From: a virus | IMG/VR virus record: IMGVR_UViG_3300015203_000005 | Span: 1-45,668 of that record | Reading direction: 5' to 3' (one strand) | DNA: 45,668 bases | Shown here: positions 1-45,668 of the stretch, one piece after another | Layout of the letters: every line of letters starts with the position of its first letter | Position numbering within the stretch: position 1 is the first letter of the stretch | Notes under the pieces: model-generated | Seen by the model: only the letters and a program-made list of their open reading frames with translations | Database searches by the model: none | What the model was told of the DNA's origin: nothing | Program-made: the position numbers and the translations under genes

Positions 1-99
1 TTTTTACCTAGAGCCGCAGGAAGTATTTATTCTCGAAGATAGCTTTGTACCTAATTTCCAGCGCAATTTTTTATTGCCTCAGTCGCGCCTTGTTGGATT
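1..99. repeat. Terminal overlap identical to 45570-45668 (circular closure or terminal redundancy)
   Basis: tttttacctagagccgcagg...cgccttgttggatt is present at both window ends, 99/99 identical. Confidence 0.95.
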
Positions 100-874
100 G
101 GATATGGCGGTGAGTAATATATGTGCAGCGATGGAGGCTGACAATGTATTGTTAAAGAAGAAAGGGCCGCTCGGTTTTATATCCCATGATGCGGCAGCGA
201 CTAAGGATAGTACGGCTGGTTATATCCCAATGGATGATGAAGAGAAAAAAGATTTACAGGACGATCTTTCGCGTTATGGTATGTCATGGGATCAATTTCA
301 ATTCGTTGTCAGTAAGACGGCAGTGAAGTGGAACCCCATGTCGTTCGATGTAAAACAGCTTGGAACTAAGGAGACAGTATTGGCCGGGGCGAGAGCGATT
401 TGTCAACGTTACGGTTTTCCATTTGTGTTATTTGAAGATAGTGATGCTACGTATGCGAATCAGGAAAGTGCACACAAAAAATTGTACGACGGGAATATTG
501 TACCAAATAATCAACGCGATCTGACAAAGTATAATATGTTTTTCAAAGCGTTGGATAATAATTGTAAGTTGGTGATGGACTTTAGTCACTTGGCTATTTA
601 TCAAGAGGATGAACTTAATGCTGGTCGCGCCCGTGCGTACAATGATCAGGGTTTGCAAATGGAATACCTGAATGATATTATTACTAAGAATCAATGGCTT
701 GAAAAGTTGGGATTGGATATGATCGGGCCAGAAGGGGATAAACTGTATTCACAAAGTGCCGGCAAACTTGCGAATGATAATGTAAAACTTACTCAAATTG
801 CGGCAAAGCCATCAATGAACGGAAATGGAAAGCAAACGCAACCTATTATATCAGATAATATAACTTCAAATTAG
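1..874 (+). CDS. Portal protein, C-terminal part (same ORF as 44992..45668, joined across the circular junction; about 483 aa in total)
   Basis: The frame open at the window end re-enters at base 2 through the 99-bp overlap and stops at 872-874. Lies between large terminase and prohead protease. Size is typical of a portal. Confidence 0.8.
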   Translation, partial: FYLEPQEVFILEDSFVPNFQRNFLLPQSRLVGLDMAVSNICAAMEADNVLLKKKGPLGFISHDAAATKDSTAGYIPMDDEEKKDLQDDLSRYGMSWDQFQFVVSKTAVKWNPMSFDVKQLGTKETVLAGARAICQRYGFPFVLFEDSDATYANQESAHKKLYDGNIVPNNQRDLTKYNMFFKALDNNCKLVMDFSHLAIYQEDELNAGRARAYNDQGLQMEYLNDIITKNQWLEKLGLDMIGPEGDKLYSQSAGKLANDNVKLTQIAAKPSMNGNGKQTQPIISDNITSN

Positions 875-875
875 T

Positions 876-1022
876 ATGGATACACCAAATTCACCAATGA
901 CACCAGATAATACTTTAGGTGGCAGTGCATATTTGCCGAAGCCTAAAGTAGCTAAAGGAGTAACGAAGGCACCCAGGGTGCAGCCAACATTTGCGAAAAA
1001 AGTTTTAAAAGGAAAAAAATGA
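876..1022 (+). CDS. 48-aa protein sharing the NSPMTP-NTLGGSAYLPKP motif with the major capsid protein
   Basis: ATG 2 nt after the portal stop; its stop overlaps the next ATG (ATGA-type coupling). 18/19 aa identical to MCP residues ~194-212, with weaker similarity over ~38 aa. Confidence 0.45.
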   Translation: MDTPNSPMTPDNTLGGSAYLPKPKVAKGVTKAPRVQPTFAKKVLKGKK

Positions 1023-1150
1023 TGGTTACAAAATCAAAAGCGGAACCTGTAGGTAGTCGTACCAAAAGAATATTGGTGCATAATGAAATCGGTAAGGCAG
1101 ATAACAAGAGTTATCAAGAGAAAGTAGCGGAGAGTACAAAGAAAAAGTAA
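1022..1150 (+). CDS. 42-aa lysine-rich hypothetical protein
   Basis: ATG overlaps the preceding TGA. Fills the gap before the protease. Below the ORF-track cutoff, translated by hand. Confidence 0.35.
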   Translation: MVTKSKAEPVGSRTKRILVHNEIGKADNKSYQEKVAESTKKK

Positions 1151-1155
1151 AGTGT

Positions 1156-1791
1156 ATGAAACTTAAGAATTTTAAATCCGGTGTAGTGGACGTTACTGAA
1201 AAAGGTATCGTTACTATTTCTATATCCAAGTTTGATAATGAGGATTTGGGTGGCGATATAGTGCGTAAGGGGGCGTTTATGAAAACATTCAGCGAAAGCG
1301 GCAGCCGTATCAAACATGTAATAGATCATGAACTACGGTATAAAGGTATAGTGGGGCTGCCTGTAAAGATGTACGAAACTTCTACTCATGCTGTTGTTGA
1401 GTCAGCGTTGAATCTTGAGAAACAAACTGCGCGTGATCTTTTTAGCGATTACAAATTTTTCAAAGAGCATCAAAAGACATTGGAGCATTCATATGCCTAT
1501 GAGACAGTACGCGGTAAGGCCATACCGATGAAAGGTGAAGAAATACACGAGCTGAAGATGTATGAGTATTCTACCGTGGCTTTGGGTATGAATCCAGAAA
1601 CGTCGTTACTAGATATAAAATCGTTTGGCGGAGTTGAGGCTTTGGAAGGCTATTTACGTAAATATGATGTATCTGGTAAACGTGCGAAAGAAATTGAAGC
1701 GATTATTAAACAGATAAAACAACTTGGCACCCCTGAGTTGAACAGCACCCCTGACATGTTGGTGATCGGCGAGTATACGTTAACACTTTAA
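1156..1791 (+). CDS. Prohead maturation protease (HK97 gp4 / S78-like)
   Basis: N-terminal DNEDLGGDIVRKGAF...IKHVIDHE pattern typical of HK97-family prohead proteases. Located between portal and capsid genes. Confidence 0.8.
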   Translation: MKLKNFKSGVVDVTEKGIVTISISKFDNEDLGGDIVRKGAFMKTFSESGSRIKHVIDHELRYKGIVGLPVKMYETSTHAVVESALNLEKQTARDLFSDYKFFKEHQKTLEHSYAYETVRGKAIPMKGEEIHELKMYEYSTVALGMNPETSLLDIKSFGGVEALEGYLRKYDVSGKRAKEIEAIIKQIKQLGTPELNSTPDMLVIGEYTLTL

Positions 1792-1806
1792 AAAAAATTA
1801 AACAAG

Positions 1807-3282
1807 ATGAAAAACGAACTTGGAAAAAATGTAACTGCATTTAAGCGGTTGTTCAAGTTCCCAGAAATCCGAACTGGATGGGGACTTTTTGCAATTTGTT
1901 TTATGCTAACGCTTGCCGTTGTGGTGAGTGCTGTATATCATCCGTTGGCAGGATTTGCGATGTTGGCCATTGCGCCAGTATTGCGGTTCAAACGGGATGG
2001 GATGACGGCTGATAATATTAAGTATTTGGAAATGCTTGAAAAGCAGTTCGAAGGATTTCCAGAGACGATGACAAAGGAAGAGATTGAGGTGCAGGTTAAG
2101 AAATTTAGTAATGAGGAGTTTGAGAAGCGTGTAACGGCTTTACTTAAGGATATTGATCCTGAAAAGCTAAAAGCACTCTTATCAGATGATTCAAAAGGTA
2201 TTAAGGCTATTTTGCTTGCGCAAGGTGAAGCTATTACGGCTCTTAAGGCCGGTAAAGCAGCAGAAGAAGAGGTTATTAAAAGCATACGCACTCAGGTAAA
2301 GGAATGGCAAACGACAAACAAAGATGCTATTGCTAAAGTAAAAGCGATGCAGTCTAAAGACTTACCCGAGTTTCAGCTTAAGGTAAACAGTCCGATGACG
2401 CCCGCCAATACTCTTGGTGGATCAGCGTATTTGCCTAAACCTGAATATATGCCAGGTGTTATTGATCTGGTTCGTATCCAGCCTGTGTTTTGGGATTATA
2501 TTACAAAAGGCCGCACTGGCTCTGCTGCGTATGTGTGGATAAACAAAACTACTCCGCTTGGTGCTGCTGCTTGGATTGCGCCTGGTGTATTGAAGCCTGG
2601 TGTCAGTTTTCAGTTGGCATCTGAAATTTCGGTGGCTAAAAAAATTGCCGCATCAGACAAAACCACTACTGAGTTACTTGACGATATTGATGGGATGACT
2701 ACATTCATTACTCAAGAGTTGCAGTACCAGTTGTATGCTAAGTTGAATACTGTACTTATGACAAGTGCGTTGAGTTCCACTCAGCCGGCCGGCATTCAAA
2801 CCGTTAGCGTACCATTTAGTGCGGCTGGTCTTGCGACTGCCAACCCTAATAACATGGATTGTATTCGTGCTATTGTAGCACAACTCCGTGGAGCAAACTT
2901 CGGCATATCATACGGTCCGGTTACGGTGTTTATTAATCCGATTGACGCTGCTAATATGGATATGGCAAAGGCTTCGACTAGTGGTGTGTATATTTTACCT
3001 CCATTTGTTACTGCCGATGGCCGGTCAATTGCCGGTGCCATCGTAGTAGAGGACAATAATGTACCAGTTGGTTATATTCAAGCCGCGTTACTTAACTTGT
3101 TTAAGGTTCTTATCTATAAGGATGTGACGCTGACTTGGGGTTGGGAAAACGATGACTTCACGAAGAATCTTATTACAGCCATTATTGAAATGAGGCTTCA
3201 TTCGTTTCACAGTGCAAACTATAACGGAGCATTTATTTATGACACGTTCGCAAACATCAAAGCCCTAATTGTGGCAGTATAA
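1807..3282 (+). CDS. Major capsid protein, HK97 fold, with a ~190-aa N-terminal delta/scaffold-like region
   Basis: Directly follows the protease. Coiled-coil-like N-terminal third, then an NTLGGSAYLP N-arm-type motif and a long beta-rich C-terminal part. 491 aa. Confidence 0.85.
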   Translation: MKNELGKNVTAFKRLFKFPEIRTGWGLFAICFMLTLAVVVSAVYHPLAGFAMLAIAPVLRFKRDGMTADNIKYLEMLEKQFEGFPETMTKEEIEVQVKKFSNEEFEKRVTALLKDIDPEKLKALLSDDSKGIKAILLAQGEAITALKAGKAAEEEVIKSIRTQVKEWQTTNKDAIAKVKAMQSKDLPEFQLKVNSPMTPANTLGGSAYLPKPEYMPGVIDLVRIQPVFWDYITKGRTGSAAYVWINKTTPLGAAAWIAPGVLKPGVSFQLASEISVAKKIAASDKTTTELLDDIDGMTTFITQELQYQLYAKLNTVLMTSALSSTQPAGIQTVSVPFSAAGLATANPNNMDCIRAIVAQLRGANFGISYGPVTVFINPIDAANMDMAKASTSGVYILPPFVTADGRSIAGAIVVEDNNVPVGYIQAALLNLFKVLIYKDVTLTWGWENDDFTKNLITAIIEMRLHSFHSANYNGAFIYDTFANIKALIVAV

Positions 3283-3286
3283 AACT

Positions 3287-3538
3287 ATGGTAAAGGATGA
3301 AGAAGATGTAGCAGGTATTACCGGCATTCCGGGTACTGGCAAGGCTGGAAAGAAACCAGGAAAAACTACCCCAAGTTATCTCGACAAAGATGGTAACACG
3401 GTGGATTTTAATAAACGTGTGAAGCTTAAGGCAACTGATAAGGCTTTGTTCCATAATAAGGATAAAGTGTTTGAGGCCGGATTGGTATTGGCGAATAAGA
3501 TGGTAGCTGACGGTCACGCAGAACTTGTAAAAGAATAA
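3287..3538 (+). CDS. Hypothetical head-module protein (83 aa)
   Basis: ORF 3269..3538; the first ATG after the MCP stop is 3287 (MVKDEED...). Confidence 0.5.
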   Translation: MVKDEEDVAGITGIPGTGKAGKKPGKTTPSYLDKDGNTVDFNKRVKLKATDKALFHNKDKVFEAGLVLANKMVADGHAELVKE

Positions 3539-3542
3539 CAAA

Positions 3543-3983
3543 ATGAAAAAGCTATTATTTATTTTATTTGCGTTTGCCGGTATAGTATCGGTAAGCGCGC
3601 AGTCGATTGCAGTTGTAAAGATGCGAACCGCTGCAAATGTAGACTCGGCGATCGTAACTAATGCCGGTACAAGTGTGTTGATACTGGGCTTGACGTCTAA
3701 AAAAGCGTTGTCTATTCAAGCTAACTTTGTTAAGGTTAGCGGCACGTTAGCTGGTACAGTTACACTCATGGGGAGTAACGATGGTGTAAACTATGTGGCA
3801 ATAACAGATGCTACGTCAACGCCAACCATTACTACTTATGCGGTTACCGACGCCGGAACGTATGCCGTGCCAATCGTTACCCGATGGTTTCTGGCTGATC
3901 ATACCATGCAGTATTATAAACTTTCATGGCTTGGCACTGGAACGATGGTCGGGTATATGAAGGCGCGACTTTTAGCCAATTAG
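3543..3983 (+). CDS. Beta-rich 146-aa protein with an N-terminal Sec-type signal peptide (MKKLLFILFAFAGIVSVSA-Q)
   Basis: ORF track. N-terminus has a basic n-region, hydrophobic core and A-Q junction. Confidence 0.6.
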   Translation: MKKLLFILFAFAGIVSVSAQSIAVVKMRTAANVDSAIVTNAGTSVLILGLTSKKALSIQANFVKVSGTLAGTVTLMGSNDGVNYVAITDATSTPTITTYAVTDAGTYAVPIVTRWFLADHTMQYYKLSWLGTGTMVGYMKARLLAN

Positions 3984-3988
3984 ATTTT

Positions 3989-4732
3989 ATGTTTATAACT
4001 GCTGCCGATTTCGGGGACATTCCATACAACTTACCGGGTATTACAAAAGCCGGTGCAGTTGATACCTTTACACAGTTTATAACTGATATGGAGGACGAGT
4101 GGCTTCGTAAGTTGGTTGGTAATCTGTTTTATGACGCTATGGTTGCCGGTGTCGGCGCCTTACCAGCTACGTGGACTGCCACTAAGGTGTACGTCATTAA
4201 TGATCTTGCCGTATATCAAAGTAAAGTATGGAAAGCGTTAGCTGCTGGGGTATTGCCTGCGCCGATTGTCGGAGTGAATTGGGCATTGAATCCTGATCCG
4301 CTCGTTGACAGGTGGTTATTGCTTCGTGACGGCAAGAGTTATAAGATTGCCAGTATTCCATCGTGTCCTACTTTTAATTGGGTGGGGATGCGGCGGATGA
4401 TTCAACCTTTGATTTATTCATTATGGTTACGAATCACGACACGAAGCAATACCGGGCAGGGCATCGTTGTTAGTGCCAATGAAAACTCGGAGTTGGTTAG
4501 TCCTGGATATGAGATCGTCAAAGCATGGCGAATTTATACCAGGGTAGCATCAAAAGCGTTTGGTTTTTCAAGGTTGCAAATCTTATCCGTGGAGAATAGT
4601 TTCTATGGGTATCTAGTAGCCAATGCAACGAACTTTAATGATGTTGTGACTGACGGCAGTTATATAGACTTTCTTACTTACATACAAAATCAATTTAATT
4701 CACCAGGTCGGATGAACGAGTTTGATATATGA
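3989..4732 (+). CDS. Head-tail module protein with one CBM5/12-like aromatic repeat
   Basis: ORF 3926..4732; ATG 3989 lies just after the upstream stop. Contains TWTATKVYVINDLAVYQSKVWKAL...NW. Confidence 0.6.
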   Translation: MFITAADFGDIPYNLPGITKAGAVDTFTQFITDMEDEWLRKLVGNLFYDAMVAGVGALPATWTATKVYVINDLAVYQSKVWKALAAGVLPAPIVGVNWALNPDPLVDRWLLLRDGKSYKIASIPSCPTFNWVGMRRMIQPLIYSLWLRITTRSNTGQGIVVSANENSELVSPGYEIVKAWRIYTRVASKAFGFSRLQILSVENSFYGYLVANATNFNDVVTDGSYIDFLTYIQNQFNSPGRMNEFDI

Positions 4733-5289
4733 TCCCAGGTGTCGAAATACCTATTAACCCTTTTATCGGTGACGACATTGGAACTGTTGTCGCCGCGATG
4801 CGCACAGTCATAGACGGACCGCCATATTTTATGTACGGTCACCGAACAGAAATCGCAAGTCGTTTAAGGGAGTTAGCAAAATACAAGACGACACAGGAAA
4901 AACGTTATCCGCTTATTGCGTTGCGTGTGGATATTCCAGGCGAGGTGGTTGGAAATGTAAAAGTTTTCAATAGCCTTAACATTGGAATTATTACCGTGAC
5001 CGATCGCGGCTATAATGCCGAAGAGCGGATGGCAAACGTTATCAAGCCAATTCTTTATCCACTTTATTATCAGTTCCTCCGGGGACTGAAAACGAGTGGG
5101 CTGTTCATGTGGCCTAAAGGGCAAAAATTTCCTGACCACGTTCCGATTGAGCGTTTCTTTTGGGGTGTTGGTTATACCGGAGCAGGCGCGGGTGCTGAAC
5201 CTGGTAGCACTAAAGAGTTGTTTGACGACCCAGTGGATGCGATTGAAATTGTGAATTTAAAATTAAATACTACTTTTAAAACCTGCTGA
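4729..5289 (+). CDS. Head-tail joining / tail completion candidate (186 aa)
   Basis: ATGA overlap with the upstream gene. Function guessed from position only. Confidence 0.55.
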   Translation: MIPGVEIPINPFIGDDIGTVVAAMRTVIDGPPYFMYGHRTEIASRLRELAKYKTTQEKRYPLIALRVDIPGEVVGNVKVFNSLNIGIITVTDRGYNAEERMANVIKPILYPLYYQFLRGLKTSGLFMWPKGQKFPDHVPIERFFWGVGYTGAGAGAEPGSTKELFDDPVDAIEIVNLKLNTTFKTC

Positions 5290-5306
5290 AAGGCAGTTAA
5301 AAAAAT

Positions 5307-6182
5307 ATGGGATTACTGGATTGTAATGTGGATGTTGACAATCTTGGGATAATCAAGTGCAATAAGTTTCCTCAGATGCCCAAATTGATTGTCGAAACGC
5401 CACCGACGCTTTTCTTTACTCCTGCCGATGCGGTTGATCCAACCAAATGGCAGGCTAAGTTGAAGGCGGCGGTCGGGGCGCGGATTTATTTGTGGCCAGA
5501 AGCCGACAATTTCACCGATAAGAGCGAAGCGTTTGTTTACCAAACGACTCCACTGTCGATGATTCCTGTCCGGCCAGGTCGGTATCAGTGGACGTTGGAG
5601 TATTCAAAAAGTTTGTGCTACCATAAAGCTATGTACAGTCATAGCGGCAAGGGTAATCGCATATTCGTTTTGGATATTGCGAATCAGCTTCTTGGTACGT
5701 TGGATTCGTTGGGTAATTTTCGTGGGCTAACTCTCCAACTTCTACAAACGGAAAAACTGATTATCTCCAATGGTACAATAGCTACTGTATCACCTGTTCA
5801 TGTTGTGTTGGCTGACAGTACCGAGATAGATCAAAACGGCGCTATGATAGACGGAACTTTTCTTAATTCTCTGTATCCGTTGACAGACGTGGTTATAAAT
5901 GTGCTGACTCATTCGGCAGCTATCTTGAAAGTACAGGTGTTGACGCAGTGTGACAATACACCTGTGATCGGATTGGTAAAAGCTGACTTTGTGGTGGTGA
6001 AGGCATCTGATGGGACGGCGCAGGTTATTCTAGCGTCAACCGATAACTTGGATGGAACCTACACATTTACCACGGCAAGTGCCTGGGTGAGTGGTTCGGT
6101 TGATCTGGTTGCGGCTACGGCGCTGTCGTTGGTAGTTGGTGCGTACGAGACTGAAGGGCCGACAATTTTTGCGGTACCTTAG
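5307..6182 (+). CDS. Major tail (tube) protein candidate with a C-terminal Ig-like segment
   Basis: Last large ORF before the chaperone/tape-measure block. C-terminal part ADFVVVKASDGTAQVILASTDNLDGTYTFT resembles Ig-like tail decorations. Confidence 0.5.
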   Translation: MGLLDCNVDVDNLGIIKCNKFPQMPKLIVETPPTLFFTPADAVDPTKWQAKLKAAVGARIYLWPEADNFTDKSEAFVYQTTPLSMIPVRPGRYQWTLEYSKSLCYHKAMYSHSGKGNRIFVLDIANQLLGTLDSLGNFRGLTLQLLQTEKLIISNGTIATVSPVHVVLADSTEIDQNGAMIDGTFLNSLYPLTDVVINVLTHSAAILKVQVLTQCDNTPVIGLVKADFVVVKASDGTAQVILASTDNLDGTYTFTTASAWVSGSVDLVAATALSLVVGAYETEGPTIFAVP

Positions 6183-6270
6183 TGGTATAAATGGTTAACC
6201 TAGCCCGTACTCGGATAATACCCGTAAGTATGACCGCGTGCGGCTAGTTTCCATTATAAACTAAAAAAGT

Positions 6271-6582
6271 ATGTGGTGGATATGGAACGAAATTAAAAAA
6301 CAAAACAGAAAGATCATGGGACAATTGGATGATTTAAGTGCGAAAGCGGATGCGCTAAGCGAAAAGGCAACAACGTTGCAGAATACGATTGATACAACAC
6401 AAGCGGCTATTGCAAATGCGATTGCAGCATTAATAAAACACGTAGCAGACTTGCAGGCTATTGTTGATGCTGGTGCCACGCTCGACCCAACGCAGTTGCA
6501 GGTGGTGGTGGATAAGCTGCAAGCTACGTCCGATAAGTTGGATGCAGCCAATACAGATGTAGCCTCAACTCCAACAGTGTAG
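6271..6582 (+). CDS. Coiled-coil hypothetical protein (start may be ATG 6316)
   Basis: ORF track. Heptad-like Ala/Leu/Gln-rich sequence. Confidence 0.5.
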   Translation: MWWIWNEIKKQNRKIMGQLDDLSAKADALSEKATTLQNTIDTTQAAIANAIAALIKHVADLQAIVDAGATLDPTQLQVVVDKLQATSDKLDAANTDVASTPTV

Positions 6583-7016
6583 TGGATATACAACAACTAA
6601 GGGACAAACTTGCCTCGGTAACGATTGACGAACAGGAACAGAATATACTAAGGATCATAAGAGACAATCAAAGCTACTTAGTTGACCTTAACACAGGTCA
6701 GCTCTTGCAGGGTGTCGATTCAGATTCTTTACCACTTCATCCGGCGTATCGTAGCAAATCGTATGCAGAGTTTAAACTGAGTTTGAATCCCTTAGGTGTT
6801 GTAGATTTAAAACTTACGGGTGCGTTTTATCAAGGATTTTTTATCGATGTAAGTAGATTTCCTTTAATGTTTGATTCTACAGATGAAAAAGCTGGCGAAC
6901 TTAAAGCTAAATATGGCGAGGCTATTTTTGGGTTGGATCGGGTCAGTAAAGAGGACTTGGTTGCGCATCTTAAAACGCAAATCCAAGACTACTACAAAAC
7001 TTTACTGGTCGTATGA
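6582..7016 (+). CDS. Tail assembly chaperone candidate (G-like)
   Basis: 144-aa ORF with a GTG start, two genes upstream of the tape measure. Its 3' end overlaps a second open frame. Confidence 0.5.
   Translation: MDIQQLRDKLASVTIDEQEQNILRIIRDNQSYLVDLNTGQLLQGVDSDSLPLHPAYRSKSYAEFKLSLNPLGVVDLKLTGAFYQGFFIDVSRFPLMFDSTDEKAGELKAKYGEAIFGLDRVSKEDLVAHLKTQIQDYYKTLLVV
6996..6999 (+). other. Candidate +1 slippery site A-AAA-A (a second one at 6972-6975)
   Basis: Lys codon AAA 6996-6998 is followed by A. Re-pairing at 6997-6999 puts the ribosome into the frame of ORF 6871..7620. Confidence 0.3.
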
Positions 7017-7620
7017 GGATATACCTTTGCGGGTGTATCTGGAAATATCCAACACCGGAAACGTGGCGCTGATCGCGAAGGATGGAACAATGGACCCGCA
7101 ATGTTTAACGGCATGGGACACGCTAGTGCAGAAGAACGCGAAGAACAGTAACGGCGACCTGGGATACTTAACATACGTTTCCAATCTGCGGGTGTTTGCT
7201 CAATTACTTGCTGACTATAATCTTATAAAGACTTGTTTGCTTAAATTATTCCTTTTACTTTTTGGTGCAGGTGTGCGGCTTAATGCCGACGACGAACTTA
7301 TACAATGGTTACGCCTGAAAGGTTATGCCATTGCAACGACTGGAAATGTGGCATACGCAACAAGTATTGAAGCGGCTATGCATGCCAGTGATTCCATTAC
7401 TACCCAACTTATTATGCGGCGGAACAAGTTGCTGGTAAAAACAAAAGAGACTGAAACAAACCAACCTGTATATATAGAAGATGTTATTGCTAATGCAAAT
7501 TTTGCTTTGGGGTATAATGCTATAGATGTTAACGTTACTCTCATTATGTACTTAGCGCAGCAAAAAGTAATTAAGGCTAAGAACGAAGCGCGCCAAAAAA
7601 CCAATAATGTAAAAAAATAA
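7000..7620 (+). CDS. T-like extension of the chaperone (frame +1 relative to 6582..7016), or an independently started overlapping gene (ATG 6883)
   Basis: ORF 6871..7620 overlaps the G-like ORF by 146 nt. Sequence downstream of 7000 looks protein-like (WSYEDIPLRVYLEISNTGNVALIAKDG...). Confidence 0.45.
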   Translation, partial: LYWSYEDIPLRVYLEISNTGNVALIAKDGTMDPQCLTAWDTLVQKNAKNSNGDLGYLTYVSNLRVFAQLLADYNLIKTCLLKLFLLLFGAGVRLNADDELIQWLRLKGYAIATTGNVAYATSIEAAMHASDSITTQLIMRRNKLLVKTKETETNQPVYIEDVIANANFALGYNAIDVNVTLIMYLAQQKVIKAKNEARQKTNNVKK

Positions 7621-7679
7621 TATGGCCAAGCAAGTTAAAAATGAACCACGTACACAAACCATTATAAAAGTATAATTGT

Positions 7680-10466
7680 ATGGCTGGCCTGGAAAGACAA
7701 GACATTATATCTGACGATGCGCTTAGAACCATACCAGCGCTGACTGATCAGCTTACTGTATTGCTTACCACACTAGACCAGGTGAAGACGTCATCGAAAG
7801 GATTCTCAGATGGTCTTAAAGACGCGCCATTACCAAAACTTAAAACCGATACTGAAGGACTGACGCAGGCACAGGTGGAACTCGCGAAGGTGCAGGCGCA
7901 GATTTCCACCGTCGTGGCGAAAAATAATGATACGTGGATCGCAAATGCGCAGGCATTAAAGAATGCAAGAGATGGGCTAAAGAATAACCAGGCTACGGCT
8001 GATAGTTGGACCAAGTCGGCTACGGCGCAGAATAGTTCCATTATACAACTTACCGATTCGCTTAATAAAAACCGGACGGCATACGCAAACTTGAGAACCG
8101 AGGCGGAAAGGCACAGTAAAAGCGGGCAAGAGTTGTTAAAGGTTATACAAACACAAGATACAAGCCTTAAAAGTCTTACTGCTTCTATGGGACAGAATCA
8201 GTCACGTGTAGGTGGTTATCGCGAAGAAATTGAAAAACTTATACCGGCATTACGAACAGTGGCGCCACAGGCAGCTCAGGCTGGTGAAGCTGCTGCAAGT
8301 TTTGGTTCCAGGCTTGCCGCGCTTAGTCCTGTCATAGCTGTTATAGTAGCCGGTGTTGCAGTAGTGTCAGCTGCCGTTAAAGGATATTTTGAACATACGG
8401 CAGAGGGCGAAGAAAAATTGGAAGTAGCAACTGCGCAGTTTACGGCGATATGGAACTCGTCGTTAAATAGTATAGGGGAGGTGGCTGGTCATGTGCTTGG
8501 TCCTATTGCAGATTGGTTTAGTAATATGTTGGCTAAAGTTTATGTGAATGCAGCAGCGGCTAAAGCCTTTGCGGAAGAACAACATGCACTTGCTTTACGA
8601 GAGATTGATGATATATCTGTAAAAGCAAAGGAACAAAAAGATGCCGATGCGTTGGTATTTCAAAGTAGGGACAAGCTGACGTTTTCGGATAAGGAGCGTT
8701 TGGAATTTGCTCAGGCAGCGTTGGAAATCCGTAAACATATTTCTGAGGTAGATGTAAAATTAGCGCAAGATGCTTTTAGTTTACAGAAAGGTATCTTTAT
8801 GAATGAGCAGAATGGAAATGAATTGACACTGGTGCAAAAAAAGAAACTGGCTGAAATGGAAGCGGCCATATATAATGCGGAAAAGGAACGGTTTACTAAT
8901 ACGCGTCGGATACAAGCAGAAATTGTGACTATAAGCCGAGAGATAATTACAAAACAGATAGAAACTGAAAAAGAGCATACCGATGCGACGTTGCTTAATG
9001 CGGAAACGATTTTAAAAACAGAAGTGGCTGATAATCAAAAGATATTAGCTAGCTCTAAGGCTACGTTAGATGAAAAGCTGGTTGCCCAAAGAAATTATAC
9101 TGAAGATTTACTTAAGTTAATAAATGTAACTACCAGTAAAGAAATTGAGGCAGCTAGAAACGCACGTGATCTTAAACTAAATACTTCAAGTGGTGATCCT
9201 GGGCAGGTGTCGGCGATTAAACAAGCTTTTGTAGATAAAGAAACGGCTATAGTTGCAAAGGGTCAGCAAGAACAGTTAGCTCTTATTGAAAAGGGTAAGC
9301 AAGACCAGGCTAAGCTCATTATTGAAGATAGCGCATATTTCATCGCACTTAAGAAACGGTTCGCGGAAGAAACAAAGACAGCAGACCTTCAAAATCTAGA
9401 GGATCAATATGCGGCTGGAAAACTCACGCTGCTAAAATACGAGACACAAAAGGCGGAAATACTTCGTGGCGGTTCCAATCTTGATATAAGTATTTTAAAG
9501 CAAAGTTATAAGGACGAACTTGACTTGCTTCAAAAGAAACTGGATACAGATGTAACGTTGTACCAGGCTGATAAAGATAAGATTATTGCCATTATAATCT
9601 CGCTTAATAAGGAAATACTGAAGCTGGATGAGGATAGTAACGCGTTGGATAGAAAGGCAAAGGCCGAACGAATCAAGTTAGCTGTACAGTTACAAAATCA
9701 GTTATTCGCTACTGCTCTAACGGCGGGGGATAATCTTTTCCAAGCGCAACAGGATCAGTTAGCCAGGCATATAGAGGTACTAACTAAAGATAAAGATCAA
9801 CAATTGAAGATGGCTGGTGATAACGCGAATGCCAAACTTGTAATTGAACAAAGGTATAATCAGGCTATTGAGATAGAAAATAAAAAGGTAAAGAAGTTGC
9901 AGCATGATCAAGCCGTATATGATCGTGACGTGGCGGCAGTTAAAATAGCGGTGGATATTGCTGAAGCCATTGCAAAAGCATACGGGACATATCCATATCC
10001 AGTAGCCATAGGTATAAGTGCATTATTGGCAGCCATAGGTGTAGCCCAAGAAATAGCAGTATGGTCTAAACCTATACCCGCGTATTCAGGTGGGACTGGT
10101 TATCACGGTGGTGGTCCGGCGCTTGTGGCTGAACGTGGGTCAGAGTGGGTAATGGAACCAGGCCGCGCACCAAAACTATATGATGTACCGAATACAGTAA
10201 TACCAAATCTGGCCATTGGTTCAAAGGTGTTGACGGCTGACGAAACTGCATCAATAGAGCGACAACTAGTTGGTAACATGTTTAAGGATAATCAACGACA
10301 TGAAAGTGGGCCTATAATTATAAGTGACAATGGGGATGTAGTGGAGGCAATCAATGGGATACAATTACCATCTGTATTATCGCAAGGGCGTGAACTTATA
10401 GAAGTATGGAAAGCACGGGATGGTTCCAGGAAATGGATTAATAGTAAAATATTTTGGAACGAATGA
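7680..10466 (+). CDS. Tail tape measure protein (928 aa)
   Basis: Very long alpha-helical, coiled-coil-rich ORF with a central hydrophobic segment (LAALSPVIAVIVAGVAVVSAAV) and a C-terminal Gly-rich motif. Located after the chaperones. Confidence 0.85.
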   Translation: MAGLERQDIISDDALRTIPALTDQLTVLLTTLDQVKTSSKGFSDGLKDAPLPKLKTDTEGLTQAQVELAKVQAQISTVVAKNNDTWIANAQALKNARDGLKNNQATADSWTKSATAQNSSIIQLTDSLNKNRTAYANLRTEAERHSKSGQELLKVIQTQDTSLKSLTASMGQNQSRVGGYREEIEKLIPALRTVAPQAAQAGEAAASFGSRLAALSPVIAVIVAGVAVVSAAVKGYFEHTAEGEEKLEVATAQFTAIWNSSLNSIGEVAGHVLGPIADWFSNMLAKVYVNAAAAKAFAEEQHALALREIDDISVKAKEQKDADALVFQSRDKLTFSDKERLEFAQAALEIRKHISEVDVKLAQDAFSLQKGIFMNEQNGNELTLVQKKKLAEMEAAIYNAEKERFTNTRRIQAEIVTISREIITKQIETEKEHTDATLLNAETILKTEVADNQKILASSKATLDEKLVAQRNYTEDLLKLINVTTSKEIEAARNARDLKLNTSSGDPGQVSAIKQAFVDKETAIVAKGQQEQLALIEKGKQDQAKLIIEDSAYFIALKKRFAEETKTADLQNLEDQYAAGKLTLLKYETQKAEILRGGSNLDISILKQSYKDELDLLQKKLDTDVTLYQADKDKIIAIIISLNKEILKLDEDSNALDRKAKAERIKLAVQLQNQLFATALTAGDNLFQAQQDQLARHIEVLTKDKDQQLKMAGDNANAKLVIEQRYNQAIEIENKKVKKLQHDQAVYDRDVAAVKIAVDIAEAIAKAYGTYPYPVAIGISALLAAIGVAQEIAVWSKPIPAYSGGTGYHGGGPALVAERGSEWVMEPGRAPKLYDVPNTVIPNLAIGSKVLTADETASIERQLVGNMFKDNQRHESGPIIISDNGDVVEAINGIQLPSVLSQGRELIEVWKARDGSRKWINSKIFWNE

Positions 10467-12592
10467 ATAAGTCGGTACTTCGTTTTACATTATCTAATAC
10501 AACTTTAGGCATTAAGGTTATAACTGAGCCGATTGGGGCAATGGAAAATCCACTAACGCTTCAGCGAGATTGGACTCTACATTGTATACAAGAAACTTTC
10601 ACGGCCAATTTGACTATGTTTTATGAGGCGATTGATTATTTAGCTGCCGCAATTGCTATAGGTATAGATATAGATGTCAATTTATTGGTAGAAGTATCTA
10701 ATGACTATGCCGTAACGTGGGAACAGTACTATAGTGGGTTGATTGATATGGAAAGTCTTCAACCCATAGCCGATACGCGCGACTACAAAGTGCAAAATGT
10801 AATAAAGCGCAATGATCTTTGGAGTACATTTATTAATCGCAAAGATACCGTTGTGGATGTTAACTCGGCTTTGGACTTGGATGGAAATGCCGTAGCCGCG
10901 CCAATTATACTATCGCCTAATTTACCGACGCAACCGGTTGATAGACAAAGTAGAGTATCTATACATGATTACGCCGATCCAGGTAAAGTATTGCAACTTT
11001 ACTATGTGGATGGAACTATAGATGGGTGGGTACAGGATTTACCATTGGTGGTTTATGATGATTTAAAAACTAAACATAATTTGCCATCTGGGTTATCTAT
11101 TAACGTTACTGAACTTTGGTTAATGACGGTTGAGGAACCTGGTTTGTATGATTTTAATATTGATTTGCTTTTCGCTCGTAATGATGTTGCACCAGGTACT
11201 CCAAAATATAAATTAGATGCCCCCGGATTTGCTGTTACCACGCCTGGGCTATGGTTAAAAAATAGAATGGGTAGTCCTACTCTTGCTATTCCTTTAGTAA
11301 GAACTGATTTAGGAACTGATGGAGTGGACGGCTGTACTCGGTTTAAACTTGTTACGGCAGGCGTTGCGCTAGTAAAAGGAGATACCATTGCTATTGTGTT
11401 TAGACCGGTATTTGCTTCCTATCCGCAAAATATTTATACTGTTTTTGGTGGCGTAGTTATTGATCCGGCTACTGGAGTAACATTTATTAATTCTTTTATA
11501 AGTATTATTGGACATACAACTGGTACTGATTCAGTTGCACAAGGGTACTTACTAAAGGACGTAGCCGGAGCAATTATTAAACGCATAACCGGTAAAGGAT
11601 TATTCAGTAATCTTTTAAACGCAGGCGGCTGCATGTATAACTATTGGTTATGCAAAGGTATACAGATGCGGATACCGTCTTCGTTCGGCCAATATCCATT
11701 CTCCATGTCGTTTAGTGAATTTTTAAACGGCCTTGATCCAATCACCCCGGTAGGCATTGATACATACGTAGATGCTGGAACGGAAAAAATATCCATTGAG
11801 AATGCATCCGAATTTTATGACACTGCCGTATCCATAAACTTAAGTTATGTTAAGGGTATCGTGACTTCGTTTGCAAAAGGAAAGGCAACTAAGTCGGTGA
11901 AAATAGGATATGAAAAATGGCAATTGACGGCCGGCGGTTCGCTTATAGACGATCCTCAGACTCAACATACGTATGCACCACCATTAAAACGCGTAGGACA
12001 AAACATAGTCAAGTTGAGTAAGTGGATAGCTGCGTCATTGTTGTTTGAATTAACAAAGCGGGCTGGAAAACTGAAGCCCAGAGAAACATGGGACTTGGAC
12101 AATGATTTTTTTATACTTCGGCTTAAGGACGATCTTACTGGACCTGATGTAAGTGGAGCGGCTACTAATTTACTGAATCCCACTTTGCGATATAATAAAT
12201 TTTTGACTCCGGCGCGAAATTTTTTGCGTTGGTTAAAATTTTTCAACGTAGGATTAAACCCTCAGTATACAGGGTCTCCATTTCGATTTACTGGCGGGGT
12301 AGGTAATGTACTTTGTGGCGTTACGCTTAATCCGGGGTGCCCTGGTAGCCAGGTCGCGGCTCTTGTTGAAAACGCAGATGTGGCAATAACGAACAGTGTT
12401 GAGTACGGTATTAAGCAAGTTGATTTTATGCATCCGCTTAATTGGGAACAGTACAAGATAATAAAAGCAAACAGGCGAAAAGCCATAGGCGTGAGCCAAA
12501 CCGGGGATAGTTGGGTGCCTTACTTCATTGATAAGATAGACTTTTATTTCTTTAAAAAAATAGCTAAATTTACGCTTCGGGCAACAGTATGA
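10463..12592 (+). CDS. Tail tip protein (distal tail / hub candidate, ~709 aa)
   Basis: ATGA overlap with the tape measure stop. First gene after the tape measure. Confidence 0.6.
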   Translation: MNKSVLRFTLSNTTLGIKVITEPIGAMENPLTLQRDWTLHCIQETFTANLTMFYEAIDYLAAAIAIGIDIDVNLLVEVSNDYAVTWEQYYSGLIDMESLQPIADTRDYKVQNVIKRNDLWSTFINRKDTVVDVNSALDLDGNAVAAPIILSPNLPTQPVDRQSRVSIHDYADPGKVLQLYYVDGTIDGWVQDLPLVVYDDLKTKHNLPSGLSINVTELWLMTVEEPGLYDFNIDLLFARNDVAPGTPKYKLDAPGFAVTTPGLWLKNRMGSPTLAIPLVRTDLGTDGVDGCTRFKLVTAGVALVKGDTIAIVFRPVFASYPQNIYTVFGGVVIDPATGVTFINSFISIIGHTTGTDSVAQGYLLKDVAGAIIKRITGKGLFSNLLNAGGCMYNYWLCKGIQMRIPSSFGQYPFSMSFSEFLNGLDPITPVGIDTYVDAGTEKISIENASEFYDTAVSINLSYVKGIVTSFAKGKATKSVKIGYEKWQLTAGGSLIDDPQTQHTYAPPLKRVGQNIVKLSKWIAASLLFELTKRAGKLKPRETWDLDNDFFILRLKDDLTGPDVSGAATNLLNPTLRYNKFLTPARNFLRWLKFFNVGLNPQYTGSPFRFTGGVGNVLCGVTLNPGCPGSQVAALVENADVAITNSVEYGIKQVDFMHPLNWEQYKIIKANRRKAIGVSQTGDSWVPYFIDKIDFYFFKKIAKFTLRATV

Positions 12593-12596
12593 TACA

Positions 12597-13841
12597 ATGC
12601 GTGCAGTATATTTTTATCTCTTTATTATTTGTTTTGGTTGCCGTGAAGATAATTACCGTTATGACGGGTGCGTTATGATAGTGGCAGATCAACCATCAAT
12701 TATTGGCATATCGGATTTGAATCCAATACACCTTTGGTTAGCCGATTATCCTACTTATAACGAGAGGCGCATTCCATTACTCATGAATCAAAAATTCTAT
12801 TTTCGTTATAAGTATGATGCCCCATACTACAATAGATTGGATATAGCATTTAGTGGTAGGCGGTTTCCGAACTGGGATGCTGGTACTTCGTACAGTATTG
12901 GGGATACGGTGTTTGATCCGGCTACTTTTACGCGTTGGGTATCTAATGCGGATGGAAACATAGGGAATATTCCAAATCCTTCTGGCGGTACTTGGGACCA
13001 TTACGGACCGTTAATAGCTTGGAGTAATGCAACTACATACAACGCTGGAGATAGGGTTATTGGTGCCGGTATCACTAAGCGGATTTATGAATCTTTAGTG
13101 GATGGTAATCTAAATAATTTGCCGACCGTTGGTGCTCTTTGGGACCAAGTGACGGAACCTAGCGGATTTTTTAAACTGCAATTTTTAGTGAATGGGGTTG
13201 TAGTTGTAGGTATTGATTTTGATAATATACGTAGTGGTTCCACCCATCAATTTGTAACCTGGTTATGGAGTGACTATCCAGAACTTTTAAACAAACGTGT
13301 ACAAACGAATATACTAGATGTACAAAATAATGTTGTGTTGGCTTGGGGGGACTGTATCGACGTAGTTATGTTTGCCGATAACTATCCATACACAGCTTTA
13401 CAATATACCAATAGTAGTGATTATGCCGGCGTGGTTATGGAAGTGGTAAACCCGCAATACTATATACCATTACCTGCTCATTTTTATGAGGAGAGCCAGG
13501 TGGAGGAAGGTGAGGATAGCAATCTGACAAATGGTATGATTGCACAACTTAGACGGCAAATGATTTTTAAAACGCTGCTTAACATTATAGACCCATTACC
13601 TGACTATATGCATACTAAGTTGCGCACAATACTTATGTGTGATAACCTGGTTATTGACGGTGTACCATACAAAAAGAGCCCAGGTGACGCATACAATAAT
13701 CCTAAGATTGAAACGAGTAGGCTATCGTATGCGTCTGTGCAGCTTACAAGGTCGGACAATGTACTTATAAATCTGTCCAGGTACGATGCAAGTTCTGGCG
13801 GCCGTGTATTCAGTGGTGAATTTTCAGGTGAGTTCTCATAA
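12597..13841 (+). CDS. Tail tip / receptor-binding candidate with two CBM5/12-like repeats
   Basis: WDAGTSYSIGDTVF...GTWDHY and WSNATTYNAGDRVI...ALWDQV (nt 12873-13151) fit the W-x-Y-x-GD-x-V...W pattern of CBM5/12 chitin-binding type modules. Confidence 0.55.
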   Translation: MRAVYFYLFIICFGCREDNYRYDGCVMIVADQPSIIGISDLNPIHLWLADYPTYNERRIPLLMNQKFYFRYKYDAPYYNRLDIAFSGRRFPNWDAGTSYSIGDTVFDPATFTRWVSNADGNIGNIPNPSGGTWDHYGPLIAWSNATTYNAGDRVIGAGITKRIYESLVDGNLNNLPTVGALWDQVTEPSGFFKLQFLVNGVVVVGIDFDNIRSGSTHQFVTWLWSDYPELLNKRVQTNILDVQNNVVLAWGDCIDVVMFADNYPYTALQYTNSSDYAGVVMEVVNPQYYIPLPAHFYEESQVEEGEDSNLTNGMIAQLRRQMIFKTLLNIIDPLPDYMHTKLRTILMCDNLVIDGVPYKKSPGDAYNNPKIETSRLSYASVQLTRSDNVLINLSRYDASSGGRVFSGEFSGEFS

Positions 13842-13852
13842 ATAATAACGAG

Positions 13853-16800
13853 ATGAAAAAAATACTATTCGTAGTTCTTTGTGCCATGGCGTTGGGTGGT
13901 TATGCGCAGATTCCGAAAACGGATGCCGCATTAAGTACGCAGGCAAATATAATTAAGAATGAAACTACGCCAAGTGCTAATACTCCTGTGCGGGTTGGCA
14001 CAATGTTTCTTAATTCAATAGCTAGTAAGGTAAATAATAATCAATATACCGGTGTTACTTTGGCTGGTACAGATACCTATACCGGTACAGTAACTCCGGC
14101 CATAGCATCGTATCAATTATTTTACTCTGTTAAATTATTGTTTGTGAATGGAAATACGACAACATCAACTGTAAATTTAAACGGACTTGGTGCAAAACCA
14201 ATTAAGAAAAATTTTGCCGGTGGGATAGTATCGCTAAGTTCTGGTAATATTCCAGCCGGGTGGATAGCATGGGCAATTTACGACGGAGCAAATTTTATGG
14301 TAAATATACCAGGAACGGGTGGTGGCGGTGGGGGAGGTGGTAGTGGAACGGTATTGGATTTTTCTGCCGGAGGTTTGTATCCATTATTTTCTACATCTGT
14401 ATCAAATTCAACTACTACACCTAATTTAACATTTACACAGTCATCCACCGGGGCACATACATTTTATGGTAATAATACAGGTAGCGGTGGAGTTCCAACT
14501 TTTGTTTCCATAACATCCGGTGATTTGCCAACCACGGCAGTTACTCCTGGAGCATATACAAACACAAACTTAACGGTAGATGCATTTGGTCGTATAACGG
14601 CGGCGGCTAGTGGAAGTGGAGCGGGCGTGGCCTGGGGTTCGATTACTGGAACGTTGTCCGGACAAACAGATTTACAGACAGCGTTGAATGCAAAAATAAC
14701 TGCATCTGGATATACTGGTCAAGGTTCCATTACAACTTTAGGGACCATCAATACAGGAATTTGGCAGGGCACTGTTATCGATGGAGCACATGGCGGCACG
14801 GGTATAAATAACTCAGGCAAAACATTTAACCTCGGTGGTAATATAACAACAGGAGGGGACCTTACATTATCTGGAGCATTTAATACTATTTTTACAGTAA
14901 CCGGGAGTAATACCATAACATTTCCAAACGCTTCTATAACTGTTGCCCGTACGGATGCGGCTCAAACTTTTACAGGTATCCAAACTTTCAGTTCGGCACC
15001 TGTTTTTTCCACGTCGTTTGTTTTACCTAATAGTACAACGGCCACTACACAGACAGCCGGTGATAATACAACAAAGATTGCTACGGATGCTTTCGTTACT
15101 GGAGCTGTATCAGATGCTGGTTTAACCATTGGTTCAGGTATTACATTATCAACAAGCACACTTAATAACGGTGGAACTTTAACGCAAAACTTAAATTATA
15201 ATGGAGCCTACGCAGTTAATTTTGGTAATACCACACCGATAACAAATCTTGCCGTTCAAGGTAATTCGTCTTTTGCTGTTGATGAAAATTCTTTCGCTGG
15301 ACTGCCACGATCTTCCTCACATATTTTAGCTTTTTCTGATGCAGGAGGAGGTACGTCGTATATGGAATCCTATAATAATGCTGGAACTGCTGTGTATGGT
15401 ATAATTTTTAATACTCATGTAGTGACTGCCAACGGAGTTACTTTTATTTATGATCCGGCTGTTGGTAACTCGACCGGGGATATTCCATATCAGAATGCAA
15501 ATGGTGTTTTACAGGCTATTAAAATAGGGGCTTCGAATAAATACATAACGACCAACGGAACAATTCCATCATGGTCCACTTATACTCTGGGCCTTGGTGG
15601 TAATTTAACTACAGCAGCGGCCTTCAATGTTCCAGCTAATGCGTCCGGTGTATTAACAAATAATGGAAGCGGTACATTGACCTGGGCAGGTGGTGGCGGA
15701 CTTTCTGGGCTCACTACTACGCGAGTACCATTTGCAACTAGCTCGACTACAATTTTAGATGACGCTAACTTTTTTTGGAATAATTCAACCAAGACGCTTA
15801 ATGTAAGTACGGGGCTGCAACTTGCTTATGGAACATTCAGCACTTCATTAGGTTACGGGATGGTGATGAATCCCGGCGCATCTGCCGCCGGTCAAAACAT
15901 TGGTATAGGTCCTTTTGTGTTAAATTCATTAGCGGGTAATGGTCATGTTTATGATGCCTCTAATGACATCGCCATAGGTTATCAAGCCATGACACAAACC
16001 ACTTTCGGTGGTGATGACATAGCCATAGGGACAAGCGCATTGTATTCTAATACCACAGGAACTCAATCCATTGCCATAGGGACAAGTGCACTAAAGTTTA
16101 ATACCACAGGAATACAAAATACAGGAGTAGGTCATGGCGCACTTCAGCAAAATACTACCGGCACACAAAATGTGTCAATAGGAACATCTGCCGGCAACTC
16201 AAATACCACAGGGCATCAAAATACTAATGTTGGATGGAATGCCGGAGCCGCTACTACCACTGGAGCGTATAACACCACTATAGGGAGCGAGGCCGGTGAA
16301 TCACTTAGTACTGGAGCTAACAATGTTATGATCGGTTACATATCCGGGGTTTATACAACGGGTGGATTCAATACCTTAATTGGGGTGAATACCGGAGGAT
16401 ACTCCAGGGGGCTCAGTCAGGCGTTAACCAGTGGAGGGGGTAATACTTTTGTGGGTGGAAACTCTGGTCTGCTGACAAATTTCCAAACGGCATACTCAAC
16501 AGCACTTGGATTTGATGCCATAGTTGGTCAAAGCTATACGATGAAATTCGGTAGTGATACATCTATATATAGACCTAATTACGGATTCGGTGGTGAATCT
16601 TTTGCCGGTGGACAAGGCGTAATGCATTTGGCAAAAGCTAATACCAATCCTACATCTGCGCCCACAGGTGGATTTTTAATTTGGGCGGATGCCTCGACTG
16701 GAAATGGATATTTTCGTAATCCTGGTGGAGCGGCAACAGCTCTTGGCGGAGGTGGTGGAAGCGGAACGGTAACGACCTTTTCAGGAGTAACTGCACAAGG

Positions 16801-18259
16801 TGTATCTTGGTCAGTGGCTAATCCGACAACAACACCAGCGGCTACATTGACGCTTGGAGCGTTAACGGGGGTAACATCATTAGCGATGAATGGTACTGCT
16901 GGAGCAGGATTTCTTACTGTACCAGCCCAATCGTCAAATCCTGCTACTCCTGGCAGTGGATTTAATTTATTTGCAAATTCTTCTGGATTGTTTTCCTGGA
17001 AAGGAACCAATGGGTTTGTAAGAACTTTTGATGGATCAGCTAATTCGGCAGACAGGGCATACACTTTGCCAGATGCCAGCGGAACTGTCGCACTTACTAA
17101 TTTTGCGCAATCCATAACAGCGGCGCAAACGTTTACAGTTGCTCCGACAGTGCCAACCGGATCACCATTATCCACCGCGCTGAATGCAGCGAATGAAAAT
17201 TTTGTGACGTTGGCCATTAATGCGGCGGGTATAACAATTCCAACCGGAATTGCATTAGGAAACGGTTCTTCATTTTCCGGAATAACAACTTCGGCAGGCA
17301 TATCGGGTGCTATTTCAGATGAAACAGGATCTGGAGCTTTGGTTTTTGGAACTTCGCCAACGTTAACAACCCCAGTTATAAATTCAGTGAGTGGAGGGCT
17401 GACTAATCTTCAAGTGCATCAAATAAATAACTTCATAATAGATCATTATTCCACCGATGCAGTTGCAGCGGTTTTTGCTCTTAGTAAATTACGTGGAACC
17501 GGAGGTTCTCCTACAACGGTGGCGAACTCTGATGTCTTAGGAAATTATGATTTTCAGGCATACGATGGAACGGCTTCGTTTTCAACGGCAAGGATAAAAG
17601 CCATAGTGAACGGGTCGGTAGCCACCAATACGCTGCCTACTGATATGGTGTTTTATACAACTCCTACCAATTCTCTTGTAGAGGCAATGAGGATTACGTC
17701 AGCGGGAGCTGTCTTACTTACGGCAGACCCTACGGTTGCTCTGGGGGCTGTCACAAAACAATATACCGATGCTCTTGCATTGACTCCTTCCAATGGCCTT
17801 ACTTCAACGTCTACAACATTAAAACTTGGTGGTGCGTTGACAGCGAACACGACGATCAGTGGAGCGTTTGATATGATTTTTTCCAATACCGATGTACAGT
17901 TAAAGCACTTGGTTGGAAGTTCATCTGCTCCCACGATTGCGGCAGGAACGGGGGCAGGAACTTCCCCCACTGTTTCGATAAGCGGAACTGATTTGTCGGG
18001 GTATATCTCAGTGACAACCGGGACAGTTCCGACTCTGTCGGCAACAGTGGCCACGATTACATTTAACGGGGCTTACGGGGCAACGCCAAAGTGCGTGTTG
18101 GTTGATGCAGCCAATTCAAATGCCTCTGGTTTAAGTGGATTGGGAATGGTTTATGTCGATCAGGCTGGCATTACAACAACTACCTTTGCTCTGACCGCGG
18201 GAGCAACGGCGTTAACTGGTTCAACTGCTTATACGTGGTATTATCATATTATTCAATGA
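13853..18259 (+). CDS. Tail fibre (1468 aa) with a signal-peptide-like N-terminus, poly-Gly linkers and YadA-head/Hep_Hag-like repeats
   Basis: Gly/Thr/Ser/Asn-rich. Has the fibre motif GAYTNTNLTVDAFGRITAAASG and about 14-residue repeats of the form SIAIGTSALxxNTTGxQN at nt ~15965-16400. Confidence 0.8.
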   Translation: MKKILFVVLCAMALGGYAQIPKTDAALSTQANIIKNETTPSANTPVRVGTMFLNSIASKVNNNQYTGVTLAGTDTYTGTVTPAIASYQLFYSVKLLFVNGNTTTSTVNLNGLGAKPIKKNFAGGIVSLSSGNIPAGWIAWAIYDGANFMVNIPGTGGGGGGGGSGTVLDFSAGGLYPLFSTSVSNSTTTPNLTFTQSSTGAHTFYGNNTGSGGVPTFVSITSGDLPTTAVTPGAYTNTNLTVDAFGRITAAASGSGAGVAWGSITGTLSGQTDLQTALNAKITASGYTGQGSITTLGTINTGIWQGTVIDGAHGGTGINNSGKTFNLGGNITTGGDLTLSGAFNTIFTVTGSNTITFPNASITVARTDAAQTFTGIQTFSSAPVFSTSFVLPNSTTATTQTAGDNTTKIATDAFVTGAVSDAGLTIGSGITLSTSTLNNGGTLTQNLNYNGAYAVNFGNTTPITNLAVQGNSSFAVDENSFAGLPRSSSHILAFSDAGGGTSYMESYNNAGTAVYGIIFNTHVVTANGVTFIYDPAVGNSTGDIPYQNANGVLQAIKIGASNKYITTNGTIPSWSTYTLGLGGNLTTAAAFNVPANASGVLTNNGSGTLTWAGGGGLSGLTTTRVPFATSSTTILDDANFFWNNSTKTLNVSTGLQLAYGTFSTSLGYGMVMNPGASAAGQNIGIGPFVLNSLAGNGHVYDASNDIAIGYQAMTQTTFGGDDIAIGTSALYSNTTGTQSIAIGTSALKFNTTGIQNTGVGHGALQQNTTGTQNVSIGTSAGNSNTTGHQNTNVGWNAGAATTTGAYNTTIGSEAGESLSTGANNVMIGYISGVYTTGGFNTLIGVNTGGYSRGLSQALTSGGGNTFVGGNSGLLTNFQTAYSTALGFDAIVGQSYTMKFGSDTSIYRPNYGFGGESFAGGQGVMHLAKANTNPTSAPTGGFLIWADASTGNGYFRNPGGAATALGGGGGSGTVTTFSGVTAQGVSWSVANPTTTPAATLTLGALTGVTSLAMNGTAGAGFLTVPAQSSNPATPGSGFNLFANSSGLFSWKGTNGFVRTFDGSANSADRAYTLPDASGTVALTNFAQSITAAQTFTVAPTVPTGSPLSTALNAANENFVTLAINAAGITIPTGIALGNGSSFSGITTSAGISGAISDETGSGALVFGTSPTLTTPVINSVSGGLTNLQVHQINNFIIDHYSTDAVAAVFALSKLRGTGGSPTTVANSDVLGNYDFQAYDGTASFSTARIKAIVNGSVATNTLPTDMVFYTTPTNSLVEAMRITSAGAVLLTADPTVALGAVTKQYTDALALTPSNGLTSTSTTLKLGGALTANTTISGAFDMIFSNTDVQLKHLVGSSSAPTIAAGTGAGTSPTVSISGTDLSGYISVTTGTVPTLSATVATITFNGAYGATPKCVLVDAANSNASGLSGLGMVYVDQAGITTTTFALTAGATALTGSTAYTWYYHIIQ

Positions 18260-19002
18260 GAAAACTATTATCTCTTTTTCTGGTTTGTTTAGCTCTGGCC
18301 GGATTTGCGCAGAATAAAATACTGATTCAGCAACCGGTAGTCTGGACACCCCAATCCTTAACCCCGGCTGCATGGTGGGACAGCCGATCCGCCGATATGA
18401 GTGCTACCGGGGACTATTGGAATGACCGATCTGGAAATGGTTATAATGTCACAGCCACAGGAACACAAAGACCAACTTACAACTCAACGGCATTAAACGG
18501 TCGTCCTGGATTTGTATTTGATGGTGCGCTTACCTTTTTTTTAGGGGCTGCGACATTAACACAGATACATAACGTAACAAATGCAACGTTATGGATGGTT
18601 AATAAAAGGTCAGTTTTTGCAAACTCTGACGCTACTAATATTTTTCAGCTTAACCATTTTACGGATGATAACTATTATGCCATCCCGGCCAGTACCTCTG
18701 CCGGATATGGTAGTTCCGCAACGTCTAACGCTTTTCATTACGTCTTAATGATTTTTGATGGGACCGCGACTGGCAATTCAAACCGTTTAAAGGTTTACAA
18801 AGATGGAGTTTTACAGACACTATCATTCACCGGTACCATTGGCACGAACACAGAAAACGGCAGCCCCACCATCGAAATGGGGTACAACGGATTAAGCACG
18901 GTGGCGGGTACTATTGTAGAAGTTGGCGTTGTTGGGCGTACTATTTCAGGCACTGAGATTACTAACTTAAATTCATACTTAGCAACAACATACGGACTAT
19001 GA
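18256..19002 (+). CDS. LamG / concanavalin-A-like lectin domain protein with signal peptide
   Basis: ATGA overlap with the fibre stop. MRKLLSLFLVCLALAGFA-Q, then WWDSRS...WNDRSGNGYNV...NGRPGFVFDG, typical of Laminin_G_3-type domains. Confidence 0.6.
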   Translation: MRKLLSLFLVCLALAGFAQNKILIQQPVVWTPQSLTPAAWWDSRSADMSATGDYWNDRSGNGYNVTATGTQRPTYNSTALNGRPGFVFDGALTFFLGAATLTQIHNVTNATLWMVNKRSVFANSDATNIFQLNHFTDDNYYAIPASTSAGYGSSATSNAFHYVLMIFDGTATGNSNRLKVYKDGVLQTLSFTGTIGTNTENGSPTIEMGYNGLSTVAGTIVEVGVVGRTISGTEITNLNSYLATTYGL

Positions 19003-19355
19003 AAAAGCTACTTTTATTTTTATTCGTCTTTCTTTGGTTCTACGTATTTGCCTTTGCGCAGCCAACGGCATCAACAAAAACCACGGCATCGGCAGGGAAA
19101 GCCGATGTAAAGCCTGAAATTAAAACTATATCCATCTACATCTCACCTGAGACTTCGAAACGATTGGATGAGATTGAAAAGCAGGCGGCCAACCTGCAAG
19201 ATGAGGAATGGAGAAAGAAGGAATTAATCCGGCTTGGTGATTTGTACAGTGTTACGCTTTCAACATTGTTTGAGTCCAATCATGTTGATCCGTTGAAGGT
19301 CACCAATCGGGTCAAGGCAAAGGGGGATAGTTTGATTTTAACAATACAAAAATGA
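18999..19355 (+). CDS. 118-aa secreted-looking hypothetical protein
   Basis: ATGA coupling. MKKLLLFLFVFLWFYVFAFA-Q signal-like N-terminus. Confidence 0.55.
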   Translation: MKKLLLFLFVFLWFYVFAFAQPTASTKTTASAGKADVKPEIKTISIYISPETSKRLDEIEKQAANLQDEEWRKKELIRLGDLYSVTLSTLFESNHVDPLKVTNRVKAKGDSLILTIQK

Positions 19356-20011
19356 TCACTAAAACGGGGGACCAGCGGCTCTGGCCAAATAAGCCTATGA
19401 AAATGTTACTGAGTTGTTGTCTTTTACTTTCCTTCATTGTGTTGGGAAGTGGATTCAAGGAAAAACCGAAGCCTGAAAAGATTTATTCCTGCTATCCGGC
19501 CATCAATACCTATGTGACTGATCACATCAAAGATTTCAGGCACATTACGTTTGAACAATTGGCGACTTATCGGTTTATCGAGCAAAAAGCCATTTACAAT
19601 ACGTTGCCTAAACAAAAACAAAAAAGCATTTGGAGGGACCGATTAATCAAAGCCTCGTTGTCGAATAAATTTAATGATGAACAAAAAAGGTATATCATTA
19701 ATTTAGCAGATAAGCTGCGAAACGAAAATGACACGAGAACCAGCGATGAGGTTAAGGCCGAAATTCTAAGTCTTTTTACCAAAGAGCAAGCAAATCACAC
19801 ATTTGCTAATCTTTCAGACGCTCCTGGAGTGGTAGTATTCGCGGGAATTTGTCCTGACTGTGCGCCACAAACTTGTCAGTGCTGTATGCAAGACGATTAC
19901 TGCATGGATGCTTGTGTGCGAAGCATTACACACCCGTGTAGTTCAACGCCAAGCGGTTGTGGGTATTTATGGCATAGCCCATGTAACGGACTTTGCACAG
20001 GAGGCGGTTAA
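19352..20011 (+). CDS. Membrane-anchored or secreted protein with a Cys-rich C-terminal domain (start may be ATG 19397)
   Basis: MKMLLSCCLLLSFIVLGSGF hydrophobic N-terminus. The last 55 aa contain 13 Cys (CPDCAPQTCQCCMQDDYCMDACVRSITHPCSSTPSGCGYLWHSPCNGLC). Confidence 0.55.
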   Translation: MITKTGDQRLWPNKPMKMLLSCCLLLSFIVLGSGFKEKPKPEKIYSCYPAINTYVTDHIKDFRHITFEQLATYRFIEQKAIYNTLPKQKQKSIWRDRLIKASLSNKFNDEQKRYIINLADKLRNENDTRTSDEVKAEILSLFTKEQANHTFANLSDAPGVVVFAGICPDCAPQTCQCCMQDDYCMDACVRSITHPCSSTPSGCGYLWHSPCNGLCTGGG

Positions 20012-20022
20012 AACAAATCTAG

Positions 20023-20044
20023 GCAACCCCGTAAGGTTGCTTTT
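20023..20044 (+). terminator. Rho-independent terminator candidate
   Basis: GCAACC-ccgtaa-GGTTGC followed by TTTT, 12 nt after the stop at 20011. Confidence 0.55.
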
Positions 20045-20057
20045 AAAACAAAACTTT

Positions 20058-20162
20058 ATGCACCACATCGTTTATTTTATACTCGCTTCGTGCTTCGTTA
20101 CGTATAACATTTGGGCTGCTATCCATGTCTTAAAAAAAGAGATCATTAAAAAAAGAAGTTAA
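20058..20162 (+). CDS. 34-aa single-TM micro-protein candidate
   Basis: MHHIVYFILASCFVTYNIWAAIHVLKKEIIKKRS. Its stop abuts the next ATG. Hand translated. Confidence 0.3.
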   Translation: MHHIVYFILASCFVTYNIWAAIHVLKKEIIKKRS

Positions 20163-21482
20163 ATGAAAAAACTCCTCTTCCTTCTTGTCTTAGTTTCGAC
20201 TTTCGCTTTCGGGCAACCTAAAGGACTTTGGCGGAAGTATGTTGATATTCCAAATGCTCCGGCACAGACTTCCCCGGTAACCATTACTCCGGCCAATCAT
20301 GACGGGGGTGGAAATCAGTTTTTTACCATATCATCCCTAATGGGGTCGTCTAAGTCAGGAAAGACCTCTGGCAATTTTTCAAGTGGTTTTGATGCTAGAT
20401 CACCTGTTGGAACAGTTGGAGCCCCATACATATTTGTTAACACTGCCGGAGATCAATTTGGGTCTGCCGGAGTTGCAACACATGGAATAACTTCTATCAC
20501 AGACGCAGATTATTATAACTGGTACGGCTTGAGCGCAACGGCACCACTTTTGGTTACCGGCGGTAGTGGGGCTAATGGCTTTGCACTTAATGCAAGAGCT
20601 GGTGGTTCACATCATGTCATTCAAAATGCCGTAATAAATGCTCCAAACTCGTCTGGACTCAGCGCAAACAATGCTGTTAATGGAACCAACTACTATGAAA
20701 CATTCGATGGCAGCTTCCTTCGCGTATTCAACGCCGGACAGGAAGGATTTTACCTGATTAATACTACTGGAACTACGACAACACCCAATTACGGTAATAT
20801 ATTTAACCTTACCAATTGCTTCACATATACTACTTCACGCGAAGGGTTTCAGGGTGAACACATCAATGTCTTTAAAGCCTCACATAACACAGTTGTCCTG
20901 GCTGGACAAACTGGTGGAGCGGCACAAAATAACGCCTGCCAGGGTCATGATCTTGGGCCTGGGTCCAGGTACAGCTACAATATCTTTGATGGTTCGCCGG
21001 TCGCTTTCAATCTTTTCACCCATTGCCTGAGAATTGACCATAACTACTTCAGCTTCACTCTGAACTTTGATCCAGGAGATGGGCATACAATTAATAGTGA
21101 CATAGGCAGAACCGATAACGCTATTTGGAACGCAAGCGCACGCTTAACGGGGGATACTGTCATAGTTGAAAACAACTACTTCAATTTCACCGGGGCAGGA
21201 ACGTTGGAATATTTTACTCTGGTTGAATTACGTGATGCTGTTGTCATCTTCCGCAACAACACCTTCAGTCCCAACATTACCCACATCATGAAAGACCAAC
21301 GGGCCGTAGGATTTACCAATACTCTTATAGGGGACATAGGGAACAACGGCAATGTGTCGGCCTCAATCACGGCGCCGATCTATGTCACAGGTTACAACGA
21401 TCCAAATAACTACCTTTATCAAGGATTGCTAGTAACGAGTAGTCCATACTATTCCGCTCACATGGGGTATCGCACACCGTAA
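20163..21482 (+). CDS. Secreted-looking right-handed beta-helix (pectate-lyase-fold-like) protein, possible glycan depolymerase
   Basis: MKKLLFLLVLVSTFAFG-Q signal-like N-terminus. Asn/Gly/Thr-rich repetitive body such as NAVINAPNSSGLSANNAVNGTN. The fold assignment is tentative. Confidence 0.45.
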   Translation: MKKLLFLLVLVSTFAFGQPKGLWRKYVDIPNAPAQTSPVTITPANHDGGGNQFFTISSLMGSSKSGKTSGNFSSGFDARSPVGTVGAPYIFVNTAGDQFGSAGVATHGITSITDADYYNWYGLSATAPLLVTGGSGANGFALNARAGGSHHVIQNAVINAPNSSGLSANNAVNGTNYYETFDGSFLRVFNAGQEGFYLINTTGTTTTPNYGNIFNLTNCFTYTTSREGFQGEHINVFKASHNTVVLAGQTGGAAQNNACQGHDLGPGSRYSYNIFDGSPVAFNLFTHCLRIDHNYFSFTLNFDPGDGHTINSDIGRTDNAIWNASARLTGDTVIVENNYFNFTGAGTLEYFTLVELRDAVVIFRNNTFSPNITHIMKDQRAVGFTNTLIGDIGNNGNVSASITAPIYVTGYNDPNNYLYQGLLVTSSPYYSAHMGYRTP

Positions 21483-21493
21483 AATTTAAAACT

Positions 21494-21832
21494 ATGGACA
21501 CCACAGAGCAAAAAAGTTTTCTTGGCCGCAATATCGCCTACATCGTAGCCCTGTACGTTTTGTTTCTATGGGGGTTAATCACGTTGGCTATCATCGGGGC
21601 TTGTGTGATTGCTATTTTTCACGGTAAGGTAATCGGTGACTTAACGGTAGTAACGACAATATGGGGGGCGGTTAGTGCCGTTGCTGCCATTCCGGTTAAC
21701 TATTACCTGGGTTCTTCGCAGGGGTCTGTAGATAAACAAAAGACCATTGACAAGATGACTACCCCAACACCTACACCGGGAGTAGAAACCAAGATTGAAA
21801 AGACGGATATAATCGCTGACCCGACAAAATGA
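21494..21832 (+). CDS. Membrane protein (2-3 TM), holin-class candidate
   Basis: Hydrophobic segments IAYIVALYVLFLWGLITLAIIGACVIAIF and VVTTIWGAVSAVAAIPV. Confidence 0.5.
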   Translation: MDTTEQKSFLGRNIAYIVALYVLFLWGLITLAIIGACVIAIFHGKVIGDLTVVTTIWGAVSAVAAIPVNYYLGSSQGSVDKQKTIDKMTTPTPTPGVETKIEKTDIIADPTK

Positions 21833-22119
21833 AAATGAAAGTTGGTGGAACAACTAAATTCTCCTGGCGCAATTACAGTCGGCCAACTCCGCAGAATTTC
21901 TTGCGGCTGGCCTTACTCGTTAAAAGAATTTTGTATGCAGCTTCAACGGGATCGCTGTTCCAGGAGAACCATTGGATAACAGGAGGTTTGATAATTGCTA
22001 TTCCGTTAACCGAAGAACTGGTTCAATTTCTTTCTGATGCTTCCGATGCGGCTAATACCGTTCACGTTGAAGCGGATGTAAATAAAGATGCTATTGTATT
22101 AGACCCACCTAAAGTGTAA
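21829..22119 (+). CDS. 96-aa hypothetical membrane-associated protein
   Basis: ATGA coupling with the upstream ORF. One hydrophobic segment. Confidence 0.5.
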   Translation: MKMKVGGTTKFSWRNYSRPTPQNFLRLALLVKRILYAASTGSLFQENHWITGGLIIAIPLTEELVQFLSDASDAANTVHVEADVNKDAIVLDPPKV

Positions 22120-22126
22120 AAACCAA

Positions 22127-22369
22127 ATGCCTGATTTAATTTATGGATTTCTTGGGATTGTTCTTGCCGGTTGGATGGGGTGGATAAGTATTACCGTGAT
22201 CCACATTTCACATGACACTAAAAAGTCATCCGAACTGAAGGGGTCTTTTGAAAAGATGGAGAAGGATGTGGAGGGATCAATACAAAGGATGGATGACCGA
22301 CTTGATTTATTTCTGAAAACCGAAATCCAGGAACTAAAGTCTGTTCTAAAAAACAAAGACGGTGATTAA
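22127..22369 (+). CDS. 80-aa N-terminal TM + coiled-coil protein
   Basis: LIYGFLGIVLAGWMGWISITVI followed by a charged helical tail. Its 3' end overlaps the start of the receiver-domain gene. Confidence 0.55.
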   Translation: MPDLIYGFLGIVLAGWMGWISITVIHISHDTKKSSELKGSFEKMEKDVEGSIQRMDDRLDLFLKTEIQELKSVLKNKDGD

Positions 22370-22730
22370 GAAAGTTCTAATCGTAGAAGATAATGAGCTT
22401 CAGGCAAAACTACTCAACCTAATGTTACAGGATGAGGGGTTCATAATAGTTGTGGCTTCAGGAGGCGTGGAGGCTTTGAAAATATTGAAAGACGTTAATT
22501 TTGATTTGATCGTATCGGACGTAAACATGCCTGAAATGGATGGTTATTCGTTGGCCAGGAACGTTAAATCGACACTTAAAAAGAGTATCCCGTTTTTGAT
22601 CTACTCGTCAGTCCCGTTGGACAAAGAAGAAATAGAGCTATCAGCCGGGGACATTGATAGGTACATCGTGAAAGCCGGGGTGCAGGGAATCAAAGATGAG
22701 ATAATGCAATATTTAAAATCTAAACATTAA
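22362..22730 (+). CDS. Stand-alone response-regulator receiver (CheY-like REC) domain protein
   Basis: KKVLIVEDNE (acidic pair), LIVSDVNMPEMDG (phospho-acceptor Asp context), LIYSS (Thr/Ser position), IVKAG (Lys position). 122 aa with no output domain. GTG start. Confidence 0.8.
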   Translation: MIKKVLIVEDNELQAKLLNLMLQDEGFIIVVASGGVEALKILKDVNFDLIVSDVNMPEMDGYSLARNVKSTLKKSIPFLIYSSVPLDKEEIELSAGDIDRYIVKAGVQGIKDEIMQYLKSKH

Positions 22731-22734
22731 AACT

Positions 22735-22887
22735 ATGTTTTTATTCGGACTACTTCTCGGAATCGCTAGCACAATAACTGTGCAAATATTGTTCTGGCCT
22801 AAGATCAGGGCATGGGCCGCATTAAAGGAAGCACAGGCAAAAGCCAAAGCGGCGCAGATCGCTCAAAAATTGGGAGAGAAACTATAA
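22735..22887 (+). CDS. 50-aa single-TM protein (holin/antiholin-class candidate)
   Basis: MFLFGLLLGIASTITVQILFW + charged tail. Hand translated. Confidence 0.4.
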   Translation: MFLFGLLLGIASTITVQILFWPKIRAWAALKEAQAKAKAAQIAQKLGEKL

Positions 22888-22897
22888 ACTTAAAACT

Positions 22898-23074
22898 ATG
22901 GGAATCGAATGGTTACTTATTGTCATTGTCTTAGCCGCGCTATTACTTTGGCTTGTCCCAATGGATGCTATATTCAAAAAGATCATCTACGCCATCGTAG
23001 TTATCTGCTTTTTTGTATGGCTCCTGGGGGTGTTCGGGGTGAATATTGGGGCGCATCTAAACTTAAATAAATGA
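22898..23074 (+). CDS. 58-aa two-TM protein, holin candidate
   Basis: Two hydrophobic helices. ATGA overlap with the endolysin start. Confidence 0.45.
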   Translation: MGIEWLLIVIVLAALLLWLVPMDAIFKKIIYAIVVICFFVWLLGVFGVNIGAHLNLNK

Positions 23075-23538
23075 CCCTGGAAGAACACATCTCCAAGTAT
23101 TGTACCTATGGAGAGGCCATACAATCACAAACGGCCTCACGACTGGGTATTGACAACACACCGAATGAGGAGCAAATAACAGCCATGAAGTATGTTGCTA
23201 CGGAAATCTTTGACCCAGTACGTGAGTTCCTCGGTGGGCCACTGACCGCCTCTAGTTTCTTTCGCTCTCCAGCCCTCAACAAAGTTATCGGCGGGAGTTC
23301 CACCACGTCACAACACATGAAGGGCGAGGCTATAGATATGTTCAAGTCTGGAAGGAATAAGGAAATTTTTGACTACATACGAAAAAATTTGGCCTTTGAC
23401 CAACTAATTTGGGAGTATGGAAATAACACCGAACCGGATTGGGTCCACTGCTCAAAGGTTCCAGTAGGCAATCGTCACATGGTACTGCAATGTCTTAGAG
23501 GCGCGAAGTATGTAATGTTTAATCTATACCCGATATGA
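23071..23538 (+). CDS. Endolysin, peptidase M15 (VanY / L-alanyl-D-glutamate peptidase-like)
   Basis: SSFFRSPALN...SQHMKGEAIDM...FDQLIWEY...DWVHCS matches the zinc-ligand H-x6-D...H layout of M15 phage endolysins. Confidence 0.85.
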   Translation: MTLEEHISKYCTYGEAIQSQTASRLGIDNTPNEEQITAMKYVATEIFDPVREFLGGPLTASSFFRSPALNKVIGGSSTTSQHMKGEAIDMFKSGRNKEIFDYIRKNLAFDQLIWEYGNNTEPDWVHCSKVPVGNRHMVLQCLRGAKYVMFNLYPI

Positions 23539-23714
23539 AAAACCCCATCTGGATACTCCTAGTTGTTGACCTCATTGCCCTTTTGTTTTGTGTCTATGCC
23601 GTGGCCACAGACGGATGGACTTCCGCAAGCACTACGGTTTTCTATACACTTGGAATCTTCGGAATACCATCGCTGATATGGATTGTCTATAATGCCATCA
23701 CCAAGACAAAATGA
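23535..23714 (+). CDS. 59-aa two-TM protein
   Basis: ATGA overlaps on both sides. Hand translated: MKNPIWILLVVDLIALLFCVYAV... Confidence 0.4.
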   Translation: MKNPIWILLVVDLIALLFCVYAVATDGWTSASTTVFYTLGIFGIPSLIWIVYNAITKTK

Positions 23715-24112
23715 TCGTCCTCTGTTTGCTTCTACTAGTCGTTCCACTTCCCATCAAACTAAAATGGGACTACGATTTATGGAAAAAGCATGGTAAGAAT
23801 CCGCACCCGTTCAGGCTTGTCGTTATCGTGACGGTAATGGGCCTGGTATCTTACATCGTTTGGAGAATTGGCCCGGTAAGGTATTTAGCACAGCCTTTAC
23901 TTTTATCGACCGCGATCTTTGGAATGTTCTTCGATTATATCATTAATTGGATAGAGGGCCGGGACTGGTATTTCATTTCCGAACCAGGCGATAAATACGG
24001 TTCATGGATCGACATGCACATTTATTATCCATTAGGTTGGTGGAAATTACTTATACTTAAGGTCTGCTTTTTAGCATTGGCTCTAACGTTTAATCATTGG
24101 ATATGGCACTAA
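23711..24112 (+). CDS. 133-aa polytopic membrane protein
   Basis: ORF track. About 4 hydrophobic segments. Confidence 0.55.
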   Translation: MIVLCLLLLVVPLPIKLKWDYDLWKKHGKNPHPFRLVVIVTVMGLVSYIVWRIGPVRYLAQPLLLSTAIFGMFFDYIINWIEGRDWYFISEPGDKYGSWIDMHIYYPLGWWKLLILKVCFLALALTFNHWIWH

Positions 24113-24828
24113 CGTTCATTAAAAAATATTGGCGCGAAGTAGCAATACTAATATTATTCGTTGTATGCTTTATCTCCATTCGTTCTTGCCGAACGCAAAA
24201 AGAATTGACAAACTTGAAAGCGCAGCAATATGATTCGGCGTACCATTTTGCCAAAGTATATAAAATGGAAAACGGTGACCTGGTTTACCAGGTGCTCACC
24301 ACCGAAGCCACGATACATCAACTTAAGGGCGAATCAATTTTGGACCTACTGGAAAAAAATCACCTGAAGGAACAGATCGGCGACATAAGTCGGCTCGTTA
24401 CCATCTATCGCGGGCAAGTAGAAAGCGCGGGCAACTTTGTAAGCGTGGCGCACGATACTGTTATAATGGAGATAACTAAAAAGGATACGACGAAGGTCAA
24501 GGAAAAATCCTTTAAGTGGACAAATGGATACCTAAGTCTTGCAGAAATCTATAATCCAATTACCGGCTGGCTGAGTCATAAGTATCTTTATCGTGCGGAT
24601 TTCCAACTTGTAAGTTACCGCCGTGGGGCAAATTTTTTCCGTCGCGGCACCCTGGTTAGCGACATAACATTCAATGATCCTAATATACAGGTTGGAGAGT
24701 TTCAAGGCGTAGTGGTCAAGGAACCACCAGCTAAACGATTCAGTGTCGGTCCATACATTGGATACGACCTGTTAAGTAATAAACCGTCTATAGGTGTAGC
24801 AGTACAGTGGGGAGTAATACACTTCTAA
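24097..24828 (+). CDS. N-terminally anchored 243-aa protein (spanin-like position)
   Basis: VAILILFVVCFISI anchor. Last gene of the rightward lysis block. Confidence 0.5.
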   Translation: MDMALTFIKKYWREVAILILFVVCFISIRSCRTQKELTNLKAQQYDSAYHFAKVYKMENGDLVYQVLTTEATIHQLKGESILDLLEKNHLKEQIGDISRLVTIYRGQVESAGNFVSVAHDTVIMEITKKDTTKVKEKSFKWTNGYLSLAEIYNPITGWLSHKYLYRADFQLVSYRRGANFFRRGTLVSDITFNDPNIQVGEFQGVVVKEPPAKRFSVGPYIGYDLLSNKPSIGVAVQWGVIHF

Positions 24829-24840
24829 AATTTTGGGCAT

Positions 24841-24885
24841 AAAAAAAGCCGCCTGGAACTGAATCCAAGCGGCTCTTTATTTTAC
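24841..24885. terminator. Bidirectional rho-independent terminator at the convergent junction
   Basis: AAAAAAA-AGCCGC-c-TGGA-actgaa-TCCA-a-GCGGCT-cTTTATTTT. A-run upstream and T-run downstream. Confidence 0.7.
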
Positions 24886-25133
24886 ATTTTTAGTTGCCGT
24901 CCGCTCCTGGAGCAGTAGGCTTCGGGGCTGGTTTGGCCGGTCCCGGTTTTGGTTGTTTTCCCATACCCGTACCTATTAAATAACCGGGCCAGCTTTTAGG
25001 CTGTTTTGGGCCTATTTTAAAGGCCGCTGGGCGCGTTTGGCGGGGCCGCCAGGCAATCCAAATTTAAGCCATGTTGGGCTATATAAAAGGCTAGATAGTT
25101 AAAGGGACAGGCTAAAAATGACTAATTTTACCT

Positions 25134-25286
25134 ATGCCTATTAAAAAGAAACGAAATAACAACAGGAAACTACGGCAAATTCAGTTTTGCCACCTTTATG
25201 ACCTAGTTTCAATGAGCGATTTCTGTGTTTACTGCGGGGACATTGCAACGTCTAAAGATCATGTACCACCAATATTTGGGGTTTAA
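25134..25286 (+). pseudogene. Possible truncated HNH endonuclease remnant (50-aa ORF)
   Basis: ...FCVYCGDIATSKDHVPPIFGV-stop resembles the CxxCG...DH.xP first half of HNH nucleases, but the second half is missing and all + frames downstream are closed. Confidence 0.2.
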
Positions 25287-25509
25287 GGGGTGATCCGATT
25301 TTAGTTAGTGCTGGCAATCCAATTTTCCTAGCATCACCATACACTCCTTTCTCATCAACTCTAAACCAAGCAACTGAAAGACCAGAAACAATTTGAACGT
25401 GGAGCGATGGGTAATCATAAACAATAATTAGTTTAGATACTTTTATACCACTTAATAAAAGTCTCAAATTCTCCATTGTAGGATTACTCACCGTATCATT
25501 TATATTCAT
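25252..25509 (-). CDS. 85-aa hypothetical protein, low-GC
   Basis: ATGA coupling to the upstream ORF. Last gene of the leftward operon. Confidence 0.5.
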   Translation of the reverse strand: MNINDTVSNPTMENLRLLLSGIKVSKLIIVYDYPSLHVQIVSGLSVAWFRVDEKGVYGDARKIGLPALTKIGSPLKPQILVVHDL

Positions 25510-25859
25510 TTTGTTTGGGGTTTTGAGCTAGTCTCTTCTTTCACCTCCACCTCAAACGCCCCTGAGAGTTGGTAGATGGATTCTTCTTTGAAGTCATGAC
25601 CGTGAGGATTACCATTTATATCCTTGAAATTTTGCATCCATAACCAATCATCGAGCACTTCAATAACCTTGTCGGGAGAAATGGCAAGGGCTAACTCTTT
25701 ATCGTATTCACTCATAGCTATTGTACAATCACAAGGGATTCCGGGCGGTGAGCAAGTTAACACTTTACCATTTTCACAATATGCTGGTTCTTTTGGCATC
25801 TCCGGCACAAAGTAAAACTTGCCTGAGCGGTAAATGAAGAAGGGGTCGGTGGTGGTCAT
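25506..25859 (-). CDS. 117-aa hypothetical protein
   Basis: ORF track. Coupled overlaps on both sides. Confidence 0.6.
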   Translation of the reverse strand: MTTTDPFFIYRSGKFYFVPEMPKEPAYCENGKVLTCSPPGIPCDCTIAMSEYDKELALAISPDKVIEVLDDWLWMQNFKDINGNPHGHDFKEESIYQLSGAFEVEVKEETSSKPQTK

Positions 25860-26050
25860 GAGTGATTAGTTGCGTTGTCGATAGCCTTTCGTAAGTCTCT
25901 TGCAAGCACCGTTATTTTATCTTTCCCAAATTCAAGTACAACCATACTGTTCAGGTTCCAATGATTGAGTACAAACAACTCAGGATATTTCAATCCTTCG
26001 GTTTCGGTTCCGTTTTTCTCATAGATTTTAATCCGTGTTTCTGTTTTCAT
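25856..26050 (-). CDS. 64-aa hypothetical protein
   Basis: ORF track. ATGA coupling. Confidence 0.55.
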   Translation of the reverse strand: MKTETRIKIYEKNGTETEGLKYPELFVLNHWNLNSMVVLEFGKDKITVLARDLRKAIDNATNHS

Positions 26051-26079
26051 CTTCGTGGTCTTTAGCGGTGGTTATGAGT

Positions 26080-26343
26080 TCATTTCCCCTTAGTGGGCGT
26101 TTTGGTTAAAATACCATCATCCCCCACAGTAACAAAAATAAGCCTGCCCCAAGGGTAGCGTTTGGTAAATGATTTCCTATCAAGTATAACTCGGTAGTGA
26201 TTACCTGTTTTTCCATTTTCATTAACCGAAACATCAACAAATTGACATACACCCGCTTCCCACTTAGGGGGTGAGCACCTATAATTTAAAACAGTGCATT
26301 GCTGCTCAGGCAAAACCTTTACTGATACTTTTATTTGTTTCAT
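26080..26343 (-). CDS. 87-aa hypothetical protein
   Basis: ORF track. Confidence 0.55.
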   Translation of the reverse strand: MKQIKVSVKVLPEQQCTVLNYRCSPPKWEAGVCQFVDVSVNENGKTGNHYRVILDRKSFTKRYPWGRLIFVTVGDDGILTKTPTKGK

Positions 26344-26672
26344 ACTTCATTGGCTTTATCCGCGCCTTTAAATACCCCTGTTTTCTTTAAAGCCTCAAAA
26401 GAGGAAAGGGCCTCATGGGCAGCTTCCCAACTTACATCTCCAAGTCTTGTATCCTTCGCATGGTCTAAAACTCTGTACATCTCTTCGGCCACCTTCAACA
26501 AAGCGGAGTAAGAGGATTGATCGGAGTTAAGGCGGTCACATATTGAAAGCATATCGTTTGAATGAAACTTGTTGTTGTGTTTTACTGCTTCAAAGCTAAA
26601 GCCCTCACCAAATAAACGGATAAGAATATACCCGTTTCCTTCTGCGTGTGTTTCAAAGTTCCACGTTTTCAT
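26340..26672 (-). CDS. 110-aa hypothetical protein
   Basis: ORF track. ATGA coupling. Confidence 0.6.
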   Translation of the reverse strand: MKTWNFETHAEGNGYILIRLFGEGFSFEAVKHNNKFHSNDMLSICDRLNSDQSSYSALLKVAEEMYRVLDHAKDTRLGDVSWEAAHEALSSFEALKKTGVFKGADKANEV

Positions 26673-26890
26673 TTTAAATGCTCGTCAAGTGCTTCGTCCA
26701 GAATTTTAATTTCCCGATTTAAAGATTCGGTAAGGTTTCTTAGTTCAATGAGTGTAGCCCTTAACTCCTTAATCTCAGCATCCGCCTTCTCGCACTCGGC
26801 TGTGGCTCCGGCGCGATAACCAGCGACTCCAGAGGCATAGGCAAATGCCTCTGAGGCTCGTTCAATCCGTTCCTTGTCTGCGTTATTCAT
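26669..26890 (-). CDS. 73-aa coiled-coil hypothetical protein
   Basis: ORF track. Confidence 0.55.
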   Translation of the reverse strand: MNNADKERIERASEAFAYASGVAGYRAGATAECEKADAEIKELRATLIELRNLTESLNREIKILDEALDEHLK

Positions 26891-26903
26891 AAGAGATTAT
26901 AAG

Positions 26904-27014
26904 TTAGGGGTGACAAGTGTTAAGTGCAATAGCTAATAATAAAATAACAACAATCCATTTAAAGCATCCGTCATTACTATCCTGTATAGCTTTGATTATT
27001 TTATCTTCCATCAT
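26904..27014 (-). CDS. 36-aa single-TM micro-protein candidate
   Basis: MMEDKIIKAIQDSNDGCFKWIVVILLLAIALNTCHP, hand translated from the 137-nt gap. Confidence 0.25.
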   Translation of the reverse strand: MMEDKIIKAIQDSNDGCFKWIVVILLLAIALNTCHP

Positions 27015-27027
27015 TGGTGTGGATCAT

Positions 27028-27630
27028 TTATATGGCTATACTATCAACCTGTTCGTACCGGCAACCAGCCACCGGATTACCATTCTTCATAGCTTCCTTT
27101 ATTACCGCCTCATCCGGCATACAGTAACCGCGTGGAACCAAGTCAGGATTGTCTATAAACAGTTTCCAAACTTTCCGTACTTGCGCCGTTCCATTGTCCA
27201 CCCGCAGGTCGGCCATCTTACCCACGATAGTAGAAACCTTTTTGATTTTTCCATTTTCAAAGTCCTGTTCCGCTTTGGCCGACAATTTTTTCAAAGTCTC
27301 CAAAAATTCCAGCATATCCATCTTAGTCTTGTTTTCGATTTCGGCCACACGGTTCTGGAACGGTTTGAAGTGCGCGCGCGTGGCTTTGCGCGCCTCGTTC
27401 AATGGGGTGGTTATACGTTTCTCCTCCACCTCTGCCTGCTTGCTCAACTCTTTTAACTTGCTGATGAGCGTGGCGGCCAGTTCATAGTCATCCTTAGTCC
27501 GTATCTTTAGATCCGTTACTTTACGGATCGTCGGGGCCGCCAATTTTTCCAAACTCGCCACGACGACCGCCGTATTAACTACGCTAGATGAAGTGGAACT
27601 AAGTCGTACTTTAGTTTTTTCTTGTTTCAT
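27028..27630 (-). CDS. 200-aa coiled-coil protein, possibly Gam / gp157-like host-nuclease inhibitor
   Basis: Long helical N-terminal part and a C-terminal ...VRKVWKLFIDNPDLVPRGYCMPDEAVIKEAMKNG. Function is a weak guess. ATG 27630 preferred over GTG 27657. Confidence 0.5.
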   Translation of the reverse strand: MKQEKTKVRLSSTSSSVVNTAVVVASLEKLAAPTIRKVTDLKIRTKDDYELAATLISKLKELSKQAEVEEKRITTPLNEARKATRAHFKPFQNRVAEIENKTKMDMLEFLETLKKLSAKAEQDFENGKIKKVSTIVGKMADLRVDNGTAQVRKVWKLFIDNPDLVPRGYCMPDEAVIKEAMKNGNPVAGCRYEQVDSIAI

Positions 27631-27756
27631 GTAATTTAAGTTTAATATATGTTTCACAGCACAGGCGATTACAAAAGTGCCACTTGTTCTTTACTACGTG
27701 GCAAAACCCAAGTCGTTTCTTACAATTATCGCACAACAGTATGTAACCTGGTATTT

Positions 27757-27906
27757 TCAATTCCTACTGAATGAATGGTAATTATCGAACGCGAGCCGCC
27801 ATGTGTTGACGGTTGGAACTACGGCGAACTTGGCGGCCCAAAACACTACCTCACGATCCAAGCCGTCAAGATAGTCAATGGTAATAACCTGTTTATAAGT
27901 TAACAT
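27757..27906 (-). CDS. 49-aa hypothetical protein
   Basis: Hand translated. Start overlaps the stop of the upstream small ORF. Confidence 0.35.
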   Translation of the reverse strand: MLTYKQVITIDYLDGLDREVVFWAAKFAVVPTVNTWRLAFDNYHSFSRN

Positions 27907-28061
27907 AGTTTCTCTTCCTTTATATGTTTACGAATCAAATACCGTATAAGCTGGTTAGCACTTAGGTCTTTTTCCTTTAGCCATTTCTTCACAGCAACTT
28001 CCTCCGCGTGCTCTAGTTGCCAGCCGTGGAACGATATACCGGTTTTGTTAGGTCGTGCCAT
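27900..28061 (-). CDS. 53-aa small DNA-binding-like (RHH-type?) protein
   Basis: MARPNKTGISFHGWQLEHAEEVAVKKWLKEKDLSANQLIRYLIRKHIKEEKLC, hand translated. Confidence 0.4.
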   Translation of the reverse strand: MARPNKTGISFHGWQLEHAEEVAVKKWLKEKDLSANQLIRYLIRKHIKEEKLC

Positions 28062-28063
28062 GC

Positions 28064-28327
28064 TTATAAATCTTTAGGTGACTTTTGTCTTTTTAATTGA
28101 TGCCTGATTCCTTCAAGTGTATAGTACCCGGTACGCCATAGCTTTTTAATTCGTCGCAGCATTGTGCGCTCAGCCGCACTTATGTGCCTGACTCCACCAG
28201 TACCAGCCGTTCCAGAGCCATGCCGCTTAGTGGCATAACCGAAGTAATCGCACCAATACCTTATTACGAATACCTTTAGGCGGCTCTCGCGAGCGATTTC
28301 TTTTAAGGTCCAGTATAGCTTACCCAT
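28064..28327 (-). CDS. MerR-family HTH protein (87 aa)
   Basis: YWTLKEIARESRLKVFVIRYWCDYFG ... RHISAAERTMLRRIKKLWRTGYYTLEGIRHQL follows the MerR HTH plus helix layout. Confidence 0.65.
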   Translation of the reverse strand: MGKLYWTLKEIARESRLKVFVIRYWCDYFGYATKRHGSGTAGTGGVRHISAAERTMLRRIKKLWRTGYYTLEGIRHQLKRQKSPKDL

Positions 28328-28524
28328 TATTCAAAAGAATTTCCTGAGTACTGTAAGCTACCTTTATTCGGCGGGTTACTCACCTGGATACCTTCCTCTC
28401 CTGCATGAATGGAGTACCATCCACCATCAGGGAAAGATATAAGCCACATATCAGAATGTTGTGCGCTGCGGCGAACGGTTCTGTTACCGGAGCGAAAGGC
28501 GATAATTTTTTCTTTTGTTGGCAT
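28327..28524 (-). CDS. 65-aa hypothetical protein
   Basis: ORF track. Confidence 0.5.
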   Translation of the reverse strand: MPTKEKIIAFRSGNRTVRRSAQHSDMWLISFPDGGWYSIHAGEEGIQVSNPPNKGSLQYSGNSFE

Positions 28525-28917
28525 AGTTGTAAATGGTTATAAGTTTGTAGTACACCCAGGACTCGAACCTGGCACCAAAGACTATCTCTAACTTTAGCCG
28601 CTCCACTAGCTTTGTACTTGCCCTCAAGGGTTAAGATGGAAACGCTCCATCAGGGACTCCGTTCTTGCAGCCTACTTACTTTTATCCTGCACGATTTAAG
28701 TAAGTGCTATCCCCCTCTCTACGCCACAACTATTCCCGTGGCCGGTAACTTTAATGTTTAAGCAGGCCGGTGTGGTATCTTGCTCCCCAATACTCATACA
28801 ACTACTGCTGTACTTATCGGTTCATAGCGTTCCCATACTCCGTTTACTTTTCCTACCTGCTACCGCCATCCCAATGCCTCGTCAGGGCACATCGGTGTTC
28901 GGATAGCGCAACGTTCT
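28525..28917 (-). ncRNA. 393-nt ORF-free, hairpin-rich segment ending in tRNA-like element 1 (candidate structured RNA)
   Basis: No minus-strand ORF of 60 aa or more. Hairpins at 28674-28705 (8 bp) and 28635-28651 (6 bp). Lies inside an otherwise tightly packed operon. Confidence 0.4.
28548..28618 (-). tRNA. tRNA-like element 1 (71 nt), anticodon arm not canonical
   Basis: Minus strand: AGTACAA...CCAGG-TTCGAGT-CCTGG-GTGTACT-A. 6/7-bp acceptor stem and a perfect T arm. The middle folds as a 6-bp stem CTAAAG/CTTTGG with an 11-nt loop. Confidence 0.45.
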
Positions 28918-30210
28918 TTACACTTCTAATTTGGCAAAAAACTCCTCTACTTTTTCATTACAGAAAAATTTCGCCGCCGTGAGTTTAGAGGCAAGGGTTA
29001 GACCTTCCAGGCTACGTGCCCGACTAAGCGCCACGTATAGTTGACCTTCGGCGAAGATTTTATTCGCGTCCACATGAACTTTATCAAACGATTGCCCCTG
29101 CGATTTGTGTATGGAAATACTCCAAGCAAGTTTCAATGGTACTTGTTCGATCGCGGCCTTTAATACTTCTACACGTTCACCACCTTGCATTTCCTTTACC
29201 TTATGCTCGCGACGCTTTTTGTAGACTGGAACAATGGGGCCGCCGTCAAGCTGTACGCTTACCACATCATCCTGTAGTTCCACCACTGTGCCAAGCGAAC
29301 CGTTCACAGTTATACCTTTGCCTGCTTTTGCGTTGGGTGGAACGTCAGCATTATTCACGGTTACCATAACTTGTGCGCCGACCTTGAGTGTGAGTGGAAC
29401 CAGGTCTATTTTTTCCGGCCACTTACCATATTCCTTGCACGTGTACGTCTTTGGCTCAGCCTGTATTGCTTTAAGAAACTGCTGATTAATGATTTCCGTT
29501 TCCTTATTGGTTCCAGCCAGCCGGATACGTACGTCCTCTATCTTCGGCTTCACATTTTTGTTTAGTTCCACTAACTGCTTCGGCGTAACTTCGCCGGTGC
29601 GGCAAGAGTGGAGAATGGAAATAAATTTGTTATCTCCCTTTTGCCGCAACACTTCAGTAAGTTCCAATATTTGAAAATCGGCCGCCTCAAAAACTTTGGA
29701 ACTAAACACGAATGGCGAATCATAATGCAGTTTCATCTCCGCTCCATCCCTACCAACCACTGGTGGTAGTTGGTAGAAGTCCCCAACAAGTACCACCTGT
29801 ATGCCACCGAACGGCAGGTCCACCTGTTTGAAGTGACGCAGTTCCCGATCAATATAATCGAACGTATCGGCACGTACCATACTTACCTCATCAATGATAA
29901 GGTACTTAACGCCGTACGTTAGATGTTTGACTATACTATCGAACGTCGTGAACTTGTTAAAGTCAGGGTGGAAAATACCATCACTTACAGGTATACCAAA
30001 CACGGAATGGAGCGTCTTTCCACCTCCGTTTATTGCCGCCAGGCCGGTAGGCGCGCACATCGTCCACGGCTTTTGCGAGTATTCAAGCAGCGCCCGCTCA
30101 AGTACTGTTTTGCCGACGCCCGGTTTTCCGCATATAAGTATGTTGCGCGACGAATTTTCAACTATGTCAAAAATCCGTTGCTGATCGTTTGTTAATGTAT
30201 GTAGTTCCAT
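28918..30210 (-). CDS. Pif1/RecD-like SF1 DNA helicase
   Basis: ILICGKPGVGKT (Walker A), LIIDEVSMV (Walker B), GDFYQLPPV, SIHKSQGQSFDKV, YVALSRARS. Confidence 0.85.
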   Translation of the reverse strand: MELHTLTNDQQRIFDIVENSSRNILICGKPGVGKTVLERALLEYSQKPWTMCAPTGLAAINGGGKTLHSVFGIPVSDGIFHPDFNKFTTFDSIVKHLTYGVKYLIIDEVSMVRADTFDYIDRELRHFKQVDLPFGGIQVVLVGDFYQLPPVVGRDGAEMKLHYDSPFVFSSKVFEAADFQILELTEVLRQKGDNKFISILHSCRTGEVTPKQLVELNKNVKPKIEDVRIRLAGTNKETEIINQQFLKAIQAEPKTYTCKEYGKWPEKIDLVPLTLKVGAQVMVTVNNADVPPNAKAGKGITVNGSLGTVVELQDDVVSVQLDGGPIVPVYKKRREHKVKEMQGGERVEVLKAAIEQVPLKLAWSISIHKSQGQSFDKVHVDANKIFAEGQLYVALSRARSLEGLTLASKLTAAKFFCNEKVEEFFAKLEV

Positions 30211-30223
30211 ATAGATAGTTTTA
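30211..30223 (-). promoter_or_regulatory. Conserved leader 13-mer TAAAACTATCTAT abutting the start codon (copy 1)
   Basis: Plus strand ATAGATAGTTTTA lies directly next to the helicase ATG (30208-30210). Confidence 0.5.
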
Positions 30224-30224
30224 T

Positions 30225-30578
30225 TTATTCAAAATGAATAGTATAACTTTTAAACTCCTGTTGTTGCGTAACCTGGTACGGCCATTTACAATCAAATGGT
30301 ATCTCTATAATTTCAAAAGTGGCTGCAATAAAAAATACCCCCTGAAATCTTTTATACCAACCGCTCGCAAAACTATCGCTTTTAGTATTAAAAGAATCTA
30401 AATGTAGCATACTTATTCCTTCTGGGAGTAACGCATCTAATTCAGGAAAAACCCCTTTACCATTTGTTTCTTTCGCGTTTAAACCGTTAAAGAAATTATT
30501 ATACATGCTGCCATTAACTTCATTTAGTCTACCTAAACTTCTTACATCTCTCATTTTGTTATTGTTAATAGTCTCCAT
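30225..30578 (-). CDS. 117-aa hypothetical protein, visibly AT-rich
   Basis: ORF track. By eye the base composition is clearly more AT-rich than its neighbours. Confidence 0.55.
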   Translation of the reverse strand: METINNNKMRDVRSLGRLNEVNGSMYNNFFNGLNAKETNGKGVFPELDALLPEGISMLHLDSFNTKSDSFASGWYKRFQGVFFIAATFEIIEIPFDCKWPYQVTQQQEFKSYTIHFE

Positions 30579-30661
30579 CCTTTAGGAATCGGCGGCAATT
30601 CACGCGCGTACAAAGTCACACGCTCGCCGCCATAAATGTGCATAATGTTATACTGTTTCAT
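30551..30661 (-). CDS. 36-aa hypothetical protein (MKQYNIMHIYGGERV...)
   Basis: Part of ORF 30551..30736. ATG 30661 overlaps the upstream stop by 14 nt. Confidence 0.25.
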   Translation of the reverse strand: MKQYNIMHIYGGERVTLYARELPPIPKGWRLLTITK

Positions 30662-31022
30662 ACGCAGGTATTTTAAAAATTTCCATGTTCGTCCGCGCCT
30701 GTTTGGCGACTGCGATGTCGTTAAGCTGCCCAGCATACTTCACAATCCTTGGCTCACCCTTTCTATTTGGTTTCATCCAGTTCGCGATCTGCCAATCAAG
30801 CAGCGTGCCGTACTTCATGTAATACTTTGCCGTGATGGCTCCGATCCTTCCATCTGTGCCCGTAAACCCCACGCCGTTCTGTAAGCGCGTGACGTTATTG
30901 TGTTTCTCCACCTCTGTTTGGCGGTGGAACAACGCGACAAGCGCCCGGCCGATAACCCGCGCAGGGTCCTTGGTAATCAACTCCTTAAGCGATTGCTTTG
31001 TAACCAATGGTGCTGGTTTCAT
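30648..31022 (-). CDS. 124-aa hypothetical protein
   Basis: ORF track. ATGA coupling upstream. Confidence 0.6.
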   Translation of the reverse strand: MKPAPLVTKQSLKELITKDPARVIGRALVALFHRQTEVEKHNNVTRLQNGVGFTGTDGRIGAITAKYYMKYGTLLDWQIANWMKPNRKGEPRIVKYAGQLNDIAVAKQARTNMEIFKIPAYETV

Positions 31023-31222
31023 ATAAGGGCTTTTTTAGCAAAGTAATTTGCATTTTCTATCGAAGGTAAATTACCAAGCGTTCTAAACTGTTTACTCTGT
31101 TCACCATGCAAGTAAACAATAACTGTCCACCCTGTTCTAGTTTCACTTCTTAACCAGACAACGTGTTGGCCATTATTTATCCAAAATTCTGCTTTTTCTA
31201 TTTTAGTAGGTACGGTTTTCAT
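31019..31222 (-). CDS. 67-aa hypothetical protein, AT-rich
   Basis: ORF track. Confidence 0.55.
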   Translation of the reverse strand: MKTVPTKIEKAEFWINNGQHVVWLRSETRTGWTVIVYLHGEQSKQFRTLGNLPSIENANYFAKKALI

Positions 31223-31512
31223 TTCGGTAAGCGGTTAATGATAGCAGTAAGTTTATTTATGCACTTAGGTAGTAAACCTTCCCAACCGGGGGCGTTCCAA
31301 ATTGCAATTAGTTTTTGTACCTCTTGCGTTAACTCTGGTGCGATCAGTACCACGTCCTGCCCGATAAGATTAAGCGCAGCCAGGGTGGAGGCGGCATCAT
31401 TCAGTTTTTCAAGAAAAGGTACAAGGTCGGATTTTTTTGTCCGCACGTTGGCTTTCCAATTTCTTCGTGCATAGTTAACCGCACCTGTTTGTTCTTTGAT
31501 TGTGTGTTTCAT
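31219..31512 (-). CDS. 97-aa hypothetical protein
   Basis: ORF track. Start is preceded by the conserved 13-mer. Confidence 0.55.
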   Translation of the reverse strand: MKHTIKEQTGAVNYARRNWKANVRTKKSDLVPFLEKLNDAASTLAALNLIGQDVVLIAPELTQEVQKLIAIWNAPGWEGLLPKCINKLTAIINRLPK

Positions 31513-31525
31513 ATAGATAGTTTTA
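31513..31525 (-). promoter_or_regulatory. Conserved leader 13-mer TAAAACTATCTAT abutting the start codon (copy 2)
   Basis: Plus strand ATAGATAGTTTTA lies directly next to ATG 31510-31512. Confidence 0.5.
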
Positions 31526-31532
31526 ATTAAGT

Positions 31533-31631
31533 TGGCAGATGGTACTGGATTCGAACCAGTGTACTAAAGGAGCAGCGAACAGTTTAGCCATGTTCTTTTA
31601 CCCCGACCGTAGACCGCTTGGTTAACCATCT
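31533..31631 (-). tRNA. tRNA-like element 2 (99 nt including encoded CCA), type II-like D arm, extended non-canonical anticodon arm
   Basis: AGATGGT/ACCATCT perfect acceptor, ACTGG-TTCGAAT-CCAGT T arm, discriminator G + CCA. D stem ACC/GGT with loop AAGCGGTCTAC. Confidence 0.6.
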
Positions 31632-31637
31632 GTTTTT

Positions 31638-32324
31638 TTATGCACCAATTCTTTTTTGCACAAGTCCGCGTGACCAAGCCGAAAATGATACATCCTCTTT
31701 TACAAGAATTGCATCAACTTTTTTCCAATCAGCTTCGGTAAGAAACATATTGTTCCCGCGTGGGATTGTCTTTTCACCCTTTACTTTAGTGACAGGTTTT
31801 TTGGCAGCCGCTTTTCCGTTTTTCTTACTTGTTTTCATGTTTGCATTTTCGGCTGCCGCCATCGTTACAGTTTTTACTATTTTACTTTTTGGACCTTTAG
31901 CGGAAATTTTTTCGCCTTTCACATTTTCTACCTTCGGTGCGTGAGAGGGTGGAACTACTTCGCCGTTTATGTAAGCAGATTCAAATGTCCACTTATTCGT
32001 GCGGGCGCTGCCGATCTCTATACCCACGGGATCGGTTTCCTCTTCCACTAACATGGTGAATTTGTCCTTTAGGTAAGTGATATAAAATTCGCCCTCTTTT
32101 TCGTTGAGCCAGATCGTATGTTCAACGCCTTTGTTTTTCTTTGACAGCTTTACGACTAGCTGCTTTGTTGTGTTCATGTCCATATTGCGTGCATATTTAA
32201 AGTTGACAAACTTGGCTGGAAATATTGCCAGCACTTTTTCTAAGGCATTAAAAAAATTTCGGCCCTGAGCGTGAACTCTACGGACACTGGTCGGCCCACG
32301 GATAAGGAATGGATAACTGTTCAT
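31638..32324 (-). CDS. 228-aa protein with a Lys-rich central linker (DNA-binding-like)
   Basis: ORF track. Contains KKNGKAAAKKPVTKVKGEK. Confidence 0.6.
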   Translation of the reverse strand: MNSYPFLIRGPTSVRRVHAQGRNFFNALEKVLAIFPAKFVNFKYARNMDMNTTKQLVVKLSKKNKGVEHTIWLNEKEGEFYITYLKDKFTMLVEEETDPVGIEIGSARTNKWTFESAYINGEVVPPSHAPKVENVKGEKISAKGPKSKIVKTVTMAAAENANMKTSKKNGKAAAKKPVTKVKGEKTIPRGNNMFLTEADWKKVDAILVKEDVSFSAWSRGLVQKRIGA

Positions 32325-32515
32325 CGGCTTTTAACCATTTCATATTCCATAGGCCATTGGGTAGTGTCCATTTCAATTTCCTGATCTAAGAAACAAAAAC
32401 AATCAGGCCGACAAAAATCGTCCGCAGGGCTGTCAAAGTCCTGTGTAAAATAAACGCTTTCATAATTTCCGTTGTCAGACTTGCTACGGAAATACAGTAG
32501 TCTTACTTTTTCCAT
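32321..32515 (-). CDS. 64-aa hypothetical protein (MEKVRLLYF...)
   Basis: Within ORF 32321..32605. ATG 32515 lies 1 nt after the upstream stop. Confidence 0.5.
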   Translation of the reverse strand: MEKVRLLYFRSKSDNGNYESVYFTQDFDSPADDFCRPDCFCFLDQEIEMDTTQWPMEYEMVKSR

Positions 32516-32516
32516 A

Positions 32517-32681
32517 CTATTGTGGCCTCCTTCCAATGAATGTAAGTTCTGGCTTCCGTACGGTACAAACCAGTCCATTATCCTGCCTGACCTTATACTT
32601 GTCACTGTTATGGTACGGCTGCACGATTCTGGCTAGCTCGGTACCTTGTACCAAGACGCGATTTCCTTTTTGGTATGTCAT
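32517..32681 (-). CDS. 54-aa hypothetical protein (MTYQKGNRVLVQG...)
   Basis: Within ORF 32517..32753. ATG 32681 is preceded by the conserved 13-mer. Confidence 0.5.
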   Translation of the reverse strand: MTYQKGNRVLVQGTELARIVQPYHNSDKYKVRQDNGLVCTVRKPELTFIGRRPQ

Positions 32682-32685
32682 ATAA

Positions 32686-32698
32686 ATAGATAGTTTTA
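32686..32698 (-). promoter_or_regulatory. Conserved leader 13-mer TAAAACTATCTAT (copy 3, 4 nt from the ATG)
   Basis: Plus strand ATAGATAGTTTTA at 32686-32698. Confidence 0.5.
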
Positions 32699-32768
32699 AG
32701 TTCAACAGTTTTAAAAAATATAGCCGCCTGGTTTTCGGTAGCCTACTAGGCAAGACGCTATATTAAAA

Positions 32769-32820
32769 CTACTATACTCAAGCGGCCGTAAGTACACGGC
32801 GGCAATTACGAGTATAGTAG
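32769..32820. repeat. Perfect 11-bp inverted repeat enclosing a nested 5-bp hairpin
   Basis: CTACTATACTC ... GAGTATAGTAG, with an inner GCCGT-aagtac-ACGGC. Confidence 0.8.
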
Positions 32821-33178
32821 AATTTAAAAGAAAGCTAGTTGTTTACTTGCGTAACTCTTTACAACTTATGGACTAGCTACGCGCGTTAACGATTTACCGC
32901 CTGTGCTCAACTTTCTTTTGGTCGCAAGATGCCAAGCGAATGGCGGGCTAATAAAATGTGGTTAACTTTATTACCACTTGCGATTTCTCCTTCAGGTTCC
33001 GGCGGCTCTAGTGTCCGACGCTTACGGGCGTTTCCGGTTCTGGGTTCCAGTTCGTGTCTTGCACGGCTGTGAGTGTTTGGGAAGTCCTGCTCTTCCGGTA
33101 GTTAAACCTGCTCTAAACGCCAGATTCTATACTAACAACAAGACAAATATCATAATAAGTTATTTCTCAACCTAATTT

Positions 33179-33706
33179 TCAATGACTTATTTTTCTGCTA
33201 TTTTGGGCTAATTTGGCCGATTTTGGGCTTTTAACTAAAGTTTTACTTTCAATAGCCGCCTTTTCACCTATTAATGTACCCCAAGAGCGCCCTAATTTCT
33301 TTTCTTCCGCTTGCAGTCGCAGTTCCACCTCCTTACGACAATGCGCCCGGTTCCGGTGCCAATGAAAACACAGGTGGTACTTGCGCTCAAAGGTAATGAT
33401 TAACCGTTCCAGACCCTGGCTGCTGAACTTACGATCACGGCCATATGGGAAATTTTTTTCAATGAAATTTTTTTTCGTCCCTTCAACGTAGACACAAATG
33501 GTAATGCGTTCCCACGCTGCGCGAAAAAGTTCCGCCTTAAATCGGCTGTTACCTTGCACCAAAGTCCCATACAAATCTTGTAGGCTCTTGCGCTCTATAT
33601 GGAAAACGTTCTTTAGTTTCTCGGTGGTGTAATCCCCAACGCAAAGTGTACAGCGAACGGACTGGAACAAAGGTAGCTGTTCGCGGGTATCAACAAGAAT
33701 TTTCAT
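33179..33706 (-). CDS. ERCC4-type (XPF/Mus81-like) nuclease, probable junction resolvase
   Basis: KILVDTRE ... VGDY ... IERKSLQDL is the ERCC4 catalytic signature. ATG 33706 preferred. Confidence 0.75.
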   Translation of the reverse strand: MKILVDTREQLPLFQSVRCTLCVGDYTTEKLKNVFHIERKSLQDLYGTLVQGNSRFKAELFRAAWERITICVYVEGTKKNFIEKNFPYGRDRKFSSQGLERLIITFERKYHLCFHWHRNRAHCRKEVELRLQAEEKKLGRSWGTLIGEKAAIESKTLVKSPKSAKLAQNSRKISH

Positions 33707-33716
33707 ACCCACGTAT

Positions 33717-33911
33717 CTAGGATGCACATGCGTACCTGGCCAACTTCTCGGCATACAATTCACAATCCTCCTTTGGTATAGACCGCAGCAACATCGTGCT
33801 TTCCTTTCGTAGTTTAACTATACGCACCTGGGCGTCCCGAACGCGGGCCTGCTGCACTTTGGACAGGGTGGAAATCTCGCGCATACGGCGAATCTTTTGA
33901 ACGGTGTTCAT
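33717..33911 (-). CDS. 64-aa basic helical hypothetical protein
   Basis: ORF track. ATGA coupling. Confidence 0.5.
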   Translation of the reverse strand: MNTVQKIRRMREISTLSKVQQARVRDAQVRIVKLRKESTMLLRSIPKEDCELYAEKLARYACAS

Positions 33912-34549
33912 AACTTACTTTTTATGTATTTGAGTAGACTTTTCATTTCCATCTGCGCGCTATCCAACAACGCTGGGTATTGACTAACCGCGAACGGCAT
34001 TACCACGTGTGGTTCCACCTTACTCTGGCCGATATAGTAAAAATCTTTGCGCGGCACAGCGGCCAGATAAATCGCGGCCTGCAAAAAATCCATCGCCGCC
34101 ACGAAAGCCGCCATAGCCGTTAGCTTGGTAGTCTTAAGATCACATATACTATCAGTATTGAGTATATCTATACGACCGTAGACCGGTACGCCGTAGATGG
34201 ATGGAACCACAATACCGCGTTTGGATTTATATTTATCAAGTACAGCACGCGGTCCAAAATCAATCTCATTAACGGATTTTATCAGCAACCTTTTGGCAAT
34301 CATATTGCGTTCCATCGCCTGCATCATGAGCGCCAATTTTTTTTCTTCGTCTAGCGATAAAATGGTAAGTCGTTTCTTTTCCAGTAGTCGTGAGTGGTGC
34401 TCCTTACCGAACGTGTGCCATACTTCCTCCTTGTAGGCGGTTGGTTCCACACAGTCGCGGACATTTTTTATACTACTGTAGCTGGCATACCCACGCTTAC
34501 GGATATAGTCCAATGCGGCTCGGTCGTCGTTAAATTCACTTGTAGGCAT
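33908..34549 (-). CDS. PD-(D/E)XK (RecB/Cas4-like) exonuclease
   Basis: GRIDIL ... CDLKTT ... QAAIY correspond to the D, ExK-type and QxxxY motifs. Confidence 0.7.
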   Translation of the reverse strand: MPTSEFNDDRAALDYIRKRGYASYSSIKNVRDCVEPTAYKEEVWHTFGKEHHSRLLEKKRLTILSLDEEKKLALMMQAMERNMIAKRLLIKSVNEIDFGPRAVLDKYKSKRGIVVPSIYGVPVYGRIDILNTDSICDLKTTKLTAMAAFVAAMDFLQAAIYLAAVPRKDFYYIGQSKVEPHVVMPFAVSQYPALLDSAQMEMKSLLKYIKSKL

Positions 34550-34562
34550 CTTAATTAGTTAG

Positions 34563-34639
34563 TGGAGAAACTTGGATTCGAACCACATCTCAGGTCGGAG
34601 TCCGGACGCCTGCGCTTTGCCATTAAGCTATGTTTCCCC
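34563..34639 (-). tRNA. tRNA-like element 3 (77 nt) with G3-U70 and A73; possible CCG anticodon loop, but weak anticodon stem
   Basis: GGGGAAA/TTTCTCC acceptor including G3.U70; D stem GCTT/AAGC with loop AATGGCA; TTCGAAT T loop; loop GUCCGGA fits the U33-NNN-R37 pattern. Confidence 0.55.
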
Positions 34640-34641
34640 TT

Positions 34642-34671
34642 ATAAAAAAGGCAGCCTACGGGGGCCGCCTT
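34642..34671 (-). terminator. Rho-independent terminator after the SSB-like gene
   Basis: Minus strand AAGGCGGCC-cccgta-GGCTGCCTT followed by a T-run. Confidence 0.65.
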
Positions 34672-34696
34672 TCTAACTTAAACTATCAACCAAACA

Positions 34697-35266
34697 CTAT
34701 TTGAAATGATACTCCGTCACATCGTTACCTTCAACCTCCCAAGGATTTTCTCCGGTAAACAGTGCATCAAGATTACACGGCTTTGCATTTGCGGCTTTAA
34801 TCGCTTCTTTGTCCAGTGCTTTCTTAGGCGACGGCTGAACACCATACCTGGTCTTTTTGCCTTCGCCCTTTTTGGTTACGGTAATGTCGTAGCTAAAAGG
34901 ATTTCCCCAATCGGGATTCTTGGCATAGGCGTTGATGCCTTTGATAACCGACTGTTGCGTGATCTCCAAAACTTTCACCTCTCCATCTTCACGATCGATC
35001 ACAACGACGGTCATGAATTTTTTAGGTTTATCTTTGGGGTCTTTTGATGGTGCATCGGGTTCACCATCTTCAATGGAAGACCGGACCGGCTTACGTGTCT
35101 CGTCTTCATCTTCTTCCCACACGATCCATCCCATAAGGGGTTTGGAAATGATACGGAACTTTGTATCGCCAGCTTCAAACCGGAGATAACTGGACTGGCC
35201 TTCTGATTCGGCTTCGTCAGCGAAACCGTTAAATTGCTTTGCGGATTTTGTTTGCGGTTTACCCAT
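34697..35266 (-). CDS. 189-aa acidic protein, putative ssDNA-binding/recombination protein
   Basis: First gene of the leftward operon, upstream of the exonuclease. The function is a guess based on context and OB-like beta-rich segments. Confidence 0.5.
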   Translation of the reverse strand: MGKPQTKSAKQFNGFADEAESEGQSSYLRFEAGDTKFRIISKPLMGWIVWEEDEDETRKPVRSSIEDGEPDAPSKDPKDKPKKFMTVVVIDREDGEVKVLEITQQSVIKGINAYAKNPDWGNPFSYDITVTKKGEGKKTRYGVQPSPKKALDKEAIKAANAKPCNLDALFTGENPWEVEGNDVTEYHFK

Positions 35267-35378
35267 TTTGTTTAATTTGTTTATTTGCCGCATTGTTACG
35301 GCACACAAGGTTAACTATATATAATGAGAAAAACTAGGCCGATAAGCCGGAATAACTTATTCATTTTGACTGCTATTA

Positions 35379-35408
35379 GGTTTACAAAGTTTACCTTATT
35401 AAGTTTAC
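35379..35408. promoter_or_regulatory. Three (A/G)GTTTAC repeats in the divergent control region
   Basis: GGTTTAC (35379), AGTTTAC (35388) and AGTTTAC (35402), between the divergent operons. TAAGTTTA resembles the Bacteroidota -7 element TAnnTTTG. Confidence 0.3.
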
Positions 35409-35432
35409 AGCCACAAAAAAGCTAAAAATTGT

Positions 35433-35549
35433 ATGAAAAAACGAAAAAGGGTCATCGCTTTTAAAGTTTGTGACGCAGACCGGGCAGAGATTAAAAAAGC
35501 AGTTAGAAAAATTTTAGAAGCCAAAGGATATAAACTCTATAAGGTTTGA
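35433..35549 (+). CDS. 38-aa basic micro-protein
   Basis: MKKRKRVIAFKVCDADRAEIKKAVRKILEAKGYKLYKV. Its stop overlaps the polymerase TTG start. Confidence 0.35.
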   Translation: MKKRKRVIAFKVCDADRAEIKKAVRKILEAKGYKLYKV

Positions 35550-37324
35550 ACTACCTGGCAATTGATATAGAAACAATCGGCCTTGCGCCATACAATGGAT
35601 GTATATGGATGATTTCCATATGCGGTGCTGATTTAAAGCCCAGGGTTTTCCATGATTGCAACGGTATGAAACAATGCCCCAAGGAACTTGTTGCCATACT
35701 CCAGGATAAAAGTGTGTGCAAAGTAATCCATAATGGCGAATTCGATATGCCATATATAGAATTGAATTGGGGCATACGGATCAGGAACGTATGGGATACG
35801 ATGGTCGCAGAAAAAATCATACAAGGCGTAACGGCGGATGATAGAAAGGTATCGGAGGCATTTAATATAGCCCATTCTGCCAGCCTTAAATATACTTTGG
35901 CCCGCTATGGTTTACCAGTACCCAATAAATCTATACGGGAAAATTTTATTAATCGAAAAAAAGGCCGCCCCTTCACCAAAGAAGAGATACAATATGCAGG
36001 AGACGATGTAAAATACCTTTTACCACTTCGCAAAGCACAAGAACACTTGCTCACCCGTGACAAACTACTCGAAGTTGCACTCCTTGATAACAAGGTGGTG
36101 GAAAAAATTTCGCGCATGCGGGTATTGGGTGTCGGGGTAGATAAACAACGATGGTTAGAGGTTGCGGATACAAACCTACAGGAGTACAAACGTGCTGTGG
36201 CAATGCTGCCCAGGTCGGTGGCAAACTGGGGAAGCAACCAACAAGTAAAATACTACTTTAAACAAAAGTATGGTATTGTAATCGACACGTATAAAAACCT
36301 CAAGAAGATATACCTGACTACACGTAACCCGATGCTAGGGTTGTTTATCAAAACCCAAATGCTCTATTCAGACGCTACGGGGTATGGCAAGACCTGGTTA
36401 TATCGGGATGATGGGACAAGTTATATAGATGCAGATGGAAGGGTCCGGCCATCATATGACCAGAACAAAAATACCGGCCGGTTTTCCACCAGCAATCCCA
36501 ATGTCCTCGGTTTTCCACGCAAAGGACGGCAACGTAGCTGCATAGTTCCAAAGCCTGGACATGTTTTTGTAATAGGCGACTTTGCGGGGCAGGAAATCGC
36601 TATCATGGCGGCGGCATCTAAGGAGGATTTCTGGATTGATGCATTACTCCGTGGCGAAGATATTCACGGCCTAATGGCTTCTATTATTAGCGCAGATAGG
36701 TGGTTAAGGGCAAAAGAAAAAGGTTGTACATTTCCTAAAAAATGTAAATGCCCTGATCATATTGCACAGCGTGCACCGGCAAAAGAATCCAACTTTCTAC
36801 TAGCCTATGGCGGCGGTGCAGACAAACTATTAGAACGAATTATCAAAGGCATATTTGAAAAGGGTATACCTGATGCCAAAGAAATAGAACGCGTGATGGA
36901 TCTCAAGGCAGCAAAAATTTTCATACATAAACATAAAAGGGCACTTCGTAAGCTAGTGCGCTGGCTGGAACAAAATGGAAAAGATGCAATCAAGACTGGC
37001 ATTAGCTATTCGGCAGACCCATACCGTAGGCGGCGTGTACTTAAGGGTGAAGAAGAATGGCAAATACGGAATCAAGGAATGAACAATCCAGTGCAAAGTA
37101 GTGCGGCTAATATGATTAAAGTAGCGCTTATTTCCATGCCGGATGAGTATGATATTATATTGCCGTTCCATGATGAACTTGTGGCGGAGGTGCCGAAAAA
37201 AATTGCCAAAAAATGCGCCATTGTTATGGCAAAGATAATGGAAGATGCCGCAGACTACATTACAGGCATCCACGGACTTATACGAGCAGATGTAAAAATT
37301 CAAAATGACTATACTAAAAACTAA
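35546..37324 (+). CDS. Family A DNA polymerase with 3'-5' exonuclease domain
   Basis: LAIDIETIG (Exo I), GDFAGQEIAIMAA (motif A), RAPAKESNFLLAYGGG (motif B), PFHDELVAEV (motif C). Confidence 0.9.
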   Translation: MNYLAIDIETIGLAPYNGCIWMISICGADLKPRVFHDCNGMKQCPKELVAILQDKSVCKVIHNGEFDMPYIELNWGIRIRNVWDTMVAEKIIQGVTADDRKVSEAFNIAHSASLKYTLARYGLPVPNKSIRENFINRKKGRPFTKEEIQYAGDDVKYLLPLRKAQEHLLTRDKLLEVALLDNKVVEKISRMRVLGVGVDKQRWLEVADTNLQEYKRAVAMLPRSVANWGSNQQVKYYFKQKYGIVIDTYKNLKKIYLTTRNPMLGLFIKTQMLYSDATGYGKTWLYRDDGTSYIDADGRVRPSYDQNKNTGRFSTSNPNVLGFPRKGRQRSCIVPKPGHVFVIGDFAGQEIAIMAAASKEDFWIDALLRGEDIHGLMASIISADRWLRAKEKGCTFPKKCKCPDHIAQRAPAKESNFLLAYGGGADKLLERIIKGIFEKGIPDAKEIERVMDLKAAKIFIHKHKRALRKLVRWLEQNGKDAIKTGISYSADPYRRRRVLKGEEEWQIRNQGMNNPVQSSAANMIKVALISMPDEYDIILPFHDELVAEVPKKIAKKCAIVMAKIMEDAADYITGIHGLIRADVKIQNDYTKN

Positions 37325-37326
37325 CT

Positions 37327-37962
37327 ATGAAAACCAAACTGCCACCAATCACCTGGTCATCCCGCGAGGTTGACACAAAGGCCATCGCGCCAACGCCGAA
37401 CAATTTTAAAATCAAAACAGACTTGGGCAAAGCCCGGTTCCTGGCATCCGTTGGATCGTTTGGCCGCGCAGGTACAGTCATTTGTAACTGGGCCGCGAAA
37501 TTTGGCGACATCACGAAATTAATCCTTATTGATGGTAATAGCCGTTGGGAAGACGCCATAGAAAAGAAGGAACGCCGTATATGGGTATCACTACCATCCC
37601 GCATACTTACACCTACCGAGTTTAAGGAGTTTAGTGCCATGATAGATTTTGCAAAAGCCGGAGAGGTGGATATGAACCGAATCGAACAAGAGCTTGGTAC
37701 CACTAAATCGTTTTTTGATAAGTACGGCCTGGAAGTGCCAATGGAAAAACTAAATGAACTTGGCGCGAAGGCAGGAAAGGGTCCGGCCAAGACAGAAACT
37801 AAAGAAGTCGCGCCGCCGATAGAAATTGACGAATATCCTGTTACGCTGTTCTTTAACAAGAAGCAGGAGGCGGAGTTTCGGAAGATTGAGGAACGGCTGA
37901 AGGTTAAGCTAAAGACTATTTCAACCTCTGATACGGTGCTGAAGGCGCTGAGGAAGTTATGA
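37327..37962 (+). CDS. ParB-like nuclease domain protein
   Basis: LILIDGNSRWEDAI matches the ParB/Srx DGxxR core. Commonly found next to phage methylases. Confidence 0.65.
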   Translation: MKTKLPPITWSSREVDTKAIAPTPNNFKIKTDLGKARFLASVGSFGRAGTVICNWAAKFGDITKLILIDGNSRWEDAIEKKERRIWVSLPSRILTPTEFKEFSAMIDFAKAGEVDMNRIEQELGTTKSFFDKYGLEVPMEKLNELGAKAGKGPAKTETKEVAPPIEIDEYPVTLFFNKKQEAEFRKIEERLKVKLKTISTSDTVLKALRKL

Positions 37963-38663
37963 AGTACATGGGAAGCAAAGGCAGGATTGCAAAACACTTG
38001 CTACCGATTATACTCAAAGATCGTAAACCAGATCAATGGTATGTGGAGCCATTCTGCGGTGGTTGCAATATGCTTGATAAGGTTACTGGACCACGTATCG
38101 GTGCAGACGCCATGCCAGAGGTTATTGCAATGTTTAAGGCTATGCAACAAGGCTGGCTGCCACCTAAACATATTACAGAAGATGAATGGGTACGCGTACG
38201 AAAAAATTCTGCCGACTTAGCCTTACGTGGATACATTGGTTTTGGTTTCTCCTTTGGCGGTGGTTTCTTTAATTCAATAGCCCGACACGAACGCGTTAAA
38301 GGAAGTTACAAATCCTCTAACAAAATGAATACGCAAGTATATGCGTCATTTATAAAACAAATATCTTTACTTCAGGACGTTATATTTATTTTGAGTGACT
38401 ATCGTAACTTACGCTTACCACCACAAAGTCTTATATATTGCGACCCGCCATACGCCGGAACACAAAACTATAAATCTGGCGCGTTCAACGGCAATGAGTT
38501 TTATGATTGGTGCCGAACCAAAAAAGCCGAAGGGCATACTATATTTATATCAGAATACCGTATGCCAAAAGATTTTAAATGTGTTTTTGCAAAATCACAC
38601 AAAGTACATTTGAATGCAATCAACGGAGTCAAGGATCGTATTGAAAAACTGTTTACCCTATGA
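37959..38663 (+). CDS. Dam-type N6-adenine DNA methyltransferase (D12 class)
   Basis: MKYMGSKGRIAKHLLP N-terminus and catalytic IYCDPPYAGT. Confidence 0.85.
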   Translation: MKYMGSKGRIAKHLLPIILKDRKPDQWYVEPFCGGCNMLDKVTGPRIGADAMPEVIAMFKAMQQGWLPPKHITEDEWVRVRKNSADLALRGYIGFGFSFGGGFFNSIARHERVKGSYKSSNKMNTQVYASFIKQISLLQDVIFILSDYRNLRLPPQSLIYCDPPYAGTQNYKSGAFNGNEFYDWCRTKKAEGHTIFISEYRMPKDFKCVFAKSHKVHLNAINGVKDRIEKLFTL

Positions 38664-38971
38664 AAACCATCTACATCGCCCACCCCATCAGCGGCGACAT
38701 ACCCGGTAACCTAAAGAAAATTATCGCTATTATTCGCTCCATTAACCTTACCATGCCTGACGTTGTACCACTTGCCCCGTATTACACGGATATACTGGCA
38801 CTGGATGACACGGTGCCTGCCGAACGCAAACACGGTATAGCCAACGACATGCACGTTATAAGGACGTGTATCGATGAACTATGGGTGTACGGTGATTATG
38901 AAAATTCAATTGGCTGTATGGCCGAGATGGCGCTCTGCCAAGAACTTAATATACCTATTGTTATACACTAA
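38660..38971 (+). CDS. DUF4406 / nucleoside 2-deoxyribosyltransferase-like protein
   Basis: MKTIYIAHPISGD N-terminus and ...CIDELWVYG...SIGCMAEMALC layout. Confidence 0.45.
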   Translation: MKTIYIAHPISGDIPGNLKKIIAIIRSINLTMPDVVPLAPYYTDILALDDTVPAERKHGIANDMHVIRTCIDELWVYGDYENSIGCMAEMALCQELNIPIVIH

Positions 38972-38983
38972 AAAACAAATCAA

Positions 38984-39193
38984 ATGACAAACTTAACACT
39001 TGAAGAAATTTATTGCTACTACCACCGGCTCTTTTCCATTGTATATGACGGAAACGAATTAAACGTGGTCCGAGAACGAGATAAGCAACTAATTGCCAGT
39101 GTCCCAGTTGGTCGAAACCGTGATCTTATTAAAGATACGTTTTATGCCTTAAAAAATAAATACATACTAGACTACGACAACGCCTGTGTCTAA
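38984..39193 (+). CDS. 69-aa hypothetical protein
   Basis: ORF track. Confidence 0.5.
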   Translation: MTNLTLEEIYCYYHRLFSIVYDGNELNVVRERDKQLIASVPVGRNRDLIKDTFYALKNKYILDYDNACV

Positions 39194-41573
39194 CGAAAAA
39201 GAGATACAAAGCCTCCACGACCAAGGCTTTGTTATTCTACGCGCACAACGTACCACCAATGCCCCGATAGGTTGGAAGCGAAAGCTAAGTCCGACCAATA
39301 AAGTCAAGTGGGGGTATGCGGCAGAAATGGCTGACCCACTTCTGTCCGTGTACCATTCTACCTTCAATGCGGCGATTCTATCGCGTTCGCATTGCGGATT
39401 CTATTTGGGGTGGGGCAACCTGTGTTGTATTGATCTGGATACTAAAAAGATTGACGAGGCGACTACTACGGCGCTAAAAAATCAGATTATAAAAAAACTA
39501 GGTGCCAATGTAGTAGTGGAACAAACAAAATCAAACGGGTACCACATCTATTTCCTGTATGAACAGCGTCTGGACAACATACCGGATTGGACCGGGCAGA
39601 ATGGAACGAACTGGATCGAAATGTACTACAGTAAGCGATTTATTGCTTGCTATCTGTCTAACTCTAAGAAATATAAACTTGAGCACGGTAGTTTACTTAC
39701 TCTTAAGCCGCTTAGTTCCACCCAGCACAAGGCATTGTTAACGATCCTGGCGCCGTATAAAGGAAAAAAATCCGCCACAAGGAAGCAAAGCAGTACCACA
39801 CCCATAGATGACGAGACGTGGGAACAGGCCGAGGCATACGTAAAGCAAATAGAGGAAAAGGAACTGGATGTTACAGGTGACAATCCTGAGTGGTTCAAGA
39901 TTGGTAAAGGGTTTGCTAATGCGTTTGGGGCAAAGGGTTTTGATATGTTCAACAGGCTGTCCCAGTTTTCTCCACTTTACAATGCCGATACAATCGAAAC
40001 CGACTATGGAAATTTTTGCAACGGCGAAAAAAATCCGCCAAAGAAGAAACTCACCATTGCCACCTTTTTTAAGATATGTGAAGATAACGGCCTGCTTGAT
40101 TTAAACACCTTGCAAACTTTAAAGCTGAATCCACCGGCCAGTGTAAAGGAGTTTGAACTAACGTTGACTAAGAAGGAGAGAATGCCGGAACACGTACACA
40201 AATTAGTAAGCGCATTCGTACAGCATGTGGAAATATGTTGTATTGACCAGGCCAGCTTCTTTATCTTCGAACAGACGCATTGGGTAAAACGAAACGCAAA
40301 GTTTGTAGTTGATCTTATAAACAATTTTGTAGATCGGTCGGACGTTGAGGATCGCTATCGCAACTTACTTCGCACTGTGCCGTATCTTAAGATGGCAATT
40401 GAGGAACTAAAACTGACCACTATGCGGGAGGCACTAGAGCCACGTACCGGCAACCTGCACGATGGCGTGTTTATTAATCTTGAGAACGGTGTGCTGCATA
40501 TTAATATAAAGACTGGAAAACGAAAACTATTAGACCATGAATCAAGCTACAATTTCACGACGTTGTTACCATACTGCTATGAACCTGCCACGACCTGTCC
40601 GCGTTTTGACACATGGTTATCCACGCAGGTACCAGACACCACGTTGCATGAGGCTTACTTCGCATTTGTTGCGTCGTGTCTCACAAAACATAAAGCCGAT
40701 ATTATCATGCTACTCGTGGGAGATACAAGTACTGGGAAATCATCTCTCATCGAGATTACGCGGCGGGTCATCGGCCTTGATAATGCTGTTGCGGTTTCTG
40801 CTGGTATCCTCTTTGGTGGAACACCAGAGGCGCAGACGCAAGCCATGATGATGGAAAACAAACTATTGGCCTATGACTTTGATTCCCAACCATTTAAACA
40901 CTTGGAGATGTTGCTTAAGGTTGCGGCGCAGGAACCGTTACCCGGCTGGCAGATGCACGTCACACGGCGGCCGGTGATTAACTATGGGCGGCTGCTCGTT
41001 GCAATGAACAGATACAGTTATAGCGTTTTTAATCCGGCTGTCGCACGGCGCCTGATTACCATTCCAATGGACGTACAGGTTAAAAAGGATAACACCATTA
41101 TGCCGGCGATATATGATAACGAGCTGGCTGGTATCTTTAACCATGTGGTAAATGACGGCCTAAAGCATTTGATCGAGAATGGTGGGCAGATACATATAAC
41201 GGATGCAATGCGGCAGGCCACAGTCGATTTCCATATGCGCGAGCGAGATAGCGTGCGGTGGTTTAAAGATAATTATACAGTACCAAAAGAAAGTAGTGAT
41301 AAAAGTAATAGATTAACAGCAAAACAAAAGTTAGAAAAAGCTAATGACGAGCTTAAGATTGAATTATTTACTGTCTCTGAAATGTACAAAAAGTTTAAGG
41401 ACTATATGACTGACGAAGAAAATATGCCGGAAATACGGGTGCAGATGCGAAAACATTTTGCGCAAGACCTTAAGTTAATTGGTATTGAGGATAAGGTCTA
41501 TAAAACTGCTACAGAAAAAACCGATTGGGGGATTTACTTACATAAAATAAAACAAGATGAAAAAACAAAATGA
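39186..41573 (+). CDS. Primase-polymerase / SF3 helicase fusion (P4/D5-type replicative primase-helicase)
   Basis: N-terminal prim-pol-like CCIDLDTK ... GYHIYF. C-terminal Walker A LLVGDTSTGKSS. 795 aa. Confidence 0.85.
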   Translation: MSNEKEIQSLHDQGFVILRAQRTTNAPIGWKRKLSPTNKVKWGYAAEMADPLLSVYHSTFNAAILSRSHCGFYLGWGNLCCIDLDTKKIDEATTTALKNQIIKKLGANVVVEQTKSNGYHIYFLYEQRLDNIPDWTGQNGTNWIEMYYSKRFIACYLSNSKKYKLEHGSLLTLKPLSSTQHKALLTILAPYKGKKSATRKQSSTTPIDDETWEQAEAYVKQIEEKELDVTGDNPEWFKIGKGFANAFGAKGFDMFNRLSQFSPLYNADTIETDYGNFCNGEKNPPKKKLTIATFFKICEDNGLLDLNTLQTLKLNPPASVKEFELTLTKKERMPEHVHKLVSAFVQHVEICCIDQASFFIFEQTHWVKRNAKFVVDLINNFVDRSDVEDRYRNLLRTVPYLKMAIEELKLTTMREALEPRTGNLHDGVFINLENGVLHINIKTGKRKLLDHESSYNFTTLLPYCYEPATTCPRFDTWLSTQVPDTTLHEAYFAFVASCLTKHKADIIMLLVGDTSTGKSSLIEITRRVIGLDNAVAVSAGILFGGTPEAQTQAMMMENKLLAYDFDSQPFKHLEMLLKVAAQEPLPGWQMHVTRRPVINYGRLLVAMNRYSYSVFNPAVARRLITIPMDVQVKKDNTIMPAIYDNELAGIFNHVVNDGLKHLIENGGQIHITDAMRQATVDFHMRERDSVRWFKDNYTVPKESSDKSNRLTAKQKLEKANDELKIELFTVSEMYKKFKDYMTDEENMPEIRVQMRKHFAQDLKLIGIEDKVYKTATEKTDWGIYLHKIKQDEKTK

Positions 41574-41985
41574 TTTCTTTAACCTGGGTGAAGGATTTTC
41601 ACCTGAGCATGATCAATTAGTATTTGAGGCGGAAGCCTATTTTAAAAAACAATTCAACGTTAGTAAAGTAAGTTATGAAGTACCGTTAATAGCACGAAAC
41701 AATTTTATTGTGGGCTATGTAGATTTACTCATTGAAACAACCTATAAGAGTAAAATAGATAAATGTAATTATGCTGGATGTTCATTAGTGGTTGAGGTTA
41801 AGCCTACTATCGGTTCATTTGGCGCGCTACTTAGGCAATTAAACACATACAAACTGCATCTGAATAGAATTAATAAACCAGAAATATGTGTCTACAGCAA
41901 CGATACACGATTTAGTGCACAGCTTGAATCTCAGGGATATATCCAGTATTTCAAAGGCAAAAAACTACCTAAGAAAAAGGCCTAA
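41557..41985 (+). CDS. PD-(D/E)XK-fold nuclease candidate (Hjc/VRR-Nuc-like)
   Basis: GYVDLLIE ... LVVEVKPTIGSFGALLRQL fits the D...ExK...Q spacing. Confidence 0.5.
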   Translation: MKKQNDFFNLGEGFSPEHDQLVFEAEAYFKKQFNVSKVSYEVPLIARNNFIVGYVDLLIETTYKSKIDKCNYAGCSLVVEVKPTIGSFGALLRQLNTYKLHLNRINKPEICVYSNDTRFSAQLESQGYIQYFKGKKLPKKKA

Positions 41986-42200
41986 GTTTTACTTACCGAT
42001 GGGGGGCAAAAACTACTTACCGACAAAAAGTGCTTAGTATAACCGCCTAGGCGGGTATAAGTTTTACTTACCGACTCGCCCGACGAAGGCCCTAACTGCC
42101 TGATAACCAATACAGTAAGTCGGTAAGTAGAATAGTTCATGATAGGTTGGGCTCTGATATTTGTATATGGCTCCCTTAGCGGCCAAGTTTTACTTACCGA
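41984..42200. repeat. Iteron array: 4 direct and 1 inverted copy of (AAGTTT)TACTTACCGA
   Basis: Direct copies at 41984-41999, 42008-42023 (variant), 42059-42074 and 42185-42200. Inverted copy TCGGTAAGTAG at 42120-42130. Partial copy at 42330-42339. Confidence 0.85.
42038..42059. repeat. 22-bp near-perfect palindrome TATAACCGCCTAGGCGGGTATA
   Basis: The core CCGCCTAGGCGG is a perfect 12-bp palindrome. Embedded in the iteron array. Confidence 0.8.
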
Positions 42201-42327
42201 GCAGAATAGGGTGGAAAACCGGATTAAGTAAATTTGTAGTAATTTTACATTATGGTTAACAAAAACCGGAACCATCCCCTAGAAGGCCAACCCTCAGCGC
42301 AGAGGTTAAAATAGTCGGCTTGCCGGG

Positions 42328-42546
42328 ATGGTTTTACTTTTAAATGAAATGGAACTGCCGATAATTATTGAAGGATGGCTGAACTTGTTGACTGGGGAGA
42401 ACCGGGCGCTGATGGAAGTGCGGATACAAATCTGCCAGCGATGCGAATATTTTGGCGTGCTTGGAAACTGTTCATTTGGTTGTAATTGTATAATGCGGGC
42501 GAAGGCGAGTGTGAAGCAGGCCAGGTGCCCGGCAAAGAAATGGTGA
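42328..42546 (+). CDS. Small Cys-rich (zinc-ribbon-like) protein upstream of the small terminase
   Basis: CQRC-x8-C-x3-CNC-x11-C. Stop overlaps the terS ATG. The start could instead be ATG 42349. Confidence 0.5.
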   Translation: MVLLLNEMELPIIIEGWLNLLTGENRALMEVRIQICQRCEYFGVLGNCSFGCNCIMRAKASVKQARCPAKKW

Positions 42547-43214
42547 AGCATAAAAATGGTAAGGCGGTGCAAGTTGCTCCTGTTGTTGAGGTAGACGAGG
42601 TGGAGCCGGATGCGTTTAAGAGTCTGAGCGATCAGGATAAGGAATTTTGTCGTGAGTACATATACGATTGGAACGGGCGCCGGGCGGCGCAAAAAATCTT
42701 TGGGTACAAAAATGAAATAACGGCGGCCAATAAAGCAGCGGACATACTTAGGCGGAAACGAATAAGGATGTACTGCGACTACTTGAATGAGAATACGGAA
42801 CAGGTCGTCGGGGTGTCTCGCGCCTGGGTATTGGAACAACATCTAAAGATAGTCCGTAGTTCAGTGGCCCACTTGCATGATACCTGGATAACGTTGCGGG
42901 ACTTTGAGCAGCTAACAGACGACCAGAAATATTGTATAGAGGAAATCGTGACACAGACTAGGCGCGAGGTGGCTGAAGGAATCAACCCAGACGAAGAAGT
43001 GCAGATCGATGTGGACTATGTCAAGATCAAACTATTCAATAAACAAAAATCCCTTGACGCCATTACGCGTATGATGGGTTATGATAAGGCGCAGCGGATT
43101 GACGTTACAAGCGGTGGAAAAGCAATAGAGCTAGGTGGTACAGTAAACGTGCAGATCAATATTTATAATAATGCGCCGCCATTGGCCTCAAGTGAAAAGG
43201 ATATACAAGCATGA
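42540..43214 (+). CDS. Terminase small subunit
   Basis: FCREYIYDWNGRRAAQKIFGY...AANKAADILRRKRI is typical of Terminase_2-type small subunits. Directly upstream of terL. Confidence 0.75.
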   Translation: MVKHKNGKAVQVAPVVEVDEVEPDAFKSLSDQDKEFCREYIYDWNGRRAAQKIFGYKNEITAANKAADILRRKRIRMYCDYLNENTEQVVGVSRAWVLEQHLKIVRSSVAHLHDTWITLRDFEQLTDDQKYCIEEIVTQTRREVAEGINPDEEVQIDVDYVKIKLFNKQKSLDAITRMMGYDKAQRIDVTSGGKAIELGGTVNVQINIYNNAPPLASSEKDIQA

Positions 43215-43348
43215 GTATATACGAACTTATAATTGCATTGGGCAGATTTCGGACGGCAGAGCGAAGACGATATTATCAAGAGCGCGCTGTATATAGGGCC
43301 GAAATTTTACTTGAGTGGAAAATTTACCCATACATACATCTTAACTAG
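43211..43348 (+). CDS. 45-aa hypothetical protein
   Basis: ATGA overlap with the terS stop. Hand translated. Confidence 0.3.
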   Translation: MSIYELIIALGRFRTAERRRYYQERAVYRAEILLEWKIYPYIHLN

Positions 43349-44589
43349 TGACAGCAGCTCCTATCGTTCGACTGGATGGTATATTTGATACCGGTCCTAT
43401 CTTTCAAGAGTTACAGACGCCTGCACTCGTCAAGGCCGACATCGTTATTTTACAAGGTGGAACTGATAGTGGAAAGACCTACACCACCATGCAGTATCTT
43501 TTCATAGTAGCGTGTACAACCAAACCTCCGGCGATTGATCCCATTATTTCCATAGTCAACAAGTCTATACCGGACAGTAAGAAGGGCGCGTATCGGATAG
43601 CCGAATCCATTTATCATTCTAATGAGTTTGTGAGCAGCCAGGTGGTTAACTGGAACCAGGGCGAGCGCGTCGTTACGTTTAAGAGTGGGTGGATAATGGA
43701 ATTTTTGGGCGCTACTGATGAACAGTCGGCAAAGCAAGGCAAGCGGCAATATCTTTTTGTTAATGAGGCCAATGGTATAAGTTACCCGGTGTTTTGGCAG
43801 TACGCAAAGCGTACACGTATTAAGACGATTATTGACTATAACCCGAGCGCGCCTTTTTGGGCACATGACAAGTTGATTGGAACCACGAAGGATGGAAATG
43901 ATTTGTATGCCAATGTCGAGACACGGATAAGCGACCATAGGCACAATCCATTCTTAGATGAGCGCGACCATGCTAAGACAGAAAACATAAAGGATAAGAA
44001 TCTATTTGACGTATATGCACGTGGGCGCACTGGTAACCTCATTGGTATTATTTATCCAGACTGGACGATGATTGCCGATAAGGATTTCCCGTGGACAGAG
44101 GAACGTTTAATCGGCGGCATTGATTTTGGTTATACAAATGACCCAACTGCGGCCGTGCTGATTGCTCGCATTGCGAATAGTATCTATGTGCATGAGTTGT
44201 GTTACCAACCCGCTATGACGCCGACGCAAATCTTCGCGCTGTATAAAAGCGTATTGGATACAAAAGAAAAACCAGACGCACACCGCAACTTTAATCTTTA
44301 TTGTGAGCATGATGGTGATATGATTCGTCAGCTCCGTACGTTGGGTATGCGGCGGGCGATCCCGGCGCGTAAAGGACCGAATAGTATCAATCCCGGGATC
44401 AGTAAGGTAAAGGAGTACAGGGTGTTTTATACGGCGTCATCGGCTAACATTGATATGGAACGCAAGCGGTATATGTGGCAGATTGACGAAGATACTGGTA
44501 AGCCGATAAACGTACCGAGTGAGGGCTTTGATCACTTGATGGATGCCGTGCGCTATGCTGTTTATACGCATTTTTACCGTAAAACGTAA
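43348..44589 (+). CDS. Terminase large subunit (PBSX/Terminase_3-like)
   Basis: VILQGGTDSGKTYT (Walker A), YLFVNEANG (Walker B), nuclease GIDFGYTNDPTA and FDHLMDAVRYAVY. GTG start. Confidence 0.9.
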   Translation: MTAAPIVRLDGIFDTGPIFQELQTPALVKADIVILQGGTDSGKTYTTMQYLFIVACTTKPPAIDPIISIVNKSIPDSKKGAYRIAESIYHSNEFVSSQVVNWNQGERVVTFKSGWIMEFLGATDEQSAKQGKRQYLFVNEANGISYPVFWQYAKRTRIKTIIDYNPSAPFWAHDKLIGTTKDGNDLYANVETRISDHRHNPFLDERDHAKTENIKDKNLFDVYARGRTGNLIGIIYPDWTMIADKDFPWTEERLIGGIDFGYTNDPTAAVLIARIANSIYVHELCYQPAMTPTQIFALYKSVLDTKEKPDAHRNFNLYCEHDGDMIRQLRTLGMRRAIPARKGPNSINPGISKVKEYRVFYTASSANIDMERKRYMWQIDEDTGKPINVPSEGFDHLMDAVRYAVYTHFYRKT

Positions 44590-44668
44590 GGTTATTGGGC
44601 GCTATTTTAAAATGTGCTAAATTGTTTTTAACTTTAGGGCCTGGAAGTTTCATGTAGGATTGGTTTAG

Positions 44669-44697
44669 AGAGCCAGATGGGCGTCTGGCTCTTTTTT
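44669..44697 (+). terminator. Strong rho-independent terminator between terL and the portal gene
   Basis: AGAGCCAGA-tgggcg-TCTGGCTCT (9 bp) followed by TTTTT. Confidence 0.75.
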
Positions 44698-44830
44698 AAA
44701 TAACGCAGGATGGCAAAGACAGGATTTAAAAAAGTGTTGGGCCGCCAGGACTACGTAGTGAACAAAAAGTAATCTATAATGGTCGTACTACGATAACGTA
44801 TACGTATTTAGATTTTACTGGACGTTAGGG

Positions 44831-44995
44831 ATGATGGAATTGTTCTACGTTGTATTTTTTGCGATGCTTACCGCCAGGTTAGCTGAGGTTGCCATCTTTG
44901 CTGCTATTAAAACTATTCGTGATCATTATTTTTATTATCAGAAATTGCGGCGCGATAAGCGTATGCAGGCTATGGATAAACGTGTTTCGTTATGA
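44831..44995 (+). CDS. 54-aa hydrophobic/basic protein
   Basis: MMELFYVVFFAMLTARLAEVAIFAAI... ATGA overlap with the portal start. Hand translated. Confidence 0.4.
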   Translation: MMELFYVVFFAMLTARLAEVAIFAAIKTIRDHYFYYQKLRRDKRMQAMDKRVSL

Positions 44996-45668
44996 ATGAA
45001 TTTGGGCCAAGTAGTTTCTGGAATAATATGTTCGGAACTATTGGTCAGAGTTCTGGGCTAGGTCGGCTTCCTGCCGATATAGGTTTTATACCTACCGATA
45101 ATAAAGGTACGACAATTCAACTCAAGGGTGAGACGGCGGTATGGTTGGGACTCAATGTTCCAATTCAGCAGAAGTATGCGTATGACTATTGTTTTCCACT
45201 TGCGTCTGTTATTGATCGGTTAGCTGAAAGTGATATTACTGGGCATGTCGAAATACTGCGTGCTACTGGCAAGGGCAAAGAAAATTTTGCAACAAACGAA
45301 TGGGCAATGCTGATGACGAAGCGGTTGCTGCAACCAAATCCACTTCAAACATGGGAGCAATTTCGTGGGCAGCAGGTGGTATATAAAAAAGTATACGGGT
45401 TTTGTCCGGTATTTCCGGTTATACCGGCAGGTTTCGGACCAGAGTTTTGTAGCAGTATGGTAAACCTACCACCCTGGTTGTTTGATGCTGAGCCGACAAA
45501 TGATTGGTTATACAAGACAAAAATAGAGGAGATAGTCAAGCGCTACCGCGTCTCAATACTTGGTAAGATTTTTTACCTAGAGCCGCAGGAAGTATTTATT
45601 CTCGAAGATAGCTTTGTACCTAATTTCCAGCGCAATTTTTTATTGCCTCAGTCGCGCCTTGTTGGATT
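44992..45668 (+). CDS. Portal protein, N-terminal part (continues at base 100 of the window through the circular junction)
   Basis: ATG 44992 is open to the window end. The frame is continuous with ORF 74..874 once the 99-bp overlap is collapsed. Confidence 0.8.
   Translation, partial: MNEFGPSSFWNNMFGTIGQSSGLGRLPADIGFIPTDNKGTTIQLKGETAVWLGLNVPIQQKYAYDYCFPLASVIDRLAESDITGHVEILRATGKGKENFATNEWAMLMTKRLLQPNPLQTWEQFRGQQVVYKKVYGFCPVFPVIPAGFGPEFCSSMVNLPPWLFDAEPTNDWLYKTKIEEIVKRYRVSILGKIFYLEPQEVFILEDSFVPNFQRNFLLPQSRLVG
45570..45668. repeat. Terminal overlap identical to 1-99
   Basis: See the first feature. Confidence 0.95.

Follow-up and report, generated by a model that had tools for sequence, protein, structure and literature searches.

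A widespread phage RNA element and a tRNA-shaped module in the non-coding gap downstream of a Pif1-like helicase gene

Background

Phage tRNA arrays are usually viewed as codon-usage or anti-defence kits consisting of tRNAs alone. In T4, the species 1 and 2 RNAs (rnaC and rnaD) mature together with tRNAs. RNase P recognises stacks of an acceptor stem on a T stem, and C4 of phages P1 and P7 is an antisense RNA with a tRNA-like acceptor stem that is matured by this enzyme, its loops pairing with the ribosome-binding region of the target mRNA and blocking it. In the eukaryotic MALAT1 transcript, the tRNA-like mascRNA structure lies 3' of a longer RNA, and RNase P cleavage both makes the 3' end of the upstream RNA and frees a small tRNA-like RNA. 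tmRNA is a further reference point, its tags typically ending in ...LAA. The GOLLD and ROOL RNAs are much larger, at roughly 600-800 nt. Both are phage-associated structured RNAs whose function is not known and which are often found near tRNA genes (PMC12286853).

The window analysed here (the whole stretch, 45,668 nt of IMG/VR virus record IMGVR_UViG_3300015203_000005) contains a gap downstream of a helicase gene that an earlier note, made from the letters alone, had read as a large structured RNA with a tRNA-like 3' domain. We find that the gap is real and non-coding and that it is a cassette of separable minus-strand modules, not one large RNA.

Results and discussion

Coding content and folding of the gap

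The gap and its borders are as follows.

28525-28917, minus strand: gap without genes, between the Pif1-like helicase gene and a 65-aa ORF
28918-30210, minus strand: Pif1-like helicase gene, upstream flank (ORF list); its stop codon abuts M1, the first module of the gap
28327-28524, minus strand: conserved 65-aa ORF, downstream flank (ORF list)
28525-28547, minus strand: 23-nt trailer CAAACUUAUAACCAUUUACAACU, from the tRNA-like unit to the AUG of the 65-aa ORF
28619-28760, minus strand: lineage-specific spacer with three predicted hairpins (fold prediction)

The helicase assignment comes from precomputed Pfam matches (PIF1, AAA_30 and UvrD_C_2) on protein P0001, which is 100% identical. The 65-aa ORF matches neither Pfam nor PHROG, and an exact-pattern scan brought no relatives of its protein. 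As the earlier note had it, no minus-strand ORF of 60 aa or more lies in the gap: the only minus-strand ORFs touching it have 33 aa (28696-28797) and 47 aa (a TTG ORF, 28484-28627). Plus-strand ORFs of 49-70 aa overlap the gap, and none of the ORFs in it matches any PHROG family. We reject a protein-coding gap, as no family was found for any of these ORFs and the lengths of the M1 core differ by non-multiples of three; the check for a conserved short gene likewise turned up neither a conserved ORF nor a protein family. A promoter-like match lies at 28533-28505 (minus strand), such matches being no commoner in the region than in shuffled sequence. The gap lies within the replication module, and a MerR-like gene is its neighbour.

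Compared with shuffles, the folding energy of the whole segment gives z = -0.39 on the minus strand and z = -0.99 on the plus strand, with values of -1.26 for the tRNA-like module and -1.39 for the spacer. By thermodynamics alone the segment is no more structured than chance, and by comparative data it is more structured than chance at both ends. In the middle the comparative data are silent, the spacer having no homolog in any fetched locus (blastn, nhmmer). Two hairpins to which the earlier note had drawn attention, at 28674-28705 and 28635-28651, are indeed present; they have no comparative support and lie in this sole unconserved part of the segment.

All 4227 families of Rfam 15 were searched against the window, the gap (at E<=10), the relatives and the M1 cores of other phages, and none matches the gap, the relatives or those cores. 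For the gap this includes every model put forward for identifying the element (tmRNA, group I, ROOL, GOLLD, RNase P and tRNA). Intron_gpI has no match in 28400-29050 at E<=10, and the same type of search detected a group I intron in locus L017, which serves as a positive control. The earlier rejection of a tmRNA and of a group I intron-containing tRNA is thus borne out, neither model matching.

M1 abuts the helicase stop codon

28917-28761, minus strand: M1, a pseudoknotted domain (relatives L005, L009, L010, L013)
28909-28917, minus strand: start of M1, AGAACGUUG, directly after the helicase stop codon
28913-28909, minus strand: 5' strand of the pseudoknot, CGUUG, pairing with the loop CUGACGA at 28885-28879
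28862-28908, minus strand: P2 hairpin domain (alignment A3), whose 7-nt loop is the 3' strand of the pseudoknot
28761-28861, minus strand: M1 core, 129.4 bits with model R1, the window being one of the sequences from which R1 was built
28861-28855 with 28767-28761, minus strand: P1, AGCAGGU with GCCUGCU
28854-28843, minus strand: 12-nt purine bulge AGGAAAAGUAAA
28842-28832 with 28775-28768, minus strand: P3, CGGAGUAUGGG with CCACACCG

Alignment A3 comprises the window, L005, L009, L010 and L013 (two copies). In it the P2 loop is conserved (consensus GUSACGA, CUGACGA in the window) while the stem sequences vary, and P1, P3 and the pseudoknot all show compensatory changes among L005, L009, L010 and L013. 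Over six lineage copies, the successive pairs of the pseudoknot are CG 6; GC 5, AU 1; UA 6; GC 3, UG 2, CG 1; and AU 5, GU 1. Between the strands of P3, the core of the window carries a variable apical hairpin. A second AGTACAG, which had been proposed as an alternative partner for the 3' acceptor strand, does occur, at 28814-28808 and thus 2 nt from the position first given for it; it is not a credible acceptor strand, because it lies inside this window-specific variable hairpin of M1. The core itself (28861-28761) is the most conserved element of the segment and was absent from the earlier note.

M1 belongs to a widespread phage RNA family

The M1 core, about 100 nt long in the window, belongs to a widespread phage RNA family without a match in Rfam 15. 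Across the family it is a rod, in which a closing stem of 5-7 bp is followed by a near-invariant 12-nt purine bulge (AAGGAAAGUAAA) and a second stem pairing CGGAG-N with N'-CACCG; the rod then continues through an AU bulge and GG/CC pairs to an apical hairpin, which can have any length. The window copy contains the family motif GGUAAGGAAAGUAAACGGAG-N-AUGGG ... GAUACC-N'-CACCGGCC inside a covarying closing stem. Its bulge departs from the consensus at two positions (AGGAAAAG versus AAGGAAAG), and its N:N' pair is U:A, the family counts being AU 24, GC 16, CG 9 and UA 1.

Model R1 finds 60 copies of M1 in the fetched loci; core lengths range from 52 to 107 nt (52 nt in L130, 60 nt in L137) and about 35 nucleotides are near-invariant. 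Paired cells make up 95.2% of the core alignment versus 73.4% in shuffles, with a covariation score of 0.332 versus 0.091, and 0 of 500 shuffles scored as high. This covariation is far above both controls, the same helices were recovered by structure-blind alignment, and P1 shows all four Watson-Crick pair types across the family with pairing kept. The exact 21-nt core motif was found in 52 IMG/VR contigs and, among 185,579 species genomes, in 1 short contig. M1 is also present, unannotated, in two cultured phages, Ralstonia RSP15 (NC_030948, about 92110-92188) and Vibrio 1.121.O (MG592495, about 140570-140650). Exact-pattern scans with the 3' motif of the window-lineage M1 and, in GTDB genomes, with the M2 21-mer each gave 0 matches. 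Literature searches, both sequence-based and topical, turned up no account of M1, with the 10,006-candidate list of PMC10690425 outside the comparison.

In other phages M1 is intergenic and co-oriented with the flanking genes, and inside tRNA arrays it occupies a position like that of a tRNA gene, the distance from the preceding tRNA typically being about 0-8 nt. A same-strand tRNA lies within 150 nt in 24 of 53 motif-bearing loci versus 0 of 104 control loci, and at none of the 53 is there solely an opposite-strand tRNA nearby. No tRNA lies near roughly half of the M1 copies, and tRNA neighbours are therefore not strictly needed by M1. The window copy lies in the helicase operon, not in a tRNA array, with the tRNA-like unit 142 nt downstream on the same strand; the 5' pseudoknot is a further feature of M1 in the window lineage.

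Since the near-invariant nucleotides are common to a Ralstonia phage, a Vibrio phage and the window lineage, their sequence conservation points to a universal partner, which may be the machinery of tRNA processing or of translation, or else to an activity of the RNA itself, for instance self-cleavage. That the core is specifically a new self-cleaving ribozyme, cutting a polycistronic tRNA or mRNA beside a tRNA-like unit that is a separate processing signal, we consider unlikely. Such an enzyme would suit a simple scaffold with about 35 invariant nucleotides and a dispensable apical hairpin (the shortest copy having 52 nt), and would suit both the intergenic, co-oriented placement and the occurrence in tRNA arrays, phage self-cleaving ribozymes being found in comparable positions; the related phage L012 also has a sub-threshold hammerhead-like match. 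Against this, M1 resembles no ribozyme family of Rfam, and no conserved nucleotide was seen at the putative cleavage junction outside P1. Two other readings were rejected. Mimicry of, or complementarity to, rRNA (E. coli 16S, 23S and 5S) was no better than for shuffled queries, and a resemblance to the RNase P S-domain (CAGGUAAGG...GGAGCAAG) failed in that only the window lineage has the second of the two motifs and there is no RNase P match at E<=10.

A tRNA-shaped module at the 3' end

28548-28618, minus strand: non-canonical tRNA-like RNA of about 71 nt (minimum-energy fold, relatives)
28618-28612 with 28555-28549, minus strand: acceptor AGTACAA/GTGTACT, 6/7 pairs
28610-28600, minus strand: D arm of 3 bp, loop AGUGG, G-G present
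28597-28575, minus strand: 6-bp arm CTAAAG/CTTTGG with 11-nt loop UUAGAGAUAGU (DNA TTAGAGATAGT)
28572-28556, minus strand: T arm CCAGG-TTCGAGT-CCTGG
28548, minus strand: discriminator A

The acceptor, T arm, CTAAAG/CTTTGG stem and 11-nt loop that the earlier note had recognised were all confirmed in the sequence. Folded alone, the module has the cloverleaf as its minimum-energy fold, and it is 78% identical to positions 1459-1527 of L006. In nine units of the lineage 95.4% of cells in the acceptor and T stems are paired versus 76.0% in shuffles, and 8 of 12 pairs changed on both sides, in an alignment (A6) whose 5' acceptor strands were picked partly by complementarity, just the six units anchored by a preceding GCGGGTT hairpin being independent. 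All nine units begin their acceptor with A1-U72, G2-C71 and U3-A70 and end in ACA, ACU or UCA; that of the window has one A-G mismatch and the tail ACA, the 3' CCA not being encoded. An exact-pattern scan of IMG/VR with the window's T arm and acceptor strand gave 0 matches.

Most probably the module has the shape of a tRNA but takes no part in decoding. We find it quite improbable that it is a functional decoding tRNA whose anticodon loop has expanded, such as a suppressor of frameshifts or stop codons, with M1 an unrelated neighbour. That reading would account for the complete cloverleaf, in which a 7-bp acceptor with 6/7 pairs, a 5-bp T stem with a GTTCRANYC loop (the canonical GGUUCGAGUCC T arm) and a D arm with G-G in its loop are all present, and it could draw on a tRNA-Ser(aga) called on the module by ARAGORN relaxed to 80% and on the presence of two more odd tRNA-like genes in the phage. 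However, the relaxed ARAGORN identities are inconsistent across the units of the lineage (Ser, Pro, Leu), and RF00005 has no match at E<=10 on either 651 nt or 86 nt (family score 29 bits). In place of a 7-nt anticodon loop there are 11 nt in the window, 13 nt in L006 and 9 nt in L009, of which just the 3' GAUAGU is conserved and not the anticodon frame, and the same loop motif sits on plain hairpins without a tRNA body in L001, L007 and L011. At its default settings ARAGORN finds 0 genes in the gap. The two further tRNA-like genes lie at 34637-34563 and 31631-31533.

Complementarity between the loop and early-gene starts

30214-30219, minus strand: ACUAUC motif, 3 nt upstream of the helicase AUG
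31521-31516 and 32694-32689, minus strand: further copies of ACUAUC, putative antisense targets of the GAUAGU loop

The motif AAAACTATC is the reverse complement of the GAUAGU loop motif, and it is followed by ATG within 0-5 nt at 2-5 early genes per related locus and at three start codons in the window. Within the lineage, GAUAGU loops are found together with AAAACTATC...ATG motifs, and a seventh position changes with them (A-GAUAGU with ACUAUC-U in the window, U-GAUAGU with ACUAUC-A elsewhere), which amounts to one compensatory event between lineages. L006 and L009 have GAUAGU loops, yet the readable part of their contigs has no ACTATC start motif. This complementarity suggests antisense control of early genes, the evidence being seven contiguous pairs that were noticed post hoc and that one DNA motif in both orientations explains equally.

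Another reading makes the gap a DNA-level element, that is, an attachment site with a host tRNA fragment, a replication origin or a set of operators, with GATAGT/ACTATC and CCCGATTAATGCGGG as protein-binding sites. Its setting in the replication module beside the MerR-like gene would be fitting, GATAGT being the reverse complement of ACTATC means that a single motif in two orientations suffices, and L001 and the window differ by insertion or deletion of the segment. We nevertheless give this explanation hardly any credence: no integrase or recombinase domain was found in the 40 window proteins scanned against Pfam, and the cloverleaf is complete, not a 3' tRNA fragment. The window holds neither repeated iterons nor extra copies, and the pairing-preserving changes, seen as all four Watson-Crick types in P1 and at N:N' in P3, indicate that the folding of a single strand, and not duplex DNA, is under selection. 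A mobile element was also rejected, there being no second copy of the segment in the window or L001 and no target duplication visible by eye at the L001/window boundary.

Separable modules

The modules are shuffled among relatives, in combinations that differ. L005, L010 and L013 have M1 without a tRNA-like unit, L006 has the unit without M1, and in L009 M1 is followed by a long spacer and, after it, by tRNA-like units. The whole gap is missing from L001, the closest relative, where the 65-aa ORF directly overlaps the end of the helicase gene. On its own, the M1 core is found in dozens of phage contigs that are unrelated. Scanning metagenomes with the helicase yielded nothing beyond the same relative, one truncated contig and one distant contig.

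The structured minus strand and tRNA-like end that the earlier note described are upheld, and its single large RNA is not, M1 and the unit occurring independently. We regard as very unlikely a structured RNA of about 390 nt in which M1, spacer and tRNA-like end would form one fold and work as a unit, as an ornate RNA or a tmRNA-like molecule does. Such an RNA would agree with the three parts adjoining one another on a single strand, with the lack of any terminator-like site found between them and with the order kept in L009; it does not agree with the independent occurrence of M1 (L010, L013, and as a core in dozens of phages) and of the unit (L006), with the unconserved spacer, with the lack of any long-range pairing found between modules or with the whole-segment z of -0.39.

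Proposed working and significance

The reading that we consider rather likely takes the gap as a cassette on the gene strand, made up of small genes for non-coding RNAs (M1 and a non-decoding tRNA-shaped RNA, with the unconserved spacer between them), which would be co-transcribed and processed. The cassette would be transcribed together with the early or replication operon, and host tRNA-processing enzymes would recognise the acceptor/T-arm stack, RNase P acting on the 5' side and RNase Z or exonucleases on the 3' side. Their cuts in the polycistronic transcript would part the helicase-M1 RNA from the downstream mRNA and free the tRNA-like RNA of about 71 nt, whose GAUAGU loop could then pair with the ACUAUC abutting the start codons of several early genes, including that of the helicase. 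An antisense action of this kind would resemble that of the RNase P-matured C4 RNA of P1 and P7.

More broadly, and as a possibility that we hold only tentatively, the M1 core may be a new functional class of phage RNA in the biology of tRNA arrays, either as a self-cleaving ribozyme or as a tRNA-sized decoy or ligand of a factor universal among bacteria (RNase P, a defence nuclease that targets tRNAs, or a translation factor), here fused to a translation-sensitive pseudoknot and travelling with tRNA-shaped antisense RNAs that would shut off early genes. The novelty claim rests on M1 and not on the tRNA-like part. The presence of M1 inside the tRNA arrays of many uncultured and two cultured phages implies an unrecognised component of phage tRNA biology, and as RSP15 and 1.121.O are culturable, its function is directly testable. 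The window lineage offers leads of its own, namely the M1 motif, set at a stop codon with a pseudoknot in front of it, and tRNA-shaped RNAs with an enlarged loop complementary to an early-gene start motif, which would be a possible new route of shut-off.

Comparison with known systems

In tmRNA, as in the module, structure of a non-tRNA kind is attached to an acceptor stem and a T arm; the window module differs in having U3:A70 and not G3:U70, no tag reading frame and no encoded CCA. A tmRNA identity was rejected on the pair and the tag and also because neither the tmRNA mode of ARAGORN nor the Rfam tmRNA models match the gap. In L009 there was one relaxed-threshold 'permuted tmRNA' call, with a tag that lacks the ...LAA end and a reading frame inside M1. 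The tmRNA of another phage (L177) shares GAUAGUCUUUGG, just 5' of the T arm, with the window module; we do not take this 12-mer as homology, about one chance match to the pattern being expected.

Like YrlA, the bacterial Y RNA-like family, the segment is modular with a tRNA-like T-arm module, and the window has a weak match of 11.2 bits against a gathering score of 69; the termini of the window module lie in the acceptor stem, whereas those of YrlA do not, and 0 of 40 window proteins scanned against Pfam are Ro/Rsr (TROVE) proteins. The window T arm matches the MALAT1 mascRNA-type module at 11.4 bits, far under the gathering score of 42.5 and covering the T hairpin alone. The two are alike in that a tRNA-like structure lies 3' to a longer structured RNA; as the known system is eukaryotic, this is a parallel in mechanism and not membership.

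For M1, GOLLD and ROOL offer the parallel of phage structured RNAs often near tRNA genes, from which it differs in its core of 52-107 nt and in matching no Rfam family. The T4 species 1 and 2 RNAs are small stable RNAs in a phage tRNA cluster, and the M1 core is similarly placed in other phages; however, they have no relationship to M1 in sequence or structure, and the window M1 lies in a helicase operon. That M1 is rnaC or rnaD was rejected, as model R1 finds neither and its best T4 match (9.3 bits) lies elsewhere.

Rfam C4 has no match in the gap, and the window unit is unlike C4 in having full T and D arms, a predicted pairing of 7 nt and several early genes as potential targets versus one antirepressor operon. 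A possible parallel with C4 is the short complementarity of its loop to a motif, ACUAUC, at the start codons of early genes.

Genomic setting of the gap

The window represents an entire circular phage genome of ~45.6 kb, its first 99 nt being identical to its last 99 nt. The genes around the gap (28525–28917) all lie on the minus strand, in the order helicase, gap, 65-aa ORF and MerR-like gene.

1–99 and 45570–45668: terminal direct repeat of 99 nt, the basis for treating the contig as circularly closed
28918–30210, minus strand: Pif1-like helicase gene, 5' flank of the gap
28327–28524, minus strand: 65-aa ORF, 3' flank of the gap
After the 65-aa ORF, minus strand: MerR-like gene

That the gap is non-coding, as claimed in the earlier note, is borne out: the only minus-strand ORFs touching it are one of 33 aa and a 47-aa TTG ORF, and PHROG gives no family match for the gap ORFs of either strand. 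The sequence features listed in that note are all present, the upstream AGTACAG lying at 28814–28808, 2 nt off the place given for it. Neither the Rfam check that it recommended nor ARAGORN gave a match on the gap, and folding energy by itself is uninformative here (z-scores of -0.39 and -0.99 for the whole segment on the minus and plus strands, -1.26 for the tRNA-like part and -1.39 for the middle, 28760–28619). The folding signal of the middle is not significant and it has no homolog among the fetched loci. A Pfam scan of 40 window proteins found no integrase, reverse transcriptase, Ro or RNA ligase domain; the phage does encode a stand-alone response-regulator receiver domain protein (22362–22730, plus strand; Response_reg, 68.3 bits).

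Module shuffling among relatives

The closest relative (loci L001/L002, helicase 86% identical) lacks the gap altogether: its helicase gene and the counterpart of the 65-aa ORF overlap. More distant relatives, found via the helicase protein and then contigs encoding the helicase, have non-coding stretches at this position which are partly similar to the window: loci L005 and L009 match the gap over its initial ~165 nt, and L006 matches its tRNA-like end (78% identity). These stretches consist of a few modules, namely the pseudoknotted module M1, tRNA-like units and a conserved hairpin, and because their combination differs among relatives, with none in L001/L002, the window segment is a cassette that close relatives acquire, lose and assemble in new combinations. 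Thus the earlier interpretation of the gap as one large structured RNA with a tRNA-like 3' domain stands as regards a structured, non-coding segment with a tRNA-like end, but not as regards a single RNA, since the modules occur separately in relatives.

The strongly conserved hairpin GGACGCCCGAUUAAUGCGGGUU precedes some tRNA-like units in relatives and is missing from the window. The exactly conserved 21-mer hairpin GCCCGATTAATGCGGGTTAGT, with the palindromic centre ATTAAT, is found in 1 IMG/VR contig and 0 GTDB genomes and is likewise not in the window; its sites are as follows.

L005 4500–4522; L006 1546–1568; L007 4494–4516: directly 5' of tRNA-like units
L009 1732–1754; L011 1840–1862; L013 2733–2755; L014 10988–11014: likewise directly 5' of tRNA-like units

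At L014 10793–10890 the helicase gene is cut down to ~30 codons, and the downstream tRNA-like unit and hairpin are retained.

The tRNA-like module and other unusual tRNA-like genes

The minimum-energy fold of the tRNA-like module (28618–28548, minus strand) is a cloverleaf, and its L006 homolog carries compensatory changes in the acceptor stem, the T stem and the stem of the enlarged arm. All lineage units open with AGU and close with ACU, followed by a discriminator A that is replaced by U in one L006 unit. In nine of them, 95.4% of cells in the acceptor and T stems form pairs, compared to 76.0% in shuffles, and both partners have changed in 8 of the 12 pairs. The T stems carry no bias in this count; the 5' acceptor strands were located partly by complementarity, and for these only the six units with an anchoring hairpin in front are bias-free.

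The module is not a canonical tRNA, which is ruled out by the lack of an RF00005 match (86 nt, E ≤ 10), an enlarged loop of 11, 13 or 9 nt across three homologs in which GAUAGU alone is conserved, and inconsistent identities among lineage units in relaxed ARAGORN searches. mascRNA and YrlA are matched at ~11 bits, by the T hairpin alone. Rejection of tmRNA by the earlier note also holds, the module having U3:A70, no tag and no CCA.

A phage-encoded tmRNA with tag ANDNVEFDYALAA occurs in L177 (~1330–1660) and L176; in L177 the GAUAGUCUUUGG lying immediately 5' to the T arm is shared with the window unit, probably by coincidence since ~1 chance match is expected. A related phage carries a hammerhead type I-like sequence (L012 36–91; 26.2 bits, gathering score 34) with the CUGAUGA...GAAAC core intact. 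Two further tRNA-like genes lie in the window.

31533–31631, minus strand: conserved ~97-nt tRNA-like gene (L001 2957–3051, L014 9895–9989, L007 ~1635–1725)
34563–34637, minus strand: marginal tRNA (Rfam 29.5 bits, threshold 29)

The first combines the acceptor AGAUGGU/ACCAUCU with a canonical T arm and discriminator G; it encodes CCA, where the relatives checked (L001 and L014) have GCUA. ARAGORN detects it only if introns are permitted, calling it tRNA-Ala(cgc) with an insert of 21 nt, and a hairpin with loop UUUGAUAGU lies before it in relatives. The second, with an anticodon region 5 nt overlong, is missed by ARAGORN at default settings and brings the non-canonical tRNA-like genes of this 45.6-kb phage to three.

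M1 structure and distribution

Six lineage copies of M1 (28917–28761, minus strand) align well, and RNAalifold predicts three elements from them. The closing stem P1 varies by copy (AGCAGG/CCUGCU, AGUAGG/CCUACU, AAAGGGG/CCCCUUU), the second stem P3 stacks on it, and a pseudoknot joins CGUNN, starting 4–5 nt past the helicase stop codon, to GUSACGA, the conserved loop of an upstream hairpin, with compensatory changes (CGUGA/UCACG vs CAUCA/UGAUG).

R1, a covariance model of these six copies, matches the M1 core, without the 5' pseudoknot domain, in phage contigs fetched only via a loose DNA pattern. The stricter 21-nt motif GGAAAGTAAACGGAGNATGGG is found in 52 IMG/VR contigs and in one short contig among 185,579 prokaryotic species (one genome each), and the family is therefore almost entirely viral; Ralstonia phage RSP15 and Vibrio phage 1.121.O also carry it, without annotation. 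In the consensus of 60 copies (51 distinct), a P1 of 5–7 bp is followed by an invariant 12-nt bulge, AAGGAAAGUAAA, and P3 pairs CGGAG-N with N'-CACCG around an A-A mismatch; beyond P3 lie an AU bulge and GG/CC pairs. The apical hairpin ranges from nothing to ~50 nt, the shortest core being 52 nt.

Pairing and covariation in M1, from an alignment itself fitted to the model
Standard-pair cells: 95.2% observed; 73.4% in shuffles
Covariation score: 0.332 observed; 0.091 in shuffles, 0/500 as high
Covariation score, partners slid 1–3 columns: 0.332 observed; ≤0.057 in control
N:N' pair types: AU 24, GC 16, CG 9, UA 1

When 38 cores were aligned with MAFFT alone and folded anew, P1 and P3 came out unchanged. 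Among Rfam 15 families none matches an M1 copy, even when a 93-nt slice was searched at E ≤ 10, and no description was found in the literature by sequence or topic, in a comparison that left out the candidate list of PMC10690425; we rate M1, having no counterpart in either, as a putative new RNA class. Identity with T4 rnaC or rnaD was rejected, and mimicry of or complementarity to rRNA was no more than chance.

M1 is associated with tRNA genes. In other phages the core occupies gene-like positions within tRNA arrays, always on the tRNA strand and typically ~0–8 nt past the preceding tRNA, often tRNA-Leu(UAA); a same-strand tRNA lies within 150 nt in 24/53 motif-bearing loci compared to 0/104 loci with the loose pattern only. 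The L017 copy neighbours a tRNA-like gene with a group I intron (843–1040, minus strand, 53.6 bits, ~170–180 nt downstream of M1), and a T-arm-like hairpin just past the intron suggests that it splits a tRNA gene. All other copies lie between protein genes of like orientation, with varying neighbours. Some M1-bearing arrays include predicted suppressor-type tRNAs with anticodons tca/cta (L112 13016–13087, L153 34–105, L158 2275–2350), which hints at stop-codon recoding in these phages.

Proposed function

The gap holds two RNA modules on the gene strand, both of them conserved and covarying, and their gain and loss in relatives is modular. Since there is no terminator-like site in 27800–30400, the cassette is likely co-transcribed with the helicase operon. 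RNase P and 3' processing enzymes would cut at the tRNA-like unit and perhaps also at the M1 P1/P3 stack, which may mimic an acceptor/T-stem minihelix, and ribosomes terminating at the helicase stop codon may unfold the pseudoknot. We favour a universal partner or catalytic activity for M1, because it hardly varies between the window lineage and phages of Ralstonia and Vibrio. No Shine-Dalgarno sequence was seen at lineage gene starts, as far as inspected, which suggests a Bacteroidota-like host.

The GAUAGU loop may act antisense. GAUAGU, also displayed on plain hairpins in L001, L007, L011 and L014, is the reverse complement of ACUAUC, which is contained in (U/A)AAAACUAUC, a motif 0–5 nt ahead of AUG at several early genes in every related locus covering that region. 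As DNA, (T/A)AAAACTATC with ATG within 0–5 nt occurs at 2–5 early genes per locus in L001, L007, L011, L014, L005 and L013, and in the window at three sites.

32689–32694, minus strand: start-site motif
31516–31521, minus strand: start-site motif
30214–30219, minus strand: start-site motif, at the helicase start

Loop U-GAUAGU goes with start motif ACUAUC-A; in the window the loop is A-GAUAGU and the start motifs are ACUAUC-U in 3/3. The same picture would arise from a DNA motif that is used in either orientation, and the co-change is a single one, noticed post hoc. The complementarity nonetheless fits a putative antisense RNA on a tRNA scaffold, and the arrangement thus proposed for the GAUAGU unit resembles that of the C4 RNA of P1/P7, an antisense RNA on a tRNA scaffold.

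Follow-up and report, generated by a model that had tools for sequence, protein, structure and literature searches.

Three non-decoding tRNA-like elements between phage genes as possible natural tRNA scaffolds

The window, by which we mean the whole 45,668-nt stretch of viral DNA analysed, comes from a phage whose host probably belongs to the Bacteroidota. Three tRNA-like elements, E1, E2 and E3 (Table 1), lie on its coding strand in the gaps between what appear to be early replication and recombination cistrons. In agreement with the first-pass annotation, which had placed all three 13-23 nt before the next start codon, the gaps to the following ATG are 13 nt for E3 (ATG at 34549), 20 nt for E2 (31512) and 23 nt for E1 (28524), and E2 does begin 6 nt after the upstream stop (TAA at 31640-31638). 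Gene gaps across this block are, however, 0-30 nt throughout, so that any intergenic element must end near the next start and the short spacing is in itself unremarkable. Elements occupy 3 of about 24 gene junctions, most junctions in the block having none. The same annotation's 'one long leftward operon' is not strictly right, because an intrinsic terminator separates the SSB-like gene from E3. This hairpin (AAAGGCGGCC-CCCGUA-GGCUGCCUUU, then a U run) is not among the sites listed by a consensus terminator scan, but read directly from the sequence it is canonical, with the stem GGCGGCC/GGCUGCC followed by U6, and a homologous hairpin and U run are kept in the related loci L001 and L033.

Table 1. 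Positions of the elements and associated features in the window
Feature	Position	Strand	Remarks
Intrinsic terminator	34644..34672	-	between SSB-like gene (stop at 34697) and E3
E3	34563..34639	-	tRNA-like cloverleaf, 77 nt contiguous; discriminator A at 34563
Leader motif AACUAUC	32695-32689		further copy
E2	31533..31631	-	tRNA-like RNA, 99 nt; ...ACCATCT-G-CCA, end at 31533
E2 long arm	31569..31604	-	outer helix GGGGUA/UGCUCC, 3x2 internal loop, inner helix GAACA/UGUUC
Leader motif AACUAUC	31522-31516		further copy; gene after E2
Leader motif AACUAUC	30214..30220	-	3 nt before helicase AUG
Module X	28619..28917	-	conserved noncoding; fills helicase stop-to-E1 gap
E1	28548..28618	-	tRNA-like cloverleaf; discriminator A at 28548

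Each element contains a T arm (GGTTCGAATCC or GGTTCGAGTCC) and, 3' of it, an acceptor strand; the 5' strand with which this forms 6-8 bp lies 70-100 nt upstream. A simple detector combining T-loop motif, T stem and acceptor complement, applied to both strands of the 45.7-kb window, finds exactly three sites, which are E1, E2 and E3. Shuffled windows have a mean of 0.32 sites and reach three in 3 of 200 shuffles, so the set exceeds chance expectation. The acceptor of E1 is AGUACA(A)/(G)UGUACU, followed by A73 and CAA; its D arm is short, its variable region 2 nt, its T arm CCAGG-UUCGAGU-CCUGG, and its 'anticodon' arm CUAAAG-UUAGAGAUAGU-CUUUGG (28597-28575). E2 has a perfect 7-bp acceptor (AGAUGGU/ACCAUCU, then G73 and CCA), a perfect T arm (ACUGG-UUCGAAU-CCAGU), a variable region of 8 nt and a 3-bp D stem with the loop AAGCGGUCUAC, as in tRNA-Gln; in place of the anticodon arm stands a 36-nt arm with a 9-nt loop, UGGCUAAAC. 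The E2 D arm differs from that of the phage tRNA-Gln(UUG) in L032 only at the two closing D-stem positions (ACC/GGU versus GCC/GGC), the loop being identical. E3 has a canonical D arm (UAGCUUAAUGGCAAAGC) and a weak T stem (three Watson-Crick pairs plus G.A and U.G). Its anticodon region is CAGG-14 nt-CCUG; an alternative drawing closes a 9-nt loop, UCCGGACUC, with a stem of 6 bp that contains a bulged A. In the register starting at 34639 its acceptor reads GGGGAAA/UUUCUCC (G1-C72, G2-C71, G3.U70, G4-C69, A73), which is of the tRNA-Ala/tmRNA type, a register that requires a D-stem linker of 4 nt, not 2 nt.

None of the three has a usable anticodon loop and none is a normal decoder, as the first-pass annotation had held. 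ARAGORN reports no tRNAs in the whole window; the Rfam tRNA model (gathering score 29) gives E3 29.5 bits, a marginal match with a 14-nt stretch in place of the expected 9 nt, and has no hit to E1 or E2 even when E<10 is allowed. No Rfam family matches E1 or E2, and no element loop offers a 7-nt frame in which three nucleotides separate U33 from a purine. Nor is there a canonical tRNA in 159 kb from 13 related loci, although these hold at least 15 tRNA-like elements, so that the abnormal anticodon arm is a trait in its own right, not a product of decay. That the elements are true decoders, with unconventional anticodon loops or small introns removed before use, is extremely improbable. With introns allowed, ARAGORN does read E2 as a tRNA-Ala(CGC) with a 21-nt intron; CUA sits at the centre of the 9-nt loop of E2, and GUCCGGA in E3 would make a plausible loop for Arg(CCG), apart from 5 additional nucleotides. 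However, the intron solution puts U at position 37 and is unsupported by the conserved structure of E2, in which a covarying outer helix and an invariant inner hairpin form one continuous arm. Neither a bulge-helix-bulge motif nor a group I intron was found, and no in-frame stop codons suggestive of recoding were found either.

The elements differ in how widely they are shared. L001 is the closest relative, with a helicase 86% identical and the same gene order. E2 is 89% identical in nucleotide sequence to its L001 homologue, against 72-78% for flanking coding DNA, and it occurs in four phages (the window, L001, L002 and L034). The apical 28 nt of its long arm are invariant in all four, while the adjoining protein is only 49-66% identical, and the outer helix varies as GGGG/CUCC, GAGG/CCUC, GGGG/CCUC and GGAA/UUCC. 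Across the 26 pairs of this four-sequence alignment, 99% of cells are paired, four pairs change on both sides, and nearly all substitutions are compensatory; the fold of E2 has z = -2.87, with none of 200 shuffles equally stable. Judged by these substitutions, E2 is a member of a conserved, structurally selected RNA family in related phages.

On comparative grounds E1, too, is a member of a covarying, structurally selected RNA family found in related phages, although alone it folds no better than shuffles (z = -0.40). Its homologue in L039 (1452-1527) shows compensatory changes in acceptor, D stem and arm. In alignments that were assembled by hand, with segments picked partly by complementarity, 8 of the 12 acceptor and T helix pairs covary (10 members; 95% of cells paired and 27 changed on both sides, a level that none of 500 shuffles reaches), as do 5 of 6 pairs of the arm hairpin, around an invariant GAUAGU loop. 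In the window, E1 is the 3' domain of a conserved noncoding RNA of about 370 nt. The remainder, module X, comprises the conserved blocks UAAAGAACGU, UAGCAGGUAAGGAAAGUAAACGGAG.AUGGGAACGC and GGGGAGCAAGAUACC.CACCGGCCUGCUUAAA, and a small hairpin, CCCUUGAGGG (28630-28621), that abuts E1. It aligns with L033, L041 and L035 and more weakly with L034, and is absent from L001 and L039. Module X has no match in Rfam at E<10 and no ORF of at least 40 aa on the coding (minus) strand; the plus strand carries two ORFs of about 50 aa (28612-28761 and 28754-28906).

The invariant E1 loop is complementary to ACUAUC in the leaders of early genes, just 5' of the AUG. The motif AACUAUC, present three times in the window, precedes 2-5 early genes each in L001, L002, L033, L034 and L036 and one in L038. 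One further position covaries, the window having leader ACUAUCU and loop AGAUAGU where other phages have ACUAUCA and UGAUAGU. The payload of E1 may be an antisense loop against this leader. The complementarity is suggestive but statistically weak: it was noticed post hoc, the pairing is short (6-8 nt) and A/U-rich, and 181 of 500 shuffled loops bind window start regions equally well. In L037, L155, L156 and L157, which have other leader motifs, no matching hairpin was found within the DNA available, and a search for complementary targets of E2 and E3 found none.

We infer that E1-E3 are independent, non-decoding, tRNA-derived RNA genes, and the explanation we tentatively favour, while placing it somewhat short of even probability, is that they are natural 'tRNA scaffolds': stable small RNAs excised from the transcript, in which the replaced anticodon arm would be the functional part and the cutting of mRNA a side effect. 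The elements retain the tRNA body (acceptor and T-arm helix, D arm) that host RNase P, RNase Z or exonucleases, and the CCA enzyme would recognise, with the anticodon arm replaced or expanded into a hairpin unable to decode. Transcription of the early block would read through the elements, and host tRNA-maturation enzymes would cleave both their 5' and 3' ends. This would free a stable L-shaped RNA of 75-100 nt, with the substituted arm (the invariant 28-nt hairpin of E2, or the GAUAGU loop of E1) as its working part, possibly acting in trans, and would leave a short A/U-rich leader on the downstream cistron. As both E1 and E2 fall in conserved, structurally selected families of related phages, they appear to be more than cutting marks. 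E3, a singleton with an alanine-type acceptor, may be a recent or decaying member.

The first-pass annotation had instead compared the elements with mitochondrial tRNA punctuation. In its pure form this would make them cis-acting cutting signals, at which RNase P and RNase Z divide a polycistronic early transcript so that downstream cistrons have a short leader or none, while the RNA cut out has no role itself. We regard this as unlikely to be the main function, though it is partly supported. The acceptor/T-arm minihelix that was said to be kept is indeed intact, and covaries in relatives. As in mitochondria, the coding strand has tRNA-shaped elements in the gaps between cistrons, right beside the following start codon, degenerate and non-canonical shapes suffice, and short or absent leaders are the predicted outcome of cutting. 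Across phages the elements end 0-26 nt before the AUG, with gaps of 0-3 nt in some relatives, as expected of leaderless-mRNA punctuation, and abut the AUG in L002, L033 and L035; the host type lacks Shine-Dalgarno sequences, so the position of the 5' end could matter for initiation. E1-type elements recur after the helicase gene in the window, L033, L034, L035, L039 and L156, and at the corresponding position in L002, where that gene is largely deleted. Five tRNA-like sequence types are found, in different phages, at the junction after the 228-aa gene: E2, E1-type, Ala type, 'AGGGGAG' type and, in L038, a minihelix of acceptor and T arm alone. Such variety at one junction is explained no less well by a position-specific cis role than by a scaffold. 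However, cutting needs no conserved anticodon arm, yet the E2 long arm and the E1 loop, in the non-acceptor half, are conserved in sequence. E1 is accompanied by about 300 nt more of conserved noncoding RNA, the terminator already sets the SSB-like gene apart from E3, and most junctions lack an element. L001, with the same genes in the same order, has neither E1 nor E3 at these junctions, so expression of the neighbouring genes does not need them. Moreover, the punctuating tRNAs of mitochondria decode, whereas the phage elements do not.

It is also unlikely that the elements are mimics that act as decoys or sponges for host factors reading the acceptor/T-arm half (aminoacyl-tRNA synthetases, toxins or defence nucleases that target the acceptor end, modification enzymes), being bound and perhaps aminoacylated or attacked so that the host tRNA pool is protected or perturbed. 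AlaRS reads the alanine acceptor identity set independently of the anticodon, and E3 and an Ala-type element resembling it in L156 (6713-6784) bear the full set, but in E3 only with the 4-nt D-stem linker. E2 combines its tRNA-Gln-like D arm with a weak 1-72 pair and G73, but GlnRS normally requires the anticodon. In the E1 family the acceptor end (A1-U72, G2-C71, U3-A70) never varies, and the AC after it is kept in 9 of 10 members, which suggests sequence-specific recognition of that end, and several acceptor identities occur inside one phage group. An element that lacks an anticodon loop, on the other hand, could not act as a decoy for anticodon nucleases, and the window holds no sign of a conflict that targets tRNAs: the 37 proteins scanned (of about 65 ORFs, those left out being mainly small) include no RNA ligase, Pnkp, CCA enzyme or synthetase. 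Very doubtful, finally, is the idea that the elements are decaying tRNA pseudogenes in a region of frequent phage tRNA gain and loss. The conservation that the first-pass annotation had suggested looking for is found for E2 and the E1 family, with compensatory substitutions and at a level well above neighbouring coding DNA, and no relative has an intact tRNA that could be the source. It is E3 that lends this idea some weight: E3 occurs in none of the relatives found, being absent from the same slot in L001 and L033, and it combines its weak T stem with an ambiguous acceptor register and an apparent 5-nt insertion in the GUCCGGA loop. Like E1, it alone folds no better than shuffles (z = -1.15), and close relatives differ in presence and absence of elements.

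Precedents exist for parts of the favoured scaffold reading. T4 species 1 and 2 (RNA C and D) are stable tRNA-like RNAs of T-even phages that keep the tRNA body, and in engineered 'tRNA scaffolds' a cargo RNA replaces the anticodon arm, with host enzymes processing and stabilising the product. Both, like E1-E3, keep the tRNA body without decoding through the anticodon arm. The T4 RNAs have genuine tRNAs as neighbours within a tRNA gene cluster, whereas the elements here are dispersed between protein genes with no real tRNAs. In the literature we found no description of the scaffold principle as a natural phage strategy; tRNA-like molecules of T-even phages are catalogued in a work cited by PMC11143913. 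Among the substrates of RNase P are sites within polycistronic mRNAs, phage M3 RNA and the C4 antisense RNA of phages P1 and P7, a regulatory RNA that the enzyme cuts out of a longer early transcript in which the targets of C4 also lie (PMC11143913). C4 loops are complementary to regions near the starts of co-transcribed genes, and GAUAGU against ACUAUC would act alike, although E1 has no sequence or Rfam similarity to C4, is a full cloverleaf with a T arm, and has a sequence-based complementarity of only 6-8 nt. Unlike tmRNA, E3 forms one contiguous cloverleaf that includes a D and an 'anticodon' arm; it lacks pseudoknots and a tag reading frame, and receives no tmRNA call from ARAGORN or Rfam. 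Like the tRNA-like domain of tmRNA and tRNA-Ala, it has an acceptor GGGG.../...CUCC-A with the alanine identity set G3.U70 and A73, and a T arm with GGUUCGAAUCC.

ARAGORN in its default setting calls no tRNA gene in the window, and the Rfam tRNA model RF00005 matches neither E1 nor E2 at E<10 and admits E3 only barely, at 29.5 bits where the gathering score is 29. A custom detector combining T loop, T stem and acceptor complement returns exactly three sites in the window, namely the tRNA-like elements E1, E2 and E3; shuffled windows average 0.32. On these results, the three elements are real, tRNA-like and non-decoding. The first-pass annotation had placed them 23, 20 and 13 nt from the next ATG, with E2 beginning 6 nt after the upstream stop codon, and these distances, read from the sequence, are exact. 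It had also denied all three a convincing decoder anticodon arm, which our searches bear out: a canonical arm (5-bp stem, 7-nt loop, U33, three anticodon bases, purine 37) is found in none, its stem and loop being replaced in E1 by a 6-bp stem with an 11-nt loop and in E2 by a 36-nt two-helix arm with a 9-nt loop, while the anticodon region of E3, at 14 nt, is 5 nt longer than the 9 expected by the Rfam model. The acceptor stem and T arm (GTTCRANYC loop) that it described as retained are present in all three and stack to 12 bp, with covariation support, the T stem of E3 being weak.

At 45.7 kb, the window probably represents an entire phage genome; it encodes a capsid protein, terminase, family A DNA polymerase, primase, Dam methylase and tail proteins. 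A leftward block of about 24 tightly packed, co-oriented genes includes those for an SSB-like protein, a PDDEXK exonuclease, an ERCC4 nuclease and a Dda/PIF1 helicase, together with many small ORFs. No similar DNA was found in the GenBank phage collection, and near and distant BLAST searches of GenBank phages, with the region or the individual elements as query, returned only T-arm-level matches to ordinary tRNAs. As no Shine-Dalgarno sequence precedes the window genes, leaders are A-rich and the closest GenBank capsids (26-29% identity) are from Flavobacteriia phages, we infer that the host is likely Bacteroidota-type. The block is probably not the one long operon previously proposed, since a textbook intrinsic terminator, conserved in relatives, lies 5 nt upstream of E3. 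Likewise, the closeness of the elements to the next ATG, correct in itself, is not special, because every gap in the block is short. Coordinates of these and other features are collected below, with L numbers denoting viral contigs.

Positions of the elements and associated features in the window and in related viral contigs
Feature	Contig	Position	Strand	Remarks
E1	window	28618-28548	-	
E2	window	31631-31533	-	
E3	window	34639-34563	-	
Leftward gene block	window	~35308 down to 25252	-	
Module X	window	28619-28917	-	~300 nt, noncoding; ~75-90% identity in blocks to L033/L041 and L035
Intrinsic terminator	window	34672-34644	-	upstream of E3
Leader motif UAAAACUAUC	window	32695-32689	-	before ORF at 32681
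Leader motif UAAAACUAUC	window	31522-31516	-	before gene after E2
Leader motif UAAAACUAUC	window	30220-30214	-	before helicase
Leader motif UAAAACUAUC	L001	6194, 6668, 7064, 7688, 7994		
Leader motif AAACGCU(U)	L037, L155			same place
Leader motif AAACCCUU	L156			same place
Leader motif ACUAUU	L157			same place
10-nt direct repeat AAACTATCAT	L001	6944-6953 and 7064-7073		
10-nt direct repeat AAACTATCAT	L002	9882, 10002		
Frame MAKLFA...	window	31593-31525	-	
E1-type members	L002, L033, L034, L035 (two), L036, L038, L039 (two), L156 (two)			
Hairpin UGGAYGCCCG-AUUAAUG-CGGGU	L002, L033, L034, L035, L036, L039	10995, 9505, 4573, 1737, 4721, 1551 respectively		abuts acceptor 5' end of E1-type element
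Junction after 228-aa gene homologue	window, L034			E2
Junction after 228-aa gene homologue	L036			E1-type
Junction after 228-aa gene homologue	L038			bare minihelix
Junction after 228-aa gene homologue	L155			"AGGGGAG" type
Junction after 228-aa gene homologue	L156			Ala type
Helicase remnants	L002	10780-10900		
~200-nt noncoding stretch	L033	7154-7385		
~200-nt noncoding stretch	L034	1480-1690		
Triplet repeats	L034, L035, L039	264-490, 1-40, 1-80 respectively		in gene upstream of helicase

In the sequence of E2 the 7-bp acceptor and the T arm are both perfect, position 73 is G and the CCA is encoded; its D arm differs from that of a phage tRNA-Gln(UUG) found elsewhere only at the two closing D-stem positions (ACC/GGU vs GCC/GGC), the loop AAGCGGUCUAC being identical. 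Its fold is more stable than 200/200 shuffles. Homologues are present in L001 (the window's closest relative), L002 and L034; identity to the L001 copy is 89%, as against 72-78% in flanking coding DNA. In an alignment of the four sequences, 26 pairs are 99% paired and substitutions are almost all compensatory: A-U gives way to G-C at acceptor pair 3-70, and the outer helix varies at three of its four G-C pairs (GGGG/CUCC, GAGG/CCUC, GGGG/CCUC, GGAA/UUCC). The apical 28 nt of the two-helix arm, which is capped by the loop UGGCUAAAC, show no variation, and the CCA is variable, being CUA in other phages. A mere cutting signal would not need this arm.

The apical loop resembles a translation start site, and an AUG within it, in the start-region-like context AAAAGAACAUGGCUAAA, opens a short frame (MAKLFA...). 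This frame is probably not a gene: it runs to 22, 8 or 19 codons depending on the phage and is not conserved, since its length shifts with a 1-nt indel. Searches with a 17-mer from the invariant loop gave 36 matches in the viral and 79 in the genome collections, none tRNA-like, and we regard these as chance or as coding 'ATGGCTAAAC' gene starts rather than relatives; within the window, potential targets of the E2 and E3 loops are limited to chance-level 8-10-mers. In L001 and L002, a 10-nt direct repeat corresponding to the leader motif, the short sequence that precedes early-gene AUGs, lies on both sides of E2, and E2 could have been inserted or exchanged via recombination at such motifs.

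E1 taken alone is a weak cloverleaf (z = -0.40). Its homologue in L039 carries compensatory changes in the acceptor (AGUACAA/GUGUACU vs AGUAUGC/GUAUACU), the D stem and the arm, and members of the E1-type family share an acceptor AGUR.../...YACU followed by AC(A/U), plus the T arm. Across ten members, from hand-assembled segments, the 12-bp acceptor/T helix is 95% paired, with both sides changed in 8 pairs. A hairpin, GCCCG-AUUAAUG-CGGGU, stands immediately 5' of many members, in shortened form (CCCUUGAGGG) in the window; its longer invariant form (see table) has a 5-bp stem and a 7-nt loop, the dimensions of an anticodon arm. The hairpin 20-mer CCCGATTAATGCGGGTTAGT matches only L002/L040 and L041, and is absent as an exact sequence from 185,579 reference genomes, with no match to any bacterial genome. 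The sole match of a 21-mer from the E1 T arm is an ordinary tRNA-Phe.

Conservation extends beyond E1 itself: the whole 370-nt gap after the helicase is conserved as noncoding in L033/L041 and L035. Module X, the part of this gap between the helicase stop and E1, contains an invariant long-range pair (AGCAGGU/GCCUGCU) and no ORF of at least 40 aa on the coding strand, and is absent from L001 and L039. An Rfam search of the gap (451-nt slice), including the tmRNA, group I intron, RNase P RNA and Y RNA models, gave no match even at E<10. Resemblances seen by eye to P4 of RNase P RNA ('AGGAAAGU...CCGGC.CUGCUUA') and to R/S of a group I intron ('GAUAGUC') do not fit in order or spacing. A tmRNA-like closure, in which the 3' acceptor strand of E1 pairs with the 5' end of the 370-nt RNA, was suggested by RNAalifold and fits L035, roughly the window, and not L033; local acceptor pairing is supported in all E1-type members. 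In L033 and L034, about 200 nt of further noncoding sequence is conserved upstream of the 97-aa-gene homologue; it closes with a terminator-like hairpin and U run (GUGCGGAUGCGGCACUUUUUU) and is likely a separate small RNA. An isrG Rfam match in L034 is spurious, deriving from GCTGCT/GCCGCC-type triplet repeats, which also occur in L035 and L039.

E3 is unique to the window phage; the same slot is empty in L001 and occupied by a 44-aa ORF in L033. The 5' half of E3 is a D arm of the generic phage tRNA type, and an 18-mer from this arm is uninformative as to origin because unrelated phages have it in their His, Thr, Ile, Trp, Met and suppressor tRNAs. Read from 34639, a register that entails a 4-nt linker to the D stem, the acceptor GGGGAAA/UUUCUCC-A gives G1-C72, G2-C71, G3.U70, G4-C69 and A73, the tRNA-Ala/tmRNA identity set; in this register, E3 alone among the three elements has an alanine-type acceptor (G3.U70, A73). 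A cleaner copy of this type of acceptor, with an 8-nt loop, is present in the distant relative L156.

Could the elements instead belong to a known class of tRNA-like RNA? A tmRNA would account for the alanine-type acceptor of E3, but the elements are without a tag reading frame or pseudoknots, and ARAGORN and Rfam give only meaningless 'permuted' calls at low threshold. Bacterial Y RNAs (YrlA) also carry a tRNA-like module, though that module ends at the Ro-binding stem, whereas E1, E2 and E3 each form an acceptor stem from their own 5' and 3' ends and have no Y RNA match in Rfam. The extended arm of E2 might suggest an intron-containing tRNA; its internal loop is 3x2 and symmetric, not the two staggered 3-nt bulges of a bulge-helix-bulge motif, the ARAGORN intron solution is non-canonical, and no Rfam group I intron match was obtained for the elements or the 370-nt gap. 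Finally, we reject an origin as remnants of attP or integration sites, since the cloverleaves are full, there are three of them, and no integrase was found among the subset of ORFs scanned. E1 and E2 each represent a conserved family of structured RNAs that Rfam lacks; none of the three elements decodes.

How far these features recur was assessed in 12 related contigs reached via helicase homologues. No canonical tRNA is present in 159 kb of sequence from relatives, the sole ARAGORN call being a "tRNA-???" with a 2-nt anticodon in L156, and there are at least 15 tRNA-like elements. A tRNA-like element of some type is always present after the homologue of the 228-aa gene (in the window, the gene preceding E2), and its type differs among phages (see table). 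E1-type elements follow the helicase in six phages and stand at the corresponding position in L002, where only short N- and C-terminal stretches of the helicase gene are left and the downstream element and neighbouring genes are kept. Related phages do not consistently retain the elements at these junctions: E2 and E1-type elements recur, E3 was found in the window only, and L001 lacks both E1 and E3, a pattern partly offset by the constant presence of some element after the 228-aa gene. The strongest case for a position-dependent (cis) role, or else for a preferred insertion site, is this replacement of one type by another at fixed positions.

The first-pass annotation had proposed that RNase P and RNase Z cut the early transcript at the elements, as in mitochondria. 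The elements do directly flank cistrons on the transcribed strand, and, counting those of relatives, lie 0-26 nt from the AUG that follows, with no gap at all in L002, L033 and L035; against this, L001 has the gene order without E1 and E3. Given the features recognised by RNase P and RNase Z, and the precedents of phage C4 and M3 RNAs and operon mRNAs as RNase P substrates (PMC11143913), host tRNA-processing enzymes very probably act on the elements, and some segmentation of the transcript is therefore likely. Even so, the pattern of conservation suggests that selection acts on the RNA released, or on its special arm.

Early genes of the window's lineage share the leader motif 0-7 nt before the AUG: three genes in the window, five in L001 and four each in L034 and L036, the range across five relatives being 1-5. 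In the window, the distance from ACUAUC(U) to the AUG is 3-7 nt in all three cases. GAUAGU, the loop that never varies in the E1 arm, is the exact complement of ACUAUC, a relationship noticed after the fact, and where the cloverleaf E1 is missing (L001, L002, L034, L036, L038) the loop occurs as a stand-alone hairpin on covarying stems. One flanking base covaries, the window having leader ACUAUCU and loop AGAUAGU, and the others leader ACUAUCA and loop UGAUAGU. Such a pattern might fit a role like that of the C4-type antisense RNA of P1/P7, whose loop is directed against start regions of co-transcribed genes; for E1, however, the loop-leader duplex is weak (-7.9 kcal/mol) and no better than with shuffled loops. 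For the leaders of other lineages (AAACGCU, AAACCCUU, ACUAUU), no matching hairpin is present in the partial sequences. The same leader and loop pattern would arise if a protein read a DNA motif in both orientations. We consider it improbable that E1-type RNAs are tRNA-shaped regulators in which a 6-8-nt 'anticodon' loop (UUGAUAGU or AGAUAGU, after a U-turn-like YUNR) reads ACUAUC as a 'codon'; were they so, host-excised tRNA mimics would switch early-gene translation off or on in a host that does without Shine-Dalgarno sequences, and the various tRNA-like types seen at fixed junctions would serve as exchangeable cassettes in such a system.

The usual explanations for tRNA genes in phages are codon usage or evasion of anticodon nucleases. 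The present phage group, of about 35-60 kb, carries only non-decoding tRNA-like genes, with at least two families under clear structural selection. If host tRNA enzymes excise the elements, they would amount to a naturally occurring "tRNA scaffold" and a bacterial-virus counterpart of organellar transcript punctuation. The analysis yields three concrete candidate RNAs, a conserved RNA of 300 nt that lacks annotation, and a leader motif of early genes; the latter two should be useful for gene-expression work on Bacteroidota-type phages, in which little is understood about how translation initiation is signalled.

Many phages may carry non-decoding tRNA-like genes, perhaps widely overlooked, because half of the viral-contig matches to a generic Ala-type tRNA 3'-end pattern in IMG/VR (59/120; loci L158-L277) are not callable by ARAGORN. 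Many of these 59 resemble tRNA bodies whose anticodon regions are enlarged or unusual, and a Leu-like element recurs in five gut-virome contigs (L164, L165, L168, L182 and L186).

Follow-up and report, generated by a model that had tools for sequence, protein, structure and literature searches.

A 99-nt element on the minus strand of a 45,668-nt viral genome (IMG/VR record IMGVR_UViG_3300015203_000005, analysed here in full and referred to as the window) combines a complete tRNA core with a conserved 36-nt bipartite hairpin in the place of the anticodon arm. The element, located at positions 31533–31631, has a fold maintained by covariation, is under purifying selection, occupies a constant position between two genes, is built in a manner that does not permit decoding and is exchanged in related phages for other tRNA-like modules. 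Non-decoding, tRNA-shaped processing punctuation that RNase P and RNase Z cleave to set free a stable RNA stands, in our judgement, an even chance of being the correct explanation. Transcription of the element, its cleavage at both ends, CCA addition and any function in trans are what we infer from this architecture. The phage is lytic, and its host probably belongs to the Bacteroidota.

Read from 31631 to 31533, the 5′ part of the element is AGATGGT-TA-ACC-AAGCGGTCTAC-GGT-C-GGGGTA-AAA-GAACA-TGGCTAAAC, which is followed by TGTTC-GC-TGCTCC-TTTAGTAC-ACTGG-TTCGAAT-CCAGT-ACCATCT-G-CCA. This type of module, termed famA, was defined by reading of the sequence, by a covariance model (R1) and by an alignment (A1). 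An initial interpretation made from the letters of the window, the sequence-only reading, had placed every coordinate correctly, and the 7-bp acceptor stem, 3-bp type-II D stem and T arm that it described are all confirmed. The 5′ strand of the acceptor stem (AGATGGT, 31625–31631) pairs at seven of seven positions in each of the four sequences available, among which pair 3-70 changes from A-U to G-C, while the 3′ strand (ACCATCT) is found together with the discriminator G (31536) and CCA (31533–31535) at 31533–31543. The encoded CCA, which had been counted among the canonical features, is present in this genome but peculiar to it, since the three homologous elements read CTA. U8-A9 and the D arm (31606–31624), a 3-bp ACC/GGT stem with the 11-nt loop AAGCGGTCTAC, are invariant in all four sequences, and the D arm carries A14, G15, G18, G19 and A21. 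The T arm (ACTGG-TTCGAAT-CCAGT, 31544–31560) displays a perfect 5-bp stem and a consensus T loop with one change, T to C, in the contig L001. It is preceded by an 8-nt variable region, TTTAGTAC (31561–31568), which contains one variable or indel column (T/A/gap), is otherwise invariant and ends in C48, a potential Levitt partner of G15. The nucleotides engaged in tertiary contacts of the tRNA core are all kept (U8-A14-A21, G15-C48, G53-C61 and a GG-containing D loop).

The 36-nt hairpin, identified in the minimum free energy (MFE) fold and the alignment, spans positions 31569–31604 and is composed of 6+3+5+9+5+2+6 nt. Its outer stem, GGGGTA/TGCTCC (31599–31604 with 31569–31574), shows compensatory or one-sided changes in three pairs, and its inner stem, GAACA/TGTTC (31591–31595 with 31577–31581), exhibits one C-A break, in L014. 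Both the internal loop AAA/GC and the 9-nt apical loop TGGCTAAAC (31582–31590) are invariant. Acceptor stem, T arm and the two hairpin stems all appear in the MFE fold, and covariation backs the earlier proposal that a bipartite hairpin replaces the anticodon arm. Taken by itself, the folding energy lacks significance (z = −1.65); 13 of 200 shuffled sequences fold equally well.

Three further phage contigs (L001/L002, L011/L015 and L014/L016) hold homologues of the element, which score 133–137 bits with model R1, compared with 134.8 bits for the element itself; no more than four variants of the sequence were found in the searched collections. An exact pattern scan with the 3′ half, an IMG/VR search with a flanking protein, DNA and protein searches of INPHARED, and a combined D-loop and T-loop pattern in IMG/VR revealed nothing new, nor did a loop-only pattern with a 7-N spacer, which places 6-N variants outside the pattern. 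A pattern of D loop and apical loop recovered the known contigs and one spurious match from JGI metagenomes. In the alignment of the four variants, 87 of 99 columns are invariant, nine of the 12 variable columns fall in stems and 99% of the pair cells are paired. Compensatory changes occur in four pairs (acceptor pair 3-70 and pairs 2, 3 and 4 of the outer stem), and the stems are kept, so that a comparison across homologous phage contigs, which had been suggested as a check of the fold, came out in its favor. A shuffle control reached the observed covariation score in 9 of 500 cases, a statistic that is thin because only four variants are available. By comparison, the 4-fold degenerate sites of the neighboring helicase gene show 37–39% identity and are saturated. 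Similarity to the relatives at the DNA level sets in precisely with acceptor-stem nucleotide 1 and amounts to 87–92% with L011 and L014 within the element as opposed to 65–75% in the flanking genes.

The element is flanked upstream by ORF228 (31638–32324, minus strand), whose stop codon lies 6 nt before A31631, and downstream by ORF97 (31219–31512, minus strand), whose ATG at 31512 follows the CCA after 20 nt, in agreement with the flanks given by the sequence-only reading. In ORF228, a Lys-rich linker joins the N-terminal domain to a C-terminal one resembling a ribbon-helix-helix fold; the protein showed no Pfam or PHROG match, and its AF2 model (mean pLDDT 70.5) found no match in the PDB at E ≤ 0.001. 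The 20-nt leader that separates the element from the ORF97 ATG (ACTTAATTAAAACTATCTAT, 31513–31532, minus strand) is A/U-rich and contains no Shine-Dalgarno sequence; the motif AAAACTATC recurs just 5′ of other starts on the same strand (30214–30222 and 32689–32697). Upstream of the element, no TAnnTTTG-type box that would indicate a promoter of its own was detected, and a consensus terminator scan of this genome identified no terminator-like site between ORF228 and the element. The L001 contig exhibits an intrinsic-terminator-like hairpin approximately 25 nt upstream of its element. Since this terminator-like hairpin precedes the L001 element and a terminator precedes a second tRNA-like module of the window, read-through may be low.

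This second module (34563–34639, minus strand) scores 29.5 bits with the Rfam tRNA model, for which the gathering score is 29, and 16.1 bits with R1. Its “anticodon” region is oversized, with an insert of 14 nt where the model expects 9 nt. An intrinsic terminator immediately precedes the module, and the ATG at 34549 follows it after 13 nt. A third module, of a type termed famB (28548–28618, minus strand; 14.7 bits with R1), is made up of an acceptor stem, a D arm, a T arm and a 14-nt linker, has no anticodon arm and is located 23 nt before the ATG at 28524. In related contigs, the order of ORF228, tRNA-like module and ORF97 is kept, whereas the module itself is not conserved. In most of them, a tRNA-like module follows the ORF228 homologue, while in L007 it precedes it. 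L003 and L022 carry a non-homologous module without an anticodon arm before the ORF97 homologue, and yet other module types are found in L004, L005, L006, L007, and L010. The slot of L021 is empty, the ORF97 homologue following directly after a terminator, and the element is therefore dispensable for ORF97 expression. Common to most modules are an acceptor stem together with a T arm, which constitute the minimal module for RNase P, RNase Z and the CCA-adding enzyme.

A strict T-arm scan of 11 loci on both strands yielded 13 matches, all with at least 6 of 7 acceptor pairs and all on the strand of the neighboring genes. A single match runs into the beginning of the following gene; none of the others lies inside an ORF of the same strand. 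The distance to the next ATG is 2–30 nt in nine of the 13 cases, and with the uncalled start at 4729 this would also hold for a tenth (L001 4703). Hammerhead ribozymes are also encoded by relatives, in L009 (3306–3361) and L007 (3019–3061), at 3–25 nt before a start codon.

If the element serves as processing punctuation, it would be transcribed within the leftward early (replication) operon, and its intact tRNA “top half” and elbow would present a substrate to the host tRNA-maturation machinery. At the 5′ end, RNase P is predicted to cut between 31632 and 31631, 6 nt after the ORF228 stop codon. At the 3′ end, RNase Z or exonucleases would trim the RNA at G73 and the CCA-adding enzyme would complete it, a step that would be needed in the relatives because CTA is encoded there. 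These cuts would split the ORF228 message from the ORF97 message, leave the latter with an unstructured, A-rich leader of about 20 nt and release a stable RNA of about 96–99 nt. The 36-nt arm would not be required for the RNase P cut; because its loops are invariant, it would most likely form a sequence-specific binding surface for a putative partner of the released RNA. Among the possibilities raised at the outset, a non-decoding mimic used as RNase P/Z punctuation provides the best fit to the swappable modules, the spacing to start codons and the hammerheads, although the cleavages are inferred. Punctuation alone leaves the invariant internal loop and the 9-nt apical loop unexplained, and the lack of conservation at position −1 (C, T, A and A) also speaks against it.

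A comparable system is provided by the t-elements of plant mitochondria (Hanic-Joyce, 1990; Forner et al., 2007, PMC1920247). Cuts by RNase P and RNase Z at t-elements have been proposed to create 5′ and 3′ ends of mRNAs, and this has been shown for cox1, ccmC, and nad6; the excised t-elements accumulate and receive non-encoded C/A (PMC1920247). Like them, the phage element departs from the canonical cloverleaf, has a T arm in which the GGTTCRANYCC motif (as defined in PMC1920247) is perfectly conserved, and possesses an acceptor-like stem; it also abuts ORF boundaries and is co-oriented with the genes inside a long transcription unit, predicted in the case of the phage. It differs in belonging to a phage instead of an organelle and in having an intact tRNA core and an invariant 36-nt bipartite arm, whereas t-elements have degenerated from tRNAs and possess no additional conserved domain. 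Animal mitochondrial tRNAs, the MALAT1-derived mascRNA and the 3′ end of MEN-β are further cases in which tRNA shapes recruit RNase P and RNase Z and define the ends of flanking RNAs, mascRNA being released, CCA-tailed and non-decoding. These cases are, however, eukaryotic, and the anticodon region of mascRNA is shortened while that of the phage element is extended; the punctuating mitochondrial tRNAs, unlike the phage element, also decode.

Hammerheads in phage and prophage transcripts have been proposed to cut polycistronic RNA into gene-length mRNAs, and one published phage hammerhead is located 13 nt upstream of the start codon of an early helicase (Perreault et al., 2011, PMC3088659). Those in relatives of the present phage are found at equivalent positions and have the same proposed job, but they are self-cleaving and structurally unrelated, whereas the element would need host enzymes. 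The CI RNA of P4 is a phage regulatory RNA processed by RNase P. RNase P likewise cuts the C4 antisense RNA of P1/P7, the M3 RNA of phi80 and operon mRNAs (PMC11143913). As proposed for the element, the C4, M3 and CI RNAs are small phage RNAs that are matured by host RNase P via tRNA-like features and then act in trans; in contrast to it, they pair with defined phage targets and do not possess a full tRNA core. The “species 1 and 2” RNAs of T4 (rnaC and rnaD) are stable, non-decoding RNAs with tRNA-like ends that are processed by the tRNA machinery, but they lie within a real tRNA cluster, differ in size and fold and show no sequence relationship to the element. Type-II tRNAs (Ser, Leu, and Tyr) have the same 3-bp D stem and the identical 11-nt loop, and a genome scan revealed only two genuine type-II tRNAs with this D loop, in L018 and L019. 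In the element, the 36-nt arm and the 8-nt linker stand for the anticodon arm and the variable arm of these tRNAs. The tRNA-like domain of tmRNA resembles the element in its acceptor stem, T arm, D-loop mimic and a non-anticodon helix extending from the core; tmRNA is more than 230 nt long, as opposed to 99 nt. Literature searches found no description of the element or of tRNA-like punctuation in phages, and the presence of tRNA-like candidates in phage metagenomes is mentioned as a generic remark only (PMC10690425).

The released tRNA-shaped RNA could itself be the product that matters, with processing merely serving its biogenesis, an explanation that we consider unlikely. It would act in trans as a mimic or decoy that titrates a host factor, possibly in a CCA-tailed or even aminoacylated form, and its candidate targets would be an acceptor-end defence toxin or a tRNA-binding enzyme; by another route, the invariant arm could bind a specific protein or RNA. 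The arm loops, D loop and variable region are invariant while silent sites are saturated, which exceeds the needs of a cleavage signal, and the retention of every tertiary-contact nucleotide points in the same direction. Moreover, the element has G2:C71, C11:G24, G73, and a 3-bp D stem, features that are among the identity elements of Escherichia coli tRNA-Ser, and SerRS does not read the anticodon. Conversely, A1:U72 and the variable pair 3:70 mismatch the acceptor stem of tRNA-Ser. Acceptor-end toxins preferring tRNA-Ser occur in the AbiE/MenT family (PMC7450476, PMC10435456). A function in trans is further weakened by the genome itself, where the complement of the apical loop is not found beyond chance: a search for antisense targets with GTTTAGCCA at up to one mismatch returned 19 matches compared with 13.3 ± 3.3 expected, and the only exact match is the element. 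A loop complementary to a phage target, as in RNase P-matured antisense RNAs of the C4/CI type, was thus not found. In addition, the same slot of related phages holds non-homologous modules or nothing. The suggestion that the RNA might be a decoy for anticodon nucleases is without support, the apical loop mimicking no anticodon loop.

Rather less probable is a purpose-built mimic, which would serve as a trans-acting decoy or sponge against acceptor-end defence or, via its 9-nt loop, as the RNA subunit of a phage RNP. Such an RNA would keep acceptor-end and elbow features, possibly including enough tRNA-Ser identity for CCA-tailing or charging, while it is barred from decoding. The defence systems concerned may be MenT/AbiEii-type nucleotidyltransferases, CapRel-type pyrophosphokinases or tRNA acetyltransferases. 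If this were true, the diverse tRNA-like modules of the lineage would represent an RNA-based counter-defence arsenal and not mere punctuation.

It is improbable that the element acts in cis as a 5′-UTR operator, in which a protein bound to the arm would control the translation or stability of ORF97 and the tRNA-like body would be a scaffold. Its location 20 nt before the ORF97 ATG in all four phages, the conserved leader and the invariant arm loops would suit such a role, but ORF97 homologues are also found behind a different module (L003 and L022) or behind none (L021), and the full set of tertiary tRNA nucleotides would be superfluous for a simple operator.

A site acting at the DNA level, i.e., a replication origin, a site of recombination or module exchange, or a tRNA-derived att site, is hardly to be expected, even though the element is located in the replication module and phages exchange tRNA-like modules, whose distribution is patchy, within one and the same slot. 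A scan of the 50 larger ORFs revealed no integrase, and the element has both halves of the acceptor stem, whereas att sites usually carry the 3′ part of a tRNA only. Furthermore, the pairing preserved by the compensatory changes is of the RNA type and tolerates G-U, as seen in the outer stem, the strand-specific consensus loops of a tRNA are conserved and every module is co-oriented with transcription.

Very little speaks for a real decoding tRNA, which would arise either by removal of a 19–21-nt “intron,” giving Arg(UCG) or Ala(CGC), or by decoding with the 9-nt loop, for example as a CUA amber suppressor. With respect to the canonical tRNA (Rfam RF00005), the element shows the 7-bp acceptor stem, the G18-G19 D arm and the T arm with its TTCRANY loop; in place of an anticodon stem of 5 bp and its 7-nt loop (U33 and a purine at 37) stands an arm of 6 bp and 5 bp with a 9-nt loop. 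ARAGORN at default settings found no tRNA gene in the whole window, and an Rfam scan, which the sequence-only reading had named as a check, detected no tRNA over the element at the gathering score or even at E ≤ 10. The ARAGORN intron option, named likewise, gave a mixed result: with -i at the default threshold, the program reads the element of the window as a tRNA-Ala(cgc) interrupted by a 21-nt intron and its counterparts in L011 and L014 as a tRNA-Arg(tcg) whose intron measures 19 nt, and leaves L001 uncalled. These calls conflict between near-identical homologues and share neither a consistent intron position nor an anticodon. Lowered thresholds (-ps90, -ps80, and -ps70) are uninformative because dozens to more than 150 calls flood the window. 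All contiguous excisions from the 26 nt enclosed by GGGGU/GCUCC were also enumerated by hand in search of a hidden canonical tRNA. U33 is obtained only with GUUCGCU and AUUCGCU, both of which have C37, an intron at 37/38 gives A33, and a pyrimidine occupies position 37 after every possible excision. This bears out the initial observation that no 5-bp stem with a 7-nt U33/R37 loop can be formed, and a tRNA with an insertion that still decodes, one of the alternatives raised then, is disfavored by the missing loop and the discordant calls.

A splicing mechanism for such an insert is equally hard to find. The element has no bulge-helix-bulge motif, its 3×2 internal loop lying at one level instead of forming two 3-nt bulges 4 bp apart, and 19–21 nt are far too short for a group I intron. 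ORF function searches of the window found no endonuclease or ligase gene, and to our knowledge bacteria have no pathway that removes such a 19–21-nt tRNA insert. As for the unspliced form, the apical loop does hold CUA followed by AA, but the arm beneath it consists of 11 bp and an internal loop, and position 33 is a G. The genome uses TAA 28, TGA 26 and TAG 14 times as stop codons and has a coding density of 93.5% in the standard code; recoding is ruled out by this stop-codon usage, and the element is therefore not a suppressor tRNA.

Other assignments were considered and rejected. The Rfam tmRNA model gives 8 bits, through the T arm only, compared with a gathering score of 47, and pair 3-70 is A-U or G-C, the G3:U70 of tmRNA being absent. 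A mini-tmRNA could be read from the arm as GCU AAA CUG UUC GCU GCU (AKLFAA), but there is no conserved stop codon, nor is a tag ORF conserved, since L011 and L014 carry a frameshifting indel. The 7/5 geometry of the element does not correspond to that of tRNA-Sec or allo-tRNAs (8/5, 9/4, 8/4, or 9/3). A small ORF running through the element from an ATG in the arm has 22 codons here, 19 in L001 and 8 in L011/L014; as the 1-nt indel in the latter two destroys this ORF, the only small one to traverse the element, the conservation of the element does not stem from coding. A pseudoknot between the apical CUAAA and UUUAG of the variable region loses its fifth pair in the relatives and is sterically implausible because no linker spans the arm of about 12 bp. 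Finally, a decaying tRNA pseudogene without present function, which the D arm shared with genuine type-II tRNAs and the lack of intact tRNA genes in the phage might suggest, appears close to refuted by conservation, given the 87 invariant columns as opposed to the low identity at neutral sites and the clustering of compensated substitutions in stems.

If the processing model is right, this phage lineage would be the equivalent, among bacterial viruses, of the mitochondrial systems of tRNA punctuation and t-elements. Non-decoding mimics would borrow RNase P and RNase Z from the host to divide early operons into messages of gene length, and the hammerheads of sister phages would do an equivalent job. 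Processing of this kind would also explain conserved intergenic elements that tRNA finders overlook or mis-call; at the present element, annotation by ARAGORN with -i would yield a spurious tRNA-Ala with an intron. The excised RNA may perform a task of its own, and the invariance of the 36-nt arm implies an additional, putative partner, which would make this RNA more than a by-product. The arm would thereby offer a starting point toward a tRNA-mimic function in the conflict between phage and host, whether that of a decoy, of a sponge or of an RNP subunit.

The tRNA-like element at 31533–31631 on the minus strand is 99 nt long and, as read from the sequence, comprises an acceptor stem (AGATGGT/ACCATCT) followed by U8-A9, a D arm with a 3-bp stem (ACC/GGT) and an 11-nt loop (AAGCGGTCTAC) followed by C26, a 36-nt bipartite hairpin (GGGGTA-AAA-GAACA-TGGCTAAAC-TGTTC-GC-TGCTCC), an 8-nt linker (TTTAGTAC), a perfect T arm (ACTGG-TTCGAAT-CCAGT), and a discriminator G with a terminal CCA. 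Re-reading of the strand reproduced exactly the sequence and structure described in the sequence-only reading, and its distances were borne out: the 5′ end lies 6 nt past the stop codon of ORF228 (31638..32324) and the 3′ end 20 nt short of the ATG at 31512, which belongs to ORF97. The nucleotides forming the tertiary contacts of a tRNA core are complete (U8, A14, A21, G15/C48, G18-G19/T loop, G53-C61). The MFE fold recovers both hairpin stems along with the acceptor stem and T arm; its energy is unexceptional (z = −1.65; 13 of 200 shuffles fold equally well), so thermodynamics alone proves nothing.

Related contigs were reached via homologues of ORF228. Scanning IMG/VR and JGI metagenomes with DNA patterns showed the element in no more than three further phages, L001 (=L002), L011 (=L015) and L014 (=L016). 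When the four sequences are aligned, 87 of the 99 columns are invariant, and the 12 variable ones are divided between stems (nine) and unpaired positions (one in the variable region, one in the T loop, and the middle C of CCA). Stem conservation and covariation across related phages, the test proposed with the structure, support it: 99% of the pair cells are paired, and four pairs are changed on both sides: pair 3-70 of the acceptor, where A-U becomes G-C, and pairs 2, 3 and 4 of the outer stem. In L014, one pair of the inner stem is broken. When the 3′ partners are slid out of register, pairing falls to 27–52%. The DNA similarity between phages starts exactly at acceptor-stem nucleotide 1, and the element is 87–92% similar to its counterparts in L011 and L014, as opposed to 65–75% in neighbouring genes. 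Since 4-fold degenerate sites of the adjacent helicase gene are saturated (37–39% identical), the D loop, both loops of the bipartite hairpin (AAA/GC internal, 9-nt apical) and the linker owe their invariance to strong purifying selection. This constraint acts on the RNA and not on a peptide, because the sole small ORF crossing the element is destroyed in L011 and L014 by a 1-nt indel. The genome-encoded CCA noted at first is present in the window genome but not conserved, as the other three phages carry CTA.

The Rfam comparison agrees with the non-canonical description of the element. At the gathering score, the only tRNA match in the window lies elsewhere (34563–34637); over the element, relaxing the cut-off to E ≤ 10 brings up no tRNA, the sole match being a partial tmRNA (8 bits) on the T arm, and Rfam holds no entry for it. 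Membership in the tRNA, tmRNA, tRNA-Sec/allo-tRNA or C4/CI-type families failed in each case on a tested defining feature, and an amber suppressor acting via the CUA of the apical loop has no rationale, all three stop codons being in use (TAA 28, TGA 26, TAG 14). ARAGORN gave a divided answer: default settings returned zero tRNAs and zero tmRNAs for the whole window, but the intron option made exactly one call, on the element, as tRNA-Ala(cgc) with a 21-nt intron at 31/32. In that model, the anticodon stem is 4 bp long and nucleotide 37 is U. For L011 and L014, whose copies are nearly identical, the call becomes tRNA-Arg(tcg) with a 19-nt intron, and L001 receives none. Hand enumeration of all possible excisions gave no loop combining U33 with a purine at 37, and the 19–21-nt insert is neither a group I nor a bulge-helix-bulge intron. 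The call is treated as an artefact, and a tRNA that still decodes despite an insertion in its anticodon arm is very unlikely.

The contig itself is a complete circular phage genome of ~45.6 kb, given an exact 99-nt terminal overlap (1–99 = 45570–45668), with a coding density of 93.5%. Its plus strand encodes the portal protein, protease, major head protein, other virion proteins, endolysin and terminase as well as a family-A DNA polymerase, methyltransferase and primase; a leftward early module encodes an SSB-like protein, PD-(D/E)XK and ERCC4 nucleases and a Dda/PIF1 helicase. Neither an integrase nor a tRNA-related enzyme was found among the 50 larger ORFs examined, and INPHARED yielded no close relatives. 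From A-rich contexts (AAAACTAT(C)) ahead of start codons without a Shine-Dalgarno sequence, a perfect promoter (TTG-N19-TATATTTG) in one relative, and Bacteroides and Flavobacterium phages among the best helicase matches, we infer a Bacteroidota host. In ORF228 and its homologues (P0002–P0018), the N-terminal domain is conserved and the Lys-rich linker variable; the C-terminal motif (PRGNNMFLTEAEWKKVDAIL.KE..SFSAWSRGLV) is highly conserved and resembles, by eye, a ribbon-helix-helix fold, and some members carry a wholly different C-terminus. ORF228 has no Pfam or PHROG match, and its AF2 model no significant PDB match.

Two further tRNA-like modules lie on the minus strand of the window, and a covariance model built from the four aligned sequences scores both weakly (16.1 and 14.7 bits, respectively). 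The first (34563–34639), which at 29.5 bits is just above the Rfam tRNA gathering score of 29, has a 14-nt insert that enlarges its “anticodon” region, and its T stem is imperfect; in another register, seven perfect acceptor pairs can be drawn (GGGGAAA/TTTCTCC, with G3:U70), but then 4 nt lie ahead of the D stem. The module directly follows an intrinsic terminator (~34662–34690), 13 nt ahead of the ATG at 34549, and the same slot in L007, L009 and L011 contains the terminator only, with no homologue of the module. The other (28548–28618), 23 nt ahead of an ATG, has an acceptor stem, D arm and T arm with a 14-nt linker and no anticodon arm; relatives of this type occur in L001, L003, L005, L011, and L022. 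It forms the 3′ end of a 393-nt non-coding stretch behind the helicase gene (28525–28917, minus strand), in which the 300 nt upstream of the module look highly structured and match no Rfam family. The acceptor stem in the five relatives reads TAGTGYT.../...ARCACTA-C, and a conserved hairpin (GCCCGATTRATGCGGGT) lies directly 5′ of the modules (L001 4572, L003 4720, L005 1787, L011 10994, L022 130), which RNase P cleavage would leave as the 3′ terminus of the upstream RNA. At L011 10777–11120, the helicase gene is reduced to its first ~35 codons, followed by ~240 nt of non-coding RNA-like sequence including two T-arm-like hairpins and a module of this type. In a mini tRNA-like element of ~46 nt (L014 576–621, L011 9548–9593, L001 1292–1340), GTACAGA...TCTGTAC encloses a GCGC hairpin together with a 3-bp stem around TTCGAT; this short stem covaries (CAG/CTG vs. 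CGC/GCG), and the element stands 24 nt ahead of an ATG in L011 and L014.

In related phages, the slot after the ORF228 homologues is filled by other tRNA-like modules, whose middles are missing or carry either loops (4–5 nt or 9 nt) or inserts (59 to ~150 nt). Ahead of the ORF97 homologues in L003 (38% identity, E 3e-15) and L022 stands an anticodon-arm-less module and not the 99-nt element, and in L021 there is no tRNA-like module, the homologue coming after a terminator instead. One terminator-like element (GATGTGTTAAGCGTGAGCAATACA..GTRCGGATGCGGYAC-TTTTTT), common to L001 (1620–1690) and L021 (~100–165), precedes the 99-nt element in the former and the ORF97 homologue directly in the latter, which indicates that the module is a presence/absence polymorphism. 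A strict T-arm scan of both strands of 11 loci (perfect 5-bp stem including G53-C61, TTCRANY loop) gave 13 matches, each with at least 6 of 7 acceptor pairs and oriented like the genes around it; none is intragenic except one overlapping the next gene’s start. Nine lie 2–30 nt ahead of the next ATG, and L001 4703 is a tenth provided that an uncalled start at 4729 is used.

Hammerhead ribozymes occur in the early region of L009 (3306–3361), 25 nt ahead of a start codon, and of L007/L008 (3019–3061), 3 nt ahead of one; the matches (type III, 35.8 bits, E 5.5e-4; type I, 23.3 bits) are under the gathering score, and both CUGAUGA...GAAA cores are intact. A non-coding leader of ~250–450 nt behind a Bacteroidota-type promoter (window ~32690–33160, minus strand) has counterparts in L004 (3205–3430; 71% DNA identity to the window), L007 (2790–3020) and L009 (3060–3300), and the motif GGAACCCA[AG]A is common to the window, L007 and L009. 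In L007 and L009, its end is a hammerhead just ahead of the first ATG; in the window, it closes with two hairpins (~32715–32830), one long and one terminator-like. Rfam has no family for the leader, which is possibly a large structured RNA of an undescribed kind.

Most of the non-homologous modules have one thing in common, an acceptor stem stacked on a T arm. RNase P, RNase Z and the CCA-adding enzyme need no more than these two parts for recognition. Because the modules are interchangeable in one slot, directly upstream of starts and replaced by ribozymes in sister phages, they suggest intercistronic RNA processing that borrows the host’s tRNA-maturation enzymes; for the 99-nt element, we give this mechanism an even chance. 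Among the readings first proposed, a non-decoding mimic or RNase P/Z punctuation agrees best with the data: the non-decoding nature, the pre-start position and the interchangeability with other modules are shown, and transcription and cleavage are inferred. A cut at the element would end the ORF228 message just past its stop codon, the ORF97 message would begin with a ~20-nt A-rich leader, and excision would release an RNA of ~96–99 nt. As punctuation leaves the invariance of the 36-nt arm unexplained, this RNA very probably has a sequence-specific partner. No complement of the apical loop beyond chance was found in the genome, and the neighbouring ORF228 offers no clue in the form of a recognisable fold.

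The same logic underlies plant mitochondrial t-elements (PMC1920247) and has been proposed for hammerheads flanking phage genes (PMC3088659), and RNase P is known to cleave operon mRNAs as well as the C4 and M3 RNAs of phages (PMC11143913). The nearest functional parallels of the element would be t-elements and tRNA mimics of the mascRNA type; unlike these, it retains a complete tRNA core and has a conserved extended arm. A literature search found no description of the element or of tRNA-like punctuation in phages, only the generic remark that tRNA-like candidates are present in phage metagenomes (PMC10690425). An improbable alternative to punctuation is that the element is a trans-acting tRNA mimic, i.e., a decoy, sponge or chargeable mimic. 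Its G2:C71, C11:G24, G73 and type-II D arm recall tRNA-Ser, and SerRS does not read the anticodon. Furthermore, the AbiE/MenT family includes toxins that modify the acceptor end of tRNAs, preferring tRNA-Ser (PMC7450476, PMC10435456). If true, a trans-acting mimic would be considerably more interesting than punctuation.

Follow-up and report, generated by a model that had tools for sequence, protein, structure and literature searches.

A tRNA-like element with an alanine-type acceptor and no canonical anticodon arm in the exonuclease leader of an uncultured tailed phage

Results

Genomic setting of the locus

The window, which is the whole stretch of 45,668 nucleotides that was analysed, is a tailed-phage genome of ~45.7 kb. 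With Pfam and PHROGs, we recognized the genes for a portal, a capsid, the small and large terminase, a family-A DNA polymerase and a D5-type primase, and further a PIF1 helicase, a D12 methylase, a single-strand DNA-binding protein (SSB), a PD-(D/E)XK exonuclease and an ERCC4 nuclease. Pfam was searched with 20 ORFs and PHROGs with four, and among these ORFs neither an integrase nor a tRNA-processing enzyme was found. The window has no DNA-level match among GenBank phages and its DNA polymerase shares at most ~25% identity with that of any known phage, so that the phage has no annotated relative. Of 44 genes, only two are preceded by a Shine-Dalgarno core, and A/T prevails in the leaders; from these two characteristics, the host would probably belong to the Bacteroidota.

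The element investigated in this study, hereafter element A, is found on the coding strand of the replication operon, where the SSB gene, a terminator hairpin, 4 nt, element A, 13 nt and the exonuclease gene follow one another (Table 1), and its position is that of the leader of the exonuclease gene. The hairpin with its T-run was missing from the output of a simple terminator scan and was detected by direct reading, and an equivalent GC hairpin with a T-run also follows the SSB gene in relatives. The spacer between element A and the exonuclease gene has stops in all three frames and is without a Shine-Dalgarno sequence. An earlier sequence-only reading of this DNA had placed the element between a terminator and the next ATG 13 nt downstream, which agrees with our own coordinates.

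Table 1. Positions in the window of element A, its parts, the neighbouring genes and two further tRNA-like elements
Feature	Position	Strand	Description	Basis
SSB, upstream gene	34697..35266	-	Single-strand DNA-binding protein	PHROGs, gene call, homologues
Terminator-like hairpin	~34644..34672	-	Hairpin and T-run closing the SSB gene	Direct reading
Element A	34563..34639	-	tRNA-like, probable pseudo-tRNA of tRNA-Ala ancestry; 77 nt	
Acceptor 5' strand	34633..34639	-	GGGGAAA, positions 1-7; pairs 7/7 with 34564-34570, G3.U70 included	
Connector	34629..34632	-	CAUA; 4 nt, against two in tRNA (U8, A9)	
D arm	34614..34628	-	GCUU / AAUGGCA / AAGC; D stem 4/4, GG in loop	Direct reading
Anticodon-arm remnant	34591..34612	-	4-bp stem CAGG/CCUG and 14-nt loop CGUCCGGACUCCGA	
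Near-tandem repeat	34594..34606	-	UCCGGAC/UCCGAC, inside the 14-nt loop	Direct reading
T arm	34571..34587	-	UGUGG / UUCGAAU / CCAAG	Direct reading
Acceptor 3' strand	34563..34570	-	UUUCUCC and discriminator A73	Direct reading
Spacer	34550..34562	-	CUAACUAAUUAAG; 13 nt, from element A to the exonuclease ATG (34549)	Direct reading
Exonuclease, downstream gene	33908..34549	-	PD-(D/E)XK type (DUF3799)	PHROGs, Pfam, homologues
Element B	31533..31631	-	tRNA-like; long irregular middle arm	T-loop motif search
Element C	28548..28618	-	tRNA-like; perfect T arm, 6/7 acceptor, irregular anticodon arm	

Sequence and parts of element A

The minus-strand sequence of element A (34563-34639), GGGGAAACAUAGCUUAAUGGCAAAGCGCAGGCGUCCGGACUCCGACCUGAGAUGUGGUUCGAAUCCAAGUUUCUCCA, was read directly and is the same as that quoted in the sequence-only reading. 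Its 3' end does not encode CCA, the following bases being CUA. The connector looks like a 2-nt insertion relative to tRNA-Ala, as all eight comparators display a 2-nt gap at this place (alignment A3). The T loop is the consensus; the T stem forms four of its five pairs, one of them U.G, and has a G-A mismatch in place of the fifth, both of which weaken it. The D arm and the T arm are separated by 26 nt, and, unlike that of tRNA-Ala, the variable region has 3 nt.

The middle of the element is the most irregular part, as the anticodon-arm remnant is without a canonical 7-nt loop on a 5-bp stem, and the Rfam alignment places 14 nt in the anticodon loop region where the model holds 9. The alternative 7-nt loop, GUCCGGA, is closed by a stem that pairs only 3/5. 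The near-tandem repeat looks like a slippage duplication of a NUCCGGA-type loop; if either copy is dropped, a 7-nt loop with U33 on a 5-bp stem is still lacking. A search by direct reading for a U33-bearing 7-nt loop on any sound stem of element A found none, and the stop anticodons CUA, UCA and UUA are likewise absent from it. The connector, the D and T arms and both foldings of the middle, that is, the CCG loop on three of five pairs and the 4-bp stem with its 14-nt loop, had all been described in the sequence-only reading, and direct reading confirmed this description throughout.

Evidence for a tRNA origin

With the Rfam tRNA model (RF00005), whose gathering score is 29.0, element A scored 29.5 bits (E=0.03, calculated on the whole window), which barely reaches the threshold, and this was the only tRNA-clan match in the window, even at E<=10. 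In the register of this match, the acceptor is shifted by 2 nt, which costs two mismatches. Additionally, a strict cloverleaf scan was conducted that demanded a 7/7 acceptor, a 4/4 D stem with GG in the loop, and a TTCRANY T loop. Element A was the sole site in the window, whereas 200 dinucleotide shuffles gave 0.045 hits on average. The Rfam match and the scan together exclude chance, and element A is clearly tRNA-derived; its description as tRNA-like with a degenerate core stands. The 17-nt D arm of element A, UAGCUUAAUGGCAAAGC, occurs exactly in 75 IMG/VR contigs, where 50 of the 75 loci are ARAGORN-called tRNAs of many isotypes and 25 are uncalled, and at least four of the uncalled loci can be folded as a tRNA-like framework whose middle is expanded.

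With its default settings, ARAGORN detected no tRNA gene anywhere in the window, element A included. Element A is called only at -ps80/-ps85, as Arg(ccg), among ~20 spurious calls in the window, and with -i at a lowered threshold it becomes an Arg(ccg) in which 5 nt at position 39 are modelled as an 'intron'.

The alanine-type acceptor

By direct reading, element A harbors the identity set of alanyl-tRNA synthetase (AlaRS), namely G3.U70 and A73 with the flanking pairs G2-C71 and G4-C69, and G1-C72 as well. We scanned one representative genome for each of ~185,000 species with the pattern GGGGAAA...GGTTCGAATCCNNNTTTCTCCA, and only two loci were disclosed, both of them tRNA-Ala: a UGC gene of Limnoglobus roseus, which is a planctomycete tRNA-Ala, and a GGC gene in the tRNA array of a MAG. 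A slightly looser pattern detected 14 loci in IMG/VR, comprising eight ARAGORN tRNA-Ala(UGC) genes, four uncalled 69-nt sequences with a TTTGCA or CTTGCA motif, an ochre-suppressor-like tRNA (L107) and an 81-nt element with a 4-bp stem and 11-nt loop (L111), the last two on the same Ala acceptor. Taken together, GGGGAAA...TTTCTCCA and the T loop were harbored by 16 sequences in the two scans, 11 of which are called by ARAGORN, ten as tRNA-Ala and one as ochre-suppressor-like.

The acceptor helix and discriminator of element A are therefore identical in ten called tRNA-Ala genes. Moreover, when the 5' 27 nt of element A were aligned with a phage tRNA-Ala (L110, GGGGAAA-UAGCUUAAUUGGUAAAGC), the two differed by a 2-nt insertion, a 1-nt deletion and one substitution (alignment A3). 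On these comparisons, the acceptor end is truly alanine-type, which is more than a fortuitous G.U pair would offer. The remark on alanine identity marks and a fully paired acceptor in the sequence-only reading is accordingly well founded, since the acceptor scans and the L110 alignment both bear it out. The tRNA-Ala genes carrying this acceptor record 66-75 bits with the same Rfam model, so that element A lies ~40 bits lower.

Fold and decoding capacity

The best cloverleaf of element A has a predicted energy of -11.7 kcal/mol against -24.1 kcal/mol for the minimum-energy (MFE) fold, a gap of ~12 kcal/mol for the RNA alone, without modifications or proteins. On the same terms, the Rfam register with a 2-nt connector reaches -2.2 kcal/mol and the cloverleaf with the CCG loop of the sequence-only reading -4.8 kcal/mol. 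In the MFE fold, the expanded loop pairs with the T arm and disrupts it. Four genuine tRNA-Ala, as well as elements B and C, were used as controls, and all of them displayed the cloverleaf as their MFE fold. No antisense target for the expanded loop was observed in the window beyond chance matches.

The Arg identity elements of E. coli tRNA-Arg are A20 and C35. Direct reading of the D loop AAUGGCA of element A gives C, not A, at position 20, and with its non-canonical arm and Ala-type acceptor, element A does not fit a tRNA-Arg(CCG). In total, it has the RF00005 score, acceptor, D arm and T loop of a tRNA and the Ala identity set, and departs from a tRNA in its anticodon arm, the length of its connector, recognition by the default finder and cloverleaf stability. 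It is also not conserved in the way of a structured RNA family.

For the reading of CGG in the phage, five replication proteins (the polymerase, SSB, helicase and primase included) were aligned with their counterparts in four to seven related phages. Opposite the 28 CGG codons in these genes, the homologues have Arg at 91 of 116 residues and Lys at 10, and Ala does not occur. CGG is used at 7.8 per 1000 and is the second commonest Arg codon of the phage. CGG is therefore read as Arg, and any reader of CGG that inserted Ala would damage the conserved arginines of the phage itself. Given the lost anticodon arm, the 4-nt connector, the weak T stem and the preference for a fold other than the cloverleaf, element A is almost certainly unable to decode CGG or any other codon.

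Conservation among relatives

Twelve relatives with 48-71% protein identity (L004, L005, L006/L097, L007/L098, L009, L010, L011, L099, L100, L117/L118, L119 and L120) were obtained through homologues of the exonuclease and SSB and one metagenome scan. None of the 12 harbors a tRNA-like element in the slot that lies behind the SSB terminator and ahead of the exonuclease gene; this slot is occupied by unrelated small ORFs (84-aa, 98-aa and DUF4031 proteins), by a non-coding gap, or by nothing. In L117/L118 it is empty, the exonuclease ATG coming 13 nt after the T-run of the terminator, from which it follows that element A is an insertion. A BLAST search of element A against all the loci fetched matched its own contig only, and a scan of IMG/VR for the D arm and T arm of element A gave 0 hits. 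An exonuclease pattern scan of IMG/VR yielded no relative, and an SSB scan yielded two distant loci, both without tRNA-like elements. A copy in a Logan assembly, which may derive from the same sample, agrees throughout 6.6 kb and so displays no population variation. On the loci compared, element A is best described as a lineage-specific insertion into a variable accessory slot, known from one sequence.

Other tRNA-like elements in the lineage

With a search for the T-loop motif, two further tRNA-like elements, B and C, were detected in the window, and both are uncalled by ARAGORN at default and unmatched by Rfam. Element B follows one ORF by 6 nt and precedes the next by 20 nt. Homologues of it were found in L005, L010 and L011, and the four sequences display five compensatory pairs (alignment A2). 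The model built from these sequences (R1) scores 102-122 bits in L005, L010 and L011. With homologues and compensatory changes, element B behaves as a conserved structured RNA, and on this account it is a more interesting object than element A. In the intron mode of ARAGORN it is assigned Ala(cgc), Arg(tcg) or '???', depending on the genome, and since the isotype differs between genomes, element B is not a decoder. Element C lies 23 nt upstream of a 65-aa ORF and its MFE fold is cloverleaf-like.

Further tRNA-like elements were noticed in the relatives, at 18347-18467 of L098 and 14607-14692 of L100. The former is assigned Leu(caa) in one context and Stop(tta) in another; real introns in these tRNA-like elements were rejected, as the isotypes given by ARAGORN -i are unstable for both element B and this one. 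Elements B and C and the L098 element all have irregular middle arms and lie 20-29 nt upstream of start codons. The relaxed scan for tRNA-like elements gave ~10 false hits per shuffle over ~226 kb, and only elements with a perfect T arm and acceptor were used. ARAGORN found no standard tRNA with a plausible anticodon in the lineage; it gave one implausible call, Tyr(ata), in L100. A lineage with no ARAGORN-acceptable tRNA and several tRNA-like elements, one of them covarying, makes a non-decoding role plausible and sits less easily with a relic. Odd tRNA-like elements are also found in other viral contigs (L064, L060, L076, and L111 with the same Ala acceptor).

Discussion

We class element A as a phage pseudo-tRNA or tRNA-like remnant of alanine ancestry, and we lean towards the explanation that it is the degenerate descendant of a phage-type tRNA-Ala gene. 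A copy of such a gene would have been inserted in the slot that follows the SSB terminator, where it would have kept a complete alanine-type acceptor helix, the consensus D arm and the consensus T loop, while the anticodon arm would have been lost, two nucleotides gained after the acceptor stem, and the T stem weakened. The element would be passively transcribed by read-through of the SSB terminator, within the leader of the exonuclease mRNA; such read-through is needed because in every relative the SSB terminator precedes the exonuclease and the following genes. At most, a residual cleavage site for RNase P or 3' processing might be left 13 nt ahead of the exonuclease start codon, and a weak residual substrate of AlaRS is conceivable, with no consequence for decoding. 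The predicted misfolding of element A argues that any recognition by RNase P, 3'-processing enzymes or AlaRS would be weak at best.

The pattern of damage speaks against a simple relic, as it is concentrated in the anticodon arm. The T loop, most of the D arm and each of the 15 bases that make up the acceptor helix and discriminator are intact. Damage so concentrated would not come from uniform neutral decay, and requires either discrete rearrangements or selection on the half formed by the acceptor, T and D arms. Moreover, phage genomes are compact, so that the persistence of a 77-nt relic hints at recency or use.

Selection of this kind would be expected if element A were a functional non-decoding tRNA mimic, in which the acceptor-T minihelix and the D/T elbow are the parts of use and the anticodon arm is free to drift. 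We consider this, the main alternative, possible, though on the unlikely side. In one version, cleavage by RNase P and RNase Z would serve as punctuation that frees the exonuclease mRNA from the terminator hairpin, leaving a 13-nt leader; in the other, element A would act as a decoy or sink that captures a host factor with affinity for tRNA, either AlaRS or a tRNA-targeting defence nuclease. The contrast between an intact acceptor helix, D arm and T loop and a scrambled, unalignable anticodon arm is consistent with both. Bacterial tRNAs without an encoded CCA undergo 3' processing via RNase Z, and the lack of CCA in element A agrees with the first version. The company it keeps within the lineage also points this way, namely the irregular middle arms ahead of start codons in B, C and the L098 element, the place of element B between two ORFs with its five compensatory pairs, and the similar odd elements of other viral contigs. 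A punctuation model of tRNAs is established for mitochondria (PMC8601606), and phage tRNAs are known counter-measures to anticodon nucleases (PMC10264068, PMC11464382 and PMC11555353). Our search of the literature found no description of mRNA punctuation by tRNA-like elements in phages, nor of such phage elements themselves. Against a mimic, element A is missing in all 12 relatives, where the exonuclease is expressed without it, and unlike B and C, it has a weak T stem and is not predicted to form a cloverleaf.

A wider proposal is that the lineage deliberately uses anticodon-less tRNA mimics (A, B, C and the others of the relatives) as processing punctuation or decoys, in which case element A would be a possibly alanine-chargeable mimic that RNase P and RNase Z cut out of the exonuclease leader, or one that titrates a tRNA-binding host or defence factor. 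We regard this proposal as doubtful. If true, with the elements acting as processing signals or decoys, tRNA mimicry would serve phage gene expression in a new way. The setting is an uncultured, probably Bacteroidota-infecting lineage with no standard tRNA and several tRNA-shaped elements just ahead of genes, one of them covarying. Taken alone, element A is ordinary, as decayed tRNA genes are common in phages and CGG recoding is implausible. It is nevertheless a clean case of an alanine-identity acceptor that survives without an anticodon arm, where an anticodon-blind synthetase could still act. The part worth following is the conserved element B, together with the anticodon-less tRNA mimics across the lineage.

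Readings in which element A decodes are far less probable. One of them holds that it is a real tRNA-Arg(CCG) or another decoder, with an insertion of 5-7 nt at position 38/39 that is removed or tolerated, or else that an assembly or slippage artefact has altered a normal tRNA gene. ARAGORN -i does model Arg(ccg), with 5 nt at position 39 as an 'intron', the insert nearly copies the adjoining loop sequence, and CGG is the second commonest Arg codon. Removal of either repeat copy does not restore a U33-bearing 7-nt loop on a 5-bp stem, however, and the 2-nt connector insertion and the T-stem mismatch persist; the acceptor is Ala-type, not Arg-type, and no bacterial mechanism is known to splice out 5-nt inserts. 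An artefact is further opposed by the independent Logan assembly, which agrees throughout 6.6 kb but may derive from the same sample. This reading is therefore highly improbable.

The idea advanced in the sequence-only reading, itself as a speculation, was that AlaRS charges element A through G3.U70 and A73 while its CCG anticodon reads CGG, which would insert Ala at Arg codons. AlaRS ignores the anticodon, the acceptor is of a genuine Ala type, an ochre-suppressor-like phage tRNA (L107) stands on the same acceptor, and CGG is well used (7.8 per 1000), all of which favour such a reader. It is nevertheless very improbable. The CCG loop sits on a stem of 3/5 pairs at -4.8 kcal/mol, the T arm is destroyed in the MFE fold, and ARAGORN recognizes the element only at a threshold with ~20 spurious calls. 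At the 28 CGG codons, homologues have Arg at 91/116 residues and Ala at 0, so that the phage would poison its own replication proteins, and element A is unconserved. The pairing of an Ala acceptor with a CGG-reading loop is thus left unsupported by the energies, the ARAGORN and Rfam results, the codon test and the absence from 12 relatives.

Integrative phages often carry tRNA-derived attP cores, and the least probable of the readings, namely that element A is an attachment site with a piece of a host tRNA or a chance resemblance, is opposed by a full-length tRNA-like unit instead of a 3' fragment, by its place inside the replication module, and by the genome scan, in which the same acceptor and T arm appeared only in the planctomycete tRNA-Ala and the MAG tRNA array; attP was rejected as no integrase was found in the ORFs scanned (20 against Pfam, four against PHROGs).

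Among known systems, the tRNA-like domain of tmRNA has an alanine-type acceptor (G3.U70), a T arm and no decoding anticodon, and in these respects resembles element A. Unlike tmRNA, element A has no mRNA-like reading frame and no pseudoknots, and its D stem is normal. A tmRNA was also rejected directly, as ARAGORN -m found none, Rfam gave no tmRNA match at E<=10, and the D and T arms are only 26 nt apart; a tmRNA_permuted match in L004 was noise (23.6 vs 47 bits).

The tRNA-miRNA units of MHV68, mascRNA and the RNase P-processed C4 RNA of P1/P7 are tRNA-like processing signals. In these, as in mitochondrial punctuation (PMC8601606), a tRNA-shaped module lies just upstream of a functional RNA, similar to the place of element A, and the determinants of RNase P and RNase Z, namely the acceptor-T helix and the elbow, are nominally present in it. 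Element A differs from these signals in being unconserved and predicted to misfold. Suppressor tRNAs on an Ala scaffold, such as L107, likewise combine an Ala acceptor with a non-Ala anticodon region; the anticodon arm of L107 is acceptable to ARAGORN, whereas element A has neither such an arm nor a stop anticodon.

A close likeness is to the tRNA-Ala of bacteria and phages, with which element A shares the acceptor helix GGGGAAA/UUUCUCC with G3.U70, A73, the consensus T loop UUCGAAU and a near-identical D arm, for example that of tRNA-Ala(UGC) in L110. Its differences from tRNA-Ala lie in the middle, where both an Ala anticodon and a canonical arm for it are lacking, in the connector, which is longer by two nucleotides, and in the T stem with its G-A mismatch; moreover, it scores 29.5 bits as against 66-75, and the cloverleaf is not its MFE fold. 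Phage pseudo-tRNAs and remnants share with element A a tRNA framework, a disabled anticodon arm, a sub-threshold score and an isolated, lineage-specific occurrence. Compared with them, the damage in element A is unusually concentrated in the anticodon arm, and its Ala identity set is fully intact.

A conserved tRNA-shaped RNA and its kin in the phage and its relatives

In addition to the probable pseudo-tRNA of tRNA-Ala ancestry (element A) that lies before the exonuclease gene, two further tRNA-like elements, B and C, were found on the same strand of the window. Element B is a tRNA-shaped RNA of 98-99 nt with a perfect 7-bp acceptor, an equally perfect T arm and a type-II-like D arm, and its middle arm is long and irregular, retaining AUGGCUMAA in the hairpin loop. 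We observed five compensatory pairs among the four sequences compared, one of them a change from G3-C70 to A3-U70. The preceding ORF ends 6 nt before the element, and the following ORF lies about 20 nt after it. ARAGORN assigned it inconsistent isotypes and no Rfam family was matched by it; element B looks like a conserved phage non-coding RNA that has so far gone undescribed.

Element C has a T arm of CCAGG/UUCGAGU/CCUGG and 6 of 7 acceptor pairs, its middle is an 11-nt loop lacking U33 on a stem of 4 bp, AAAG/CUUU, and a cloverleaf is predicted as its MFE fold. A 65-aa ORF, the first in a run of small early genes, starts 23 nt downstream. Other tRNA-shaped elements, in the related phages L098, L100 and L010, display perfect acceptor and T arms around irregular middle regions of 34-69 nt, with a Leu-like D arm in that of L098, and no convincing canonical tRNA was detected in these three loci.

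Coordinates of the tRNA-like elements, motifs and gap
Feature	Locus	Position	Strand	Remarks
Element B	window	31533-31631	minus
Element B	L005, related phage	5082-5179
Element B	L010, related phage	13095-13192
Element B	L011, related phage	11545-11642
Element C	window	28548-28618	minus	tRNA-like, 71 nt
tRNA-shaped element	L098	18347-18467
tRNA-shaped element	L100	14607-14692
tRNA-shaped element	L010	14187-14318
Compact sequence, 69 nt	L103, IMG/VR	3810-3878
Compact sequence, 69 nt	L106, IMG/VR	784-852
Compact sequence, 69 nt	L108, IMG/VR	4029-4097
Compact sequence, 69 nt	L113, IMG/VR	2343-2411
Ochre-suppressor-like tRNA	L107, IMG/VR	507-583	minus	anticodon UUA; 32 bits; alanine-acceptor scaffold
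Ala-acceptor element	L111, IMG/VR	3060-3140	minus	81 nt; 4-bp stem CCAG/CUGG, 11-nt loop
Motif UAAAACUAUCUAU	window	30208-30227; 31510-31529; 32686-32699	minus
Non-coding gap	window	32753-33179	minus	downstream of ERCC4 nuclease gene
tRNA array	L101, MAG contig JACQVO010000002.1			5240 nt

Gene starts and the non-coding gap

At three early-gene starts of the window, ATG directly follows the motif UAAAACUAUCUAU or lies within 3 nt of its end, and one of these genes encodes the PIF1 helicase, another being the one that follows element B. In L005, L010 and L011, variants of this motif occur at the flanks of element B. The motif may be conserved as a translation-initiation element or as a promoter-proximal one. 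Since only 2 of the 44 predicted genes carry a Shine-Dalgarno core in the 20 nt ahead of the start codon, and the leaders are rich in A/T, our data suggest a host that initiates without such a lead, e.g., one of the Bacteroidota.

After the ERCC4 nuclease gene, the window and most relatives (equivalents in L004-L007 and L097-L099) have a non-coding gap of about 400-650 nt. Conservation in it is confined to short blocks (63 nt at 75% with L009; 27 nt at 93% with L004), and it may serve as an origin or in regulation.

Lookalikes in other genomes

The compact 69-nt sequence shared by four IMG/VR phages combines the Ala acceptor of element A with a D region that is shortened, and a UGC anticodon context is provided by TTTGCA or CTTGCA. 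None of the four copies was called by ARAGORN; they may be minimalist tRNA-Ala genes that make up a family in phages. The nearest structural analogue of element A is the L111 element, which adjoins a normal tRNA cluster.

The exact D arm of element A, UAGCUUAAUGGCAAAGC, was detected in 75 viral loci, 25 of which received no ARAGORN call. In at least four of these 25 the acceptor and T-arm frame closes around a middle region of 28-63 nt, and therefore it seems fairly usual for viral metagenomes to contain tRNA-like genes whose anticodon region is expanded. Viral contigs with this D arm include L064, L060, L066 and L076.

The genome scan also disclosed a locus binned with a Methylomirabilota MAG, where ARAGORN made 26 tRNA calls inside 5.2 kb and one dubious tmRNA call overlapping several of them; this is a dense tRNA array of a type known in phages and mobile elements.

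Follow-up and report, generated by a model that had tools for sequence, protein, structure and literature searches.

Our analysis of the window, the whole 45,668-nt stretch of phage DNA under study, indicated that positions 41984-42200 are likely to serve as an iteron-type replication origin of the phage. As judged from the sequence, the iterons are most likely read by the C-terminal domain of the phage primase-helicase and not by a packaging enzyme. The sequence-only reading had proposed either an origin or a pac/cos site. The origin half of this proposal is favored because the array follows the primase-helicase gene in approximately 17 lineages, whatever packaging genes lie downstream, and co-diverges with the C-terminal domain of that protein, whereas the pac/cos half is at odds with the independence of the array from the terminase. 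The coordinates of the features discussed here are collected in Table 1.

Table 1. Features of the putative origin region and its surroundings, in positions of the window
Feature	Position	Strand	Remarks
211-aa ORF	37327-37962		Conserved in most related replication modules; candidate binder if the repeats were operator or centromere-like sites
D5-like primase-helicase gene	39186-41573	+	PHROG DNA-primase families; weak Pfam matches
C-terminal ~106 residues of primase-helicase	41253..41573	+	Proposed iteron-reading domain; winged-helix-like secondary structure
ORF142	41557..41985	+	Window-specific; inserted between primase-helicase gene and array; not part of the origin
Iteron 1	41984..41999	+	Exact AAGTTTTACTTACCGA; begins at the ORF142 stop codon
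Iteron 2	42008..42023	+	Variant AAAAACTACTTACCGA; contains the exact 10-nt core; 24 nt after iteron 1
Iteron 3	42059..42074	+	Exact AAGTTTTACTTACCGA; aligned with the direct iteron doublet of relatives
Central conserved box	42093..42110	.	TAACTGCCTGATAACCAA; between direct and inverted iterons
Inverted iteron	42120..42132	-	TCGGTAAGTAGAA; minus-strand core exact
Spacer	42133..42184	.	From inverted iteron to last direct iteron, diverging; candidate unwinding and helicase-loading region
Iteron 4	42185..42200	+	Exact AAGTTTTACTTACCGA; 126 nt after iteron 3
AT-rich conserved box	42224..42262	+	~78% AT, including TAGTAATTTTACATTATGGT; nearly invariant in the window, L021, L022, L039, and L174
Three-helix hairpin, 68 nt	42268..42335	+	Separate element; followed after 13 nt by the likely DUF6171 start (42349)

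The three exact copies of AAGTTTTACTTACCGA (at 41984, 42059, and 42185), the variant AAAAACTACTTACCGA at 42008, and the inverted copy TCGGTAAGTAG at 42120-42130 that had been described were all verified in the sequence. The 10-nt core TACTTACCGA occurs in five exact copies, four direct and one inverted, all within 41990-42200, and no further exact copy was found elsewhere in the 45.6-kb genome. When up to one mismatch was allowed, nine matches were counted against 2.8 expected, a number reached in none of 100 shuffles, and in an unbiased scan for 8-mer clusters the array stood out as the densest repeat cluster in the window, with 5 copies per 300 bp compared with at most 3 elsewhere. The spacing of the copies recurs in relatives (related loci are given L numbers): the 20-24-nt pair spacing of iterons 1 and 2 is present there, the 126 nt between iterons 3 and 4 are also found in L040, L041, and L047 (127 nt in L044), and one or two inverted copies occupy the position of the inverted iteron of the window. 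A degenerate second inverted copy, CAGTAAG, is located just upstream of the inverted iteron at 42113-42119. No DnaA box (TTATNCACA, at most one mismatch) was detected in 41986-42340, and the window-wide count of this motif was at chance level. The cumulative GC skew, which mirrors gene orientation and has its maximum at 25314, was uninformative on the origin, and the promoter and terminator scan of the array region remained at chance level. An exact 16-mer scan of IMG/VR returned 20 single, unrelated matches, the motif itself not being shared, and none of 50,697 phage records matched 41500-42900 at the nucleotide level.

The array is built around two further elements, the central box and the spacer. 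The bottom strand of the central box, TATCAGGCAGTTA, differs at a single position from the IHF consensus of E. coli, WATCAANNNNTTR. A one-mismatch match of this kind was at chance level when the window alone was scanned for the IHF consensus; among the 17 arrays examined, a central box was found at the same place in 15 despite their differing iterons, and 11 of these 15 boxes, as read from the listed sequences, match WATCAANNNNTTR exactly. The core-to-core spacer of the window (42128-42192) measures 65 nt, a length kept exactly in 8 of 16 lineages and within 63-67 nt in three more. In relatives, the spacer (63-77 nt; 65-79% AT) is flanked by an iteron doublet on either side. The spacer of the window has 60% AT versus 57% for the genome, with one clean iteron on each side plus a degenerate partner, and both this AT content and the single clean inverted copy flanking the spacer were counted against the origin reading.

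Several neighboring features required correction. The gene context of the array was right, comprising the primase-helicase, a Cys-rich DUF6171 ORF, TerS, and TerL, except for the label "nuclease" attached to the 142-aa ORF at 41557-41985 (ORF142), for which no Pfam, PHROG, or PDB family match was obtained and whose homologue is absent from every related locus. ORF142 places 411 nt between the primase gene and the array, an arrangement also counted against the origin reading. The 22-bp palindrome TATAACCGCCTAGGCGGGTATA (42038-42059) exists as a near-palindrome with one mismatch, but it is specific to the window: it lies on a 12-nt insertion relative to L021 and L039 and is also absent in L022. 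As RNA, it folded no better than shuffles (z = -0.06) and was not flagged as a terminator, and the near-palindrome is probably without function in the origin. The supposed partial copy of the motif at 42331-42339, GTTTTACTT, does not belong to the iterons but forms the 3′ arm and tail of the separate conserved hairpin; the segment stays GGTTTTTTAATTTT in relatives whose iterons differ. The probable start of the DUF6171 gene is 42349 and not 42328.

The product of the gene upstream of the array matched PHROG DNA-primase families (E = 3e-27). Of its Pfam matches, those to D5_N (21.3 bits against a cut-off of 22.4) and DUF5906 (19.8 against 27.6) were below threshold and that to PriCT_2 was at the cut-off, and its homologues carry DUF5906 and Prim-Pol matches. 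A profile search gave a weak match to poxvirus D5 (E = 0.13), and PDB sequence searches with the single sequence and with the profile gave no usable match. In tblastn searches against phage records, only partial matches with 24-27% identity and no cultured relative were found. The C-terminal domain is less conserved than the protein as a whole, with 32-48% identity to most homologues and 20-25% to the three most distant, compared with 54-77% for the entire sequence. Its confident AlphaFold2 model (pLDDT, 87), with the element order H-S-H-H-S-S, looks like a winged helix. This assignment draws on the predicted secondary structure because Foldseek returned nothing at E ≤ 0.001, the best values being 0.045 for the long model and 1.2 for the short one. 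The top, non-significant Foldseek matches were ORC/Cdc6 winged helices and the C-terminus of AsfvPrimPol; the P4 origin-binding domain (1KA8) ranked 13th (E = 1.3; TM, 0.21-0.35) and was outside the top 50 for the short model.

To define the linkage of the array, we surveyed approximately 17 distinct lineages with primase-helicase homologues of 31-77% identity. In every fetched locus holding a homologous primase-helicase 3′ end, the densest 8-mer cluster was situated after the primase stop codon. It contained 3-8 copies per 300 bp (just 3 in the two most distant relatives, L170 and L171), which occurred in both orientations. The array usually starts 0-100 nt past the stop codon, with small extra ORFs intervening in L046, L169, and the window. 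In related phages, the positions and orientations of the copies, the central box, and the spacer are conserved. The motif itself differs from lineage to lineage and is changed in all copies at once (e.g., TACTTACCGA, TTGTTACCGAG, TTGTAACCGA, TTGTAATCGA, TTGTATTCGA, TTAGTAGCGA, ATTAAACGA, TGTTACTA, and CTGTAAGGAT). The layout kept across lineages consists of direct copies, the central TAACTGCTTGATWAYCAA box, inverted copies, a spacer of about 65 nt, and direct copies.

This survey also bears on the pac/cos reading, according to which the small terminase (42543-43214), perhaps together with the Cys-rich DUF6171 protein, binds the repeats to start packaging. Repeats close to terS are a typical feature of pac sites, and in the window and its closest relatives the array lies approximately 350-550 nt upstream of the DUF6171-TerS-TerL genes; furthermore, the circular assembly with a 99-bp overlap is compatible with headful packaging, without locating a pac site. 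However, the array stays with the primase-helicase where the terminase is unrelated or distant: a terminase of an unrelated type follows it in L040, L042, L043, L044, L047, L176, and L177, and glycosyltransferase genes follow it in L170 and L171, with TerS 3 kb away in the latter. Conversely, loci with a homologous TerL (54-64% identical) and no upstream primase show only background clusters of 2-4 copies and no array, with the exception of L031. A diverged primase C-terminus in the ORF upstream in L031 was considered but not supported (E = 0.33). Moreover, L021 and L022 have TerS proteins with 98% identity and DUF6171 proteins with 97% identity, yet their arrays differ in motif, number, and orientation. 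We therefore consider a packaging site highly improbable.

The same pair illustrates which part of the locus the array does follow, since the primase bodies of L021 and L022 are 92% identical and their C-terminal domains only 38%. In L043 and L044, the primase bodies (95%) and the 211-aa ORFs (96%) are nearly identical, whereas the C-terminal domains are 63% identical and the iterons different. In L021 and L039, by contrast, the C-terminal domains are 100% identical and the arrays identical, with just 49% identity between the 211-aa ORFs. Sliding nucleotide identity in three pairs drops from 70-97% to approximately 40-60%, beginning about 300 nt before the primase stop codon, continuing through the array, and recovering past it. 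Across the three pairs, changes in the array go along with those in the C-terminal ~106 residues of the primase-helicase, and not with those in TerS, DUF6171, or the 211-aa ORF.

These comparisons weigh on the proposal that another replication-module protein uses the repeats as operator or centromere-like sites, for transcription control or partition rather than initiation. Most of the related replication modules have conserved the 211-aa ORF, which would be a candidate for such a protein, the array sits between two transcription units, and the IHF-like central box is flanked by repeats in both orientations, a layout similar to that of P1 parS, in which repeats flank a central IHF site. Nevertheless, the 211-aa ORF varies where the array does not (L021/L039) and stays constant where the iterons change (L043/L044), and L041 and L171 have arrays but lack a homologue of the ORF over the 2.9-4 kb of upstream sequence covered. 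For the 211-aa ORF, PHROG gave just a weak match and Pfam none, and no ParA-like gene was seen in the annotated neighborhood of the array. The constant position of the array at the primase stop codon would also be left unexplained, and we regard an operator or centromere as very unlikely.

The co-divergence of array and C-terminal domain has a limit of its own, as the two are adjacent and their joint divergence could partly reflect a single recombination block instead of functional coupling. The relation between domain and motif is also not one-to-one, because L040 and L043 share a common core motif while their C-terminal domains are 67% identical, and a simple residue-base code between domain and iteron was dropped because this pair contradicts it. 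In a single suggestive case, a conserved Arg is replaced by Trp in the wing of the window protein alongside a change from TG to AC in the iteron.

Downstream of the array, the AT-rich box and the hairpin form a second group of conserved elements. The hairpin comprises 23 pairs, 11 of which are changed on both sides; 98% of its cells are paired, compared with 31-55% in slid controls, and the observed values were reached in 0 of 500 shuffles. Each lineage folds the same shape independently. The hairpin appears to be an RNA rather than a DNA cruciform because its G-U pairs are found on the plus strand only, and, as far as its sequence indicates, it is probably a leader or terminator RNA preceding the packaging genes. 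In Rfam, no match at E ≤ 1 was found in 41500-42900 and none at the gathering score, and patterned hairpin scans of IMG/VR and JGI metagenomes returned only three already-known contigs. The AT-rich box is also recognizable in L175, where it carries a Bacteroidota -7-like TAnnTTTG, and may be a packaging-operon promoter or a second unwinding region. A scan with an AT-rich 14-mer, TAGTAATTTTACAT, was unspecific (at least 120 chance matches).

A related proposal is that the primase-helicase binds the array mainly for control, through autoregulation or "handcuffing," and that true initiation occurs elsewhere, for example at 42224-42335 in a pRN1-like manner. Autoregulation is common among iteron-binding initiators, a structure-conserved hairpin is present 68 nt past the last iteron, and 42220-42260 is the most AT-rich segment of the region. 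In pRN1, the origin of the primase-SF3-helicase-winged-helix protein is a stem-loop downstream of its gene (PMC4234260). Against this proposal, the hairpin and the AT-rich box are confined to the DUF6171-TerS clade (the window, L021, L022, L039, L174, and L175) and absent after the arrays of L040, L043, L168, L172, L176, and L177, the strand bias of the G-U pairs points to RNA, and the feature conserved throughout is the 65-nt spacer between diverging iterons. Initiation outside the array thus appears unlikely. With more reserve, we suggest that the hairpin and the AT-rich box might together constitute an undescribed cis-acting RNA at the junction of the origin and DUF6171-terS-terL, acting as a leader or conditional terminator that ties packaging-gene expression to transcription through, or replication from, the origin, or alternatively as a pRN1-like single-strand priming hairpin. 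Equally tentatively, and as a separate matter, the C-terminal domain and the iteron array may be exchanged as a cassette between co-infecting phages, which would thereby escape replication interference.

If the array is the origin, as we favor, the putative fused primase/SF3-helicase would recognize the TACTTACCGA repeats via its C-terminal domain of ~100 residues. The three direct sites and the central box would gather, and perhaps bend, the DNA, and the box may bind a host protein of the IHF/HU type. The inverted site and the last direct site, diverging across the spacer of about 65 nt, would position helicase rings on either side of it. The spacer would then open, the helicase would load itself, and the N-terminal primase would start synthesis for the phage family-A polymerase; replication would be bidirectional.

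An origin of this kind would be ordinary and already known, here in an uncultured phage group, and its closest analogue appears to be the PriRep/Rep origin of SaPIs. The Rep and PriRep proteins of SaPIs are SF3 helicases that use a C-terminal winged helix to bind iterons situated directly behind the rep ORF, and these iterons point in opposite directions on either side of an AT-rich center (PMC9371898). As in SaPI1 Rep1 and SaPI5 PriRep5, the initiator proposed here would be an SF3 helicase (primase-fused in PriRep5) with a C-terminal DNA-binding domain, both predicted in our case; short iterons lie downstream of its own ORF in opposite directions across a central region, and different elements pair different iterons with different C-terminal domains. 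In contrast, no sequence similarity was detectable, and neither the single-sequence nor the profile search of the PDB listed a SaPI Rep chain. Repeat length is 10-16 nt here and 5-6 nt in SaPIs, with only 5 copies in the window; the array has a conserved central non-iteron box, and the window spacer is weakly AT-rich; and, unlike a satellite, the phage has a complete, virulent-looking genome that encodes a family-A polymerase of its own. The relation is one of analogy in mechanism and not of family membership.

Similar comparisons apply to other replicons. In one polypeptide, the P4 alpha protein unites primase and SF3 helicase with a C-terminal origin-binding domain recognizing short repeats. 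The phage protein appears to share this domain combination, with origin binding by the C-terminus predicted, whereas P4 needs two repeat clusters, ori and crr, and only a single cluster (41990-42200) is present here; the structural similarity to 1KA8 was also not significant (E = 1.3). The pRN1 protein ORF904 (prim-pol, SF3 helicase, and winged helix) has the domain order predicted for the phage protein and a cis-acting site just 3′ of its gene (PMC4234260). However, the pRN1 origin is a stem-loop of ~100 nt without iterons, whereas in our phages the iteron array is conserved and the hairpin is clade-restricted and RNA-like. In the lambdoid ori (O protein, four iterons), pSC101, R6K, and P1 oriR, each replicon has its own initiator that binds the repeats, relatives exchange specificity cassettes, and IHF-type sites and AT-rich regions are present. 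These initiators recruit host DnaB through a loader, and DnaA boxes are often needed; the putative initiator described here would differ in carrying its own helicase and primase, and its origin region has no DnaA box.

Collectively, our findings point to a likely origin and its initiator for a large group of uncultured phages, whose host is probably a member of the Bacteroidota. The group is represented by over 60 recorded primase-helicase homologues, many of them on 35-45-kb contigs, and has no cultured relative closer than 27% identity. It follows that the intergenic region should not be annotated as a pac site. The approximately 15 naturally occurring combinations of a C-terminal domain with an iteron motif, set in a fixed layout, provide a data set for understanding how such domains read DNA, and these combinations may find use in the design of orthogonal replicons.

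Our analysis indicated that the most likely role of the iteron array, one that we consider rather probable, is that of an origin of replication used by the primase-helicase encoded beside it. The gene context described in the sequence-only reading, with replication genes before the repeats and a Cys-rich ORF and the small terminase (TerS) after them, agreed with the annotation. The 16-mer AAGTTTTACTTACCGA was found exactly three times as described, and both the variant, which has the same 10-nt core, and the inverted copy were confirmed. The core TACTTACCGA occurred five times exactly, all in 41990-42200 and nowhere in the rest of the genome (GC content, 43%); allowing up to one mismatch gave 9 matches against 2.8 expected, a count that none of the shuffles reached. 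An unbiased 8-mer cluster scan that counted both orientations identified the array as the densest cluster of the entire window. The repeats are real and far above chance. The 22-bp palindrome reported among them proved to be a near-palindrome on a 12-nt stretch missing in the closest relatives, with RNA folding no better than that of shuffles, and is probably not part of the origin. No DnaA box was present, and GC skew tracked transcription and was uninformative on the origin. The exact 99-bp terminal overlap showed the window to be a complete genome assembled as a closed circle (unique length, 45,569 bp), so the contig ends are uninformative on packaging termini.

Coordinates of the array, neighboring genes and related features (L numbers, related metagenomic loci)
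Feature	Location	Strand	Remark
Terminal overlap	1-99 = 45570-45668		99 bp, exact
tRNA model match	34563-34637	-	Rfam
Family-A DNA polymerase	35546-37324		
211-aa ORF	37327-37962		replication module
Dam-type methyltransferase	37959-38663		
D5-like primase-helicase	39186-41573		
Predicted wing, residue ~783	about 41532-41534		
ORF142	41557-41985		142 aa
Iteron array	41984-42200		
Exact 16-mers	41984, 42059, 42185		
Variant iteron	42008		
Near-palindrome	42038-42059		
Central box	42093-42110		
Inverted copy	42120-42130		
AT-rich box	42224-42262		between last iteron and hairpin
Three-helix hairpin, 68 nt	42268-42335	+	covariation
Hairpin in L021	6710-6777		
Hairpin in L022	1990-2057		
Hairpin in L039	8740-8807		
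Hairpin in L175	4472-4540		
Cys-rich DUF6171 ORF	probable start 42349		preceded by 342-nt gap
TerS	42543-43214		
Large terminase (TerL)	43348-44589		
L031 array	425-720		
L169 genes matching hypermodification families	884-3534		Pfam
L177 gene matching a hypermodification family	865-1725		Pfam

The region had no DNA-level match among phage records, and among cultured phages the primase-helicase had at best a partial-length match of 27% identity. Relatives were drawn from IMG/VR (TerL relatives at 18 loci and primase-helicase relatives at 9) and from a protein database with 66 primase-helicase homologues, most of them 54-77% identical and many on 35-45 kb contigs, through which 10 further loci were fetched. 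When the cluster scan was applied alike to every locus, the densest cluster lay 3' of the primase stop codon in every locus that includes the 3' end of a primase-helicase homologue (L021, L022/L045, L039-L044, L046, L047, and L168-L177; 31-77% identity; ~17 distinct lineages). Per 300 bp, these clusters comprised 3-8 copies, oriented both ways, with L170 and L171, the most distant relatives, having only 3. The arrays usually started 0-100 nt from the primase stop, and small extra ORFs are interposed in L046, L169, and the window. The array was followed by a DUF6171-TerS-TerL module in the window's clade, by a TerL only 23-28% identical in L040, L042, L043, L044, L047, L168, L173, and L176, by DUF5681 and Terminase_3 in L177, and by glycosyltransferase genes in L170 and L171, the TerS of L171 lying 3 kb off. 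Loci with a TerL 54-64% identical and no primase homologue (≤8 kb upstream) had background clusters only (2-4 copies), with L031 as the sole exception. Here, 8 copies of TGTTACCT in both orientations surround a very AT-rich centre of ~150 nt. The adjacent upstream ORF, at the contig edge, shows no relation to the primase-helicase of the window; downstream of the array lie a VRR-NUC-like ORF, TerS, and a TerL that shares 58% identity with that of the window. This array probably represents a further origin, whose core (GTTACC) is related but whose initiator differs. Judged from sequence comparison, the array goes with the primase-helicase across relatives and not with the terminase, which argues against a pac/cos role, the packaging alternative that the sequence-only reading had offered beside an origin.

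The motif was lineage-specific and the same in all copies of a lineage: TACTTACCGA in the window, TTGTTACCGAG in L021 and L039, TTGTAACCGA in L022, L040, L043, and L047, GTGTAACCGAA in L046, TAGTAACCGA in L177, TTGTAATCGA in L168, TTGTATTCGA in L174, TTAGTAGCGA in L172, ATTAAACGA in L176, TGTTACTA in L044, TGTAACT(T/A)A in L041, CTGTAAGGAT in L175, and CTTGTAACA in L173. The entire intergenic region of the window could be aligned with those of L021, L039, and L022, with iterons in the same columns. The lineages had a layout in common: a pair of direct copies with a spacing of 20-24 nt, another direct copy or doublet, a central box, one or two inverted copies, a spacer, and a final direct copy or doublet. 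Of 16 lineages, 8 (the window among them) had a core-to-core spacer of exactly 65 nt, and three others had one of 63-67 nt; AT made up 65-79% of the spacer in relatives and only 60% in the window, compared with a genome average of 57%. Iterons 3 and 4 were 126 nt apart in the window, L040, L041, and L047. The central box (approximately TAACTGCTTGATWAYCAA) was present in 15 of 17 arrays despite their differing iterons. Its bottom strand, read by eye against the IHF consensus WATCAANNNNTTR of E. coli, was a perfect match in 11 of 15 lineages, and the remaining four, the window included, differed at one position; since a one-mismatch match is at chance level within the window alone, the case for the box rests on conservation. 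We infer that the host is probably a member of the Bacteroidota, because a Shine-Dalgarno-like motif was found at only 2 of the 28 plus-strand gene starts in the window, with A-rich sequence upstream of the starts, as is typical of Bacteroidota and their phages.

Three pairs of relatives were taken as natural experiments. The arrays of L021 and L039 were identical, as were their C-terminal 106 residues (100%; primase body, 99%), and their 211-aa ORFs were 49% identical, this ORF being shuffled independently of the primase-helicase. L043 and L044 (primase body, 95%; C-terminal 106 residues, 63%; 211-aa ORF, 96%) carried TTGTAACCGA and TGTTACTA, respectively. L021 and L022 (primase body, 92%; C-terminal 106 residues, 38%) had TerS proteins 98% and DUF6171 proteins 97% identical, yet their arrays differed in motif, copy number, and orientation pattern. 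This also speaks against pac/cos, which is disfavoured; linkage to the primase-helicase and co-divergence of its C-terminal domain support the origin half of the initial proposal. Sliding nucleotide identity in three pairs fell from 70-97% to ~40-60% from ~300 nt before the primase stop through the array and then recovered (to 95-98% in L021 versus L022); the drop spans the gene's 3' end and the array, which therefore form one co-diverging block.

Relative to the window, the last 106 residues were 32-48% identical in most homologues and 20-25% in the three most distant, compared with 54-77% for the whole protein. The AlphaFold2 model of this domain is a confident one (pLDDT, 87), and its order helix-strand-helix-helix-strand-strand is that of a winged helix, which we treat as a putative fold assignment. 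Foldseek gave no significant match in the PDB; its list was topped, non-significantly, by the ASFV primase-helicase C-terminus, ORC/Cdc6 winged helices, and the P4 origin-binding domain (E = 1.3). L040 and L043 have the core motif in common with C-terminal domains only 67% identical, so the domain-motif relation is not one-to-one. In the predicted wing, the window has Trp (DWGIY) where 10 of 10 aligned relatives have Arg before a conserved Gly (RG[IVLM][YF]), and only the window's iteron has AC where other lineages have TG; this coincidence occurs once and does not amount to evidence for a recognition code.

Among the neighboring genes, ORF142, previously labeled a nuclease, matched no Pfam, PHROG, or PDB family. 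[quoted passage not shown] The 211-aa ORF is kept in most related replication modules (32-69% identity), with no Pfam match and only a weak PHROG match to phage DNA methyltransferases (N-terminal part). In the distant relatives L169 (Tet_JBP, ADDT, aGPT-Pplase3) and L177 (TAGT), replication-module genes had Pfam matches to DNA-hypermodification families, in place of which the window has the Dam-type methyltransferase and a nucleoside 2-deoxyribosyltransferase-like gene. The Rfam tRNA match was barely at the gathering score (29.5 versus 29 bits; E = 0.03), and ARAGORN found no tRNA in the window.

The supposed partial copy of the repeat at 42331-42339 belongs to a separate hairpin, whose start was also visible at the truncated end of L174. 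In the alignment, its 23 pairs were 98% paired, compared with 31-55% with partners slid; both sides had changed in 11 of 23 pairs, and 0 of 500 shuffles reached the observed measures, with only three independent lineages contributing. Each sequence alone gave the same fold (z-scores, -2.5 to -3.8), the unpaired stretches UUAAAA and CUAGA were conserved, and G-U pairs were limited to the plus strand, a restriction that favours an RNA transcribed in the gene direction. No Rfam family matched, and pattern scans of IMG/VR and JGI metagenomes returned only already known contigs. The hairpin was confined to the clade with DUF6171-TerS and was missing 3' of the arrays in L040, L043, L168, L172, L176, and L177, so its distribution is not that of the origin. 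Its end is a U-run, 13 nt 5' of the likely DUF6171 start, ATG 42349 (MELPIIIEGW...). The starts in L021, L172, and L175 align with this ATG, which is probably to be preferred to the ATG 42328 chosen initially; the latter falls within the hairpin's 3' arm, and its L021 equivalent runs into a stop codon. The AT-rich box (~78% AT, including TAGTAATTTTACATTATGGT) was nearly invariant in five relatives, and the aligned L175 sequence, TACCTTTG, is a perfect Bacteroidota -7 motif (TAnnTTTG). The box is a candidate promoter for the packaging operon, and the hairpin is read as a putative leader or conditional terminator of that operon.

Alongside the observed linkage, layout, and co-divergence of the array, we infer an iteron-type origin at which the fused primase/SF3-helicase would bind the repeats via its C-terminal domain. 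DNA opening and helicase self-loading would take place where the inverted and final direct sites diverge across the 65-nt spacer, and the N-terminal primase would then prime synthesis by the phage polymerase. The same logic has been described for SaPI Rep and PriRep, SF3 helicases with a C-terminal winged helix; the iterons that they bind lie immediately 3' of the rep ORF on both sides of an AT-rich centre in opposite directions; in SaPI5, primase and Rep form one polypeptide (PMC9371898). Homology of the window's primase-helicase to these proteins was not detectable at the sequence level, so the relation is one of mechanism and not of family membership. The P4 alpha protein is a second analogue, although P4 needs two repeat clusters and the window has a single one. 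The pRN1 protein has the same architecture as the window's primase-helicase, but its origin, downstream of the gene, is of a different type, a stem-loop (PMC4234260). An origin of this kind has precedents. What is new is the phage group, the length of the iterons, the constant 65-nt geometry combined with a central box conserved across lineages, and the way in which the C-terminal domain and the array clearly co-diverge like a cassette.
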